A stretch of DNA of 64,000 nucleotides. Source: Ptychomitrium polyphyllum. Its lineage: Eukaryota. Made by a program: the position numbers and the translations under genes. Where the stretch lies: positions 1,984,001-2,048,000 of the forward strand of contig OZ316776.1 in NCBI GenBank assembly GCA_973851085.1, in the 5' to 3' direction. Positions 1-64,000 of the stretch are shown here, piece after piece (position 1 is the stretch's first letter; each line of letters opens with the position of its first letter). Below the pieces are notes generated by a model that was given only the letters and a program-made list of their open reading frames with translations, made no database searches and was not told where the DNA came from.

Positions 1-3000
1 AGGTTGTACTCGACGTTGGAATGTCCTTCCCATATCTTGACTTAGATCCTCCGTTACCGAGGGCTGAGAAAGTTGAGTTGGCTCAACAGATGCTGTTGTT
101 GATGAAGGCATGGCCGACTGCTCTTCACGCATATCCATGATAACACAAAGATTTGACATACTGGATAGGATCTGGAAATGATCTATCTTGGAAATAATGC
201 TGTATACAATTAGAGGTTTGGATATCTCTCCTCCCTTCTTATACTTCTCTATGAAGGAAAAACTTCTTTGTGGAGCTAACGGCTGCTGATGACACATCAT
301 CACTGACCTGGTTTCTGAGGATATCTTTGATGAAATTTGCGTACCTTCTCGGATGCATTTGTTACATTTGTTGAAGGTTCTCATGTTTGGTCATTGATGC
401 CATATCCTTGCCAATGTATAAGGTACTCCACATGTACGTTCTTGATGCGTGAATCTAAGATCTCTTCCATTTCATATTCAATTTCATTATTGATTTCCAA
501 CAAAGGAGGCGAAGGGACAATTCTCTCTGATATACATGATTTGTTATAGGTTTCCAACAACCATACGTGGAATACTGGATGAATTTGCATGCTCGGTGGT
601 AGCTTTAGGCAATAACTAACCGGATTTATTTATTTGCTAATTTCAAACGGTCCTAGCCTTTGATAGTCCAACTTCTTTGATGGTCTTTTTGTCTGTATAT
701 TTCGTCGTAGGAGCCATACGCTATCTCCAACCTTGAATTTTGGATGGTCCTTTCGATGGCGATCTGCATAAATTTTGTAACGATCTTCAGCTTGTTGTAA
801 CTGGAAAGTAATTTCTTGATGGATTTTAGCAAGTTGAATTGCAAAATCCTCTGCTGCGGGACTTCCAACATGCTTCACTTGAAATGGATCTGTTCGAGGA
901 TGATGGCCATAGTTTGCAAAGAATGGACTTTGAGTTGTTGAAGAATGCACCGTATTATTGTAAGCAAATTCTGCCAAAGGCAAGAGGTCCATCTAGTTGT
1001 CTTGTTGGTAGTTTATGCTACAACAAAGGTACTATTCCAAAATTTGATTTACACGTTCGGTTTGGCCATCAATTTGCGGATGGTGTGCTGAAGAAAAATT
1101 GATCTTTACACGCAACAGCTGGAATAGAGCCCTCCAAAAGTTGGAAATGAACTGCGGCCCTCGATCGGATACAATATCATCTGGTAGTCCACGTATGCGG
1201 TAGACGTGATTTAAGAACAACTTGGCAGTTTCTTCTCCCGTTATCGTCTTGTTGCATGGAATGAAATGTGCCATTTTGGTAAATCGATCTACCACTACCA
1301 AAATAGAATCCTTAGATTTGGAATTTGGAAGGTCCGTGATAAAATCCATTGATAAAGACAACCATGGGCCCTTTGGCACTAGAAGCGGATGGAGGAGACC
1401 ATGAGGTTGGTGTCTTGGTACCTTGGCTCTTGCACAAGTGTCGCATGATTGAACAAAGTCCTTTACGTACTTCCACATTTGTAGCCACCAATAGTCTCTA
1501 GCAATCAACTCCATTGTTTTATTGAATCCAAAATGTCATGCTGTTGGAAAATCATGACGTGCTTGAAGGATCTTCAACCGCAAAGAGCCTGGAGGTAGGT
1601 ACAAAAGTTCTTTATAATAAAGTACGTATTTTTGGAATTCAAAATCCTCATCGCTATTTGAAGGATTTCCATTGTCTTTGAGGCGCTTTTATATATTTGG
1701 AAAAAAGACGTCATTCTTTAAAGCCTTCCGAATTTTATCAAAATGGAATGTTGTCGTAATAATGGCTGCTTTCAATTGAAGATTCTCAGGCTTCAATAAA
1801 ATAGTCTTTTGTTGATTCAAAACATCATCTCCAAATTGAGGAGCTAAATAAGATCTTTGAGATAAGGCATCTGGCTTACCTTACAACCTACCAGATCGAT
1901 AGGTAATGACAAAGTCAAATTTGGAAACGACATACTCCACCTTGCTTGACAGCGATTCAAAATACGAGCGCTCATGAAATACTCCAAGTTTTTGTGGTCT
2001 GTATATATCGTGATGGTATGTTGAGCTCCTTCCAAAAAGTGTCGCCATTCTTCAAACGCATCCACAATTGCAAGTAGTTCTTTATCATGTATATTATAGT
2101 TGATCTCTGCCGCTGTGAACTTCCTTGAACAAAGGGCAAGAGGGTGAAGTCTCTCGTCTTCATCATATTATGAGAGTACTGAGCCAAGCGCAAAATCTGA
2201 GGCATCCGCTTCCAAATGAAAAGGCTTTGATGGATTTGGATGAATAAGAATTGGAACTGACGTGAATGACTTCTTAAGACTTTGAAATGCTTTTTCTGCT
2301 TCTTCATCTCAAATGAATTTTTGCTTCCCCGTAAGACGTGTCAATGGTGCCGCAATCTTGGAATAATTCTTGATGAATATTCTGTAGAAATTTGCAAATC
2401 CCAAGAAGCATTGAACATCTCGAATTGATCTTGGCGTACTCCACTTCGTGACAGTGCTTATTTTTTTCTTATCCATATGGATTCCTCCTTTGGAATTGAT
2501 GTAGTCTAAAAATTCAACCGATGATTCATAGAAAAGGCACTTCTCCAATTTGGCATATAATCCTCGCTGGCGTAGTTTTTCTAAGACCAATCGCACATGA
2601 CATTCGTGATCTTGTTCATCTTTTGAATATATCAAAATGTCATTTAAATAGATGACTATAAAATCATCCAGATGTTCATGGAAGATATCATTCATCATAT
2701 GTTGAAAGATTACGGGAGCATTAGTAAGGCCAAAAGGCATGACATTGTATTCAAAATGACCATACCTAGATTGAAAAGCTGTCTTCCATTTGTCTCCTGT
2801 TTTGATGCGTACAAGATTGTAGGCTCTTCTAAGATCAATTTTGGTGAATATCTTTGCTTGGCCAAGTTATTGTAGGAGTCCTAAGATTAATGGTAATGGA
2901 TAGCAATTTTTTTTTGTTACTTTATTGAGGCCTCAATAATCCTTGCACATACGTAATAATCCATCTTTCTTCTTTACAAATAGAATGGGTGCTCCAGCAG

Positions 3001-5039
3001 GTGATTTAGAGTGTTGAATGAAACCCTTTCCAAGGTTTTCATCAATATATTCTCTCAAGGCAGCCAACTCAGTTTGCAATAAGTTATAAATAGGTCCAAA
3101 AGGTGGTTGGGCTCCTTCTTGCAACTCAATGGTACAATTGTAAGGTTGGTGCTTTGGTAACATGTCCGCATTCTTCTTCTCAAAAACGTCTTTACAATGC
3201 TGATATTGACGAGGTATGTTTTGATTAGTCTCTATTATAGAGCTAGACATTGGTGTGGCATAAATGGCATAGATTGGTTCATCCTTCGCCGCTTTCATAA
3301 ATACCTTAGTTCCAATAACTGATGGTCCAAAATTTCTCGTACCTTGGCGTCTTTTCCTTGAGACCACACTCCGTGAGCGCCAGTCAATGTCTGGATTATG
3401 TAATTCATAACCAAGGAAGGCCCAAAACAATAGGATTTGTTCGGCATTGAATGATGTTGAAGACAATTTTAGATGTCTGGTTTCCTAAAACAACCTCCAA
3501 GGGTTGAGTTTCTTCAATAACGTTGCCAGACGCAAGAGATCGTCCATCAATAACTTGAATAGGTGCGGGATATTTTTTCTTCACAAGCACCATGTGATGT
3601 TTGGTTGCAAAATCCTTATCCATAAAACATACCGTTGCACCAGTGTCTAAAAGAGCCTTACTAATTATTTCATCTTATAACAATTTAATTTTGGTAGGAA
3701 ATGTAAAACAAGAGGTAGGGTTTGAAGGTAGCAAGAGACCTTGATTTGATGGTCGTTTCCTTGTGATGTCCAGTCGCATGGTTCCTACTGTGACTGGACA
3801 GCCTCATTTTATAACTCCACCGTTGTACTCTGAGCCTTAAAGGCAGATCCTTGATTTGGCATTCACGCACTTTATGTGCAGACTTGCCACAATACAAACA
3901 TAGGTTTTTTCTTCGACGCCTTTCTTTTTCTTTTGGAGTCAAACATCTGAACTGGGCAGCATCAATTTGCATAGGTTCTGGTCTTTGTGGTCGATTATCT
4001 AATATTCTTGAAGAAGTGGTAGCCATGCTTTGATGTACTGGTCGCCATCCCAAGCGTTGTTTTTGGCGCCTCTCAAATAGTCTATTGTCACATGCTATTG
4101 CTTGACTGATGAATTCGTCCAATGTTTCAACTCTTGGCATTGTGAGTAGTAAGTCCTTTACATTCTCTCTTAAGCCCCAACGGAATCGTGTGACCAAGGC
4201 TTTATCATTCCAATCAAGGTCGCAAGCTAATTGTCAAAACTCTACAGCATATGTAGCAGTTGAGTGCTGTCTTTGTTGGAGACTCTGGATCCTTATCTCA
4301 GCCACCCTCTCTTGGTCGGTGTCTCCAAAAGTAGATGTCAATGCTTCTATAAAACCATCTAAGTTGTTCAATAATGGTGACTGCTTCTCTATTAGTGGTG
4401 CAAACCACGATAATGCATTGTTTGATAAAAGAGTGGCCACAAATCCCACTTGAGTTGTACCATCAGGATAGTGAAATTGATGCAAACTAAGAAAAAGTCT
4501 TAGTTGTTGAACAAAGCCTCTCAATTTTGATCTTGCTCCATCGTACTTGTCTGACATGCTAATCTTTGGCTCTGCATGGGTTTGGCGTAAGGCTTCACTT
4601 CCAATATTGACCTCTCGCAATCAAACAACCTCTTGATATAGACTTTGAATATCACCATTGAATTCTTCAGCTTGCTGAGTATGGTTCTCCAAATTGTTGG
4701 TGGTATTAAAACTGGCGAGTTCTGTTCAAACTGTATTTAATAACTCTTGGAGGTCTGCAATAGTTGCAAACCTATTCTCTGATGTTCCAGGCACGTTATC
4801 CATTTCTTAAGACTCTCAAAGACAAAAAGACTATAAGTACCTTCAAAGGAGGAAAATCCACGACCTATGAAAGAAGTAATACTTGGTTCTAGAAGGATAA
4901 ATCAACTATATGGTGCCAGTGTAGAGGAGGTTAATCCACAACCTCTAAGACGCTATGGAATCCTCAAGAAGATGGGTAATCCACAATCTTCTTCAAAGAA
5001 CCTTAACTTTGACAAAAATGAAAAGTAGTTTTGCCAAAC

Positions 5040-5653
5040 TGTTAGGGACACAAGAAACAAGAAACAGAAACAAAGCATATTCCAAGAATTAGCTTCCAAA
5101 GAGCTTATGATTAACAAGAACTTGATACAAAGAGTAGAACAAGGAAGGATTCAAGATGATCCACAACTTGTGTTGGCAAGACTAAGGAATACCTTGTCTT
5201 GCTTCCTATTTATACTATAACGTTTGTATCTCCTAGAATACTTCTAAAGAATCTTCCTACAAGGCTTAAGAATGTTCTGGAAGTCTAGAGAATCTTCCTA
5301 AGAAGTTTCCTAAGATGTTGGAACCTTCCTAAGAAGCTTCCAAGGAATTGGAACCTACCTTGCAAGTTTCCTAAGGTAGTGGAATCTTCTTATTAAGTTT
5401 CCTAAGATGATGGAGCCTTCCTAGGAAGTTTCCTAAGATTATGGAACATTTCTAGGAATTTTCTTAGGGAGTAACTTAAGATGATAGAACCTTCCTAGGA
5501 AGTTTCTTAAGGTGGAGGAAGTTTCCAAGGAAGCTTCGTAAGAACTTGGAAAGACTATGGAGACATCTAAAAATATTCTAAGAAATTATTATAGTATATC
5601 AAAAGCTTCTAGAATGTTCTAAGGACTATGTTGCATGATCTATGTCCATGACA
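5040..5653 (-). repeat. 5' LTR (614 bp) of the chromovirus
   Basis: TGT...ACA termini just upstream of gag; TATAAATA on the minus strand at 5214-5207; internal subrepeats; ends exactly where a truncated copy of another LTR begins. Confidence 0.8.
5270..5550. repeat. Degenerate ~33-bp tandem subrepeats (GGAACCTTCCTAGGAAGTTTCCTAAGATGAT-like) within the LTR
   Basis: About 8 imperfect copies visible directly. Confidence 0.75.
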
Positions 5654-6470
5654 GGACTCCCCAAGAGCCTCGAACCTTGGAAGAAACATATCTTTCAAAA
5701 TACTAGTTTAAATTGGACATTTGAGGAATCTAGCGGCATCTACGCAAAAAGTAAGTGATGATAGAATGGTCACTTGATAGATTCGGAAACTAAATGTGGA
5801 AGATATGGCTCCCTATAGGTCTGTAGGAAATTCCAGAGGCTTTCCGCTGCTAAGTCCCAAGGGGAATTGGATGGTCTTTTAAAGTTTTGAGTATGTCAGG
5901 TTTTAGCCAGCTACGGTGGGCCAGGGGGCCTGCCAAATCCCACAGAGAGTACTATAGAGGAGGGCTGGTTCTCTTTTCCACTCCTATAATGTCTCGGTAG
6001 GAACTAAGGATAAATTCCGGTGGCTGGAGCTAATATTGGAGCTTCACAATAGGGACTCCCACACCATCATGAGCCAGTGGGTGGTCGGTTTCACAAAAAG
6101 AACTAGTGAGTTTTGAAAGGTACGCAAGTTATGACTATATTGGGGTGGTATCTTCACGTCGACACCATGGTAGTCTAGGTTGATCTTGGGATCGCACAAA
6201 GATCATGAGTAGTGATGAGGTGACACCACTAAGTGTTGTTAGGCCGTGTGGAATGGGACTAATATCAAGTGAGGCCTTGAACATGAATAGAAGTCCTCAT
6301 CTAACTAGTGGCTACCAACCAATTGAGTGTCTTAAAATAAATGAGTAAAAAGAAATGGAAACCAAGCCTGGAACTTGGAGAGTAACAATAGGAGTTAACT
6401 ATGTGCATATAGGGGTATACAGGGTTGGCATGCGTGACGTTTGTTAAGATGCATTATAAGAGTTGCGACA
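5654..6470. mobile_element. Truncated LTR of the same family as the solo LTR at 6490-7634, interrupted by the chromovirus
   Basis: Collinear with 6839-7634, with differences mostly G>A and C>T; same GTTGCGACA terminus. Confidence 0.85.
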
Positions 6471-6489
6471 AAAAGTGTGGCAGCCTCTT

Positions 6490-7634
6490 TGTCGTGCACC
6501 TCTCTTTCAAGAGTGCCCGAAACACTAAGGGCACAAGGAGGACCCCAAAGTGACGTCCGGAACTTGTGGCGCCAATTGTAAGGGAAATCCAGTGGGCCAA
6601 GCGTGGGAAGGACTCCTAGAAAGAGAAACATCCTTGCCCATATAGACCAAGAGCCACGAGGGATAAATCGTACGCATTGGAGGAATTATGAAGAGTTGAT
6701 TCTAGAATGTTAAAGATTGCTCAAATCGGACAAGGGAGCTAAAAGTTATGGCATCCCAAAGTTGGGGCTGCCACGGGGCTGTTCTGGACTGTGGCAGCCC
6801 AATACAGTGACAGTACTGGAGTGGGACAGTTCAGGGAGGGACTTCCCGGGAGTCCCGAACCTTGGGAGAGGCGTATCTTCCATAATACTAACTCAAATTG
6901 GACGTTTGAAGAGTCTATCAGTATCTACGCAAAGATTAAATGACAATAGAGTGGTTGCTTGATACATTCGGGCACTGAACAAGGAAGATATGGCTCCCTG
7001 AAGGTCCGTAGGGAGTTTCGGAGGCTTCCGGCGGCTAAGTCCCAAGGGAGATCGGGTGGTCTTCCAAAACTTTGGATGTGTTGGGATTCAGCCAGCTACA
7101 GAGGGCTAGGGGGCCTGCCGAATTCCACAGAGAGTACTATAGGGGAGGGCTAGTCCTCCTTCCTACTTTCCTAATGTCCCGGTAGGAAGCAAGGGTGAGT
7201 CCCGGTTAGTGGAGCTAGTGTTGGGGCTTCACCACGGAGACTCCCACACCATTGTGAGCCGGTAGACAATCGATTTCACAAAGGGAATTAGTACGATCAA
7301 GAAGGCACGCTTATTATCACTAAGTTGGGGTGATGTCTTCACGTCAGCACCATGATAGGCCGGGGTGATCTTAGAATCACATGGGAATCATGAGTGGTGG
7401 TGAGGAGACACCACTAAGTGCGGTTAGGCCGTGTAGAATGGGAGTAACACCAAGTGAGGCCTTGGACATGAATGGAAGTCTGCACCTAACCATTGGCTAC
7501 CAATCAATTGGGTGTCCTAAGAGAAATGATAGAGGGACTTAGAGAGTGAGAATGGAGGTTAACCATGTGCATGTGGGGGTGTACAGGGTTGACGCACGTG
7601 ACGTTTGTTAAGGTGCATTACAAGGGTTGCGACA
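6490..7634. mobile_element. Solo LTR (1145 bp) with 5-bp target-site duplication CTCTT
   Basis: TGTCG...CGACA inverted termini; CTCTT at 6485-6489 and 7635-7639; removing it restores an integrase frame (TIIDEEAATLF). Confidence 0.9.
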
Positions 7635-8462
7635 CTCTTCATCTATAATTGTCTTCTTGCAATGTACAAAGTATGCCATCTTGGTCAACTAGTCTACTAC
7701 AACAAAGATGATATCAAAAGAAATTGACGGTGGAAGATCTGTAATGAAATTCATTGAAATAGATAACCACGGTTGCTTTAAAATAGGCAGTGGTTGGAGA
7801 AGTCCATATGGATGGTGTTGAAGATTCTTTGATTGAGAGCAAATATCACATGAGAGTATAAATTCCTTAACGGCTTACCACATTTGAAGCTACTAAAAGT
7901 CAAGAGAGAGAAATTCCTAGATTTTATTGAATCTAAAATGTCTAGCCGTAGAACAATTATAATGTGTTTGAAGTACATAAAGGTGAACTGGTCTTTTAAA
8001 AATATATAAATGTTTTTCAAAGTAGAGAAGGTTTTTTTCTAATTTTAACTTAGAGACATCTTGAGGGAGGTTGTTGGAATGATACTTCATATCAAAAATA
8101 AGAGGGTCTTTGGTAGATGCCATATAAACCTGGTTAAGGAACAATAAATCCACCAAAGTTGATATGGTGGTTGTGCGTATACAAAATCGTTTGGGTTTCA
8201 ACAAAGTTGCTTGTTGTTAATCATGTACTGCTTCTTCCTCCTTTGGTGCAAAATATAATTGCCTTGACAAAGCAACTGACAACCCTTGTTGTTTTCCAAA
8301 TGATGTTTTTGTGTGATGCAAAAATCAAATTGAAATAAATACATATTCCAAAGAGCTTGGCAGCGATTCAAAATACAAGCTGACATTAAATATTGCAAGT
8401 TCTTGTAATTTGTATATACAATAATTGGATGCACAGCACCCTTAAGCAAATAACGTCATTCC
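7635..8462 (-). mobile_element. Old Ty3/gypsy pol relic (RNase H to integrase), host of the two LTR insertions; continues at 6471-6489
   Basis: Degenerate YTNYKNLQYLMS..LNRCQALW and WLSISMNFITDLP..VVVD*LTKMAYFVHCKKTI motifs. Confidence 0.85.
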
Positions 8463-9575
8463 AATGATAAAGAATTAATTGTGAATTTAGCTAATTAAGA
8501 ACAAAATAATAGCCAAGTCTATATTATCCACAAATGAAAATATATACTTGAATATTTTCAAGAAATATTTTCATAAATTTTTTTGAAATAAATATGAATT
8601 AGAAAATATGTTCTAATTTTTTAATTTTTTTAATTTTTTTAATTTTTTTTCATATAAGTGAAACTCAATTTTTTTTTTTATTAATGAAGCTCAATTGAAA
8701 ATATTATCATTTTGATTTCTTAAATTATATTTTTCAGTAAAAAATCAATAAAACCAGAAAAACACAATCTGATCATCTTCTTTTACTGCTATGTTTATAC
8801 TGTAAAACTCTTTTTAAATCATACCAATAGAATGAATCGGCTTAATTTAACTTGCAGTATTAGCAAGAACACCAAAGTTCCCTCCCACAAAGTATTGGTT
8901 GAAAATTGACTACTTCGTCTAGGAGATTTGAACATGCAAAGTCATACAAAAGTTTAGAATGGACTGTGGTATTGTTTCAGAGATAAATGTACATTTTTAG
9001 GACAAATACTCTAAACAAACTAATCTTCTAGGGCACTTCAAATTGATGCCATCTTTTGCACAGGGATGAAGTGTCTGCATTAACAGATCATCACAGAAAA
9101 TCAGATACCCTATTCTCACAAAGAATACAGAACCAATCCTCACAAGTCTCATCATCTTTGATACCCTTCCCATCATCTTTGATGCCCTTCCCTTCATCTT
9201 CATGAAACATTCTTCAACTTCATACTTGCACATGTTCATGTATGGAGATTCCTGTCATAAATGAAGGAGTTCTGTATGGTATGTTTTGAATTACTTCACA
9301 CATGAGGTATTGTCATCATCCCTGTCAGCATTGAGCAACAACTTCCTTTTACCAACCAGCATAACTTCCCCTTTTCCAGCCTCACTTACTTCCTTAGAAG
9401 TGAGAGACAGAAGTGTCTTCTGTGCATTTAGGATGGTAACAAACTTGATTAGTAGAACATGCAACTTTGGATGTTTTATGGAGTCATTGTGTGCAAACAA
9501 AACCAAGTAAGTTTCATAGATCACTGTTATTCTTAGGACCCCTTTTATTGTCACCTGTAAGAAAAGATGCTTTTA

Positions 9576-11688
9576 AATGTCTAAGGATTTTCAACAATAA
9601 AATTTGTCAAAATTAAGAATTTCCCCCTAAGGTTTTACACCTTGTTTTGTTACCCATAAAAAAAGTAATTGAAATTGGATGAGAAAATGAGTTAGGCACC
9701 TATTTAGCAACAATTATTGAAAGAGATTTTTTTCAATTGGATGTTTAATAGTACTCTTAAAATAGTAATTTAAGAACTTATGTACAAGAGAAGCCTTTGT
9801 TCACCAAAGATATTATTTTGATGTCTTTCCATCTTTTGTGGTGTTATGTTCTTATAGAAAATGCATATATCCTAGACTAATTTTTTTGCTTCTCCCATTT
9901 TATACATAAAAATGTGAAAAAGGCCTTAACATTTGGATGTGGATAAATCTAACAACAAAGAATATTTTTAACAACAGGTGAATTATCATTAGAAATACAC
10001 TTGGAGCCACTTTACACCTTTCCTGTACATACTACAAGAAGCAAAATATTTTAGCTTAAACTACATCTATATTAAACAAACTCATTCTATAGATGAATAT
10101 GGAAAGATGTTAAGTAAGATGTAAATTTGTTTTTTTCCATAGACCAGCTTTTGGTTTGCCATCCCAAAACCACATTCAAAATAGCCAACAAAAAAAGAAA
10201 TTATTGCAATAATTATTGTTGTGTGGGTGGTTGATTTCAAATTTCTTTTATTATGAGGAACATGACAAGTTGTAAAATTTTAAGGGAAGAATTAAAAAAA
10301 TTGATCGATCATACTATTAAAATAATTTAATACGACAAAAATCACTTGTATGGTAGGCAATTGGAAATAGTGTAAAGATGGCCTTCATATTGGATGCCAA
10401 CAAGCAAGAACATTTACAACAATTAAATTTTTAATTAGAGGTCATGCAAATTTTACAAATTTAGTGGAATTATAAAAGATTCATTTAAATGTTGATTGAT
10501 TACCGAAATTAAATTGTAGCAAAGTGATAGAGACTTATAAATATTTGTAAAACAAGCAATTAAAAATCATTCTAAAATCTAATAATAATATTCTGAAAAT
10601 ATTGTAAAACTTCAAATCCTATTTTATTTTCAATAAAAATAAGTATTATTACAATTCATTACTATTTTAAAAAGTATTTGATGAATTTATGTTGTAATAA
10701 AATATGAAATATGAAATACAAATTTCTTAATGAAAATTTGTATATCCTTCTAAATTTGTACTTCTTCATCATTTATAAATCACTAAAGATTTAGCACATT
10801 TGTAAACTTGACCCTAAATCCATGCATTCATGATTCCTTTTGGACATTGTTATATAGAACCATATACAAATGTAAGGCTTTATAAGTTTGTTGGTTTGGT
10901 TGGTTTTACTTGTGAAGATTATATTACATAATTAGATTTTTTGTTGCATAGATCAAAGCGTGTTACTATTGATTATTAACCAAATCCATTCAAGATTCAC
11001 TAGACTTGAGGTCCACATGTTATGTCAACTTGGGACATATCCATGCCATTACTACTACTCTCCTTACAATCTCTAAAACCCTAAAAGCATTTCCAAAATT
11101 CAAAACTCTTATTCACATTCATTTTCATCATATCCTTGAAATAATTGTATAAATTAAAAACTTGTTATGCTTCACTTTCCTATACACATGTTCAAAATCA
11201 CTAAGCTTTTGAAATTCCAATCTAGTCAAAATAACAAGTGAATACCTATTTCAAAGATATAAAAGATGTCATCCAACTTAAAATATAATCACTCAAGTAC
11301 ATCCACTCATACACATAAATAAGCGACAAATAATAGAAGCCAAAACATCTTCCTTAACAAAACCATAAAACATACACAAATTAAAAAGAAGAAAAGAACA
11401 AGCAAAATAAAAATAAAAATAATCAAAGTCTTTTCTTGTGGATAAGCCCTTAAGTTACCATGCCAAGAGCACTTCCAAAAACAATTATCAAAAAAAGAAT
11501 CATTTGTAATAATTATTCACACATAAGTGGCCACTTTCATTTTTCATCCACTTTCATCCACTTTCATCTACTTTCATCCATTTCTATTGCTTTTCTTATT
11601 GGTGATGAAATAAGGTGTAAAACCTTAAGAAATAACTTGAAAGTTTTGACTAATCATATTGATCATATTGTTAAAATCCTAAATATGG
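9576..11688. mobile_element. Putative non-autonomous DNA transposon with degenerate ~110-bp terminal inverted repeats
   Basis: 9576-9690 (..AAGGTTTTACACCTTGTTTTGTTACCCATAA..TGGATGA) is the imperfect reverse complement of 11570-11688 (TCATCCA..TTATTGGTGATGAAATAAGGTGTAAAACCTT..); AT-rich non-coding interior; no TSD recognised. Confidence 0.5.
11532..11584. repeat. 10-bp tandem repeat (CTTTCATCCA), 4-5 copies
   Basis: Seen directly. Confidence 0.7.
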
Positions 11689-14600
11689 AAGAAGTTTGCT
11701 TTTGCGGGGCACCATGAGAAGGTGTAAGGCAGCCCTTAAACTTGCTCCATGCAGATGGTGTCCAGGTGTCCGACAAGTACAATGCTAGCCAATGTATGTC
11801 TCCTCTCTTCCATCTTGACTGTTCCCCTGACTAGATAAGGGAAAGTTGGGTTTGATGGTTTTAAGCATTTGTACTGCAAGTACTTTTCGTTTGATATGGA
11901 AGGTCCTCATGCCTCTGGATGCTACATCACCCAAAGCCTTGAGCTTTGATGGACCTGAATAGTTACACTGTCAAGTTCACAGTGTAGTTAGGGAGCAATT
12001 TGTAGTTTACTGTCTGAGAGTGGCCCTCATCTTTCAGTGACCTTTGTTACCATGTATATTCTACTTTCATACTCAGCATTCACAGGCTTATTCAAGATCT
12101 TGTTTTTGTGAATTTTCCAAAGTAGGTTTGAGACAGCTTTGATAAAGTTCAATGCACGATTTGAATAGATTCAAGGAATCATACACCCCACCAAATCTAT
12201 GCACTAGGAAACAAAATCCAAAACAAATCACATACATCACTTAAAATTCCATGGGTACCAACTTCCAAAATCAGAACCAGCTCAACCCACCAATTCCATA
12301 CTGCAAAGAATTAACCCTATACCCATGCACCCCTAAGACATCACTGGACAAACAGACTGTACAAATGGAAGTGTTTGTAAGTTTGATCCCAACAGTGCTA
12401 TAAAAACTAAGGACCAGCCTGGCACACCTAACCACAACAAAACAAACTTGAGGCCATTCCTCCTTCTCAGCCCAATTGGACAGCAGATGTGCTCTGAGGA
12501 GGAAGTGGTCCTGAGCTAGGAACACATTGCCAGAGCCTGAGGAGTGCGCACACTATGATGACCCGCATGTAGCAGTAACAGGACTCACCACAACTCACCA
12601 CAATATAAAATGGAAAGCAACATATAAGGGTCCCCTTTCCCTCTCCCCAATCAACCATTCAAAAATAACTGCTTAAAAACCACAAGTTTTGATAGACTAA
12701 AGATGTGAAATCCTCAACATTGCAAACTTTTGAAATGTTTGAGTGACTAAATTAAAGGATTTCCTTTCCAAAAGGTTCTTTTTGAGACCACAAAAATCCA
12801 AAAGTTTAATGAAACATACTTTCAACTTATTATTTATAAAACATTAAAACAAAGGTGTTGCAAAAATCCAAACCATCCAAGTGTTGGTCAACTAGCCTTG
12901 AGAATCAAGAAACAATATGATGCTTGAAAACAACAACTAATGTTTGGTAAAGGGAGTTGGTTTGAATTTGTTAGTGATCCAAATTTTGGATGTTTGGATA
13001 ATATATAGGATCAACCTATTGCTTTCCATGTCTTGATTCTACATTTGGATGAAATGCTATCACTATTTTGTATTTACATACCATAAAACATTAGCAACTT
13101 TACTTGATACTTTAATTGTATTGAGTGGAACGTAGTTGAATATAAAATTCAAAGAAGAAAAGTTCCTGGAAACATCCAAGGAATGAAATGAAAGATTATA
13201 TGACCAATTGACTAATAAGCATTGGAGTATAATATATCACTAGCAAATAATGGTTGAGTAGGAAAGCAAAGGATTAATTTCAAAATGCTTGAGTTTATGG
13301 CAAATGGAGTGGCTCTCACTTAGGATGGTCTACTTGGGCTATTATAAGTGATGAATATTACACACTTATGAATATTACACACTTATCTATATTTCCTAAA
13401 TAAAATTATATGCTATCTATACGTATGTGTTAATGTCTTTAGATTTAATATTTTAAACAATTAATATTTTTAATCAATGTGCATATTTAAAAAAATAGCA
13501 AAGCAAATTCAAGCTAAGTATCAAAAATTCCATTTTCATGTGGAAAACTTTCTATATATGTATATTATAATGAAAAGTTTTATTATTTTAGGGCCATTCT
13601 CAAATCTTTAATTTAATTTTTGAATTGTGATGGAAAATTCTCAAAGCCAAGGGAATTCATACAAGAACCAAGATAATATCTCCTTCAACTTACAATTGTT
13701 ACAAATCATTTGATTTAAGGGAGCTTTCCAAACTTCAAAATGAAGAAGAAACTAGTTAAACTTGACAAGCTTAAGTTGGTCACTTGAATTTAAAAACATA
13801 TTAAGAGCTCATCTTCATATCCAAAAATTCATTTCAATAAAGGGATGTTAGTATAATTTTTATACATGATACAATATTTGACATTCTTGGCTTTAATGAA
13901 GAAGCAAAAATTACAAGCACATCATTTTCACAAGTCTTTAGTACCCTTGATAAAATCATCACCGTACAACAACAAAAAGAAATTATTAGATGAAAAGACA
14001 AACACATGGATTTTCAATGAATAAACGATGAAATCAATGAGATTTTGATCGTCTAGGCATTTAGGGATTAAAACCACATAAAACAATGTTTATAAAAAAA
14101 AATGACTTCCTTGCTCCAAAAGTTAGTCATAAAATAATTGCATGGAATTGTGTGCATGAGGGCAACACACAAGTGTGCTTATATGCATGTCAACTCTATA
14201 CTTTGCAAAAAATAACCATCCAACCTTCCATCTTTGATTCATCCTAAAAAAGCCACCAATAGGTATCATTCATGATACTACTTGTACTCAATTAACGATA
14301 TAAATGTTCCTTCAGTCAAAAATTTTACATTCCTTGTTCTTCCTATTGCTTTGGTAATAAAAGCACGATCTTATGATGCAACAACCTAATGCTAAGTCTC
14401 TTAGTTTTTATTAGATTCATTCTAAAATTTCAAACAATAGTATTTGATCATTGTAAACTGCTAGATACAACTTGTATTTTGAAACATTTGAATTCACATT
14501 TATTTGGATTATATGTCCATTCCAACGTAACAAGTTTTTTATTTGTGCGTGCAAGTCACAAATATAAACTAAGTATGGAGGTTTTTTTTTTTCCATTCTA

Positions 14601-16377
14601 ATGCGACATCTTTCTTATAACATCTTCATTTGCATTAAAAAAAAAACAAAAACAAAATGCATGGTGCAACAATGTTAGAAGATGAATTTAAGGCCTTTTT
14701 AGTTCTTTGATGGCCGCATGAATCACTTGCATGTTTGCTTTACACTTCCTCTGCTAGTTGCCCACACATGTACCCAGGTAAAGAAATGGTGGAATGTTGC
14801 AATTCCATGCATTGGATGAATTATTGTCCTTACAAAGCTAAGTGTTTGATTTTTACTTTTTTAGTCTTAAATAATATCAAGAAGAATAATGTGAAGCTTG
14901 AAAGGCCACCACAATTCAAGAGTTTGTGAAAGGAATTATGCCACTAAATAGGTAAAAAAGACCTTAGTAGCATCTGCTTTAAAATTTACAATACTTTTAT
15001 AAAGTCAATCTTGTTCATTTTTCAAAGCATTATGACCAAAGACGTATTTTCATTGAGCGTTTGATCCTAAAGATTTATTGTAACTTGACCATGTGTTTAA
15101 AATTTACTCATTTTTGTTGGCATCCTCTTTGATTAGAGAATATGTTATGTATGACAAGTGGCATATCCATGACAATGATGACATACCAATGCAATGTTGT
15201 GATGAGAGGGACATGAAGTGATTAGAGGTAACGTGCTATGAAGGAATGGTTGTATTCCTACAAAGTGATGAGAGAAATATGCTACCATGGTTGTGCACGA
15301 GTAATAGGAAGACAAATAGGTTGTTTTATGAAGAAAATGCCATACTACTACAAAGTGACAAAAGGGACACATTGCCATGATTGTACATGCATAGCCAGAA
15401 GACACAGGTATGTTTGTGAAGAAGGACAAATTGTTGCTACTTACAACAATTGTATTAGTATATATGCCAATATAATTGATAGAAACTTGCATTCAATATA
15501 ATTACCTTAGTTGATAATGTATCAATTCCATGAATAGTAACAACTAGTAGGGAATCCTAGTTTGTTTGAACCGGAGCGAGTGAAAGGCCCTTGGTTGGCA
15601 TTGGTGGGGTTGGTAGGCGCGAAGTCCTACCAATGGATGAAGAAACGGTGGCAAGCGGAGGCGGGGAAAGGGGGGCGGGTGGATGAACGGAGGGGCAGAC
15701 AGGGGACGGGAGTCGTCGGGGAGTCGTCGGGAGTCGCGCGGGTGCGCGGTGGGGCGTGCCGCTGACAGCCGTGACGTGAGGGAGGGTGGCCACAGAGGGG
15801 GTGCAAGATGTCCAGAGTGGCGGGGGCCCGCTTTGCGGAGGGAGAGTGCCGAGACTGGAGAGCAAGGCTGGCTGGGAGCGGGGGTTGGGGTTCGCGTCGG
15901 CCTTCGCTCTCCTGCAATATCGTCGTCTCTCTCGCTCCTGGACACAGGACTTGCTGCCCTGGCTCGTTCTTACCGTTGTTCTGCCAATAGTCTCCCTTCG
16001 CCCCCACCTCCCTACCCTCCTCTCTCTTTCTTTCTCTCGTGCGCTCGCTGCCTACACAAACTGCTGCGGGGTATGGTGCGGCTCCGGGGGCGGGGGCCAG
16101 CGATGGCGACGGGGGCGACGAGGATTCAGATCAGGAGGCCACTGCTCCGGACGTAGAGCCACGGCGCGGGGGCCGACGGGGAGGGGCGGGCGGGGGGCTA
16201 GGGGGTTAGGGGGCGATGATGGCGCAGGGCGGGTGAGCCTGGGCACCACGCAGGGACTCGCGAGAGGAGCGCAGGGGGCACACGGGGAGCGGGGCGGGGC
16301 GGGACGGCGACCGACAGGAGCCACGGCCGTCGTGGTTGGGCGCGCGAGGGCGCGGGACGCTGCGTGGGTTCGGCGCC

Positions 16378-19300
16378 ATGGGGGACAACCCTAGTCAGAA
16401 GCAGCGGGGGATGGGCAAGCGAGTGTACCAAGTCTGGAAGGGCAGCAATGTAAGTCGCCTGCCACTCGCCGTGTGTTTGTTTGGCTGTCGTAGCTTGAGA
16501 GTGTCTCTTCCGAGCGAGTGCTCGGGAGGGCTTCGCCGATGGTCGGTTTCGACACCTGGGCTGTGTGCAACAGCGTCGCGCCGTCGTCGTCGGTGTCATC
16601 GGGACGAGCTGCTACGTCACTCGGTCGTGGCGTGGTCGAATGTGACCTAGTAGGGGTCTCTGTGCCGGTGGAGTTGCGCGTGTGGTGGAATGTCCGGTGT
16701 TGTGAATCCGGAGGTCCCAGGTGTGAGGTTGGCAGTCGGGATCTGTTGTGTGGGCGTGCAATTGTCCGTGCGAAACGGGAGGGAGGGGTTTTTCGATTGT
16801 GGCCGAGCTGAGCATCGCAGGGTGTACTGCAATGAAGTCATGAATGAGGCGGTACGTTAGGGGTAGGTCAATGAATGAGAGGGAGTGACGGAGTGGCCCT
16901 CGCGGGCAATGCGCGGTGCGCGGCTGAGTTCGTCTCTTCGGGGTGGGTTTCCGGGTTGCGACGGTCTCCCGGATGGCTCGCGTTTGGGGACGGATGGCGA
17001 GTGCAGGGCAGAGATTGTTGTGTGCACATTGCACATCCAACGTGTGTCGGGGATGGTGGTGGAAGATGAGGGCTTTCATGTATATTGTGAGGTTTCCATG
17101 TAGCTGGGCGGGTGGCAGGAGCGTGGTGGGAGCTGGCGTCCACCGTCGCATGTGGTGGCTAGGTGCACACGGTATCGGTCGTTGGTTAGAGCGAGTGTTG
17201 GGGGCAGCTCGGGCAATCCCGAGTCCCGACCCGGATTTCGAGGGAGGGGATGCTGTCGGAGATCCGTTTCCGGGTTTTTGGGAAGCTCGCAGGAGAGGGC
17301 GATGGTGGAGTGTTGAGTTGTGGGACGGTTTGAGCGCATGTGGTTAGGGGTTTCGTGTCGAGTTTGGCAATGTGCAGATCCCTTTGCATGGGAGGGCCAA
17401 GCACATGGAGCGACGAGGGCAGGCGTTGCGGGGACGATGGTATGGCGGAGGGGATTGCCTGTGTGACGGGCAGGTCCAGTTAGGGGTCTGGGAACTGGGT
17501 GGTGCGGACGAAGTGCATGTGTGGGGGCACGCCCATTGTGGGGCGTGCGTGACCTAGTTTCGGAGGTGGGCGCGGTGAGGATGGGCTGATCGATGTGGAA
17601 GTGCTTGGTGTGCAGAGGTTCTTTCTCTGCGGGAGGTTGATTTTCGGTCCGGACGTGCGGTCGCTGGCGGTGACGGTGTTCCTGATCGTGGCGCCGGCAG
17701 TGTGCTTCTGCGTGTTCGTGGGTCGTCACTTGCTGAACCACTTCGACAACCACGCGGGAATCGCGATCGTTGCGGTGACTGTCATCTACACTGTCTATGT
17801 AAGTCCGACACGAACTGGTGCGCATGGGCCTGGTCGAGGAGGTGCACTGTGTGCAGTTTCCTGGGTCGAGAGAGTGTCGTGGCAGGGACCTTGGGGCTGT
17901 GGGGCTAGCCGGAAGTGGTGATGGATGGTGCGGTTGCTGGGTGTGTGTTGGGTGTGCATTCCGGGCGATGGTCTGACCGGAGTGTGGGTGATGATGGGAG
18001 GCAGGTGCTGATATTGCTGCTGTTGACGTCCGGAAGGGACCCCGGGATCATCCCTCGCAACTCGCACCCGCCGGAGCTGGAGGACGACTTTGATCCGAAC
18101 CAGTCTCCCGGGGACTGGGGAGGGCAGACGCCGCGGCTACGGCTGCCGCGGACGAAGGATGTGATTGTGAACGGCGTGTCGGTGAAGACGAAGTACTGCG
18201 ACACGTGCATGCTGTACCGTCCACCGCGGTGTTCTCACTGCTCGATATGCAACAATTGTGTGCTGCGATTCGACCACCATTGCCCTTGGGTGGGACAGTG
18301 CATCGGGCAGGTAGGGACAGGCGGTGCTGTAGTGTCCGGGGGATTTCTTGGATCTGGTGGGTGCTTTGGGGTCGTGACGCTGTGGGCAGTGGGAGCTTCT
18401 GCGTTGTGGCAGTGATGAGTGGTACGGGAGGGTGGGAGGATTGGTGGAGGTGGTAGGTTTGAGTGCGTTTGGAGGAGGCGTCGGCATTGGTGGTTGTGTT
18501 TGTGTCTTCCTGATGGTGGGCGGTGTGTTTGGTGGCGTTTGCAGAGAAACTACCGGTTCTTCTTCATGTTCGTGTCGTCGACTTCGTTGTTGTGCGTGTA
18601 CGTGTTTGCGATGTGCGCACTGTACATAAAGATCCTGATGGACGACGGGCATCGCACGGTGTGGCGGGCGCTGTCACGGTCTCCGGCTTCCATCGTGCTG
18701 ATGGTGTATACGTTCATATGCGTGTGGTTCGTGGGTGGGCTGACGGTGTTCCATCTGTACCTCATTGGTACAAACCAGGTGCGTGCTTCTGTTGGGCGAG
18801 GGGTCGCCGGTGGGTGTGGATTGTAGGTCGTGAGTGGGCACACGGTTGAATGGCATTTAGGCTTGTTTGTGGGGGGTTGTGGGTGCGGCTTGTGATTTGT
18901 TTGGTCCGTTGGGGGAGCGCGGCTTGAGGAGTGTGGGTTGTGGTTGTGGTTGTGGTGTAGACGACGTATGAGAACTTCCGGTATCGGTACGACAACAAGG
19001 TGAACCCTTACAACCGAGGGTGCGCGAGCAACTTCAACGAGATATTCTGCACAAAGATCCCGGCTTCAAAGAACCGGTTCAGGAGCAGGGTACAGGAGGT
19101 GATTCCGGGGCAAATGGGGGCGGCGCAGGCGGCGGTGGAGATGGGAGAGGTGCAGGGATCGGGGGCGGGGAAGGGGCCGGACGTGGAACAGGGGTACAAG
19201 GCGACGTGGCCAAATGCGGAGGAGATGGTGGGGGAGGGGGGCGAGGTGGAGATGGCGGGGGGCCGGGTGAGCACGGGGAGTGAGCTGGGGATGGAGATGA

Positions 19301-19527
19301 AGGACGGGTTCGACATGCATGGGGTGGAGCAGGGTCGTCCGGCGGTGGCCCACCCGCGGCGGTCGAGCTGGGGGCGGAAGAGCGGGAGCTGGGAGATCAC
19401 CCCGGACATCCTGGCGATGTCGTCTGGAGAGGGCGGGCAGGGGCACAGCAACCATGCGCATGCGCACGGGCACGCGCACGCGCCGGGCCGTTTGAATGGA
19501 GAGACAACGCCTCCCGGGAATCGATGA
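16378..19527 (+). CDS. DHHC-CRD protein S-acyltransferase (plant PAT8-like), 5 exons, 453 aa
   Basis: Exons 16378-16449, 17616-17798, 18005-18310, 18545-18778, 18961-19527, all GT-AG and phase 0. Motifs [87 protein letters not shown]. Confidence 0.95.
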
Positions 19528-22500
19528 TCCAGGTTCGTCATCGCAGAGGCGGAGGCGAGTTGAGAGAGGAAGGGGGGCAGGGGGTGGGCGGGTAGAGTGG
19601 GGTGGTAGGGAGGGGCGGGGCGGAAGGCGGTCTCGAGGTGCAGATCAGAAACCCCGTGGAGGTGATGGGGGCGACGAGCGGGGTGGTGTGGAGGAGATGC
19701 ACTTGTAGAATAAGTTCTATGGACACGTTGGCCGGAGCGAAGGCGGGCGCGCGTGACGTTCGGGGAGAGTGTGTCGTCATTCGGGAGCAAGTGGCGGAGG
19801 GCAGTGGAGCGACGGTCCCAGCAGCAGGCGCGGCGTGGGTGGTTGTGACGCAGAGCAGCAGACGACCGAGGGACCCTGTAATTCGAATCTGCAGGCAGGC
19901 GGGGGTCCGAGCCGGTTTCATGTGTTTGTGTTTAACACTGGAGCCGGGCGTGTTTCGTGTTGTTGTGTTAAGCCTCCGGTGGGTGACTGGCTTTGCTCAG
20001 GTATTTTTATTTGAAGGTGGCTCCGCTGGCAGTGCGCAGTGAGGCTCGGTGATTGTAATGTATTGCTTGTTATTAATTGGACAAACCTATTGATCTGTGA
20101 CCTATATCTTCCGAGCATCTTGTTGGTTCATTATATGGTGGTCGGAGTTGATGGCAGGTGTTTTTGGTTTACTTCTGTGTTTGCTTTTTTTCATTGGTTT
20201 TTGTGTCGTGTTAATCGAAGATCATTAGTTGAATGTGATGTTTTGTTGTTTTTGTCTTTTTTTTTAGCTTCTTTACTGCGTTCTACTTTTGTCGTGTTGT
20301 GCAGTTCGATTTTCTCGTGTCTTGTATGCATGATGTTGTTGTGGCGGTATATGTTTGTTGGATTGCTGTTGTCACTGTGTGCTTCGTTTGAGTTTGGCTG
20401 GTGTGGATGTGGAGGTTCATGAATGGGTTAGGCTATTTTTTAGTTAATATTGTGGAATAGTTGTTTCATTTGAGAATATGGTTGGCACTCGGCAAGTGGT
20501 CTTTTTCAGAGGGTTGAACAGTATTTGAGTCGATGTATATGCGTTCCACTTGGTCGGTGCATACTAGGAAGTGTAGCTGCTGCATGCAGCTTTGGTATAT
20601 GATTTGGTGCAGGGATAGTTTGCAACAGCTTGGGACATTCGTATTCGAACACCTAAATTAGACATGTTAGTTTTCGACCAGCTCGCTCATCTTCCTAGGC
20701 TACCGTTACGTTTGAATTTTTTTGGAGAGTCGGTATGCTCAGTGCTAGCTTCCATAGTGGTCGGCGTGGAAGAGCCTTTTTGATCTTATCTTTGCATGGC
20801 TAAATCGTGGGCTTTGTGAAGGTGTCAGCGAAATGTTGTCCATCACATTATGGACGATGATGGAGCTATTGCCTGCCGAACGCAGTGATTTGAAGCATTA
20901 CACCTCCTAATGGAGGCTTTACAATTTTCACAGGAAGTTGCTTGGTTATCAAAAATGAAAACGCACTTAAAACGAAAAATAATCAAAAGGAGTAATTCGG
21001 ACTGAGAAGGAGAATGCATTCCATCAGAACGAAAATCCATAAGGAGGGGAGAACTATCGAATCCTTGAGGAACGTAGGGAAGCGGAATCCTTTGGAAACG
21101 TAAAGAGGAGCCTTTGACGAGCTCCGTTTTGTACATAGTTTTCCTAGGAAAAAGTTTAAGCAGGAAAGAAAAGTAGGAAATACTGCCTGGAGGTATACTT
21201 AGTAACACACAGAAAAGCGTTGTTTTGCCACGTTTTTTATAGTAGAGTGAAATGGGAAGCTATCCCTTGTAACATCTGTCCACTTCAGCAGGGATGGTCA
21301 GATTTAGTTGATAAGCAAAAGCTTAGGAAATGGAGTTTAACAGGTAAGTTGGGTTGAGCCAATGCAGTGACGTTGATGAGCACACGGAGCAAAGTTGCAG
21401 ACTAGGACCAGTTTTGATGAGTACACATTTATCATTTGTAAGGTTGAACCAATTTAATGGAATGTTTGGAGGAGATGAAATTCAGACTTACCTTATATTA
21501 TTGGAAGATCCAAAATTTAGGAGAACCTTTGGTTAGCACTTCATCATAAAATCTTTTTTGTGAGTTTGACACGGAGTATGGTATTAAAATGGATGTGTTA
21601 TATCCCATAATGTGATATGTTCCGGGTGTTATATCCCACGTTTTGTCATATCTAGCATTGTGTCATATCCCACATTAGATCTTAATAACAAAATGACAAT
21701 AAAATGATTGATTTAAATGTTATCAAAATAACACCAATTTGTCAATCAATCATTATGGTGTTAAAATGACATTGAAATCACATTTTATGTGATTTTGAAG
21801 TGATTTTGAATTCCTATTGATATAATTTTAATCAAATTTTAATCAAAACAATATTTGATAGACTATAGATTCTGCATTCTTATGAAAATTGTTGAAATAT
21901 TTTCAAAAAAAGAAATCTGTTATATTCTACAATTTGTTGTACATTGTCATAATTGTTTTATATGTTTTGAAACATTTATGATTTATTCTATAAATATCCA
22001 AAAAATACATGGCAACTACAAGATTAACTACCTAAATGTTTTCAAAAATTTCCACACAAACACTAAATCATAAATGTTTTTCAACTTTTTGTTTATTTAA
22101 GTCATCATATGTTTAAATTTTTGAATTTCGAAAAATTTAAATATTTGAATTTCGAAGTGTACCAAATCAACACAGTTGCCTTATTGCCGTAAAGATCGCC
22201 TTCCACCGAAAATTGCACAAATTAAAGTTTGGAAAGGTAATTTACAATGAAAAGTACCATTAAATGGCAAACTCAATTGTCTATATCCAATACAAAGAAT
22301 CACTCACTGAATTTTACCATATTCTTAGAGTAGAAATACAAAATTGTTAAAAGAGACCACTCTTTGGTCTTCTTAGACTTCGAGTTAACCTGTTATGGAG
22401 GATTATGGAGTTCGGAAACACTCAGCTCTTGTCAGAAACCAAAGAGCTCTTCTCGTGGATGATGATCAAGGGTCCTAAAATGTAATTTTTAATCTTACAA

Positions 22501-22639
22501 CATGCCAACGAATCAAATATTGACAAATCGCGAGACATCATTCAAAGAGGCCAATCCACTCATATCGTGAAGCAGATCCAAGAGGAATTTTCTTACGACT
22601 ACAGCTCCTAGCCAATCCTTCTTTAAAATGAAGTCCATT

Positions 22640-23462
22640 GACTGACATGACAACCAGTTGTCTGCACCTGTACAATAGGATGCGTATGGGAATTCTCAAT
22701 GGCCACCCCCTGAAGCTGAAGATTCGTTGCTCGCTCTTCAACCTCAACCCCTCAGTGACGACCATGATATAGGACCCTAACGCAGGGACATACTTCCTGC
22801 CACAGCTCTCTCCAGCAACATACAGAGGCCTCGATCTGCATCCCCGATCGCCAAAGAAGAAAACAAGAGTCTTGTAGAGGTCAAGTGCGACTTCACACTG
22901 GTTTGAGACAATGGTATCAAGATGGTGCTATGCTAATCCTGACCCTGCAGGGTTGTCAATGAAGAGCAACCCAAAGTGTCTGTTCCAAGGAGTGGTTTTC
23001 TTGTGTAGCTCCACATCCTCTTCTACCCTCATGGATCTAATTCCCAAAATTTCCTACCAGTCTTGAACATCCAGGACCTCCCTGCACACTCGATCAAAAC
23101 CTACCTGAACTCCTGATCATTGTAACTCTTTCTCCGAAATATCACCATATCCATATATCAAAAAGATGTTGTGAAACACTTCTAAAGTGCAGAGCATGAT
23201 ATTGTACCTGTAACCAAAGAATGACGGGCGTATTTGAGAGCTCGTCGGTAGCCTCAAGCGCCTCTTAGTACACCAGAAACATACTCGACGCGGTGGAAGT
23301 GTTCACGTCAATGTAGCCACTCCTCATCGGCAACGCTTCTTCAGGTACCTTGTATGAGTGATCACCTTTAGCTAACCATGATGACAGTATCACCACGAAA
23401 ACAAAGGACAACTTGACTGCATCTTGAACATCGTGAAGAGAAAATGGATCCGCCATCGCCAT
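22640..23462 (-). pseudogene. Serine carboxypeptidase-like (S10, SCPL50-like) unprocessed pseudogene
   Basis: Signal-peptide-like start, PEEALPMRSGYIDV, premature stop at 23265-23267, PVILWLQ|GGPGCS across an intron at 23082-23207, WNRHFGLLFIDNPAGSG, RPLYVAGESCGRKYVPALG; further frameshifts; C-terminal half not recognisable. Confidence 0.85.
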
Positions 23463-23863
23463 TCTTTCTCGAGTAAGATCGATCTTTCTCCAGGAAAGTA
23501 CAAGGTCATCGGCTATAGATCACTCCAATAAGGCAAAAACATTCCATGACCCTTAAACCTAAACAATACTGTGTCTTGCAAAGGAAGAAAGCATCCTCCC
23601 CACAACTTGAGAATCCTCACCATCCGCTGCTTGAAATCATCTCTTTTGTTAATCTTGTATAAGAAAATGTGGTACTTCAGCTGATGACCGTGAAGAGCAA
23701 ACTACAGTTCTGCAGAGGAATAGATGCTGATGTCCGGCTGAGGCCGGATGATATCTGGGTGAGATATGGGTTAGGTCATGCCCGACGATGGCAACAGTGG
23801 ATAAGGAGAGCGCCAAGTAATCTGCCAAGTAGTCGCGAGCTTGGTGAGCTTGGGAGAGATGAG

Positions 23864-25138
23864 ATGGTGAGGGGGTTGGCGAAGGCCCTGCGGGGAGCGA
23901 GCAAGGCCGACAAGAAGCAGAAGGAGGAGTACGAGGAGGGGTCGGTGTCGTCGCGCGAGGGCTCCTTTGGGCCGCGCTCGTTTCCGCACGATGTGAAGGA
24001 GGCATGCTGGGCCAAGGCCGAGACCGTCAAGGGCCGCGACCCCGCCCGCTGGCGCCGCGATGCGCTGGGCAACATCGTGTTCCGCAAGCTCGTGGGATGC
24101 CAGGGCTGCCTATGCCACGATTACGACCACATCGTGCCCTACTCCAAGGTGGATCACCCTTATTCTCAAGCCCTCATTCCTCCTCTCCTGTCTGCTGGGC
24201 TGCTGGAAAATGTCGCCCATTGCAAATGTCTACGTGTTTATTTGTAGATTGTAGCATTGAATTGAAATTGACAATGGCCTCACACAATTCAATTCAAGCG
24301 TGGAGGAGCCGCGGCGGATGTGCCCAGCGAATAATCAAGTGCCTGCGTCGTATGCCTCTGAAAGTTTGAAGAGTTTCATTTTATGTACACTTTTAGGGGC
24401 TGACGAAGGTGGTCTGGTTGCGTGTGACAGGGGGGTCCCAGCACTCTAGACAACTGCCAGATTCTTCAGGTTGTTGCAAAACCTCAGTCTCTGCACTTCT
24501 AACTTCTTTTGCACAAGCTAGTAGCCCTCCTTTAAGCCCTAATACAAAATGGACTTTAACATTTGAGACCTTGGAGAATTCGGTGATAGATATTTGTACT
24601 AGGGGTGGTGTGTTTGTGATGTGTTTGAGATGTGTCGAAGATGGTGATCCGGCAGCCTTGTGCACAACTGACTGCCGAGAGTGTTGCAGGCACCAGCGAA
24701 TCGTGCTAAGGGAGCCCGGATGAATGTGTCGAAAACTGAGTTGCAGCAACGTAGTGCATACTGCTCTTTGTCAGGTACAGAAAATGACGGTCCTTTTTAG
24801 TTTTTAGGGTTCAATTTGAGTTGGAAGTCTTCCTGTGTTCCAGTTTATTTGTGTGCGTGGGTTTTAGGTGTTTTCATTTCGAATAGCTGGATGTAGCGCT
24901 TGCGACCAGTTGGAATGACTGGTAAGGTAATAGAATATCGCGGTTTCTTGCAGTACTCTGCTGATGAAGAACGTTAGATTGGAAGAGAGAATCACGTGGT
25001 TGGTGCCCATCAATTGGCTTGAATCTAAAGGCTTTTAAGTGTTCAGGACGGGAGATGGATTTTGTGGAGCTATCGGCCTACAATAATGTGCACCACATTA
25101 AGGACGATGAAGGAGGTATTGGCTGTCGAATGCAGTGA
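23864..25138 (+). CDS. Plant HNH-endonuclease-domain protein, 4 exons, 166 aa
   Basis: Exons 23864-24148, 24431-24469, 24690-24774, 25047-25138 (GT-AG, frame kept). PRSFP..CWAKAE.VKGRDPARWRRDALGNIVFRKLVGCQGCLCHDYDHIVPYSK|GGPSTLDNCQILQ|APANRAKG; ends GCRMQ*. Start ATG chosen by plausibility; upstream in-frame starts exist. Confidence 0.9.
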
Positions 25139-26699
25139 TTCAAAGAGACCCTCGCATTGTAAGGGCTGTACGAAGTATCATATGAAATGGGAAGCTGTTC
25201 CGTGTGTGAACTACCTCATTGGACAGCTTCCTGCTTCAGCACAGATGTTCAAATGAATTTTGTGGAAAGAATTTAGTACATGAAGCGTAGGAATCTTAAT
25301 TGCACTATTCATTGACACTGACAATGTAAGATGTAGACAACGACGAGTTTTGCACCTGTACATTTATTATTTGTTAGGAAAGGAAAATTTAGTTGTAATA
25401 GTTAATGAGATGGGTGTAGTCCAATTCATGCCTCCTTAGCAAGTCTACCGTAGTCTCAGCTGATTCTTCCTGCACGTATATAGCATCAGGTTTTTTGAAG
25501 TTGTGGCCATTTGTCCATTAATTTGGACTTGTGCAACCTTACAAAGTAATGCTTGTTTAATCTTCCTCATTTCCAGCTTTTTCTTTCGTGAAGGCAATCT
25601 TCACGCTGGAGAAAGAAACACTTTCTGGTGTCTCAAACAATCTGTAAGGCGAACTACTGGAAAACACACATTGGTACAATTTGATAATACCTGATGTTCT
25701 TACATTTCAGATTGGGTGATCGTGTCAAATTGTAACAAGATATGTTCGTTGTGAACTAAGACCTAGAAGACAAGTGTTAATTTCACTCCAAATCCTTCAT
25801 CCTCGAATCGCAGAGCATGAGAGAATCTCCAGGCTTAAGAGATTGTAGGCAGTAAGTTCCTAGTGATGAGGTAGTGCAGCAGCAGAATACCTAGCTGTCA
25901 AGCACCTCGTCAAGCACCCGACTCTGGAGTCTGGATCTGTCACAAAACCGTTCCATTCCAATGCTCTATGGGCTTGTTCGCTTTGCTTGCTCAGACGGAG
26001 AAAATTCCGTGGAGACGAGCTGTACAGAAGAGCAGCTAACTGAGTAGCCTTGGTCTTCCTGAGCATCTTGACGAGCTTTGTTCCCGTAGCCTTCAGGTGA
26101 GGATATGTTGTGCACATATCTTGCCTTCATTTATTTACTGTAGATTTCCCACTTTCCATGGTGAGGATGAGTTGCTCCAATTTTTAAAAGAATGTTGTGC
26201 ACATTTGGATATGCCAGTATTATTTTTAATTACGTTTTTATTTTTAAATATGAGCACAAACAAATGAACATAAGTTACAAAGATATGTTACTATTATAAC
26301 ATTTTTTGTAATAATTGAAGTAACTCACACTCACCCTAAAAAGTAAGAAATTAAGAAATCAACAATAAATGAATATATGAGTCTAATTTAGTAACATGAC
26401 ACATATACTCCCTTAATTTTTAGTGGAATAAGACCTTAATAATGGAGTTGCATCTTTGCAAGTGGAATTATCTCTTTGAGAGAGGTTGTTTAGAAGGGTC
26501 AGAGAAGAGGGTTATGTGCGCCTTCAATGGCTTTCTTATGCACTTTAGATACCCATCATTTTGAGGTGACTGAGTTAACATCACTTTTCTGAGCAAATAA
26601 ATATATTTAAATCATTTTCAAAGCAATCACCATTGAAGTGATCAAACAGCTGAAGATCTCGCCTTTGGAGACCCGCTCACCTTTGGTTTACATATTTCA

Positions 26700-27400
26700 T
26701 AACAGTCAGATGTATGATATTGTCTTCAATATACTTCCAGAACCTGGATGCGAAAAAACTCTGGGGCATTCGCCTTTCTTCGCCACTCTGACATATGCGC
26801 AGCAACAGGCTCTGTGAAAGCATCTCCGTCGCCGTCAGCTGCCATCACTCTCGTCGATCAGATGCATGTGGTAGATGTATAGTCAAATTTCTACTGATGT
26901 AGGAGAACCTGCGCCTTAAATCATGCAGCAAGAAACTCAGCTCGAGTTCCAGATTCTAGAAGATACGACTTAACAGTGGTCACAGAAATACTTTGAACCA
27001 GTTTAGAGATGGACTTTCTAAGACCCCCACAATGGAACTTCGAAGCAGCAACAGCAACTGCCAGGCAGGAGTCCCTGTGATCGCAGGAAGAACGAATCGT
27101 GCGACACTGTTTTAGTAGTTGAAATGCTATATCCTTTACCCGGCTTGGAATCATTCATGTGCGAAAGTCTACCGTTTATAATACCGAAAATTGGACTGAA
27201 TATTTGGGGGTATCCACATGGCTTCACGTCATATCATGTGAACATAAGTTGATCTTGTGGTCTGTTATTGGTATCTTCAAAAAAATTGATGAGCATTTTC
27301 TCCAGAAAATCAGGACCCAGGCTTGGAGATAACTCATTTGTGGACAGAAATAGGGAAATTATTATGCTGAGGTTAATACACTATGGGCCTCTTCGTTTCA
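26700..27400 (-). pseudogene. Possible BTB/POZ-domain pseudogene
   Basis: Frameshifted FPISVHK*VIS..DFLEKMLINFFED, RVKDIAFQLLK and CLAVAVAASKFHCGGLRK..ISVTTV resemble the BTB/BACK pattern; many stops. Confidence 0.4.
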
Positions 27401-30400
27401 GACCAGAGGCTGATGGCCGCTTTCTACCGAAGTCAAGGACCAAGTAAACGTCATGCCAGCTTGAAGCAAAATATAGGTTTGACCCCAAGAAGAGGTAATA
27501 AGAGGAAGGCCTTGACATGGCTCCTAGGAGAGAGTTAGCTTTCCATACATCGAGGACCCAACAATTGGAGTTTGGGTTATGTTATGCCATATTACAAAAT
27601 TTGACCAATCTGCTAAAACATTAAAACATGAATTAGATATCAGTCTCTACATTCAAGTAGAAGGCTTTGGAACCAATTTTGGGACTTCCACAAATCATGG
27701 GTCAGAATTTGACCATTGGCTTGGGTAGAAATCAACTCTAAGCGTTTGTTTAGAATCCATCCAACAATTGTCAATCATCAAAAATTTACTCAAAATAGAT
27801 CACCATGAGCTTGTAAAAATAAAAAATTCCCTTTGACTACATTTAGAATAAGATTATGATAGCCTCTCTTTTCATAGCTTGTTGGAAGGTCCCTTCACAT
27901 CTTATCCTGTACAAGACAAACTAAGCAAAATTTTCAATCCAAAATATGGGTATTTTAGATAGAAGGCAAGCCACTAGAGAAGATAGGAAGACATTAAAGT
28001 AATCAAGATGGAATAATCTTCTCACATAGACCAACTCTTGGGTCACCATTCCAAGAGCACTTCTAAAAATAATCAAAAGAAAATACTTTGATGTCATGTA
28101 GGTGGTCAATGCATTCTTCCATTCATCTTCAAATTATTTCACCTATAGGTATCAAAACAAGATGTAAGACTTTACAAAAGAACTTGAAAGTTTTAACTAA
28201 TCAAATTATAAAAATCATCTGAATATGACAGAAATTTCTTCTCCTACATGTGACAAGACAAAGTCTGAAGCAGCCCTCAATAACAACTCAAATGATTGTG
28301 GACTCTAAACAGTACCTTTCCAAAGCCAATGGCTTGTGCCTCAAAACAGAGTAGCCGGGAAAGAAGGTGTACTGTATTGTGCATCTGTCTTCTAAACCAC
28401 AATGGAAACAGCTTCAATATGCTCCAAATAATGCCAAAGGCAATAGATTTTTGGAAAGAAATTGAATTTGCATTGTTAAAGATTTGGTGCCTACAAGATG
28501 ACACAGAACTCATACACCTTAGTAACCCACATTCAATCCTAAATCAGCTCAAGCCCTGGCTTCATCCATATGCATGCACTGTAATGTAGCATCACCTCTC
28601 ATTGCTCATAGAACTCCTATAGTGCGGCACACATTACTGCCCTCACTGCACCATTACATGGTTGTGAATGGCAATCAAGAGCCAATGCTAGGATCCATCA
28701 TAACTTACCAAGGATCAAAAACCCTGGAAGCAGAGTGAAGAAATTGCAGTTTAAACCTCAGATGGACAGAAGGAATTCTTCCAAAACTTAAAATGCAGCA
28801 TCTGCTGATGGACCCTTTTCTATGCAAATGTTCAATTAGCTATGCCATGTAACAGTTTTGAGATGGAGGGAACATGATACTTTAGTTCTCTAGAAGAAAG
28901 GTGAGGCATTAGACTGCCTCTTCTTCAAATACTTATTGTTTTCCACTTGCAAGGTAGTAATGTTGTCTGTGTTTGATTGGCACAGATGATTTTCATAACT
29001 GATTACTTGACCCTTTTGGTAGGTAACCAACAATTTTATATGGGAATATGCAAAAAGCTATCCAAAAATAATTATCTAGAGATAAAGATAGTTTTCTATG
29101 AAAATTTTGAGAACTTTGTTACTTTTGGTCACTCTAGGAATATCTTTAAAAGGTTATATATAAGCATAAAAAACTTCAAACCTTTTTTTATAAATATCTT
29201 GCTTTTGATATTAATTTCATATTTTTTCCTTAATAACATTTTAATTTACAATTTGACATTTAACAAATAAATCTTATGAATGATACTTTACCTTTAAGGT
29301 TTTATTTAACAGTTAAAGCATATGTCCATTTTTTTAAATGATACTATTTTATGCCTTTTACATGAGGAGTGTTTTTATTAAAAACTATATACAAGTGATA
29401 TGTTTGCAAAGAAAATAAATTATGCATTCATAATCAACAATGGAAAGAATTGACTTAATTCATATTGGTCTTCTTATTGACCTTTAATCAATTTTGAAGT
29501 AAGTCAAAATGATTCCTATTGGTTTATGCACTTATTTGTGACTATATGATTGGTGAATTAGTGGGTTTGGTTTCAATATTTGATTGAAGGTAGGATAATC
29601 CATAACCATTTCTTGATTCATAGACATGAATTCTTAAAATCTTGGAAAATCTTGAAAATGAGTAAATATGATTATAAGAGTATACCATATTTTAACTATA
29701 GATTTTAGGTCTTAATAATAAATCAAACTATGTATGTATATTAAAAATTCACAATAAATTCATATTATGTCTAAATAATATGTTTCAAAGTGAGTTGGAA
29801 GGATTTTCTCTAAAAAGAAAACATAATTTAATAATACTTTTTTTCAAAACTGTTAATAGTAACCATGGTTAGGCGTCTTTAAATCACACTTGTCAACCGT
29901 GAGGCAGTTCCACCAAAGCTTGCCGTGTTTCAGGTTTCTCTAGGTGATGAAGTGCAGCCTCACCCCTACAACAACAAAAAGCAGATGGTATACTGTAACC
30001 ACATCAGCTGTGGTGGGTTGCTTTGGGTGTACCTGTTCCAGTTTGAGGTTTCTACAGGTACTTTCAGACACTCCAGTTGTTGCTCGGAGACTCAATAATT
30101 TAATGTCAATGTGGACATAGATTGATGGGATCTTCATTGCCTTCAAACAACAAATCGTTACAAAACCAATCACTCAAAAGAGAAGTCAAACGCCTACATT
30201 GAGAAGCCAATGATCACGATCACATGGCTGTTCAAAGATAATTTGCCAAATTTACATTGACCATGTACACATCACATAGCTAAAAGAGCATGTGGTTTGC
30301 TCATGATGGTGTTCTGGGTTCTTTATTGCATGGGTTGGATTGTACCTTGTTGCAGCCCAATTTCATTTGCCAGATTCCAAACTACTAGTGCCAATCCTGT

Positions 30401-32949
30401 ACAGTCTGGGAAGGATATGGGCTTGACATGAGAAATCAAATATAGATAGTCTCTAAGAATAAAATATACATGTACTGCTGTGACAACCTATAAGTTATGT
30501 TTCCAAAGGTACAAAGCTCCAGCATGTACAATTGAACGTAATGCATACACAATAAAACCTTTTTTTAATCACAAGGTCCGTTCCCATGTTTCTCATATCC
30601 GTCATGTTTAAAAGGTGAAGTTGAAAGGTTTGGAAGGGTCTTATCTTGCATGGGAGCCGCAATCAATTAGTAAGGAATCACCAAAAAGTAAAAAAGATCT
30701 AATATTTTCTATGTGTTGAACACTACAAATTGTGGTTCAAAAATCTACTATTGTTTAATATGATGTTGATAATTTTGAATATGCTCATTATTTATTGGTT
30801 CTACCTTCATACCATTATTTCCCTATTAATTGGGAACCCTTCATTCCATAATATTTATGTTTTTAATGCCAATTTGGAACATGTAAATAGCCAATATAGT
30901 ATATATAATGAGATTATCTTCTCACAATATTCATAAAAAAGAATGTAATACTACTTTAGCTATAAATTTGTGTTTCTTGTTGCAATTTATGCTTATCAAA
31001 ATTTATTAAATCTTACTTTAAAGCTAAATGATAATTAGTACTTGAAAAAAAAACAAAGAACTGTTTTAGTATTATTTATCAATGTGCAAAGCTATTCATC
31101 TAAAGAATGTTCTTTTCCATGTCATAGACATTTGTCATTGTAAAGGTATTTATTCACTATAGATTTTGTACTTAATATTTTAATTTTAGTATATAAAATA
31201 TGATAATTTCTTGTGTTATGTTCACAAATTAAAAAAACCAAGTATAAATTTATTTCAATATAAAAATTTACTTAAAATAACTATTTTTTGAAAGATTCAA
31301 TTAAAGTAGAAAGTATGAGAAAATCAATGTTTAATGATTCCTTGTTGATTTATCTAAAGTTGAGAAATTCACCAAAAATAAATTTTCTATTGTCTAATAA
31401 ATAATAACTACTACAACAAATAAAAAATAGGTCACAATTGATGAATTGCATGATTAATGTAATATGCCTACATTATTTTCATTGTGTGAACCACATTCCA
31501 AGGAGCAATTTGCATTATTTAGATATACCTCTTTTAACATAAGCCATATTACTTAAGAAATCCACTTTATTTGTGTTATTTTAACATATGATTTATTTAG
31601 CATTTTGAATAAAAGAGATACTTTTGTAATTCATGGATGACTTTTCAATTGAAAAATTTACGTTATTTTATACCTCAAGTATATTTAATGTAGCTTTCTT
31701 TGATTGGATATTATATTATTTGATAAATCATACTATGCAAAAAAAATTCTAATAAGACTCAAGGATTTCAAGAGTTCTAAAACAAAGCTTCATCATGTGC
31801 AACTGCAGAAAACACCTTACAAGATTAGTTTTTAAAATTTTACATTAAATTTCTCGGATTTCAAGTTGATTTTGCTGACAAGGTTTTTAAAAACAATTGA
31901 ATTTTCAGGAAAGGAGACTTTTATTGAGTTCCATGTTGCTCTAAGCTCGGTTGCTTGAGCACTACCACTTGTCGAGTCTACAGGTTTGAGGGTATTTGGA
32001 CACAAACTGTTCCCTTTGTGTACGTCAATTTAAGAGGCTGTGATGTCAACTCCCCACATGAATACTAGACATGATCTTCTTGTTCTCATTGGCTGAGGGC
32101 AAACTTGGTGAAAACCAGTTTTTTCACCCATCTAAGATTTCAAAGAATTTATGTTGAACATTGGCTCCATTTCCTCTTTCAGTATTGACTTTTAAGTTGA
32201 TTTGATAAGTTATTCATCTGGCACTCATCTGTGGATCATAGTGAAGCAAAGCTAATATGTCAATTTTGAAAGCTCTTGAAAGACAATTACAAGCCCATAC
32301 AAGATGGTTACAAGTCCATACTTTGGCATCTATTTTTTTAATATTCATTTTTCTTCCTCCCTTCTTGTTAGTAAGAAATCTGATTATCCACAGATTTGGT
32401 GTTTCATACATTACAAGGAATAAATTTGTTAGTTGTTACGGGGTCATAGATTTATTGTGATCATCAATGACTCAGTTACAGACAAATTCACACTTCTGAA
32501 ATTACTTTTCTACAAAATAACTAAAATCCTCACAAAAATTTAGGTGTATAGCAATGTTTACCTTAGTGTCATCCAAGTATCATCATCGTATCACCTAATA
32601 TTATCTACATATTACATGAGTAACAGGAAAACTGTGGCCACAAGGGAAAATAAAAAGTAAAAAGAACAACTAATCCCTGGAACCCCCAAAAGTTTAGACG
32701 TTATGTAATAACTTAATGCTATGAGGATGCGCCTCTTATGACGATTTTATTCATGAATACAGAATACGGTCGGTATTTTCTGGAGCTTACTATATAATTA
32801 ATACGTAGAATTTGTGGAAATGAAACCGATGCAATAACTACAGGTGCATGATCTACTGACAGCGCAGCAAAATTCATTAGAACTCTAGATTTTCAAGCAG
32901 ATTTGCACACCAACTCTTTGTACTGCAACACCAATAGAAGAGCAATTAG

Positions 32950-33440
32950 TGAATCATTCAATGCAGATATTAAATTTTTAAATTGAAATTTCAGAAAAAT
33001 TTGATTCCCAGTAGCCCAGTGCAATGGCCGGCATATTACTGGAGGTACTGTAGTGGTAACCCAATTATTTCCCAATTATGTAGGTACCAAATCTGCACTT
33101 ACTCTAATTGGGGGAAAGTGGAAAAGAAGATAAAGTAAAAGGTAGAATTCTCTCAACGACATGAAACTAGCGAACTTAATTGGATCAAGGTCAACTGTCA
33201 TGATCAGAAATAGAAAAGGAGATGCAATTCGAAATCTAGTGGAATCAATTGTGATCACAGACAGAAAATGGCCCCTTATCCTTGGCGAGGCCCATGCATA
33301 TAGTGCGAGATTGAAGTGTGATTGTTCGAAGTTTGAACGGCACTGCAGCAGCCAAAGGCCCATTGTGATTCCCAGACGAATCTCTCCGAAGTCCGAAGCA
33401 TCTCCACCTTCATTCCCGTTCAGAATAACATTGGTCAAAT
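32950..33440 (-). mobile_element. Possible LINE ORF1 (DUF4283-like) relic
   Basis: Weak pattern: W..IRGHFLSV..SPFLF..NWVTT.VPP...LHWATGNQI. Confidence 0.25.
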
Positions 33441-36400
33441 TTAATCATACATGGGACCCATCTATATTAAGACAACAGGTGTTTGTTTTGTTTTGCTAGT
33501 GACAGTATCTAAAATCTCCAAACCATCAAGACTACAACTTGGTCCGTTTCAAACGGCAAGATCTTCCCAAATACTTTCTCCTTCCAAGGGAAAGATGTCT
33601 AGCAGCCAAGGCTGGTAGAAGAGCAATGTTTTTTTATCTAGAAGTAACGGGTGGCAGTTAATGGCAAACCAAGGCTAGGAATATAACTGAGGGCGGCTAC
33701 ATCTTTTGCGTCCTAACTATCATTAAATTGGTGGATCCAAAAGTTTTGGAGTTGTTCCAGTTCAAGATGCATCTAAGATGATTGCTTACACATGGCCTCA
33801 AATCAACATTGACCTCAATTGGATTGTCTTATGATATTGTCAAAAGGTTCTTAGAAGAGGGTGCAAATCAATGGATTGACAAGTTTTTAAACCTCGGTGA
33901 TCCTTTGGTAATATTACATTGTAATTTGAAATTTGAAAAAGGAAGTGCTATATCCAAATGAAATTATAATTAGATTGCCGTTTGCATTAAAATTTGTAGG
34001 AGGCCTTGAACACTAATTCTATAACAAAAAGAAAGAGCTTAGAAAAGAAAACAACCAGAGAAATAAATGGGAAAAATCGTGGAATGTGATCCTGTTTGTG
34101 CCTGATTAAAAATAAAGGTGAAATCAAAGGAAAAGCAGGGGAATTACACTACTGGTGTGCTTGGACTCTGCCAAGGTTATAAATGACTTGGTCTGCCACT
34201 TTTGGAAGTTGGGTATACCAGAAAAAGACAGCGTCCGGGACGCAGAAACACGATGGATCCGGGATGCCGTTGCAGCCTGCCTGAGGAGGAAATTGTACCC
34301 AAATGAAGACGAGCGGAGTTCACTAGAGTGTCCATTTTGAGTGCATGTGAGCTTCCTTTAGGCCTATTTGAGCGGCAGAGCAGTGTAAATCGGGAAAGGA
34401 AAGAGTAAAAGAGGCAAGACTAAGCGAACCGAGAGTCTCGAGACTCAGAGACTGGCATAAATAGTGCAGAGCGAAGCGGAGGGAGGGCGCTGCTGCAGTT
34501 CTGCTGAATCTGAGCTCTTTTGATTGGCCTCCGAGCAGGTTGCGCCTTGCCATCAAATCCGGGGTCTGACTGCTCTGGTATTCAGGGTGGGAGGGATAAT
34601 TAACAGGAGAGAGCGCCACATCTCTCGACTATTAATCGTAAACTTGGAGAAGTGTCAGGAAAAGACTGGCGCTGCAGGGTCAGGGCTCTCACATGGCACT
34701 GTACTGTCTTGTTCACTTCGTCATCTATAATGTGCATGCACTGGTGACTTCATGGCCTGTGCGTTATGGCACGCGGCCGAGATTTCTGAGGCTGCCTTGG
34801 GGTCCCCCGCTGCTGTCGGCACGCAGTCTGGGAATGCAGTTCGCAGTGGCCCGGGAAGATCGAAATCGACTAAGTAGAGTAGTACAGAAGTGGAACGAAT
34901 ACGACGGATCCCGGGCTGTGGAGGTAAGTATCTGAGGTGAATATTCTCCCCGACGCCGAGGAGGATCATCCTGTTGTAACTGGCCCTTTGCAGCTTGAAA
35001 TACGATCTTGGCATGTGAGTTCCATCATTTGCTGCGTCCACTGGTATCATCGAGGTGGGAGTGCAGAAGGAGCATGACTCCGTCGATCACGTAGAGGTCG
35101 AGTAGAGTACGAAATGAAAAAGCTTGCAGCTTTTCGTCAAAGTTTCAGAGGATTTTATTTCAATGATAAAGATTCCGGGAAGCAAGTGAGTTCATTCAAC
35201 GTAACGTCAATATTCATGCTCCTGCTCCTATCAGAAACTGCGGGTACATCACAATGTGTGCCAGCACAGTGCACAACATCATATTTACTCAATCTAAATG
35301 CACAAGTTAGCACTACTTGGTGTAAACATGATGGTTTCTGCCCTCGTGGCTTGCATTCTCCCAAGTAGGAGCTCGGCCCTACACTTGCTGGTCTGCGTAT
35401 CCTTGCAGGGCTGCCGTGTTAACTTGTATACATATTTCCTTGAATCTTGAATCAACACCCGCTTTTCAGCTAGAAAAAATAAAAACTTGAATGCACAAGT
35501 TCTCGATCGATTATCCTGAAGAATGATTTAATGAAGCTTTCTACACAGTGACGGAGGGAAGCATTCAACGATCCTTCAGATATTTGGGGTATTATAACTG
35601 ACTTCACTGATAATGTAATATTCATTAAATTGGCAATTCCCGTTGTTTGCACTGCTTTAAAAGTGTGAAAACAACTATTATTTCAGTGTACAAGTTGGCA
35701 GCTTAACATTATGAAAATAACAAGGATTGCTCAATTCAACGAATATGATGTTTCATTTGGAATGTCATTTCATGATTTGTGACTTCATATGTAACAGGCA
35801 GAGAATACATGTAATAAGCTAGGAGTTGGTATCTAGATGCATTAGTCCAGCTTGAGTCCGAAGGTGATGACCAGATGATCTCTATGTCGGATGAGAGCAG
35901 CACACTGATCTCACTATTCTTCTAGTATCTTTATTCTTGTGCCTTCGACGTTAGAGTGCCCTGTGTGTGAATAAATGTGAGCTCCAATCATATTCTGTTA
36001 TTCGCTATATTTCGTGAGCTGTTCTAAATCCTGCTGTAATATGGACCTCAATGTGGGACGTTTAATTTCAGCTCAGATCAACATGTGATAATTGGGCGCT
36101 CGAAGCGATATGTACTTACACGAGTCAAAGTCGAAGCGTATGGAATTTCTGTGACATATTCAAGGTTGACAGATCTCGAGGCAACTCAGGTCAACGAAGT
36201 CCCCATTCATCTGAATTCAATTTCTAGCTGAGGAGTAGAATTCGGGAATCAAGTGGAAAGTATATTATTCTAATCAAGTTTAAACTAAGTGAGATAGTAT
36301 ACTTTGCAATCATGTCACTGAATAAATCACAACTCCAGACGGCACACTAGATTTATTCAACATTTGATTGAACGAAGTGCGACCAAGCCTACTCAGTCAT

Positions 36401-39400
36401 CACGCTAGAATAAATACAATCCTCATACAGACACACAAAATATTCTCTCAAATGTAGCAAGCCAGAAGCTGAAGCCAACCTGTAATATATGTGGATTAAT
36501 GAGAACGACGTGGCGAGTGCATGAGTCATACTGATGAAACGTGTCAGTTTTGGGGCTTTCCTTCTACAACACTTACTGTGGGAGCAGTGCGTCTTCATGC
36601 AAACTTTCCTGACAACTGAGCAGCTCAGATTCTTTCCAAGTTTCCAGACTATTTGAAATTTGAATTGGAAGTTGTCCATGGAGTACAGATATGTGTGCCT
36701 CCAGTGCAGTAGTATACTAGGTACATATTACGGCAGTGTGATTCGCCACGCAATCTAATGTTAATTTGCAGCGCTAATTCACAGCTGCTAAAGCCCCCTG
36801 CCAACATTCCCTTCAGGTCGGCTAATTCATCGGCCTTTCATGAGCCCAGGTCGACGAGGCTCTTGTGACGGTGAGCCTGCTCACGCTACAGTTAACTACC
36901 GGTGCTGTCAGTCATCATCTACACAGTGATGCCGGACCCTTAACCGTGGTACTGCAAAACTTGATCTTACCCCCTTGAAGTTTCTAATTAAGCAGGAAGT
37001 GGGGTGAAGTCAAATTCAATCTGCTTTATTCTAGAAGGGGGTTCCTGGGCACCCTCTGCTAAATGAAGGAGTAACAAGCTGCACCAGGAGTAGGAAACAG
37101 TAATATGCCTCGCATAGAGCCTGCATGCCGGCAACAGCGACAACAATATAAAACTATCGTGTTCCAGCAGAAGGCTGTAATATCTGCTTTCCACTTATGA
37201 TGTTTCGACACCTGGGTCTGTTCCTTGATACCTGCAGAAGTTGACTTGGTTAGACTCTACTGTCCAATCCTTGGACTTGATTCTTCAGGTTCGTCATTAG
37301 TGGGCTCCCCACCAAGACTGTCTTCTCAGCTTTTGTAGATAGGGATATTCTCATATGAACAGATATTCTAAATTCATTCAACTTTTGAAAAAAAACTCCC
37401 ATTTCAATAAGTTAAATTGAATTTCAGGTACCAATCAAACATGAAGGTTCAACTGCAAGAAGTCAGAGTGATTTTTAATTTTCAGTGTAAGTTTCTAGGT
37501 CTTGAAATTGAATAAGGGGGATTGGAAGAATATTTTTATATTGCCAAATGAAAATGCAAAGGGTGACAATTGAGGTCACTCACCAGTGTGTGGCAAAGTT
37601 GAAGCTACCAGCAGCTTATGGTGATCTTTTGAAGATCCCTATTATGAGTCATTGCACTGTAGATGACATTTCCTCCTTTTAAAACTGGTGTTCACAGTTA
37701 AAAGGAAAGTACACTTAACACTGCCACAGTAGATTTTTGAGGCAGTAGACACATAACATTCTTTAAGCAGCTGGGCAACCTTATTAAGGCAACAACATTC
37801 ATAATTGGGACTTGAAGGGTGCTAAATATAATTATCAGTAATAAATCACAGTTCTATGATTTCATATGGTGGTGAAATTTCAATGACTTTAAATATGTAA
37901 TAATTATACTTTTAAAAATTTTAAATATAATTCTTCATTCATTTCTTATAATAATTTTATACTAGAGCATACTACTTATTTTTTTAATCATCTTTTAACT
38001 TCTATCTTACATTATGTATTATTCGAATTATATCTGTAACAACTACAATGCTCCTTTTCAGCCTTAATTGTAATTCTTGTACCAGTTTATAGTAGATTTG
38101 GTAGACTTTTCAATGTAATTCAAATTAATTTCATAATTTGAAAAGAAATTAATTGACATCAATTAAGGTCTTACTTCTAAGATTTTTAATTTTGAAATCA
38201 AAATTTCTCCATATAATATTCAAATAATATGTTTTAAAAGTTATTGAAATTCCACTACCTTATGAAATCATAAAATGGTGTAATAATAACATTGTTTATA
38301 ATATATATTATGATTGTTCTTATTATATGTTATTATAATATATCATTATTATTGAATTTTATATGATTTTAAAGGTTTATAAAGATTCAATAAACATGTC
38401 ATAAATAAATAAGAATATAAAATATATTAAAATCTCATGGTGGTATTTAATGCATTTTTATAAAGCATTTCATAGCTTCATATTGTGTATCTTTCCAAAT
38501 ATTTTTATATATTTTAATACATCTTTTAAAGTGCCCTTTCATATTGATACAATGTATGTAATGCATTCATATTTTTTTATGTTGTAATTAAATTTGATGA
38601 ATTAAGATTCTTTTTATACCACCAAGTAATTTTGAAATGTTGATTTTTTAATATATTTTCAATGTTTAAACTAAAAAATTGTTTGAAATGTTTTTAATTT
38701 GTAATAGAAAATTATATAATATATGGCCAAATGAAGTTTATTAAGATTCATTAAAAGAAAGTATTGAAGTTTTGGTGCAATGAATACATTTTAATACAAA
38801 AAACTCATATTTATCACAATTCTAAAAAATTTGTTATTATCAATTTGGATAAATTCATTCAAATTATTCTAATAAAAAATATTTATTTATTTTTATAACA
38901 TGATTTGTTGTATTAGCTAATATGGAAATAACTCTATAAGATATTCCTTTCATTCTACCATTAATAAGAATATAGTTTAATAACCAACAATTGATTCAAT
39001 TTAAATTTATCTATCATTTTTTGTTATTACTTTTATTCTTTCATACTAATTTACAACATGCTATAGTGTCTATCATCCTTTAGTAAATTGTACTTTCAAC
39101 ATGCCAATTTATATCATGCAAATATAAGTGATGAGAAAATGGATAAATATATGTTTCACCTACACTATCTTTTTAAAAGCAAATAAACTTATAGTTAGTT
39201 CTAAATAAATGGTATAGAAATTATTAAAATTTAGGATCACAAGTTTGAATTGAATAAAAACAAGAAAGTAAATCAAATTAATAGAATGATCATTATCTTG
39301 GCTTGACCTTTAATCCTTTTGCATTTGAGTGTTTGTTGAATATACCAAAATAATGACTTGAAAGTTCATTGAAAAAGCTCAAAGATTAAAGCTTTAATTT

Positions 39401-39745
39401 AGAAGTGGTTGATACATTTTGAATAATTAAAAGTACTAGAGTTACACATCAAAACCATAAATTCCATCACATTTGTAACATATTTGTAAGTGTTTAGTCA
39501 AAATGAACGGATGAAAAATCTCAAGGGAGCAAGAAGATGTACTTTGTGATGAATGGGAATCACAAACCCAAAAGAACAAAAAAACAAAAGTTTCTCTTTA
39601 AGAGAAACCTAAACTGAATGATGAAGTGGATCACAAATAAAGAAATGTATTGGCTTCAACAGCGCAACAAAGTGATATATTGTTTGTGCCTGTATATGGT
39701 TGTTGCGAGCGTAGTCAATGCACAGAATAGATTTGGTATACTAGA

Positions 39746-40240
39746 TTGAAGAAACAAATCATATGGTGCCATGCTCTGAGGGAAAATGACAACATCCTGG
39801 CCAATAAGAATGAAATCGCAAGGTGGGCTGAAGAAAAGATCGGACAGGGCAACCACTGGGAATGGGCCAACAGAACAACACACACGCTGGGCATAAAGAG
39901 CTACATGCCAAAGGAAATTAATGGGCAATCTACCCAGGCCATGGGATCCTCCAGCGGCCAGCCAGTCATCAACTAGAGAGACCATTTTGCATCTGCTGCA
40001 GTTGCTCATTGGTTTAGAACATCCATGTGAAACATGGCTGCCAATCAGCATACATACTGCCATAGGCCCTTCATTTGTGTTAGGTCTTCATTATGTTTGT
40101 GTATTACAAGGCCGAGTTGATGATCCCGCTCCAACTCCAGGATTTTGAAAAAGATTCAACCCAGTTTGTAGCCCCTTCCAAAAACAAGAGGAAATGGACC
40201 CTTTGCAGTACATTTCCTTGTCCTTGTGGTCAGAAAGAAA
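39746..40240 (+). mobile_element. Possible LINE ORF1 (DUF4283-like) relic
   Basis: Weak pattern: EIARWAEEKIGQGNHW..LGIKSY..ETWLP; frameshifted. Confidence 0.25.
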
Positions 40241-40406
40241 GAACAAAAGAAGGAGACGACTTTCTTATTTCCAAATGCTAAATACAGATCAGATAGATAC
40301 TGGGCATTTTTCGCTGGGAAGTCAAATGGATGGTAACTATACGGTTACTATCGAATTTGGTTAATGATATTACTGATTCATTTTGGAAAGATCTAGTGTT
40401 CCGGAA

Positions 40407-40430
40407 ATATATATATATATATATATATAT
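40407..40430. repeat. (AT)12 microsatellite
   Basis: Seen directly. Confidence 0.9.
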
Positions 40431-43400
40431 TTCTTGGAAAACGTCACCAGTAGCCTACTTTACTGCAATTGGGTTCATTTTCTTACCTTCGTTTCACAGC
40501 ACAATTTTGGGCAAAATTCATATTTTCGAGTTGCATTAATAGGTAAGTACATTTGTTTTTCAAAAGCAATTGTAGCAATTTGAACTACATTACTGGTACA
40601 GTAAGCCTTAAAGTGAGGTGATAGCACAAATAGGAATAAATCCAAAATCTCCTTTTATAAATGTCACCAACAATGTACTCCGTTATGCTTCCTCTTCTTT
40701 AAAAAATCCAAATTGTGGCCATAAATGAACGAGCCACATTTAAGAGGATTTTGAATTGATCGTTCTGTGCAGTGATGGTCTGTTGAGTAAAAGGGTTGTG
40801 CCTAGCCAAGTGAAAACCGAAAATGGTACAATAACTTGACGATTCTGAAAGCAATTATTCTTTATTGCAAATATTGAAATGTAGTGCCAAAACATTTTAA
40901 TACTTGATGCAGAAACTCTGCCAACATTGAATTTGCAATCTGCACAAGTAATTTACTTGGGATGGAGGACCAGTGCCTTCATTGATCATGACATCAATTT
41001 TTCTGTTCCAAGTCTGCAGTAGAATGCCAACCTCTCAGCCACTGAACTAAGCCTTGGGGTCAATTTACACTGCGGACCAAGAGCCGCAATCAAAAAGTAA
41101 AATATTTCCAAGGGCTTTTTTCCAAGGCCCTGGTAATTTTCCATAGTGTAAACGAAATTTTAATCCAAATACAACAATGTTCACTAGCTGAAGCAACTCA
41201 TCCTCATCTTCATCTTCATCTTGGAGAGTGTGGTTTTAATAATAAATGATAAATAGGGTATGTGATAGTAAATGCATAAAGGTAAAAATTTAGGTTGGTG
41301 GTGTGGCACACAAATTTTCTTACTTTTTATTATAGAACATTTATCACCAAAAAAAGAAAATTTTGAAAAATGGATTGATTCTTTTAGAAGAAAGCGTTCA
41401 AAGGAATCACTAAAAAAATATCATAATAACGGTGGATTGGATTTTTGATTATTCCATAGTCAACCCAAAAAAATAAAATAAATGATTGGCAGTAAAAACA
41501 ATCACTTAAGATTGAATTGCCTTGATGAAAAGACATTGGACCATAGAATGCAGTAGCCAAATGATGGCATTACTAAAAGTATAGAGTTCAAAGTCCATAT
41601 TTATGGATTTATATGCAGTCCATATACTTTGGTTAATTTTTTTAATTTAATTTCTTTTTAAATAGACATCTTTACAAAGAAACAAAGTATTCTATTCTTA
41701 TGGTGTTGTACATTTTTGTCAAATTAATAAATGACCTAAAATTATTGTATTATTGAAGAACAAAAAAATGAATAATATGACATCAAAAACAAAATTAATC
41801 ATTAGAAGCAATTATTTGGTGATATAATACAATATCTCATGATGAAAAAAAAAATTCCTTTAGAAGATTTGAAATAAGAATGTAATGATATTTTATATTG
41901 CTTACAAAAGTTGGCATCATATATCTTATTTAATTTTCCAAATAGATTTTGAAAATCAATAATTCATAGTCATTTAGATGTAAAGAATTATTGAGTAAGA
42001 AATTACATATCAACAATAAACAATTTTTTGCATGATTAAACTTTATAAGAGACTGAAATAAACCATCAAATTTTAATAATTTATAAATATCACCATTCAA
42101 ATTATAAATCCAATATTAATTCATCTCTTAATTTTGTTAAATTTTGAAATTCATTTATGTTCAAGCCTTGTCTTTTAATCCTTTCTTATTTTATTTAATT
42201 TACATTATTCTTCATGTCTCCATTTAATTAATAATTAGTTCAATGGCTTTCAATAAAATTGAAGGTATTTTGGATGTGTTATAATATGGGCAATAAGGCA
42301 TTTGGCATAAATGACTTCTATGACATGATTAAAAAAAAGCATCAAATGTTGTATTATTGGGTGTCATTGTTGTATTATATAAGAAGTTTTAATTATAAAA
42401 TGTGATTGTTCAAAATTGAGATTATTATATAAACAAGCATAATATTAATATTTAAACATTACAAATAATAAGACTTTGAAATAATGAAGAAAATAAATGA
42501 TATTTAAGACTTAACAAAACTATACTATATTATTGTTCTTTTATAATATGACAAGTTTTTTTGAAATTTTTTTGTATTATCAAATGTTTTAATCAATGGT
42601 TACTACAAGTTCTTATACAATTCTAAGAATTTTAAAGTTTAATGTACTTCTTGATTATAGATGAATGAACCATATTTTTTGGTAGATTTTTTTATATTAT
42701 ATTAGATAAAATTCATCTTTGTTACTTCTATTTTATGAAAAATGAAGGAATTTAACTATAATAGTTGGTAGTGAAAAAATATGACATAAAATTTCAGAAT
42801 ATAATGTAATAAAATATTATGTTAAACTACATGACAACATCTATTTTTGTGTAAAGTATTGACCTTGTTTTCAAGTGGATGATAGAAATGGCAAGTTGAA
42901 GATTATAACATCTTTTAATATAAGCAAGTTCATGGATGCACTCATACTATGGACACTATAGTGACCCTCTTGCATTTATTTTATATTCAAAATATTAGCT
43001 CAAATATGTGGCTTCATTATAAATAACTAGAGTTAAGCCACATATTAAAACTAAAATTTTGCATTTAAATGAATGTATTAATTACATTATAGCATTCATA
43101 ATATAAGTGGCACCTATAGACTTATCTACCTCAATTTTTAAACAAAAGCTTAGTTTATCTACTTTTAGTTTGATGCTAAGGGCTTGTTAGATTGTACTCT
43201 TGGTGAGGTATATATTAAATATGGTATGTTGACTTTAAAGCACCAACTTAAGAAATTACACCTATTCATGATAAAAATGTTTTTGAAAAAATGCAATGAT
43301 TAGAGAAGAAAAATTCTTAATGAATGTAAATTTTTTAATAACTTTATTACAAGAATTAGAATTGCTACAAGTTTTCAAAATAAAAAGTATCATGAAATCG

Positions 43401-45986
43401 AAAAGCTTAATAATTTGAACTAGAATTATGATATGTGCTATAAATTTCCGCTTATAACAATGTTTTAAATCATTATTTATACCTTTGCATGTTGTTGGTT
43501 TACTTTGAAAACTATGTAGTGATTTAGATCTTAAAATTGATATTTAAAAAAATATATATATAATATCCCTATAGAAGAATTGGTGCTTTAAAAACAATAT
43601 ACCATTTTTGCAATTTATGTCCACCTATTATATTCTCGCCAATTTGTTGTAAATAACAACTTCATTATCCAATAATTTAAGTCATCTGTAACAACTTGCA
43701 AGCCTTCTTTTCTACATATTTGGCCCTACTTCCATTGTTCCTTGATTCCAATTAAAGTTTCAAATAATTGGCTTTTTCTTCTAGTTTTCCACCTATTAGC
43801 AATTTTATGCAATCAATGTGGTATTAATGTTGCACCATCCTTTAAAGGTAATAAAATTTCACTTTCCAAAGGTGGACTACATTATAATAATTATGAGATC
43901 TATATTATTTGAAATTTTCATAATTTACATGAAGGTCTGCTCACTTAAAGACTTAAGTTTTCAAAAAAAGAAATTTAAGCAAATAAAAAGATGGTTTGTT
44001 GAATCAAGTCTTTTTAATTATTAAATAAGACTTTATTATTATTTTTCAAATTTGATATATTACATGGAAGGCTATAATTGTTTTTTCAAGTTTACAGTAG
44101 ATGGAAGAATTAAAAAGACTACTTCCATTTTAATACAAGAAATTTTCATTCATCTTTGGCTTACTCATTTAAGATTTAGAGGCCCATATAAACTCATGTA
44201 TTTGTTGCTTTCCAATGACTCAAATTTCTTCCACATACAACTCAAAATATATGTTAATTAGTGCTTATTTGTAAAGTGCTAAAAATGAATTAAAAAACTT
44301 TTGTCACCAACACAATAAGCTATTATGTTTTGTTGAATGTGAATGTGATGAGATGGAATACTTTCAAGTTGCATGAAGATTCAACATTGAAGTCTTTGGC
44401 CTAAAAGGCAAACTGCATGGATGAAACCATGAAAATATAGCAACTTAATTCCTTTATAGTATTTCCAACATGCATACCACCAAGAAGAAATCTTTTTATT
44501 TATATGGAACTATTTCTTCAAAATACTTCAATAGAAAGCACATAATGTCATCTAATTTGATGTGTCAGTTTCTTGTAACTCCAAAAATCAAATAGTATCC
44601 CTCAAATTCTATACAAGGACATGCTTGTAAGGGACTAATTTGTCATCCAATGTCTAAATAAAGAAAACGCAATGCCTATTTAATACAACTTAAAAATGTG
44701 CTTCCAATGCTCATGGTTTCAAACACTGGTTCCATCTGAATAAAAATTATTCCTTTTTGACAGTTTGGTGTATGTATTGAAGATGGTTTTAGGGGACTCA
44801 ACTCCAGGCTGTCTCACAGGTTTGTCTTAGGCTTCGAAAAAGTTGTCTACATTTTGGGGAAAATACTGCAAAAGAGTGAGTATTGACATGAGAGCAAGTG
44901 GACATTTATGTCCGGAAGTACTAAAGAGTAGAATCACAGTAGTATAAGAATTTTACCTTCTGTGAAGCAAGAATATTTTCCTTCTAGAAAGATTTGAAAT
45001 TTTGACATCTGTAACATCAATGAACAGCAGAAGTATATAGTATTCTGAAACTAGGTCTACAGATAACATTCTGGCAAGAGTGCTCTTTTGTAATTGTGAA
45101 AACCATACTTGTCAATAACGTTTGTGATAGGTGCCCTGGGACCTAAGATTTTATTTTGGAAATAAATAATCTTCTCACTTGATACTTATATGTTTTAACT
45201 TGTGCCCTTTTTAAAAACAAAACAACAAGAAATATAGAAGGCATGTAAATTCGTAGTAATTTTTTTATGAATCGGAGTAGCTCACCTTTGCATTAAATGT
45301 GAAATTTACTAAAAGATGGCAGTGAATACATGTAGGCATGAGTCTAGAATGATGACTTGATGCACATCCTCCTTCAATACTTTATTAAACATAGTTCCAA
45401 CAAAGGAACTATATCTTTTTTTAAAAATGGCATTATCTTTTTCTTGAAAGCAGTTGTTATTAGAGGTCACTGAAGAATGCTAAGTTTCTTTGATTTCATT
45501 TTGCTTATTTACAACTGCTGTTGGATTTGGATGCCCCTACTAGTGGAATTGTCTTCTACTTTCATGGAGGATGTTTGTTAGAGGCCGTACAGCTCAACTT
45601 GGATCCTGCAAGGGCCCAAGGAGACACAGCATCTAATGTGACATGGAGCCCTGTGACATGAAGAAAAAGATGGCATGGGCAGGAGGCCAAACAACAAGCA
45701 TTGCAGGCTATTGTGGACCCTACAACCTTGAAGCAGAAGCCAGACTCTGCAAGAGGAATGAAGTGTCCAATTGGCCAAGCTGGCATGCATACTAGGTAGG
45801 AGGCTTATACGGCTGATATCCTTCATAAGGGAACCATTCATCGAAACTGCAAATTAAGAACTAAGAAAAGCTTCCAATAGCAACATTCTAGAGCAGGATC
45901 AATACGGTAGCACATGAGAGAGCCTGGCGTATAAAAACCTCCAGACGAATCAGCTGGGGTGTCACTGTAGCAGTGCAAGTGGGAGG

Positions 45987-46079
45987 GAAGAGGACGATGA
46001 AGAAGACGAAAATGAAGACGACGAAGATGAAGACGACGAAGATGAAGACGAAGATGAAGAGGAAGATGAAGAGGAAGAT
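45987..46079 (+). repeat. GAN-triplet low-complexity tract (31 codons, almost all Asp/Glu) in a non-open frame
   Basis: GAAGAGGACGATGAAGAAGACG...; the frame is closed by an upstream TGA with no intervening ATG. Confidence 0.7.
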
Positions 46080-46541
46080 GGAGGCAGGACTGGCAATCAG
46101 CATGCAAACTGGAAGCTTGGAACTTGGATGAGGATACAACAGCGGTGACGAGGAAGACTCCGACTCACGCACTGACACTCAGACCAGAGAGAGAGGAGCC
46201 TGTCAAGGCCAGGCCTTGGGATGAAGAAGATGATGACGGGGCATGTGGATTGGGTTGGGTTGCTGTTGCTCCGAAGAGAAAGGAAAGTGTGTTGAATCAT
46301 TAATAAGCTTAGAGTGTTTGTTGATGTTTGTTGGAGGAGGTTGGGAGAGCAACGATGATGAGAGCGGTATTCTCTTGCGCGCTGGGGGAGGAGGGGAGGT
46401 AAAGTTAAGGAATTGAGGGCATGCGTTGTGCCTGATGTTCCGCCCCCGAGCCCCCCCTGGTTTGCAGGGACAGCACCAAATCCGCCTGCCACAGATCCAG
46501 TGTTAGTATGGGAGCCTGGGAGAGAGCGCCGCTCTCCACTT

Positions 46542-46800
46542 CCTATATATCGTAAATCTGGGGCGTATGTCAGACTACTCGTCGTAACTCCCCCCCTCGC
46601 TCGCCCTCTTTCTCCCACCCCAAACTCAGTCCTCCCTTCATCCAGTACCCCAGGTCTTTCTCTCTCTTGTTACCTCCACCCTCTCACAAGGCCCGGCTGG
46701 CTCCAGCTGACATCAACCTTCGTGAGAGTATTCTCTTTTCTTCTCTTCCTTTCCCGGTCTCCACCTTACCTCTCCTCTTTTCTTGCTCTTCTTTTCACTC
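46542..46800 (+). promoter_or_regulatory. TATA-like box and CT-rich leader of the MADS-box gene
   Basis: CTATATATCG at about 46542-46551 followed by a pyrimidine-rich stretch; TTTGCAG acceptor ending at 46995 suggests a 5'UTR intron. Confidence 0.45.
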
Positions 46801-47208
46801 ATGACTTCAACACCAGCTCTCTTGGGTCTGGGTTGCCAGCTGGGTTAGTTCCAGTAGCATTTTGGAGCAGTCGCCTAATTAGGCAGGGGATGTTGTAGGG
46901 GAGCTGGTTTGGTACTTTGGTATTCGTTTGGTATTGAATAATTTGTAAGTAGGGAGGTAAGTGATAGTGTAAGGAATTGGTTTTATGGTTTGCAGCTTGT
47001 AAGGGGTGTATGGATGATGACAGCGTCTGGACAGTACAGAAGTTTGCAGTACTTTGGGCTGTCACTCAATTCTAGTTACAGTGGAGCGGGTGCTGTGGAG
47101 CGGGCAGGCAGCAGCATCTGGGAGAACACCAACAGTGGCGCAGGAGGAGTGCCGGACAGTTGGTCTGGGGTGAGAGGGAAGGTGGATTCACCTAGAGAGC
47201 CACCACGG

Positions 47209-50092
47209 ATGGGTCGCGGGAAAATAGAAATTAAGAAGATAGAGAATCCCACTAGTAGGCAGGTCACATTTTCCAAGAGGAGAGGCGGGCTGCTCAAGAA
47301 AGCCCATGAGCTCGCCGTGCTGTGCGATGCCGAAGTGGCGCTCATCATCTTCTCCAGCACTGGCAAACTCTTCGAATTCGCCAGTACAAGCAGGTAGGAT
47401 CATATTGTTCTACACCGCGTAGTGAGGCAGGGCACTATCAATGTCACACCCTGCCAATCTCATCACCCCTCTCGAGGAGCCACACAATTGTTCCCCTTCC
47501 TCTTCCACCATCATCCTCCGGGATTTCAAATTTTCCAAATTTAAATCATTTAGAACTATGCTGTGTAGCCTTTAGCTGTCCTCAATCATGAAAATAGTGA
47601 CACTGATTCTCTCGCCCTCCACCCTCTGGTGCAATCCTCTGCTGAGTTTCCTTTGTTGAGCTTTCGGATGGCCATGCTGTATGTAGAGCGTCTCCTTTTT
47701 CTTATCATGATTCCATAGCGATGGTTCCAAGTTTTTGGTTTTTCTTCCCACTTCGGACTTAGGGTGGAGTACTATCATCGCTCAAATTTTCTCCTTGGCT
47801 ATGACCTCTCCATTTTTTCAGTAGCAGCTGGACGATGTCGTATATCACTCATTTAGCTGCAACTTTGACGTCGGTATTTGCAGACCGGTAGTTTTTTGTT
47901 TTGAGGTTTAAAAACCCCATTACATTGGCTCAAAATTAACTTAGCGTGCAGCACCGTGCTCGGAGGTTTGGTCGACATTGCCAGTGTGCAGCTTTCTAAG
48001 AGAGTACTCTGAAGAGGCCAATGTTATGAAAATTTACACTCTTTAGAACGTAGAAAAATATATTGGAAATTTTGATCCTAATACCTTGGAAAACGAGAAG
48101 CTTTTGCCGATTTTAATAATCATCTTATTGAATTAATCATTTGATTCCATTGATACCAAATTCCCAGTGACGACTAGTTTTTGTGTTAGGGTTTATAACC
48201 ATCATTAGGAGATAATGCATCATTGGAGTTCTTGTTCTGTTCACCTGTACTATTTCATCCCAAACCTTTTCTTAAGACCGTGTTTGGAGGTTCTGATCTC
48301 TGCTAGCCATTGTACATTGGTGCTGTGTAGCATGCGCGACATTCTCGAGCGGTACAGCAAGTGCCCAGATGGGGTCCAGACTGGCGGTAACAGCGACGTA
48401 CGTTCTAACCGAACTTTATATCAGCACCTTTAACAACAATCTGAATAGCTCTGCTCAATAGAGACTCCACTAATTAATAAAATTCCGCTGGATCACTGAC
48501 AGTCTTGTGTGGTCATTGACAGTTCATGGGCCGCGAAGTAGTGAAGCTAAGACAACAGTTGGAGCGATTGCAGCATTCGCAGAGGTTAGAGAACTACTCC
48601 ATCACCGAAGGCATCTGATTATATTAATTTTTGAGTCCACATTACCATGACTCGGTTTGTATCCTTACAAGGATGTGGGTGGTATTGCTATAGGCACATG
48701 CTTGGTGAGGATCTCCAAGTCTTAACGGTGCCCGATCTGCTACAGTTGGAGCAGCAACTGGACATGGGTGCTTCAAGAGTCCGAGCAAGGAAGGCAAGTG
48801 CCAGGTTGTTAGTAAGGATTAAATTCCAGATTACAAATCAATAGTGTCACAGAAGCAGTGAAAAAGCTGGGTCGTTTATGAACATGAGTTCTTGGATTAA
48901 TTTCCCATTAGACTTACTGCAAGTACACACTACTGTAGCTCTCTGTACCTTAAGCTGCGTCTTCACTTCGAGGCTCCCACGTGGGTCTTAGTGACACCTC
49001 TACTTGATAGTAATACGACTTATTCAAGCCCATCAAGCCATAATTATTGGGTCGCATAGAGAATACAAGTTCTTCACATTCGAAGAATCTTTGGAATTTT
49101 GAGAATCACCGTCAGGTAGGTCATAGCTGGCAAACTGAAGTATTAACGCTTCGGAAGTCTTTTATCTTTTGCAGAACCAGCTTTTACTGGAAGAAATTGA
49201 AGAGTTACGCAATAAGGTGTGCTCTTGCTTTCTTTTTCTCTCTAGGAAAATCACTTCCCTGAAGTGCAGATTCAGCGTCGTACAGTTTATTTCATTCATT
49301 CAACTGATGTATCATGGGTTTCTCTGTGTTTCCAGGAGCGAGATCTGGCGGCCGAAAATGAAGCGTTGCGTCAGAAGGTACACTACTCATTCTCAATTTC
49401 TATACCGAGCCAGTGACTACTTATCTCGGTATCAAGGAAAATTAATATAAAAATGTATTTCCATCTTGAGACAACAATGTGTTAATGGATTGTTCATTAG
49501 TAGTGTTACGTGTATGGTACATTCCGGACCAGAATAGCAACTGACGAAAGTGTCGGTGATTGTGCTTTGTTTAGCTTGCCGATGCGAAGGGAATGGTTGA
49601 AGCTGCAGCCCGTGGCCCTACCTCATCAGGAAGTCCCGGTCCAGTTGCCATTATGCAGGCCCATGAGGCTGGTGGGAGTTCACAGGCACTCACTGTGTAC
49701 CCAACACATCCCAATCTCCGAGACCCACAGACCTCTCAAACCTCGTTACATCTGGGGTGAGCCTGCACTCATTTATACCCTCTTTTTCTGGTAACGGTTT
49801 CTGATAAGGGATTTTATGATTAGGCTAATCTCATCTAATTAAGCATCTGGGATTGATTTGTTTTGTGTATTTACAATAGGTTATTTCCAGAATCCTTCAT
49901 GCCAAGCACAAGCCGAAGGCCGTCCCAGCAAAGTCCAACCGAGCCAGAAGGTACAATAACTCAATTCCACTTCGTGTTGCTTTTCTATTACTTAAAATGA
50001 ACTAGTGTTAAAATAACTTTGAATTCGTAATACTGATTGCAGGTGAATCTCCGATGAGATGGGATCACCCACACTATCGAAGCCAGAAATAG
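47209..50092 (+). CDS. MIKC(C)-type MADS-box transcription factor (moss PpMADS-S-like), 9 exons, 266 aa
   Basis: Exons 47209-47393, 48331-48397, 48523-48584, 48694-48793, 49175-49216, 49336-49377, 49575-49756, 49880-49950, 50043-50092 (801 nt, frame intact). [36 protein letters not shown]-box [31 protein letters not shown]; classic 62/100/42/42-nt K exons. Confidence 0.95.
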
Positions 50093-50103
50093 ACTCCATG
50101 CAA
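50082..50103 (+). promoter_or_regulatory. Putative miR538 target site overlapping the MADS stop codon
   Basis: GCCAGAAATAGACTCCATGCAA versus the reverse complement of ppt-miR538 as recalled (TCCAGACATAGACTCCATGCAA): 20/22. Confidence 0.75.
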
Positions 50104-51859
50104 TCTTTCCACTACGTGGGAACAGTAGAAGTTACATTGTTCACTTGGTAAGTGAGAAGATGAATTATTCGGTACAACTAGGGTCATGATCATTACAACA
50201 CCACGGGTTCCCTTGCATACTGATAATTTTCTCTAGATTGTGCATGTGCGGAAGCATGCCTTCTTCCACCAAATTACTGAAGGTTACTTAGTACAATTAG
50301 CTACCAACATTTTACATGATTTAAAGTGCTGTGATTCCAGACGGATATTGTAGTTGTTTAACTAGTTAGAGACTGCATTTCATTTGCCTATTCATGCAGA
50401 ACCCAGATTCAATAGTTCTGAATCCGTGTAGAATTGAAACACCTCAAGAGCTACAGTTCTGCATGTAAAGTCAGACATCTGTTTCAGCCCAGGCTGTTCC
50501 AGGTCCATCCTGTAGGCAAGATCAGGCTTTGTCATAAACTTTTGTGGATATCACTGATCAGTGCACTTTTGGTTCCTTTCTAGAAATTGTAGTTGGCCGT
50601 AAAAATCTAGCCTTAAATGGCCAGCCAAAAAGGAAAACTTTAGTACCAAATCCATGTCAGTTAACTGTACTGACACATTATTGAATTTGCTTACTCAGAC
50701 GTCAATGAAAGAATTGTGGCTTCCCAGCTTGATCGAAATTGAGTAAAAAACAATTAATTAGGTTCTCATAGACTTCAATTACTGACTTTTTCATAAAGTC
50801 TCTGGGCCTCACGCAGAAGGTGGCTCTGACAGTGCACTGATAAATTAGAGGGAACTTATGGATGAAGACATCAACTTGGCTGTTATAGCTGACTGTCAGG
50901 GAGATCTGGAGATGAAAACTGTACTCACGAACTTCTTCATTGTGCGTCGGAATGTACACAGGTCTCCAGACAGGCATTTGCAGAATGTGGAATTGCATCG
51001 GAAGGGCTTGAAGAAGGCCGACTAGAAGCTGTCAGAGAATTATACATCCGCAACGTTCATTCGGAGTGGTGGTACTACTTCGAGATAATGACTTCTACAT
51101 TTCATCCACATTCATCCGGATTCTTCGGTTCCTTGGGGTGGTGCTGGTTTGTTAGTGTGTCTTTGGACACAATAGACTTGCAAACAAGGCAGCACCGATC
51201 GTTAGGAATGACCGTTAGGTCAGTGGACATTGGTGCATTATTGTAAGGGATTCAACCATTTTTTGCTGCAATCAGCCAATCCATTCTTTTTTGTACAACA
51301 CATTGTCACTCACCCTCGCTTGTTTCTGCTACTTTTGTCGATTTCTTGTCCATGTGGGTCAATCATGTGTTCATCGTTTACGATTGCAAATGTCACAGTT
51401 GAGGGTTCAAAGCTTTACTACCCTGACTCAGTGGATTAAATTAATCCTCATTAATCCAGACAACTCTTGTTGGAGACTTGTGATTATTTGGTGAGGCGTG
51501 GTGGAAGTTTCATAATTGAAATGCAAAGCAGCTGCTTCGTGTATTTGAAAGTATTCAGTATTTCTATCTTGACTCTCATATATTGTTGTAGAATATAATC
51601 TGAATATGTTTCTTAAGGTGGGATATCAAATGCTTTAATCTATAGATATCTTGTAGTTGGTAATTTCAAAAAGTTGGCTTCTTGAATCACAATCGCTAGC
51701 AAGAAGTGAAGATCTGAATCTTACCCCACCCTGTAAATTACAGTTGGATTCCATAGCTTGAACTCTACATTGTGAAGATCTGTCTACTGTGCACTACTGG
51801 CCAGGTTCAGGGACTAAGTGACCATGAATCTAGTACAGAGTAACTTGGACTGGAATTAG

Positions 51860-52761
51860 TTAATGGAAGCGGAACTCCAGCACGCCAACTTGGTTCTGGA
51901 CATCATCCAGTTGCTCTCCCTGCTTTGCCCTCAGCTTCCAATTTTCTTCGAGTTTGATGCCCGATTCTATTGTTCGTCCGTCTAGGAAATCCAGCTTCAC
52001 CGTCAGCATGTCCAGGATAACCTTCAACTTGGAGTCTAATTCATTGCGTAACTTCTTTTCTGTTCCTGCCAAATTTTCCTGCAATCAGCGCAGCAATCAC
52101 ATCCATGAGCTCCGCTATTCTTAATGGACACCAATCTTTGTGATCGAACTCACATGACAAATGCATGTTGCTTTCCTATTGTCCAAGAATGTTTGAAATC
52201 ACTTTGTGCTCTCAGGACAATTTTACTTGACTATCATCTCGCAGATTATTCAGAGAGAAAATGCGATGAAGTATGAATTGCAACTGGTTCAGGAACTGCG
52301 CACTGAAACGGATATGAACTTGATTTCTACCATGAGTATAAGAGTGCGCCGTGTTTTTGACTTCTTAAAAAAATTTAACAATTTTCTTTTCAATACGTAT
52401 AGTCATCTAGAGGTTTTCCTAATTGATGCGTGAAAATGTCTCATATTCAAATTCAAATTCCAAGATTGTGACAGCGTTATGAGTTCTTCCGAACTACTTC
52501 CTGTTAAGCCACACTAGAGTACGTTCACAATTCCAAGATGACACTTGATGGACAAGTGTACACGTGCAGGTTGTCAACCTGTAACTTCTTGTTTTCTCTA
52601 TATAATTTATCAAAGTTGTCTGCGATGTACTTGGTATGCCCGATGATATTTCTTTCAATTTCAGAGAGCTTTCCTTTTAAATGAAGTTTGATACTATCGT
52701 CTGGCCATTTTTGCTTCAAAATAGCTCCAACAGTTTTGGATGGCATTGGAAACTGTTCCAT
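51860..52761 (-). CDS. Possible orphan two-exon coiled-coil ORF (or relic)
   Basis: Phase-0 GT-AG join of 52761-52579 (MEQFPMP..LYRENKKLQ) and 52078-51860 (ENLAGTEKKLRNELDSKLKVILD..); no family recognised. Confidence 0.3.
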
Positions 52762-53419
52762 TGACCTCTTGATGCTACTTCTGTGTGTAATACCCGCTGA
52801 GAACACAGATTTTAACTCACAACTCGGAAAACCTGGTCTAAACTGGTATAAACTGCTCTTAACTGCTCTTTCGAAGATGTCCTAAAACTTTACCATTCGT
52901 TTTGTTCGATAAAATATGCATCGCCTTTTAGAAGATGCCAGGAGTTGCTCCTCGGAAGGCCATAGTGTGTGACCCTTCATATTCTTGAGACGCACTCCTT
53001 CCTTTGCAGAACTGAGTCCTGGCACCGATTGTCAGGTTGACGGAACTGAACTTCAGTTTGGAGGCTTGGGTAGGTGATTCCAAATGAAACGTCCTCTCAA
53101 ACTGTTTGAATCCATTCAAAAGCAGTCGATTGAAAGAATGACACCAACTTCATAGATAAGTTCGTAATGTTCAGTAGTTCATGTCAATGGCTGATTTGGT
53201 AATATAAAATGGGAAGTAAAAAAATAAGCTAGTTATCTAAGTAAATTGAGGCCTCTTATACATTGTTTCAAAGTGCAGTCCCCATATCAAGAATTGTTCC
53301 TGTACAAGATTTCAAAATGGAAATTTTGGATGGTGGCAGAGAGAAAAACTTTTCTCTATACCAACCATATGGACATTGTTTGATACACCAACCATATGGG
53401 AACTCGGATGCAAAGCTGA

Positions 53420-54044
53420 CATACAGGTATTTGCACCCAACGACGCCACTTCATGACTCTGCAACAAGCTTCCATGTCGTTCTGGTTTCGATGTGACCTC
53501 CGTTGTTGATCTGGTGAAGGACCGACGTTCCATTGCAAGGCGTGCCAGTTTGATCTGCACCCGGTGCGAGTGGAGCTACCGCGGCGAATCTTGCAACTTC
53601 GACTTTGAACGCCAGCTGCGAGAAGCTGCACGAGAAGATTTTGACTTCTTTCCGTCCTCCTCTGAAGCTGCTGCTGGAGAAGTCGCCGTACCTCCTGCGG
53701 CGCTTGCTGTGTGATCTCTGCGACGAGCGCATGCCCATGGCGGCTGGGTGCATCGTTGTATGGATAGCAAGTTTGACCTGCATCGTTCCTACGTCCTGTT
53801 TCTTTCCGACATGCTCTGTCCTGCCCATCCGCACTGTCTCACGATCAGCGAGTACCGCACCTACCAGAGCGAGAGATATGTGTGCGATGTGTGCCTGGAA
53901 TTCTTTGGCAAACTTGACTTCCTGTGCAACAAGTACCTCATATCCTCCTTGCCAAGTTCCTCCACAACATATGCTCAGGTTCACAGTCGGGGCCGCTACC
54001 CTACCATATTGTATGACCCTACTTACAATGTGGACATAAGGTAG
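53420..54044 (+). pseudogene. Cys/His-rich DC1 (C1-like) repeat pseudogene
   Basis: Frameshifted FRCDLRC*SGEGPTFHCKACQFDLHP, LLCDLCDER..HRCMDSKFDLH and HPHCLTI..YVCDVCLE motifs. Confidence 0.7.
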
Positions 54045-55190
54045 AGTGGCCAGAAGTTATTGTATAAAGCGAGTTTGGACGTTTGGACGTTGCGCAATAC
54101 GAACCACGATGAACAAGTTGCAGCACAACGAGCCGGTCAGGGGGCATTCACTACATCCACTACATCCACTTTTCAGACTGATACCTAGATGTTAGTCAGG
54201 TCATTTGGCCTTGTTAAATAGGCGGTACTTGGGCGGGTATATGGAGAAATTAATAAGCTTACCTATCGAGGCTCTTTGTGCAAAATGTGCGTTCAGACTT
54301 TTGTGCACTTCAGACAATCGAACATCCACTTTTGAGATCAAGATCAGGGGCTGCACTCAAAATCTGAGAACTGCACTTCGTATCGAGGGCACGCACTACA
54401 AAATCCAGTGTCGAGACTCAATGTTTGAATCCTCCTGCTTATTGACTACCCGCTGCTTGAGTCCAGACACTACAACACCTCTATTCCCCTCTCTAACGCC
54501 GTCATTAGTAGTCTCTGTAAGTAATCTTCTAAAGACAGATTAAGCAATCGATCAGTGTACTTTGCTACTGAACACAAATAGCTGCTCTGAGATTTAGACA
54601 AAGTAGTAAAGCTAATTCGAAGACCTGCCAACAAAATGAGTCATAGAATAAAAATAGAGTTACCTAGACTTGGAGCGAATCTGCTCTTTCAAAGAGTTTT
54701 CATGAGCTGCCATTTCACCACGATTAGTACTGACATGAGAATGATCCAGCCAATATCATCTCGAGTTGCAATACATTTTGGTTTTGAATAGAGCGAACAT
54801 CTCAATTTAAGAAATTCCTGGCTCTCCCGTGTCTGTAATATACAAACGTTATATCATGCTCAGGGGAAACCTTGCCAAAATTTTGCAGTGACCCTCGTCC
54901 ATTAGAACCTGACAAGCTATGATTGCCTCGAAGGACCAAACGAATCATATACTACCTACATTCTAATAAAGGTAAAATAGGGGATCTTGCATTTCAATGA
55001 CTAAGGTAGAATAAAAAGATCAGCCGTCTCTCCATGGATGCTGGGTTCCCCAATCACCATGACTAGAATCTCGAAACAAGGAGCGATAGAAGCTTCTTGT
55101 GCTACTTATGTACAACATGATCTTACTAGCTCTGCTTTGAACAAAAATTTTTCTGTTTCTAGATCTGGAATCTTGCTAAAAAAGACGACA

Positions 55191-58100
55191 CTAAAATCGA
55201 TTTGCTGTAGCAAAAGGTCTCTCAAACGAGGCATTATTATACTTGTCCAAGTCTACCACAAGCCCACGCGGCACACGATTAGGAGCACTTGCTCGTTCTA
55301 TTGCAGAAACAAACTGATTAGATAGCCTTCTAGCAGCCCATGTGCGTTGCCATGGCTTCATTTGCACCACCTGTTTAGCAACCAAGAGAGTCAAATCAAA
55401 CTCAGTAAAATTGTGGATCAAGTACCTATTTGAAATGACAAACCGACCCAACAGGAAGTCTGCTTTAGTGAACCATTTTGTCAAATCAGCATGTACATGT
55501 TTCAACTCCGGAATGGCATGACTTGATCTTTCTGAAACTAGAGAGCAGTGTCGAAAGTTAAACTCCAGAATCCAACATAAGCTTAAAGACCTTCAAAAAG
55601 ATCCACTTTTGGAAATAAATAACCTACCTCGTCAGCATTGAAACTTTCCACGATGATACCACCACGACGAGGAACCCCAAGCTCTCGCCAGTCCATCTGG
55701 AACTGCCCAAAGGCCTCTGCAAGCTCCTGTATAAGCGAGAAAAACTAGGATGAATTATGCAAAGACATCTAACATTTGATGCTTGGTGGCCACCCCGCCC
55801 GTCGTTCATGCAGAATCGCATACTTCTAACGAACACACAGCTGCATTTAAATTTACCGTCGTGTAATGGCATCTCCTACCTTACTGAGCGGTGCATTCAG
55901 GTCACCAATAACTCCAAGAACATGGCCCCTATAGTCAGCATTGGAGCCCTGCATAATTTCGACGAAGTCCATCAGAAAGACAAATCTCCATAGCTCAACC
56001 CTTACCCATATCTACACATCCTGACTGAATTTTTAAAAATTGAAAATATGGTAGAAAGTTAGAGCACGGCGTAGGCACATGATAAATTCAGATCACATGA
56101 AGATTTCATCAATATTGTTAATCAAAATAGTTAATCTAGAGGAGAACAAAACCGCACCTGCCCATGAATCTCCAGTACAGGAATGCCGTTCAAAGTCTGC
56201 AACCAGTATCACCAGTCAGCATTTCTAATCCGTAATGACGGATGATGCTGACGTTCAATTACTTTAAAAATATTTTCTATATTCATATTAAGGAGATTCT
56301 GTAAAATACAAGGACATATTTCTGATTCTGGCGTGAGTACATGGTGTTTCAACCCGTATGGATGAATTTTTACACACCTGTTTTGAAACCCAATTGAGAT
56401 ACTCTTCCCATTGTATTTGCGGGGCATCACGGTCGGGCCGTAGAACCTCCCACCCATTCTTTCGTAACTCCTTCTCTAACACATTCGCTACCTGCAAGAT
56501 CAAATCTAATAAATGCAGGATTTCACCAAATTGAGCCTCTTGCTGCATATCAGAAAGGCACTCTGAAGGCATCAACGTAGCACAAATAGCCTGTAGACTG
56601 CTCTTAGGTCAAACTTTGGAAAAGGCAGCATACATCCATATTGAACTCGCGCTCCCCAGGTGCTCCTGGTTCGGATTGGCAGTCAATCCAATGACCAGGT
56701 ACCACACTGATAGTATCTTTTGCTCCAATAAAACTAGAAGCTTGTCGGTACACAAAAGCAGATTGAGGAGTTTCTCGAAGCGCCTGCATCAGCCATATAC
56801 CTCTTAGTATTCATGAAGCAAGTTCCTTTCCCAGCTCCAAGCAATCTTTCAAGGTAAGAGAGGCGGCCCTCGTCACCCAGTTATGTCTTGAAATATCTAT
56901 ATGAACTTGCAAGGCAGCAGTGAGATTGAAGAACTTACACGTGTCCCAAAGATCTGTGATATCTTCAAATAACTTGACCTGAATTGGATAGGCAGTTTGC
57001 CCTTCCTGATAGGAAACTCACCCAACAGAAAATCCGCTGGCACTCTTGCTGAGCCGGCTGCTACCTGGAAAATACATCAAGTAACATTCGCTTCTAAGAA
57101 GATATTACACGAGAAAAAGGTCCTATGCTCACAATCAGAAAAATGATTGATATCTTTCAAACAAGACTTACACCTGAGCTTCATGCCAAGACCTTGTAGT
57201 GAAATGAAGCCTTCAGTGAACCAGCATTACAGACTTCATATATGTATGAAAAGAAGCAAAATGAAGCAACTTACAGCTTTACAATCGTTGGAGAGCTTCA
57301 AGGTCTTAGAGTAATGGATATCCAGGCCATTCTTCACAGGCTCCACCACCAGCTTTGTCTGTGCAGGAAGTGAACACAAGTATCAACAAGCCTGGGGCTC
57401 CTCGTATTTCGAATGATCAGAAATACACGTATGCAAAGCCTTGTTAGAAACCAAGTACATGCCCTTACCACATCTTTGAGCCAATTAAATTGCAAATTCC
57501 AGCATGGTCCCTTCTTGAATGGCACCTGTTTCCAATAAACCAACTTCATTTTAGAGTAGATAGTACAAAGATTTATAAAAATTCCGAATAAACACATGTT
57601 GTACACAAACCCAATTCTATATATCAAGCAGCGTTAAACAGTTAAACGCCGGTCTACCTCCAGGTTGGCACTTAGAGTAAGGGTTGTTGCACCGACAGAA
57701 AACTGACGCTTCACCGTTAAAACAGGGACAGGCAGAAGCTCCACAATTGGGCGTAAGGCTGCAGAGCCCACCAAATATATGCCCTCCCCAGGTCAGAATC
57801 ATACCATAATCTCTTTCCCCTTTCCTGACAAGGCCCAGGCAGCATGAATGCATACAGCTCACTACAACCCCTTCAAGCATATATTCATTATGCACAGAAT
57901 ACATATCCCACCTAGATATCCAAAAATTGAACTCTTTGATTTGATGCAGACGTGAGGAAAGAGACGGAGTGCTTTGCTTCCAGAATTCTTCACAGAGTCG
58001 TCGCTTGTTACTTTTTGATGGTCTAAGCGAGCATCCACTGTAAAACCAGTCTTAATGGACAACGGAATGTATTGCCACCGCCACCTAGCATCCTTGTCTA

Positions 58101-59283
58101 CATAGACACATATTTGTAACAATCGTGTCAAAGTCAAAGATGCCAACGTCGCTACATAAAATGCCAACCGCAAGGGAAGAGGTCAAAAATCGTGATGCTA
58201 TATGCATGTTATGTTAGTCTTAGAGCTTACTAGGCTCGTATGCAGGTTCACCTTAACGGCATTGAACTGCTCAAAGAATCCTCCCAAAAATCCCGGCCTG
58301 AACTTCCAAAGCCTTCACAAGTACTCAGCCCCACTACTTGCGAACTCTCCTGCTAAGACCTCTACAGACTTAGGTAGCCCAAAAAACCAATCTCGATTAG
58401 TAAAACTTGGGTTCGGTTCCATTTGTCCGATGCAGGGTGCCTTCTATACCAACAACAAATGTATCAAGTGAAAAAAGCCCTGTAATACGTCCACCGAAAT
58501 CATCATCATCATTACGATACTAATAAAATAGTGAACCAATTCAGCTCCAAAACAGCCTCCGGATTCTTCAAATAGGGTTTTCCTGTACATGCTGCTCGAA
58601 CTCCACCTGTACGGATGCCCACACAACAAGAAAACTTGCCAGTTTCATAACGAGAAAAGACAAGGATTGGAAGGGACCAACCAACCTAACCCCAAGCAAT
58701 TCGGCAATGTGACCGCCCTTTGCAGTTTCAGTTGCAACCCAGGACCCGTGTTCAACTGAGCTCCTACTTTCCACCTGTATTCCTGCAAGAAAAAAACAAC
58801 AAAAGTAGGTCTTGGTTACAGTGGTCGCTTCAAAGCCCTCGAAAACTAACTGAGGACGCTCTCATGGATACGCCATTCTTACCAAGATCTCACCATCTCC
58901 TACACTCTCCAGAATCACAAAGCTCCTATTCTCCCAAAACTAAACTTCACAGAACAGCATGTAATTTTCCATTCCGCAACAACAAACCATCATTTCTCAG
59001 CTGGCTGCGTTGGTGTGAGACGAGAACCCAGTTCAAACCTAAGAATTTCTCGATTGGCACTAAATCACTACTCCCGTGAAGGTGAATAAGATGATCCACA
59101 TCCGTGGACCCCCGAGAAGAAAAGAAGTTGTGTTGATTCTGGAATTGATGAAACCTTTCTTACCTGGCCGAGGAGCTTGCCGTAGAAGGGAGGCGGCAGG
59201 TAGAGCGGGTGCGGCTGCACGAAGCACAGGCTCCCCACGCAGGCCTCTCTCTCCACGCCGTCGTCGTCAGTGCCGCTTGTCAT
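55191..59283 (-). CDS. Multi-exon gene: beta-strand-rich central domain plus C-terminal N-acetylmuramoyl-L-alanine amidase (Amidase_3-like) domain
   Basis: Twelve GT-AG exons give 429 aa without a stop: 58349-58252, 58084-57912, 57758-57658, 57525-57469, 57358-57275, 57064-56939, 56783-56634, 56491-56378, 56196-56158, 55948-55880, 55726-55628, 55370-55191. Probable first exon 59283-59164; exons at about 58782-58690 and 58605-58520 have unresolved frames. Motifs VVPGH, GEREFNMDVA, VLEIH, GIIVE. Confidence 0.8.
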
Positions 59284-60614
59284 TGTGGCGATAACGACAA
59301 CGAGCTGGCGAAGGTTGTCTCTCTCATGAGGTGAATGCAGTGGAAGGTGCGATTGTTGCGCACCCAGCGTTTAAGACAGTGTGATTGCAACCGCTCACAC
59401 CTCCCACACAGAAGAAAACGCAGCGCTGCATACGCTCGGCGACACACAGCTAGCTTCAAGGCCATGGCAAGCTGGGCAGGCCCGTACCCCAAACCGTTAC
59501 TGTACTTAGAACCGTCACCGTATCCAAAACCATCAAGGCTATTCACAGTATGTGCTTAAAGTGAGGTCAACACCCGAAACCGTCGTCGCACTCAAAGCCA
59601 AAATATCTACTGACGGCTTACATGATAACTTCGCAAACTCTACATTTGAGTAGATAATGTCGGTTACCTATACGGTGACTGTACGCAAGTTCGACCTTTC
59701 GTACGCATTAAAATTTTGGCGGGACCTGTACGAATGCAGCAGCTAATAGAAGGTTTGGCTGAGTTAACGATTCTCGCTAAGCAACCGCTTGAATACAGCA
59801 ACTTATGTGTTGATAAGTGGTAGATGGTTTGGGTTTTGGGTGCAGTAACGGTTTCGGGTGGTGCTCCTCTCATGCCCTAGTATGCGGAAGCATAACGTGG
59901 CATAATTCGGCCACCCATTCGGTCCAGCCCAGCTATTTTTGATCGCTCACCGTCGTCCGACGTGGATTGGTCCTTGGATCAGCGGCACCGTGCAGCTGGC
60001 GAGAATCGAGACCGCACGGTACAGGGATCTACATACAATCCCGGTGTTATGTGGTCGATAGTTCATGGACGTCAGAAAATAAATTGGAAATGACCCGTAG
60101 AGGAAGTCGATTTTCGCACGGTGTGACGATTTTGGAGATGCGGCTTTGATAAGGGAAGCTTATACCCAGAACCATTATCGTTCCCAACACCGGCTTCATC
60201 TACGATAATCGTACATTAGAGCTTCGTATATCTACGAAGAGAACTGATTTCCGGGTTTCGGTATAGCGGCGGGTGTAGGGGAGTGGGGTGCGTGACCAAA
60301 CTAACTTACCTTCCCAGGTGAGGGAGCGGCCGCGCATTTGGTTCTGTTGTTGTGAGGTTTGCTGCTGCGTTTGCATTGTTGCGTTTTCTTGCAGTGCGTT
60401 GTTGTTGTAACCCCAGTGTGTCTTGCTCTGCTTCGCGGAGCGCCAATGGTAGGGTTTCATTTTCTCGCATTTAAACTCGCGGCACGGGCTTTCGGAGTGA
60501 GGCGGGCCGGAGGGAGTTTCGGTAGACGAAGTAGAATGCAGCGTTTGGTTGTGAGAGTGTTTGTCTCTAGTGCGCTCGCGTTCTGAGACTGCTTGTGGAG
60601 GAAGGCGTCGGCAG

Positions 60615-63600
60615 ATGGCAACAGGTGATCTTCGAGGGAATTTGGAGCGGTTGAAGTTGCAGCTCCGCTCGATCTCGTATCCTTATGTTCTTGACTCGCA
60701 AGGGTGAGGTTTACTCGATCTTTCTGTGGAATTTCTGTGGTGAAGATTTTTATGTATCGGTTTGCGGCCGAGGAGATCGGGTTTTACATATTTGTTGCTG
60801 GTAGATGATGGCATATATTCCATGAGAGTATTAGTGATGACGTCTCTTTGTGCATGCAAGACAGGGGCATTTTCGATCAATGCTTTCGGTGTATCTGTTG
60901 ATGATGAAATATGGCAGCAGTGTTGGTTTTTGTATCGTCGTTGGTATTTTAGTCACGGACGGTGGTTTATGGCAAATTAGTGACTTCAATTTGTTGATAA
61001 TTGCAACAGGTGCAAGGATGGCCTTCCTGCTGCGATTCTACCGTTGATTCACTATGCATTGCTTGGCTACTCGCGTCATGTGGCCCGGTATCTCAATGTC
61101 AACGGCTGGGTCCTGTACGCAGCAAGTGATCTGGTGAGCATCGAATTCTCCCTGCTTCATTTGTCCTGAATTTTGCCTTACGCAGTATGCTGAAGTGCAG
61201 TAGACCGTCAGTATGTTAGGACTGGGAAATATGAGATGTGTTATTCCATCTGACAGGATTTTCGTTGCTTTCACTAAGAAATGACAGGAGATAAATTAGC
61301 TAAGCTTAATTGTTCGGCACTCCTGATGATTAGTGTAGTTCGCAATCAGAAACTCAATTGTAGCGTGGTTCAAATTGTATTTCAAGCACTCTTAATATCA
61401 TAGTATTTAAGATGCTCTTTGTTGGCTTGCCAGCGATTCGTGGAGTGCGTAATCGAGTTATTACGGAAGGAATTTGAATACCGTTGCCCTTTAACGGTGT
61501 CCCAGGTGTTCACACGCATCCTTGAGCTTCTATTGATGCCTAATAGCATTGCGGGAATTATCTGTTTAGCGCGTTTAATTTATGTGTCAAGGGGGCTACA
61601 AAGTAATCTAGCCGCAACACATTCATCACCTGTTTTCTTCAATCCAAAAGCTGAAGGGAGAACATGATATTCCATCTCGCAGATTTTTGCTAGAGGATTT
61701 GCAGAAAAGAAATCTCTCTTTGTACACGATCTGATTCAGGTAAAGATTGCAAACCCTGCGACATTAATTTATAGAGGAAACGATCCCTTCTCCCAATCTC
61801 GAAGTACTGTTTTTCACTTCCAAACATATGTAGTATGCAGGCGATTTAGAGACGTCATAGAACCCCTCAACGGACATGTAGTTGACCTTAAAAAAGTCCC
61901 ATACGCAAAGAACAATTGAGCTGGATGCCGGTACCGAGCATTCGGGATTCGCAAAAGTTGTCAACTTCCGTATCTCAATTGGTGACAACTGGCGAACCTC
62001 TTAGCCTTTGGAGTGTTCATTTGGTCCCTTTGAACCTGGGAAGTACATTTGTGTGGATTCCTGTCAAAAATCCAGAGATGATGTCATTTAGAATTTCAAC
62101 TTCTTCCCGAAGACATTCATTTCGATAACTAGAAGCTAATTGAAGGAACAAAATGGAACTTGTTCAAAATACCTGCCTGATAGTTCTTCTAAATGTATTT
62201 GGCCCCTCATTGACCAGATGTGCAAGAGAAAACACAACGATCTGCTGAGAGTTGTACGCAATTCCGAGAAGGTTAGGAACTCTTTCATTCTGGATAAGAC
62301 AAATACAGATATAGGTTGCGTTGGATGCAGAAAGAGTGGAGCCTTGTTCACCGTAGCAGTTCTCTGACTCTTTTATTACCTGAATTCCTTTAGACTTGTC
62401 TGAAAGAATTCTTTTGTCAAAGGATACTCTAGTCCCCACATCAGGTGCTAGAGGATGAATCGAACTTGTAGAGCTCCCAGTATCCCCGTTTCTATGTACC
62501 TCCCGACTTGCACTGTACTTTGAGCTTTCAAAAGACCATGCCGCAGAATATCATTACATGCGATGTCATTGTCCCTTGATGTTCATATCAGTATATTGCT
62601 TAATTGTAAGCCTAAACAGTGGTTATCAACTCAGCAGAAGACCAGAATTTGTCAGCCAAAAGCATTTGGAAGAGTACTTCATACGGAAGAAAAACCACAT
62701 TTCACTCGTAACAAGCACTTGTCCTCAAAGTTCGATCGAAGATGTGAGGTAAGAATATTGCTCCATCGCACTTGAAGTTTCGTTAATGAGGCGGTCCTGA
62801 ATCATGTCTGTGCCTAATCTTAAGTGTGTATAACTGTCAGCTCCCTGCCAAAAAACGTTTTATGAACATTGCTCTACTTGTCTCATATATGGCGCAATTG
62901 GTACCTAATAATGTCTTGATGCTCATTGCCTAGCTGTTATCTGCTGTGATCGTGATTCTGACCTAAGGTTTTTCCTCGCATGTACATTGCAGCTGGACTT
63001 GCTTCCGGGTGCTAAATGTCATGAAATTTGTCGTCGCAGCTCGTGCCAGGAAAATTCTTGGGTCGTACCTGAAGGAGGCAGGACATGCTTGAGTGTTGTG
63101 AGTACTCTCTTGTTTACCTGTGCTTTCAAGAACTCTGAGTTCTTCATGGCTTCCGCAATTTACCTGAACTTCTATCATTAATAATTGTTCTGTGCTTTAA
63201 AAAAAGTTGTGCACGATGTTATATCAAATTCGCTATTGTAGTCAAGAGGTTAATCTTATCATAAACACGGGTCTTTGAAAACCGACTATTGTTCACAAAG
63301 AAATATTCCTTCTTTTCAAGCATGCACAGATTGGCATTCTTCACTTATGCCCGATATGTATAATGTTTTACGGAAAACTCTGACCACTATAATACACTTG
63401 TCAACAATAGGTTGCTGATGATGAAGAACAATCTATCCGTGCCCAAAGTCTTGAGAGGGCGAAGAATCATGGGCTTAGAGTATTGGCGCGGTCTACCGAT
63501 CGCAACAGTGACGAAAAGTGTCAAATGCATCCTTCACTATTAACTTCAAAATCTTCTCCAAGAGGGACTCATGCAGTGATGGGCGCTCAGATTGTTCATG

Positions 63601-64000
63601 TACATACGCAGCATTTCTAATGTCAGAGTAGTGGATTTGTTTGAGGACATGTGTTAATCAACTTCACTAACTTTTATCTACTTGAAAAATCAGGAGTAGA
63701 TTCACTAGTGGTCATTTTTTTTGATGAGTTGTTATGAAACTTATCATGTTGGCAGAAGGAGCATGGATATGGCTCACTGTTTCCTGAATCAGTTCTTCGA
63801 GAAAGGAACTTTGATCCAGAAGCGACCTTGCCCATATCAAGCTGCTCTGGCTTTGACCACCCGAAGCAGGGAAATAAATTTGGTGTAAGTCACTAGTCAC
63901 TAAAATGCACAATAATTATCTAGTAGATGAATCCCTTCTTGCAATGCTACCGGGTTCTTGTTTGCTTCAGCAGCTAAAAGCTTCTGCATTGTACAATGTC
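60615..64000 (+). CDS. CEP44: Centrosomal protein CEP44 homologue, 3' end outside the window
   Basis: Exons 60615-60703, 61010-61133, 61434-61505, 61683-61739, 62218-62271 give MATGDLRGNLERLKLQLRSISYP..GLPAAILPLIHYALLGYSRHVA..SDL|RFVECVIELLRKEFEYR..GFAEKK..KHNDL, matching the CEP44 N-terminal domain. Further in-phase exons 62620-62748, 62993-63097, 63411-63599, 63756-63884 and about 63971 onward are less certain. Confidence 0.88.

What the first reader, a model, noticed from the sequence alone, without database searches (positions are those of the whole stretch)
55191..56783. Intron-rich nuclear gene encoding a bacterial-type peptidoglycan amidase (Amidase_3) with intact catalytic residues
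Seen: six small phase-0 exons splice to ..DTISVVPGHWIDCQSEPGAPGEREFNMD|VANVLEKELRKNGWEVLRPDRDAPQIQWEEYLNWVSKQ|TLNGIPVLEIHGQ|GSNADYRGHVLGVIGDLNAPLSK|ELAEAFGQFQMDWRELGVPRRGGIIVESFNADE|VVQMKPWQRTWAARRLSNQFVSAIERA. The ORF track shows only unconnected fragments of this. Established: Amidase_3 enzymes (AmiA/AmiC/CwlV) bind Zn through His (xxxPGH), Glu (ExxxNxxxA) and His (xxIH), and use a catalytic Glu (xxxE). All four are present in order. Moss plastids retain a peptidoglycan layer needed for division. Inference: this is a plastid peptidoglycan-splitting amidase, possibly of cyanobacterial origin (the LEIH and LGxPRRG..E variants recall cyanobacterial sequences). I do not know of a characterised plant member, but novelty is unverified.
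Basis: partly seen in the sequence, partly recalled or inferred. Interest (0 to 1): 0.92.

Follow-up and report, generated by a model that had tools for sequence, protein, structure and literature searches.

The report
Barrel-anchored chloroplast wall-cutting amidase
A 13-exon moss gene encodes a bacterial-type cell-wall-cutting enzyme domain fused to a predicted membrane barrel, which likely anchors it in the chloroplast's outer membrane to cut the relic bacterial wall that mosses, ferns, gymnosperms and some green algae keep around their chloroplasts.

Summary
The six exons are real, but they are only the 3' half of a 13-exon minus-strand moss gene (59283-55191, 473 aa, 93% identical to Ceratodon proteins).

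The C-terminal domain has the Amidase_3 fold. Its best structural match is AmiC, and His288/Glu301/His356/Glu408 align with the sites of canonical amidases. Pfam scores stay below cut-off.

It is a predicted 12-stranded outer-membrane-type beta-barrel (matches KdgM Z 13.5, chloroplast OEP21 Z 11.6), and the N-terminus does not look like a transit peptide.

The family runs from prasinophytes to Ginkgo and Taxus; none of 25 identifiable hits is an angiosperm. The nearest non-plant relatives are cyanobacterial and cyanophage proteins, several fused to other peptidoglycan hydrolase domains.

Best reading: an outer-envelope-anchored plastid peptidoglycan amidase facing the intermembrane space. Location, activity and a role in division are untested. 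The papers I could search describe no such protein, and one earlier search reported no plant Ami homologue.

The parts
59164..59283 (-). Exon 1 (start codon; acidic N-terminus, conserved Cys pair and Pro/Tyr-rich stretch; not like a transit peptide)
58686..58782 (-). Exon 2 (predicted barrel strands 1-2)
57912..58097 (-). Exon 3 (predicted strands 3-4, variable loop)
57658..57758 (-). Exon 4 (predicted strands 5-7)
57469..57525 (-). Exon 5 (predicted strand 8)
57275..57358 (-). Exon 6 (predicted strands 9-10, start of 11)
56939..57064 (-). Exon 7 (predicted strands 11-12, end of barrel)
56634..56783 (-). Exon 8 (linker; start of amidase domain; predicted Zn ligands His288 at 56693-56691 and Glu301 at 56654-56652)
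56378..56491 (-). Exon 9 (amidase domain)
56158..56196 (-). Exon 10 (predicted Zn ligand His356 at 56166-56164, in an ExH motif)
55880..55948 (-). Exon 11 (amidase domain)
55628..55726 (-). Exon 12 (predicted catalytic Glu408 at 55648-55646)
55191..55370 (-). Exon 13 (C-terminal helix, low-confidence tail, stop codon)

Best explanation
The gene encodes a 473-aa two-domain protein whose predicted 12-stranded beta-barrel likely sits in the chloroplast outer envelope and holds an Amidase_3-fold zinc domain in the intermembrane space, where it would cut the MurNAc-L-Ala bond of plastid peptidoglycan. Shown: gene structure, fusion on spliced mRNAs of relatives, and conservation of the four active-site residues. 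Predicted: both folds. Inferred: insertion as a barrel without a transit peptide; both termini on the intermembrane side, as in OEP21; Zn held by His288, Glu301 and His356 with Glu408 as general base. It lacks the long insert of AmiC, so the membrane tether rather than an activator would likely limit it to the outer face of the wall. It would loosen or split the wall from outside as the envelope grows and constricts, most likely in plastid division alongside DipM.
For: Fold: AlphaFold model of P0002, pLDDT 82. Foldseek ranks 1-3 are AmiC 4bin (E 8.6e-5), 3czx and LytH, with outer-membrane barrels from rank 4. VIA-align, residues 279-446: CwlD Z 12.7 (rmsd 3.0, 157 aligned), Ami1 12.3, CwlV 11.9, AmiC 11.6. 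VIA-align, residues 39-258: KdgM Z 13.5 (rmsd 3.3, 156 aligned), designed 12-strand transmembrane barrel 12.6, OEP21 11.6 (rmsd 3.9, 145 aligned), against LolA-like 8.0. Sequence: a profile of 10 relatives hits the endolysin CD27L at E 3.6e-4 with all four residues aligned. H/E/H/E is kept in 66 of 67 rows that include 6 canonical amidases, and in 135, 136, 140 and 140 of 140 partly redundant domain rows. Guilt by association: of 10 bacterial- or phage-type relatives scanned, 7 carry M23, LysM, RlpA-like or glucosaminidase domains above cut-off. Barrel: hydrophobic/polar alternation 0.50 against 0.19 +/- 0.04 in column shuffles, 0 of 10,000 reaching it. The three most length-variable loops lie opposite the termini. 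OEP21 has both termini in the intermembrane space (PMC10279527, passages). Distribution: 25 of 38 hits can be assigned to an organism, all bryophytes, lycophytes, ferns, gymnosperms, streptophyte algae or Pycnococcus, none an angiosperm. Chloropicon primus has it and is listed as likely having peptidoglycan (PMC10784329).
Against: There are no localisation, activity or mutant data. PF01520 is below cut-off in all 37 members scanned (22 match weakly, best E 0.0045), NCBIfam gives nothing, and the plant-only profile finds no PDB amidase. I could not read model coordinates, so I did not verify that the hydrophobic face points outward. The ESM Atlas links of the barrel to OEP24 and DUF7781 score under 0.9. 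Co-occurrence is imperfect or untested: Asparagus and Citrus are reported to have the full toolkit but no hit is named from them, and no hornwort, Chara, Klebsormidium or glaucophyte is named. 13 of the 38 hits are unnamed. The barrel HMM does not detect the N-termini of Chloropicon or the long prasinophyte-like forms, and three short relatives from green-alga-like contigs have no barrel.
Confidence: 0.68

Rival explanations
1. Same enzyme and place, but its job is wall turnover rather than division: it thins or perforates plastid peptidoglycan for envelope growth, passage of TOC-TIC or lipid bridges, or fragment recycling, and the barrel may export the released peptides.
For: The barrel's polar face is biased to K/R (24% against 10.5% D/E), like the positively charged pore of OEP21. 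No AMIN, LysM or SPOR septal-targeting domain was found. DipM already hydrolyses murein and is needed for moss plastid division (PMC4015805, passages).
Against: Loss of Mur or PBP genes in moss gives macrochloroplasts (PMC9434261, passage), so wall enzymes tend to show division phenotypes. No channel data exist. This rival overlaps the best explanation in location and chemistry.
Confidence: 0.15
2. The protein is a peptidoglycan hydrolase aimed at bacteria (defence or sensing), or sits in another membrane; the beta domain could be a soluble lipid-binding half-barrel.
For: Close non-plant relatives include cyanophage virion proteins. A LolA-like fold matches at Z 8.0. Location is not shown.
Against: The N-termini of most full-length members are acidic, with no signal-peptide-like stretch. 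Closed 12-strand membrane barrels match better. Mitochondrial VDAC and Tom40 have 19 strands. The apparent loss in angiosperms follows plastid peptidoglycan rather than immunity.
Confidence: 0.09
3. The zinc site has been redirected to a non-peptidoglycan amide or peptide substrate at the envelope, or it binds the wall without cutting and tethers the outer envelope to it.
For: The domain is very divergent from canonical amidases (12-20% identity in structural alignments) and has family-specific motifs such as PGHWID and EIHGQG. How the outer envelope is tied to the wall is an open question.
Against: The catalytic Glu is kept in 140 of 140 rows. Relatives with the same motifs are fused to other peptidoglycan hydrolase domains.
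Confidence: 0.08

Closest known systems
Amidase_3 N-acetylmuramoyl-L-alanine amidases (PF01520): E. coli AmiA/B/C, Nostoc AmiC2, CwlV, CwlD, LytH, Rv3717, CD27L
   Same: Same predicted fold and the same His-Glu-His-Glu order and spacing in the first half.
   Different: Below the Pfam cut-off; a separate subfamily from 6 canonical outgroups (100/99 support, with a long-branch warning). ExH motif as in CD27L rather than SIH. His356-Glu408 spacing is 52 against 108 in AmiC, so it lacks the insert recalled to be autoinhibitory. No AMIN domain; fused to a beta-barrel; nuclear gene with 12 introns.
Divergent cyanobacterial and cyanophage amidase-like proteins (Ancylothrix sp. C2 NG798_25845; Synechococcus phage S-H9-1 QPB08112; Microcystis phage MaMV-DC ORF95)
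   Same: Closest non-plant relatives: profile-profile probability 99.7%, 34% identity over 155 columns. The Ancylothrix model matches Nostoc AmiC2 first (E 2.8e-6).
   Different: They have a short hydrophobic N-terminus or are parts of large virion proteins with M23 or RlpA-like domains; none has the barrel. I found no sign that they have been characterised.
Chloroplast outer-envelope barrels (OEP21; OEP40, OEP24, DUF7781)
   Same: 12-strand barrel fold match to OEP21 (Z 11.6); no transit peptide expected (recalled).
   Different: No significant sequence match (DUF7781 E 0.006 in 1 of 37 members). Carries an enzyme domain; the passages I saw of the COB preprint on chloroplast barrels mention no amidase or hydrolase.
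Known moss plastid peptidoglycan hydrolases and associated proteins: DipM (LysM + M23), PPASP (transmembrane helix + LysM); MltB and VanY (recalled from Utsunomiya 2021, not readable)
   Same: Nuclear-encoded proteins that act on or near plastid peptidoglycan, with a similar distribution.
   Different: Different folds and bonds. The DipM paper found Ami homologues in cyanobacteria but only DipM in photosynthetic eukaryotes.
Inverse autotransporters (intimin/invasin) and barrel-plus-enzyme proteins such as EstA and AaaA
   Same: A 12-strand outer-membrane barrel joined to a functional domain (5g26 Z 9.7, EstA 11.2, AaaA 12.2; that 5g26 is an intimin barrel is recalled).
   Different: Those display the passenger outside the cell; here the domain is inferred to stay on the intermembrane side. 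No sequence kinship was shown.

Membership tests
Amidase_3 (PF01520) | Pfam gathering score (27 bits) | tested here: not met
   13.8 bits for P0002 and 15.3 for P. patens; 22 of 37 members match weakly, best E 0.0045.
Amidase_3 (PF01520) | Alpha/beta zinc-amidase fold | tested here: met
   Predicted model; Foldseek ranks 1-3 are amidases; VIA Z 11-12.7, rmsd about 3. Other Zn hydrolases rank lower (3a9l Z 8.1).
Amidase_3 (PF01520) | Zn ligands His, Glu, His and catalytic Glu in order | tested here: met
   H288/E301/H356/E408 align with AmiC, CD27L and four other canonical amidases; 66 of 67 rows. Their roles in the canonical enzymes are recalled.
Amidase_3 (PF01520) | Hydrolyses the MurNAc-L-Ala bond | not testable with these tools
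   Needs an in vitro assay.
AmiC-type septal amidase | AMIN domain and autoinhibitory insert | tested here: not met
   No AMIN hit; N-terminal domain folds as a barrel; His-to-Glu spacing 52 against 108.
Chloroplast outer-envelope beta-barrel (OEP-like) | Amphipathic antiparallel barrel | tested here: met
   12 long strands, barrel matches Z 11.6-13.5, alternation beyond all 10,000 shuffles. The direction of the hydrophobic face was not checked.
Chloroplast outer-envelope beta-barrel (OEP-like) | Sequence homology to a named OEP family | tested here: inconclusive
   ESM Atlas 0.83-0.84 to OEP24 and DUF7781 clusters; DUF7781 E 0.006 in 1 of 37.
Chloroplast outer-envelope beta-barrel (OEP-like) | Resides in the outer envelope | not testable with these tools
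   Needs fractionation or imaging.
Plastid peptidoglycan gene set | Co-occurs with Mur/PBP genes across green plants | tested here: inconclusive
   Hit list agrees broadly with published distributions; no genome-by-genome profile was possible.
Endosymbiotic gene transfer from cyanobacteria | One plant clade with a cyanobacterial sister group | tested here: inconclusive
   Base of subfamily unresolved; eukaryote rows one clade in 0 of 300 bootstrap trees but not rejected, p-AU 0.39.

The most novel reading that the evidence does not exclude
An early green alga fused a cyanobacteria-derived peptidoglycan amidase to an outer-envelope beta-barrel. This made a single-chain, membrane-integral wall-splitting enzyme, unknown in bacteria, that couples the outer envelope to the plastid wall during division. 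It was kept from prasinophytes to gymnosperms and lost with the wall in angiosperms, which makes it the missing plant amidase and a marker for which plastids still have a cross-linked wall.
Probability: 0.5. Interest if true: 0.92.

Novelty: new variant of a known kind. Interest (0 to 1): 0.85.

Why it matters
Plastid peptidoglycan is needed for chloroplast division in moss, but the known toolkit is mostly synthetic. An earlier search found no Ami-type amidase in photosynthetic eukaryotes, and the same paper named the coupling of outer envelope and wall splitting as open (PMC4015805). This gene supplies a candidate for both in one chain, in species with routine knockouts (P. patens XP_024400487; Marchantia MPTK1_4g21500). 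It also adds a candidate outer-envelope barrel family that carries an enzyme, and a marker for the disputed question of whether seed plants keep a real wall.

Tried and rejected
No whole genome is held, so copy number and the Mur/PBP/DipM genes of this organism were not checked. No RNA holder was listed. The two runs laid cover the gene without joints, look genomic, and may be the window's source.

Blank searches:
- plant-only profile against PDB sequences
- NCBIfam, 0 amidase hits for 6 proteins
- GTDB genome scans for bacterial relatives, two scans with no confirmed locus, so no survey across cyanobacterial genomes was possible
- viral contig scans
- plasmids
- the Ancylothrix protein against phages
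- PF01520 in phage S-H9-1
- earlier scan findings by sequence and by words

Rejected readings: that the upstream exons are a separate gene (one ORF in transcript-sized contigs of relatives); bacterial contamination (12 spliceosomal introns, plant neighbours); an amidase-only gene starting in exon 8 (such short models exist for Ceratodon, P0012 and P0015, beside full-length ones); an AmiC orthologue.

Complex prediction was not run because no binding claim is made.

Full report
OBSERVATION. The six exons lie on the minus strand exactly as reported, with five GT-AG, phase-0 introns of 142-257 nt. A search with the first of them returned ~470-aa moss proteins. Mapping these back revealed seven more exons. 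The full gene has 13 exons, runs from 59283 to 55191, has 12 GT-AG introns and encodes 473 aa; it is 92.6-93.4% identical to Ceratodon-cluster proteins, 81% to P. patens, 51% to Marchantia and 49% to Selaginella. P0002 comes from contigs of at most 2,040 nt, and a P. patens form from 309 contigs of at most 2,050 nt, against a 4.1-kb gene, so the fused ORF exists as spliced mRNA in relatives. No RNA run of this organism was listed; the two runs laid show no joints and may be the window's source. The neighbourhood is plant nuclear DNA: Ty3 remnants, a DHHC acyltransferase and a MADS box. That the organism is a moss near Ceratodon is my inference from identity.

C-TERMINAL DOMAIN. Sequence libraries barely see it. 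PF01520 scores 12-15 bits against a cut-off of 27, 22 of 37 members match weakly, NCBIfam gives no amidase for 6 proteins, and the plant profile finds no PDB amidase. This likely explains why it is annotated as uncharacterised. An AlphaFold2 model of P0002 from 33 sequences (pLDDT 82, pTM 0.73) gives AmiC, a Neisseria amidase and LytH as Foldseek ranks 1-3. It gives CwlD, Ami1, AmiP, CwlV and AmiC at Z 11.6-12.7. A profile of 10 algal, bacterial and moss relatives hits the Amidase_3 endolysin CD27L at E 3.6e-4 with all four residues aligned. His288, Glu301, His356 and Glu408 are kept in 135, 136, 140 and 140 of 140 partly redundant domain rows; four rows are truncated and one has Arg for the first His. 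They share columns with six canonical amidases, 66 of 67 rows in all. The His-to-catalytic-Glu spacing is 52, against 108 in AmiC and 60 in CD27L, so the insert that I recall as AmiC's autoinhibitory helix is absent.

N-TERMINAL DOMAIN. The model has 12 long strands between residues 43 and 255. They match 12-stranded outer-membrane barrels: KdgM Z 13.5, a designed barrel 12.6, NalP 12.3 and chloroplast OEP21 11.6; LolA-like half-barrels reach only 8.0. Across the alignment the strands alternate hydrophobic and polar columns (0.50 against 0.19 +/- 0.04; 0 of 10,000 shuffles), and the polar face holds 24% K/R and 10.5% D/E. Among 25 full-length rows, the three loops that vary most in length (7-54, 6-19 and 10-35 aa) are on the side opposite the termini, while connections on the termini side are nearly fixed. 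That is the usual outside/inside pattern of such barrels (recalled). With an even strand count the amidase emerges on the termini side, and OEP21's termini are both in the intermembrane space (PMC10279527, passages). Most full-length members start with an acidic stretch unlike a transit or signal peptide (judged by composition, no predictor run). ESM Atlas leads for this domain are plant and algal clusters, DUF7781 and OEP24, all under 0.9. I could not read coordinates, so membrane insertion is inferred.

DISTRIBUTION. Of 38 hits of 259-825 aa, 25 can be assigned to an organism (18 by name, 2 through, 5 from gene-ID prefixes as I read them). They are mosses, liverworts, lycophytes, ferns, Ginkgo, Taxus, Zygnematophyceae, Mesostigma, Chlorokybus and Pycnococcus; none is an angiosperm, and 13 are unnamed. 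A full HMMER scan of 1.84 billion representatives gave 141 hits, among them Chloropicon primus and Picocystis salinarum. The barrel HMM detects Mesostigma, Chlorokybus, Pycnococcus (E 3e-47) and Picocystis (1e-7), so the fusion likely predates the chlorophyte/streptophyte split. It does not detect the beta-rich N-termini of Chloropicon or of the long prasinophyte-like forms, nor any bacterial or phage row. Published lists give peptidoglycan toolkits to bryophytes, lycophytes, streptophyte algae, Chloropicon and M. pusilla, and only four genes to most angiosperms. They also give full sets to Asparagus and Citrus, which are not among my named hits (PMC10784329, parts 1-2 of 3; PMC4815162, passages). 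The match is suggestive but was not profiled genome by genome.

ORIGIN. The nearest ESM Atlas clusters for the amidase domain are mostly Cyanobacteriota (top score 0.95). The only named bacterial relatives are from Ancylothrix sp. C2; the profile match is 99.7%, with 34% identity, and its model matches Nostoc AmiC2 first. On a metagenome contig a close relative follows an ORF that I read by motif as an M23 peptidase. Among 50,697 phage records, 11 of 12 weak matches (E up to 1) are cyanophages, 13 of 13 with the S-H9-1 domain as query, and the best viral structural match is that S-H9-1 M23 protein (E 1.9e-8). Seven of 10 bacterial- or phage-type relatives scanned carry M23, LysM, RlpA-like or glucosaminidase domains above cut-off. 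A tree of 45 rows (22 of 67 near-redundant plant and algal rows dropped; labels of unnamed rows are my guesses) separates this subfamily from six canonical amidases at 100/99, with a long-branch warning, and leaves its base open. The eukaryote rows are one clade in 0 of 300 bootstrap trees, as two long bacterial-type rows fall inside, but that clade is not rejected (p-AU 0.39). No cyanobacterial AmiC was in the tree. A cyanobacterial origin by endosymbiotic transfer is likely but not shown.

MECHANISM. Most likely the barrel inserts into the plastid outer envelope and presents a zinc amidase to the wall from outside. There it would remove stem peptides and so loosen or split the wall as the envelope expands and constricts. 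The lack of an inhibitory insert suggests control by tethering. I put this at 0.68. Turnover or perforation without a role in division gets 0.15, an antibacterial role or other location 0.09, and another substrate or a pure tether 0.08.

LITERATURE. The DipM paper found Ami homologues in cyanobacteria but only DipM in photosynthetic eukaryotes, and left open how outer-envelope constriction is coupled to wall splitting (PMC4015805, passages). The word amidase does not occur in the main text of PMC9434261, PMC12681378, PMC13650779, PMC13519894, PMC4815162 or the COB barrel preprint (term searches). PMC9954125 uses bacterial AmiC only as a probe. Searches combining amidase with chloroplast or plastid peptidoglycan terms listed no paper describing such a gene (listings seen; one search was a broader listing). 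Accession and DUF7781 searches were blank, as were four supplements of PMC11135702. Subscription papers are not held, including Utsunomiya et al. 2021 on moss peptidoglycan hydrolases (from memory it covers MurJ, MltB and VanY). The COB supplements are closed and may list this protein as Unclassified. Novelty is therefore likely, not proven.

VERDICT. A real, conserved gene.

Noticed in passing
window 630-4620 (-): Fragmented Ty3/gypsy retrotransposon: gag/capsid, reverse transcriptase and integrase pieces.
   Followed up: partly
window ~17550-19530 (+): DHHC palmitoyltransferase gene in an unusually GC-rich block (62-63% against about 40%).
   Followed up: partly
window ~22540-22930 (-): Serine carboxypeptidase S10 fragment, weak match at E 1.3e-4.
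   Followed up: partly
window 23663-24247 (+): ORF with a Cys/His motif that looks to me like a plant HNH-endonuclease domain; no Pfam hit at E 0.01.
   Followed up: partly
window ~47240-47397 (+): MADS-box (SRF-TF) exon, E 7.7e-27.
   Followed up: partly
window ~53450-54040: Cys/His-rich stretch split across + strand frames, perhaps a degenerate C1-like gene; no Pfam hit for the two ORFs tested.
   Followed up: partly
proteins P0060, P0062, P0074: Unnamed 1,100-1,180-aa relatives, prasinophyte-like by my reading: beta-rich N-terminus, long charged coiled coil, then the amidase and a C-terminal GCSxSGC motif. That motif is also in Picocystis and Chloropicon but not in streptophytes.
   Followed up: partly
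proteins P0075, P0148: Algal-type copies with altered motifs; P0075 has Arg for the first His and may be inactive.
   Followed up: no
L003:1161-2108, L004:942-1697: Short barrel-less relatives (about 230 aa) on GC-rich contigs next to a eukaryotic-looking gene (SPEF1-like, recalled).
   Followed up: partly
L001:2700-5612; L007:2292-3857: Cyanophage baseplate-region proteins carry the same divergent amidase domain unannotated (S-H9-1 QPB08112; MaMV-DC ORF95), suggesting an unrecognised virion wall hydrolase.
   Followed up: partly
protein P0153: A 1,244-aa unnamed NCBI protein with LysM domains and this amidase domain at its C-terminus; host unknown.
   Followed up: no
window 59164-59283 (-), exon 1: A Cys-x4-Cys-Phe hairpin followed by a Pro/Tyr-rich stretch is conserved across streptophytes ahead of the barrel; it could be a plug or a disulfide.
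   Followed up: no
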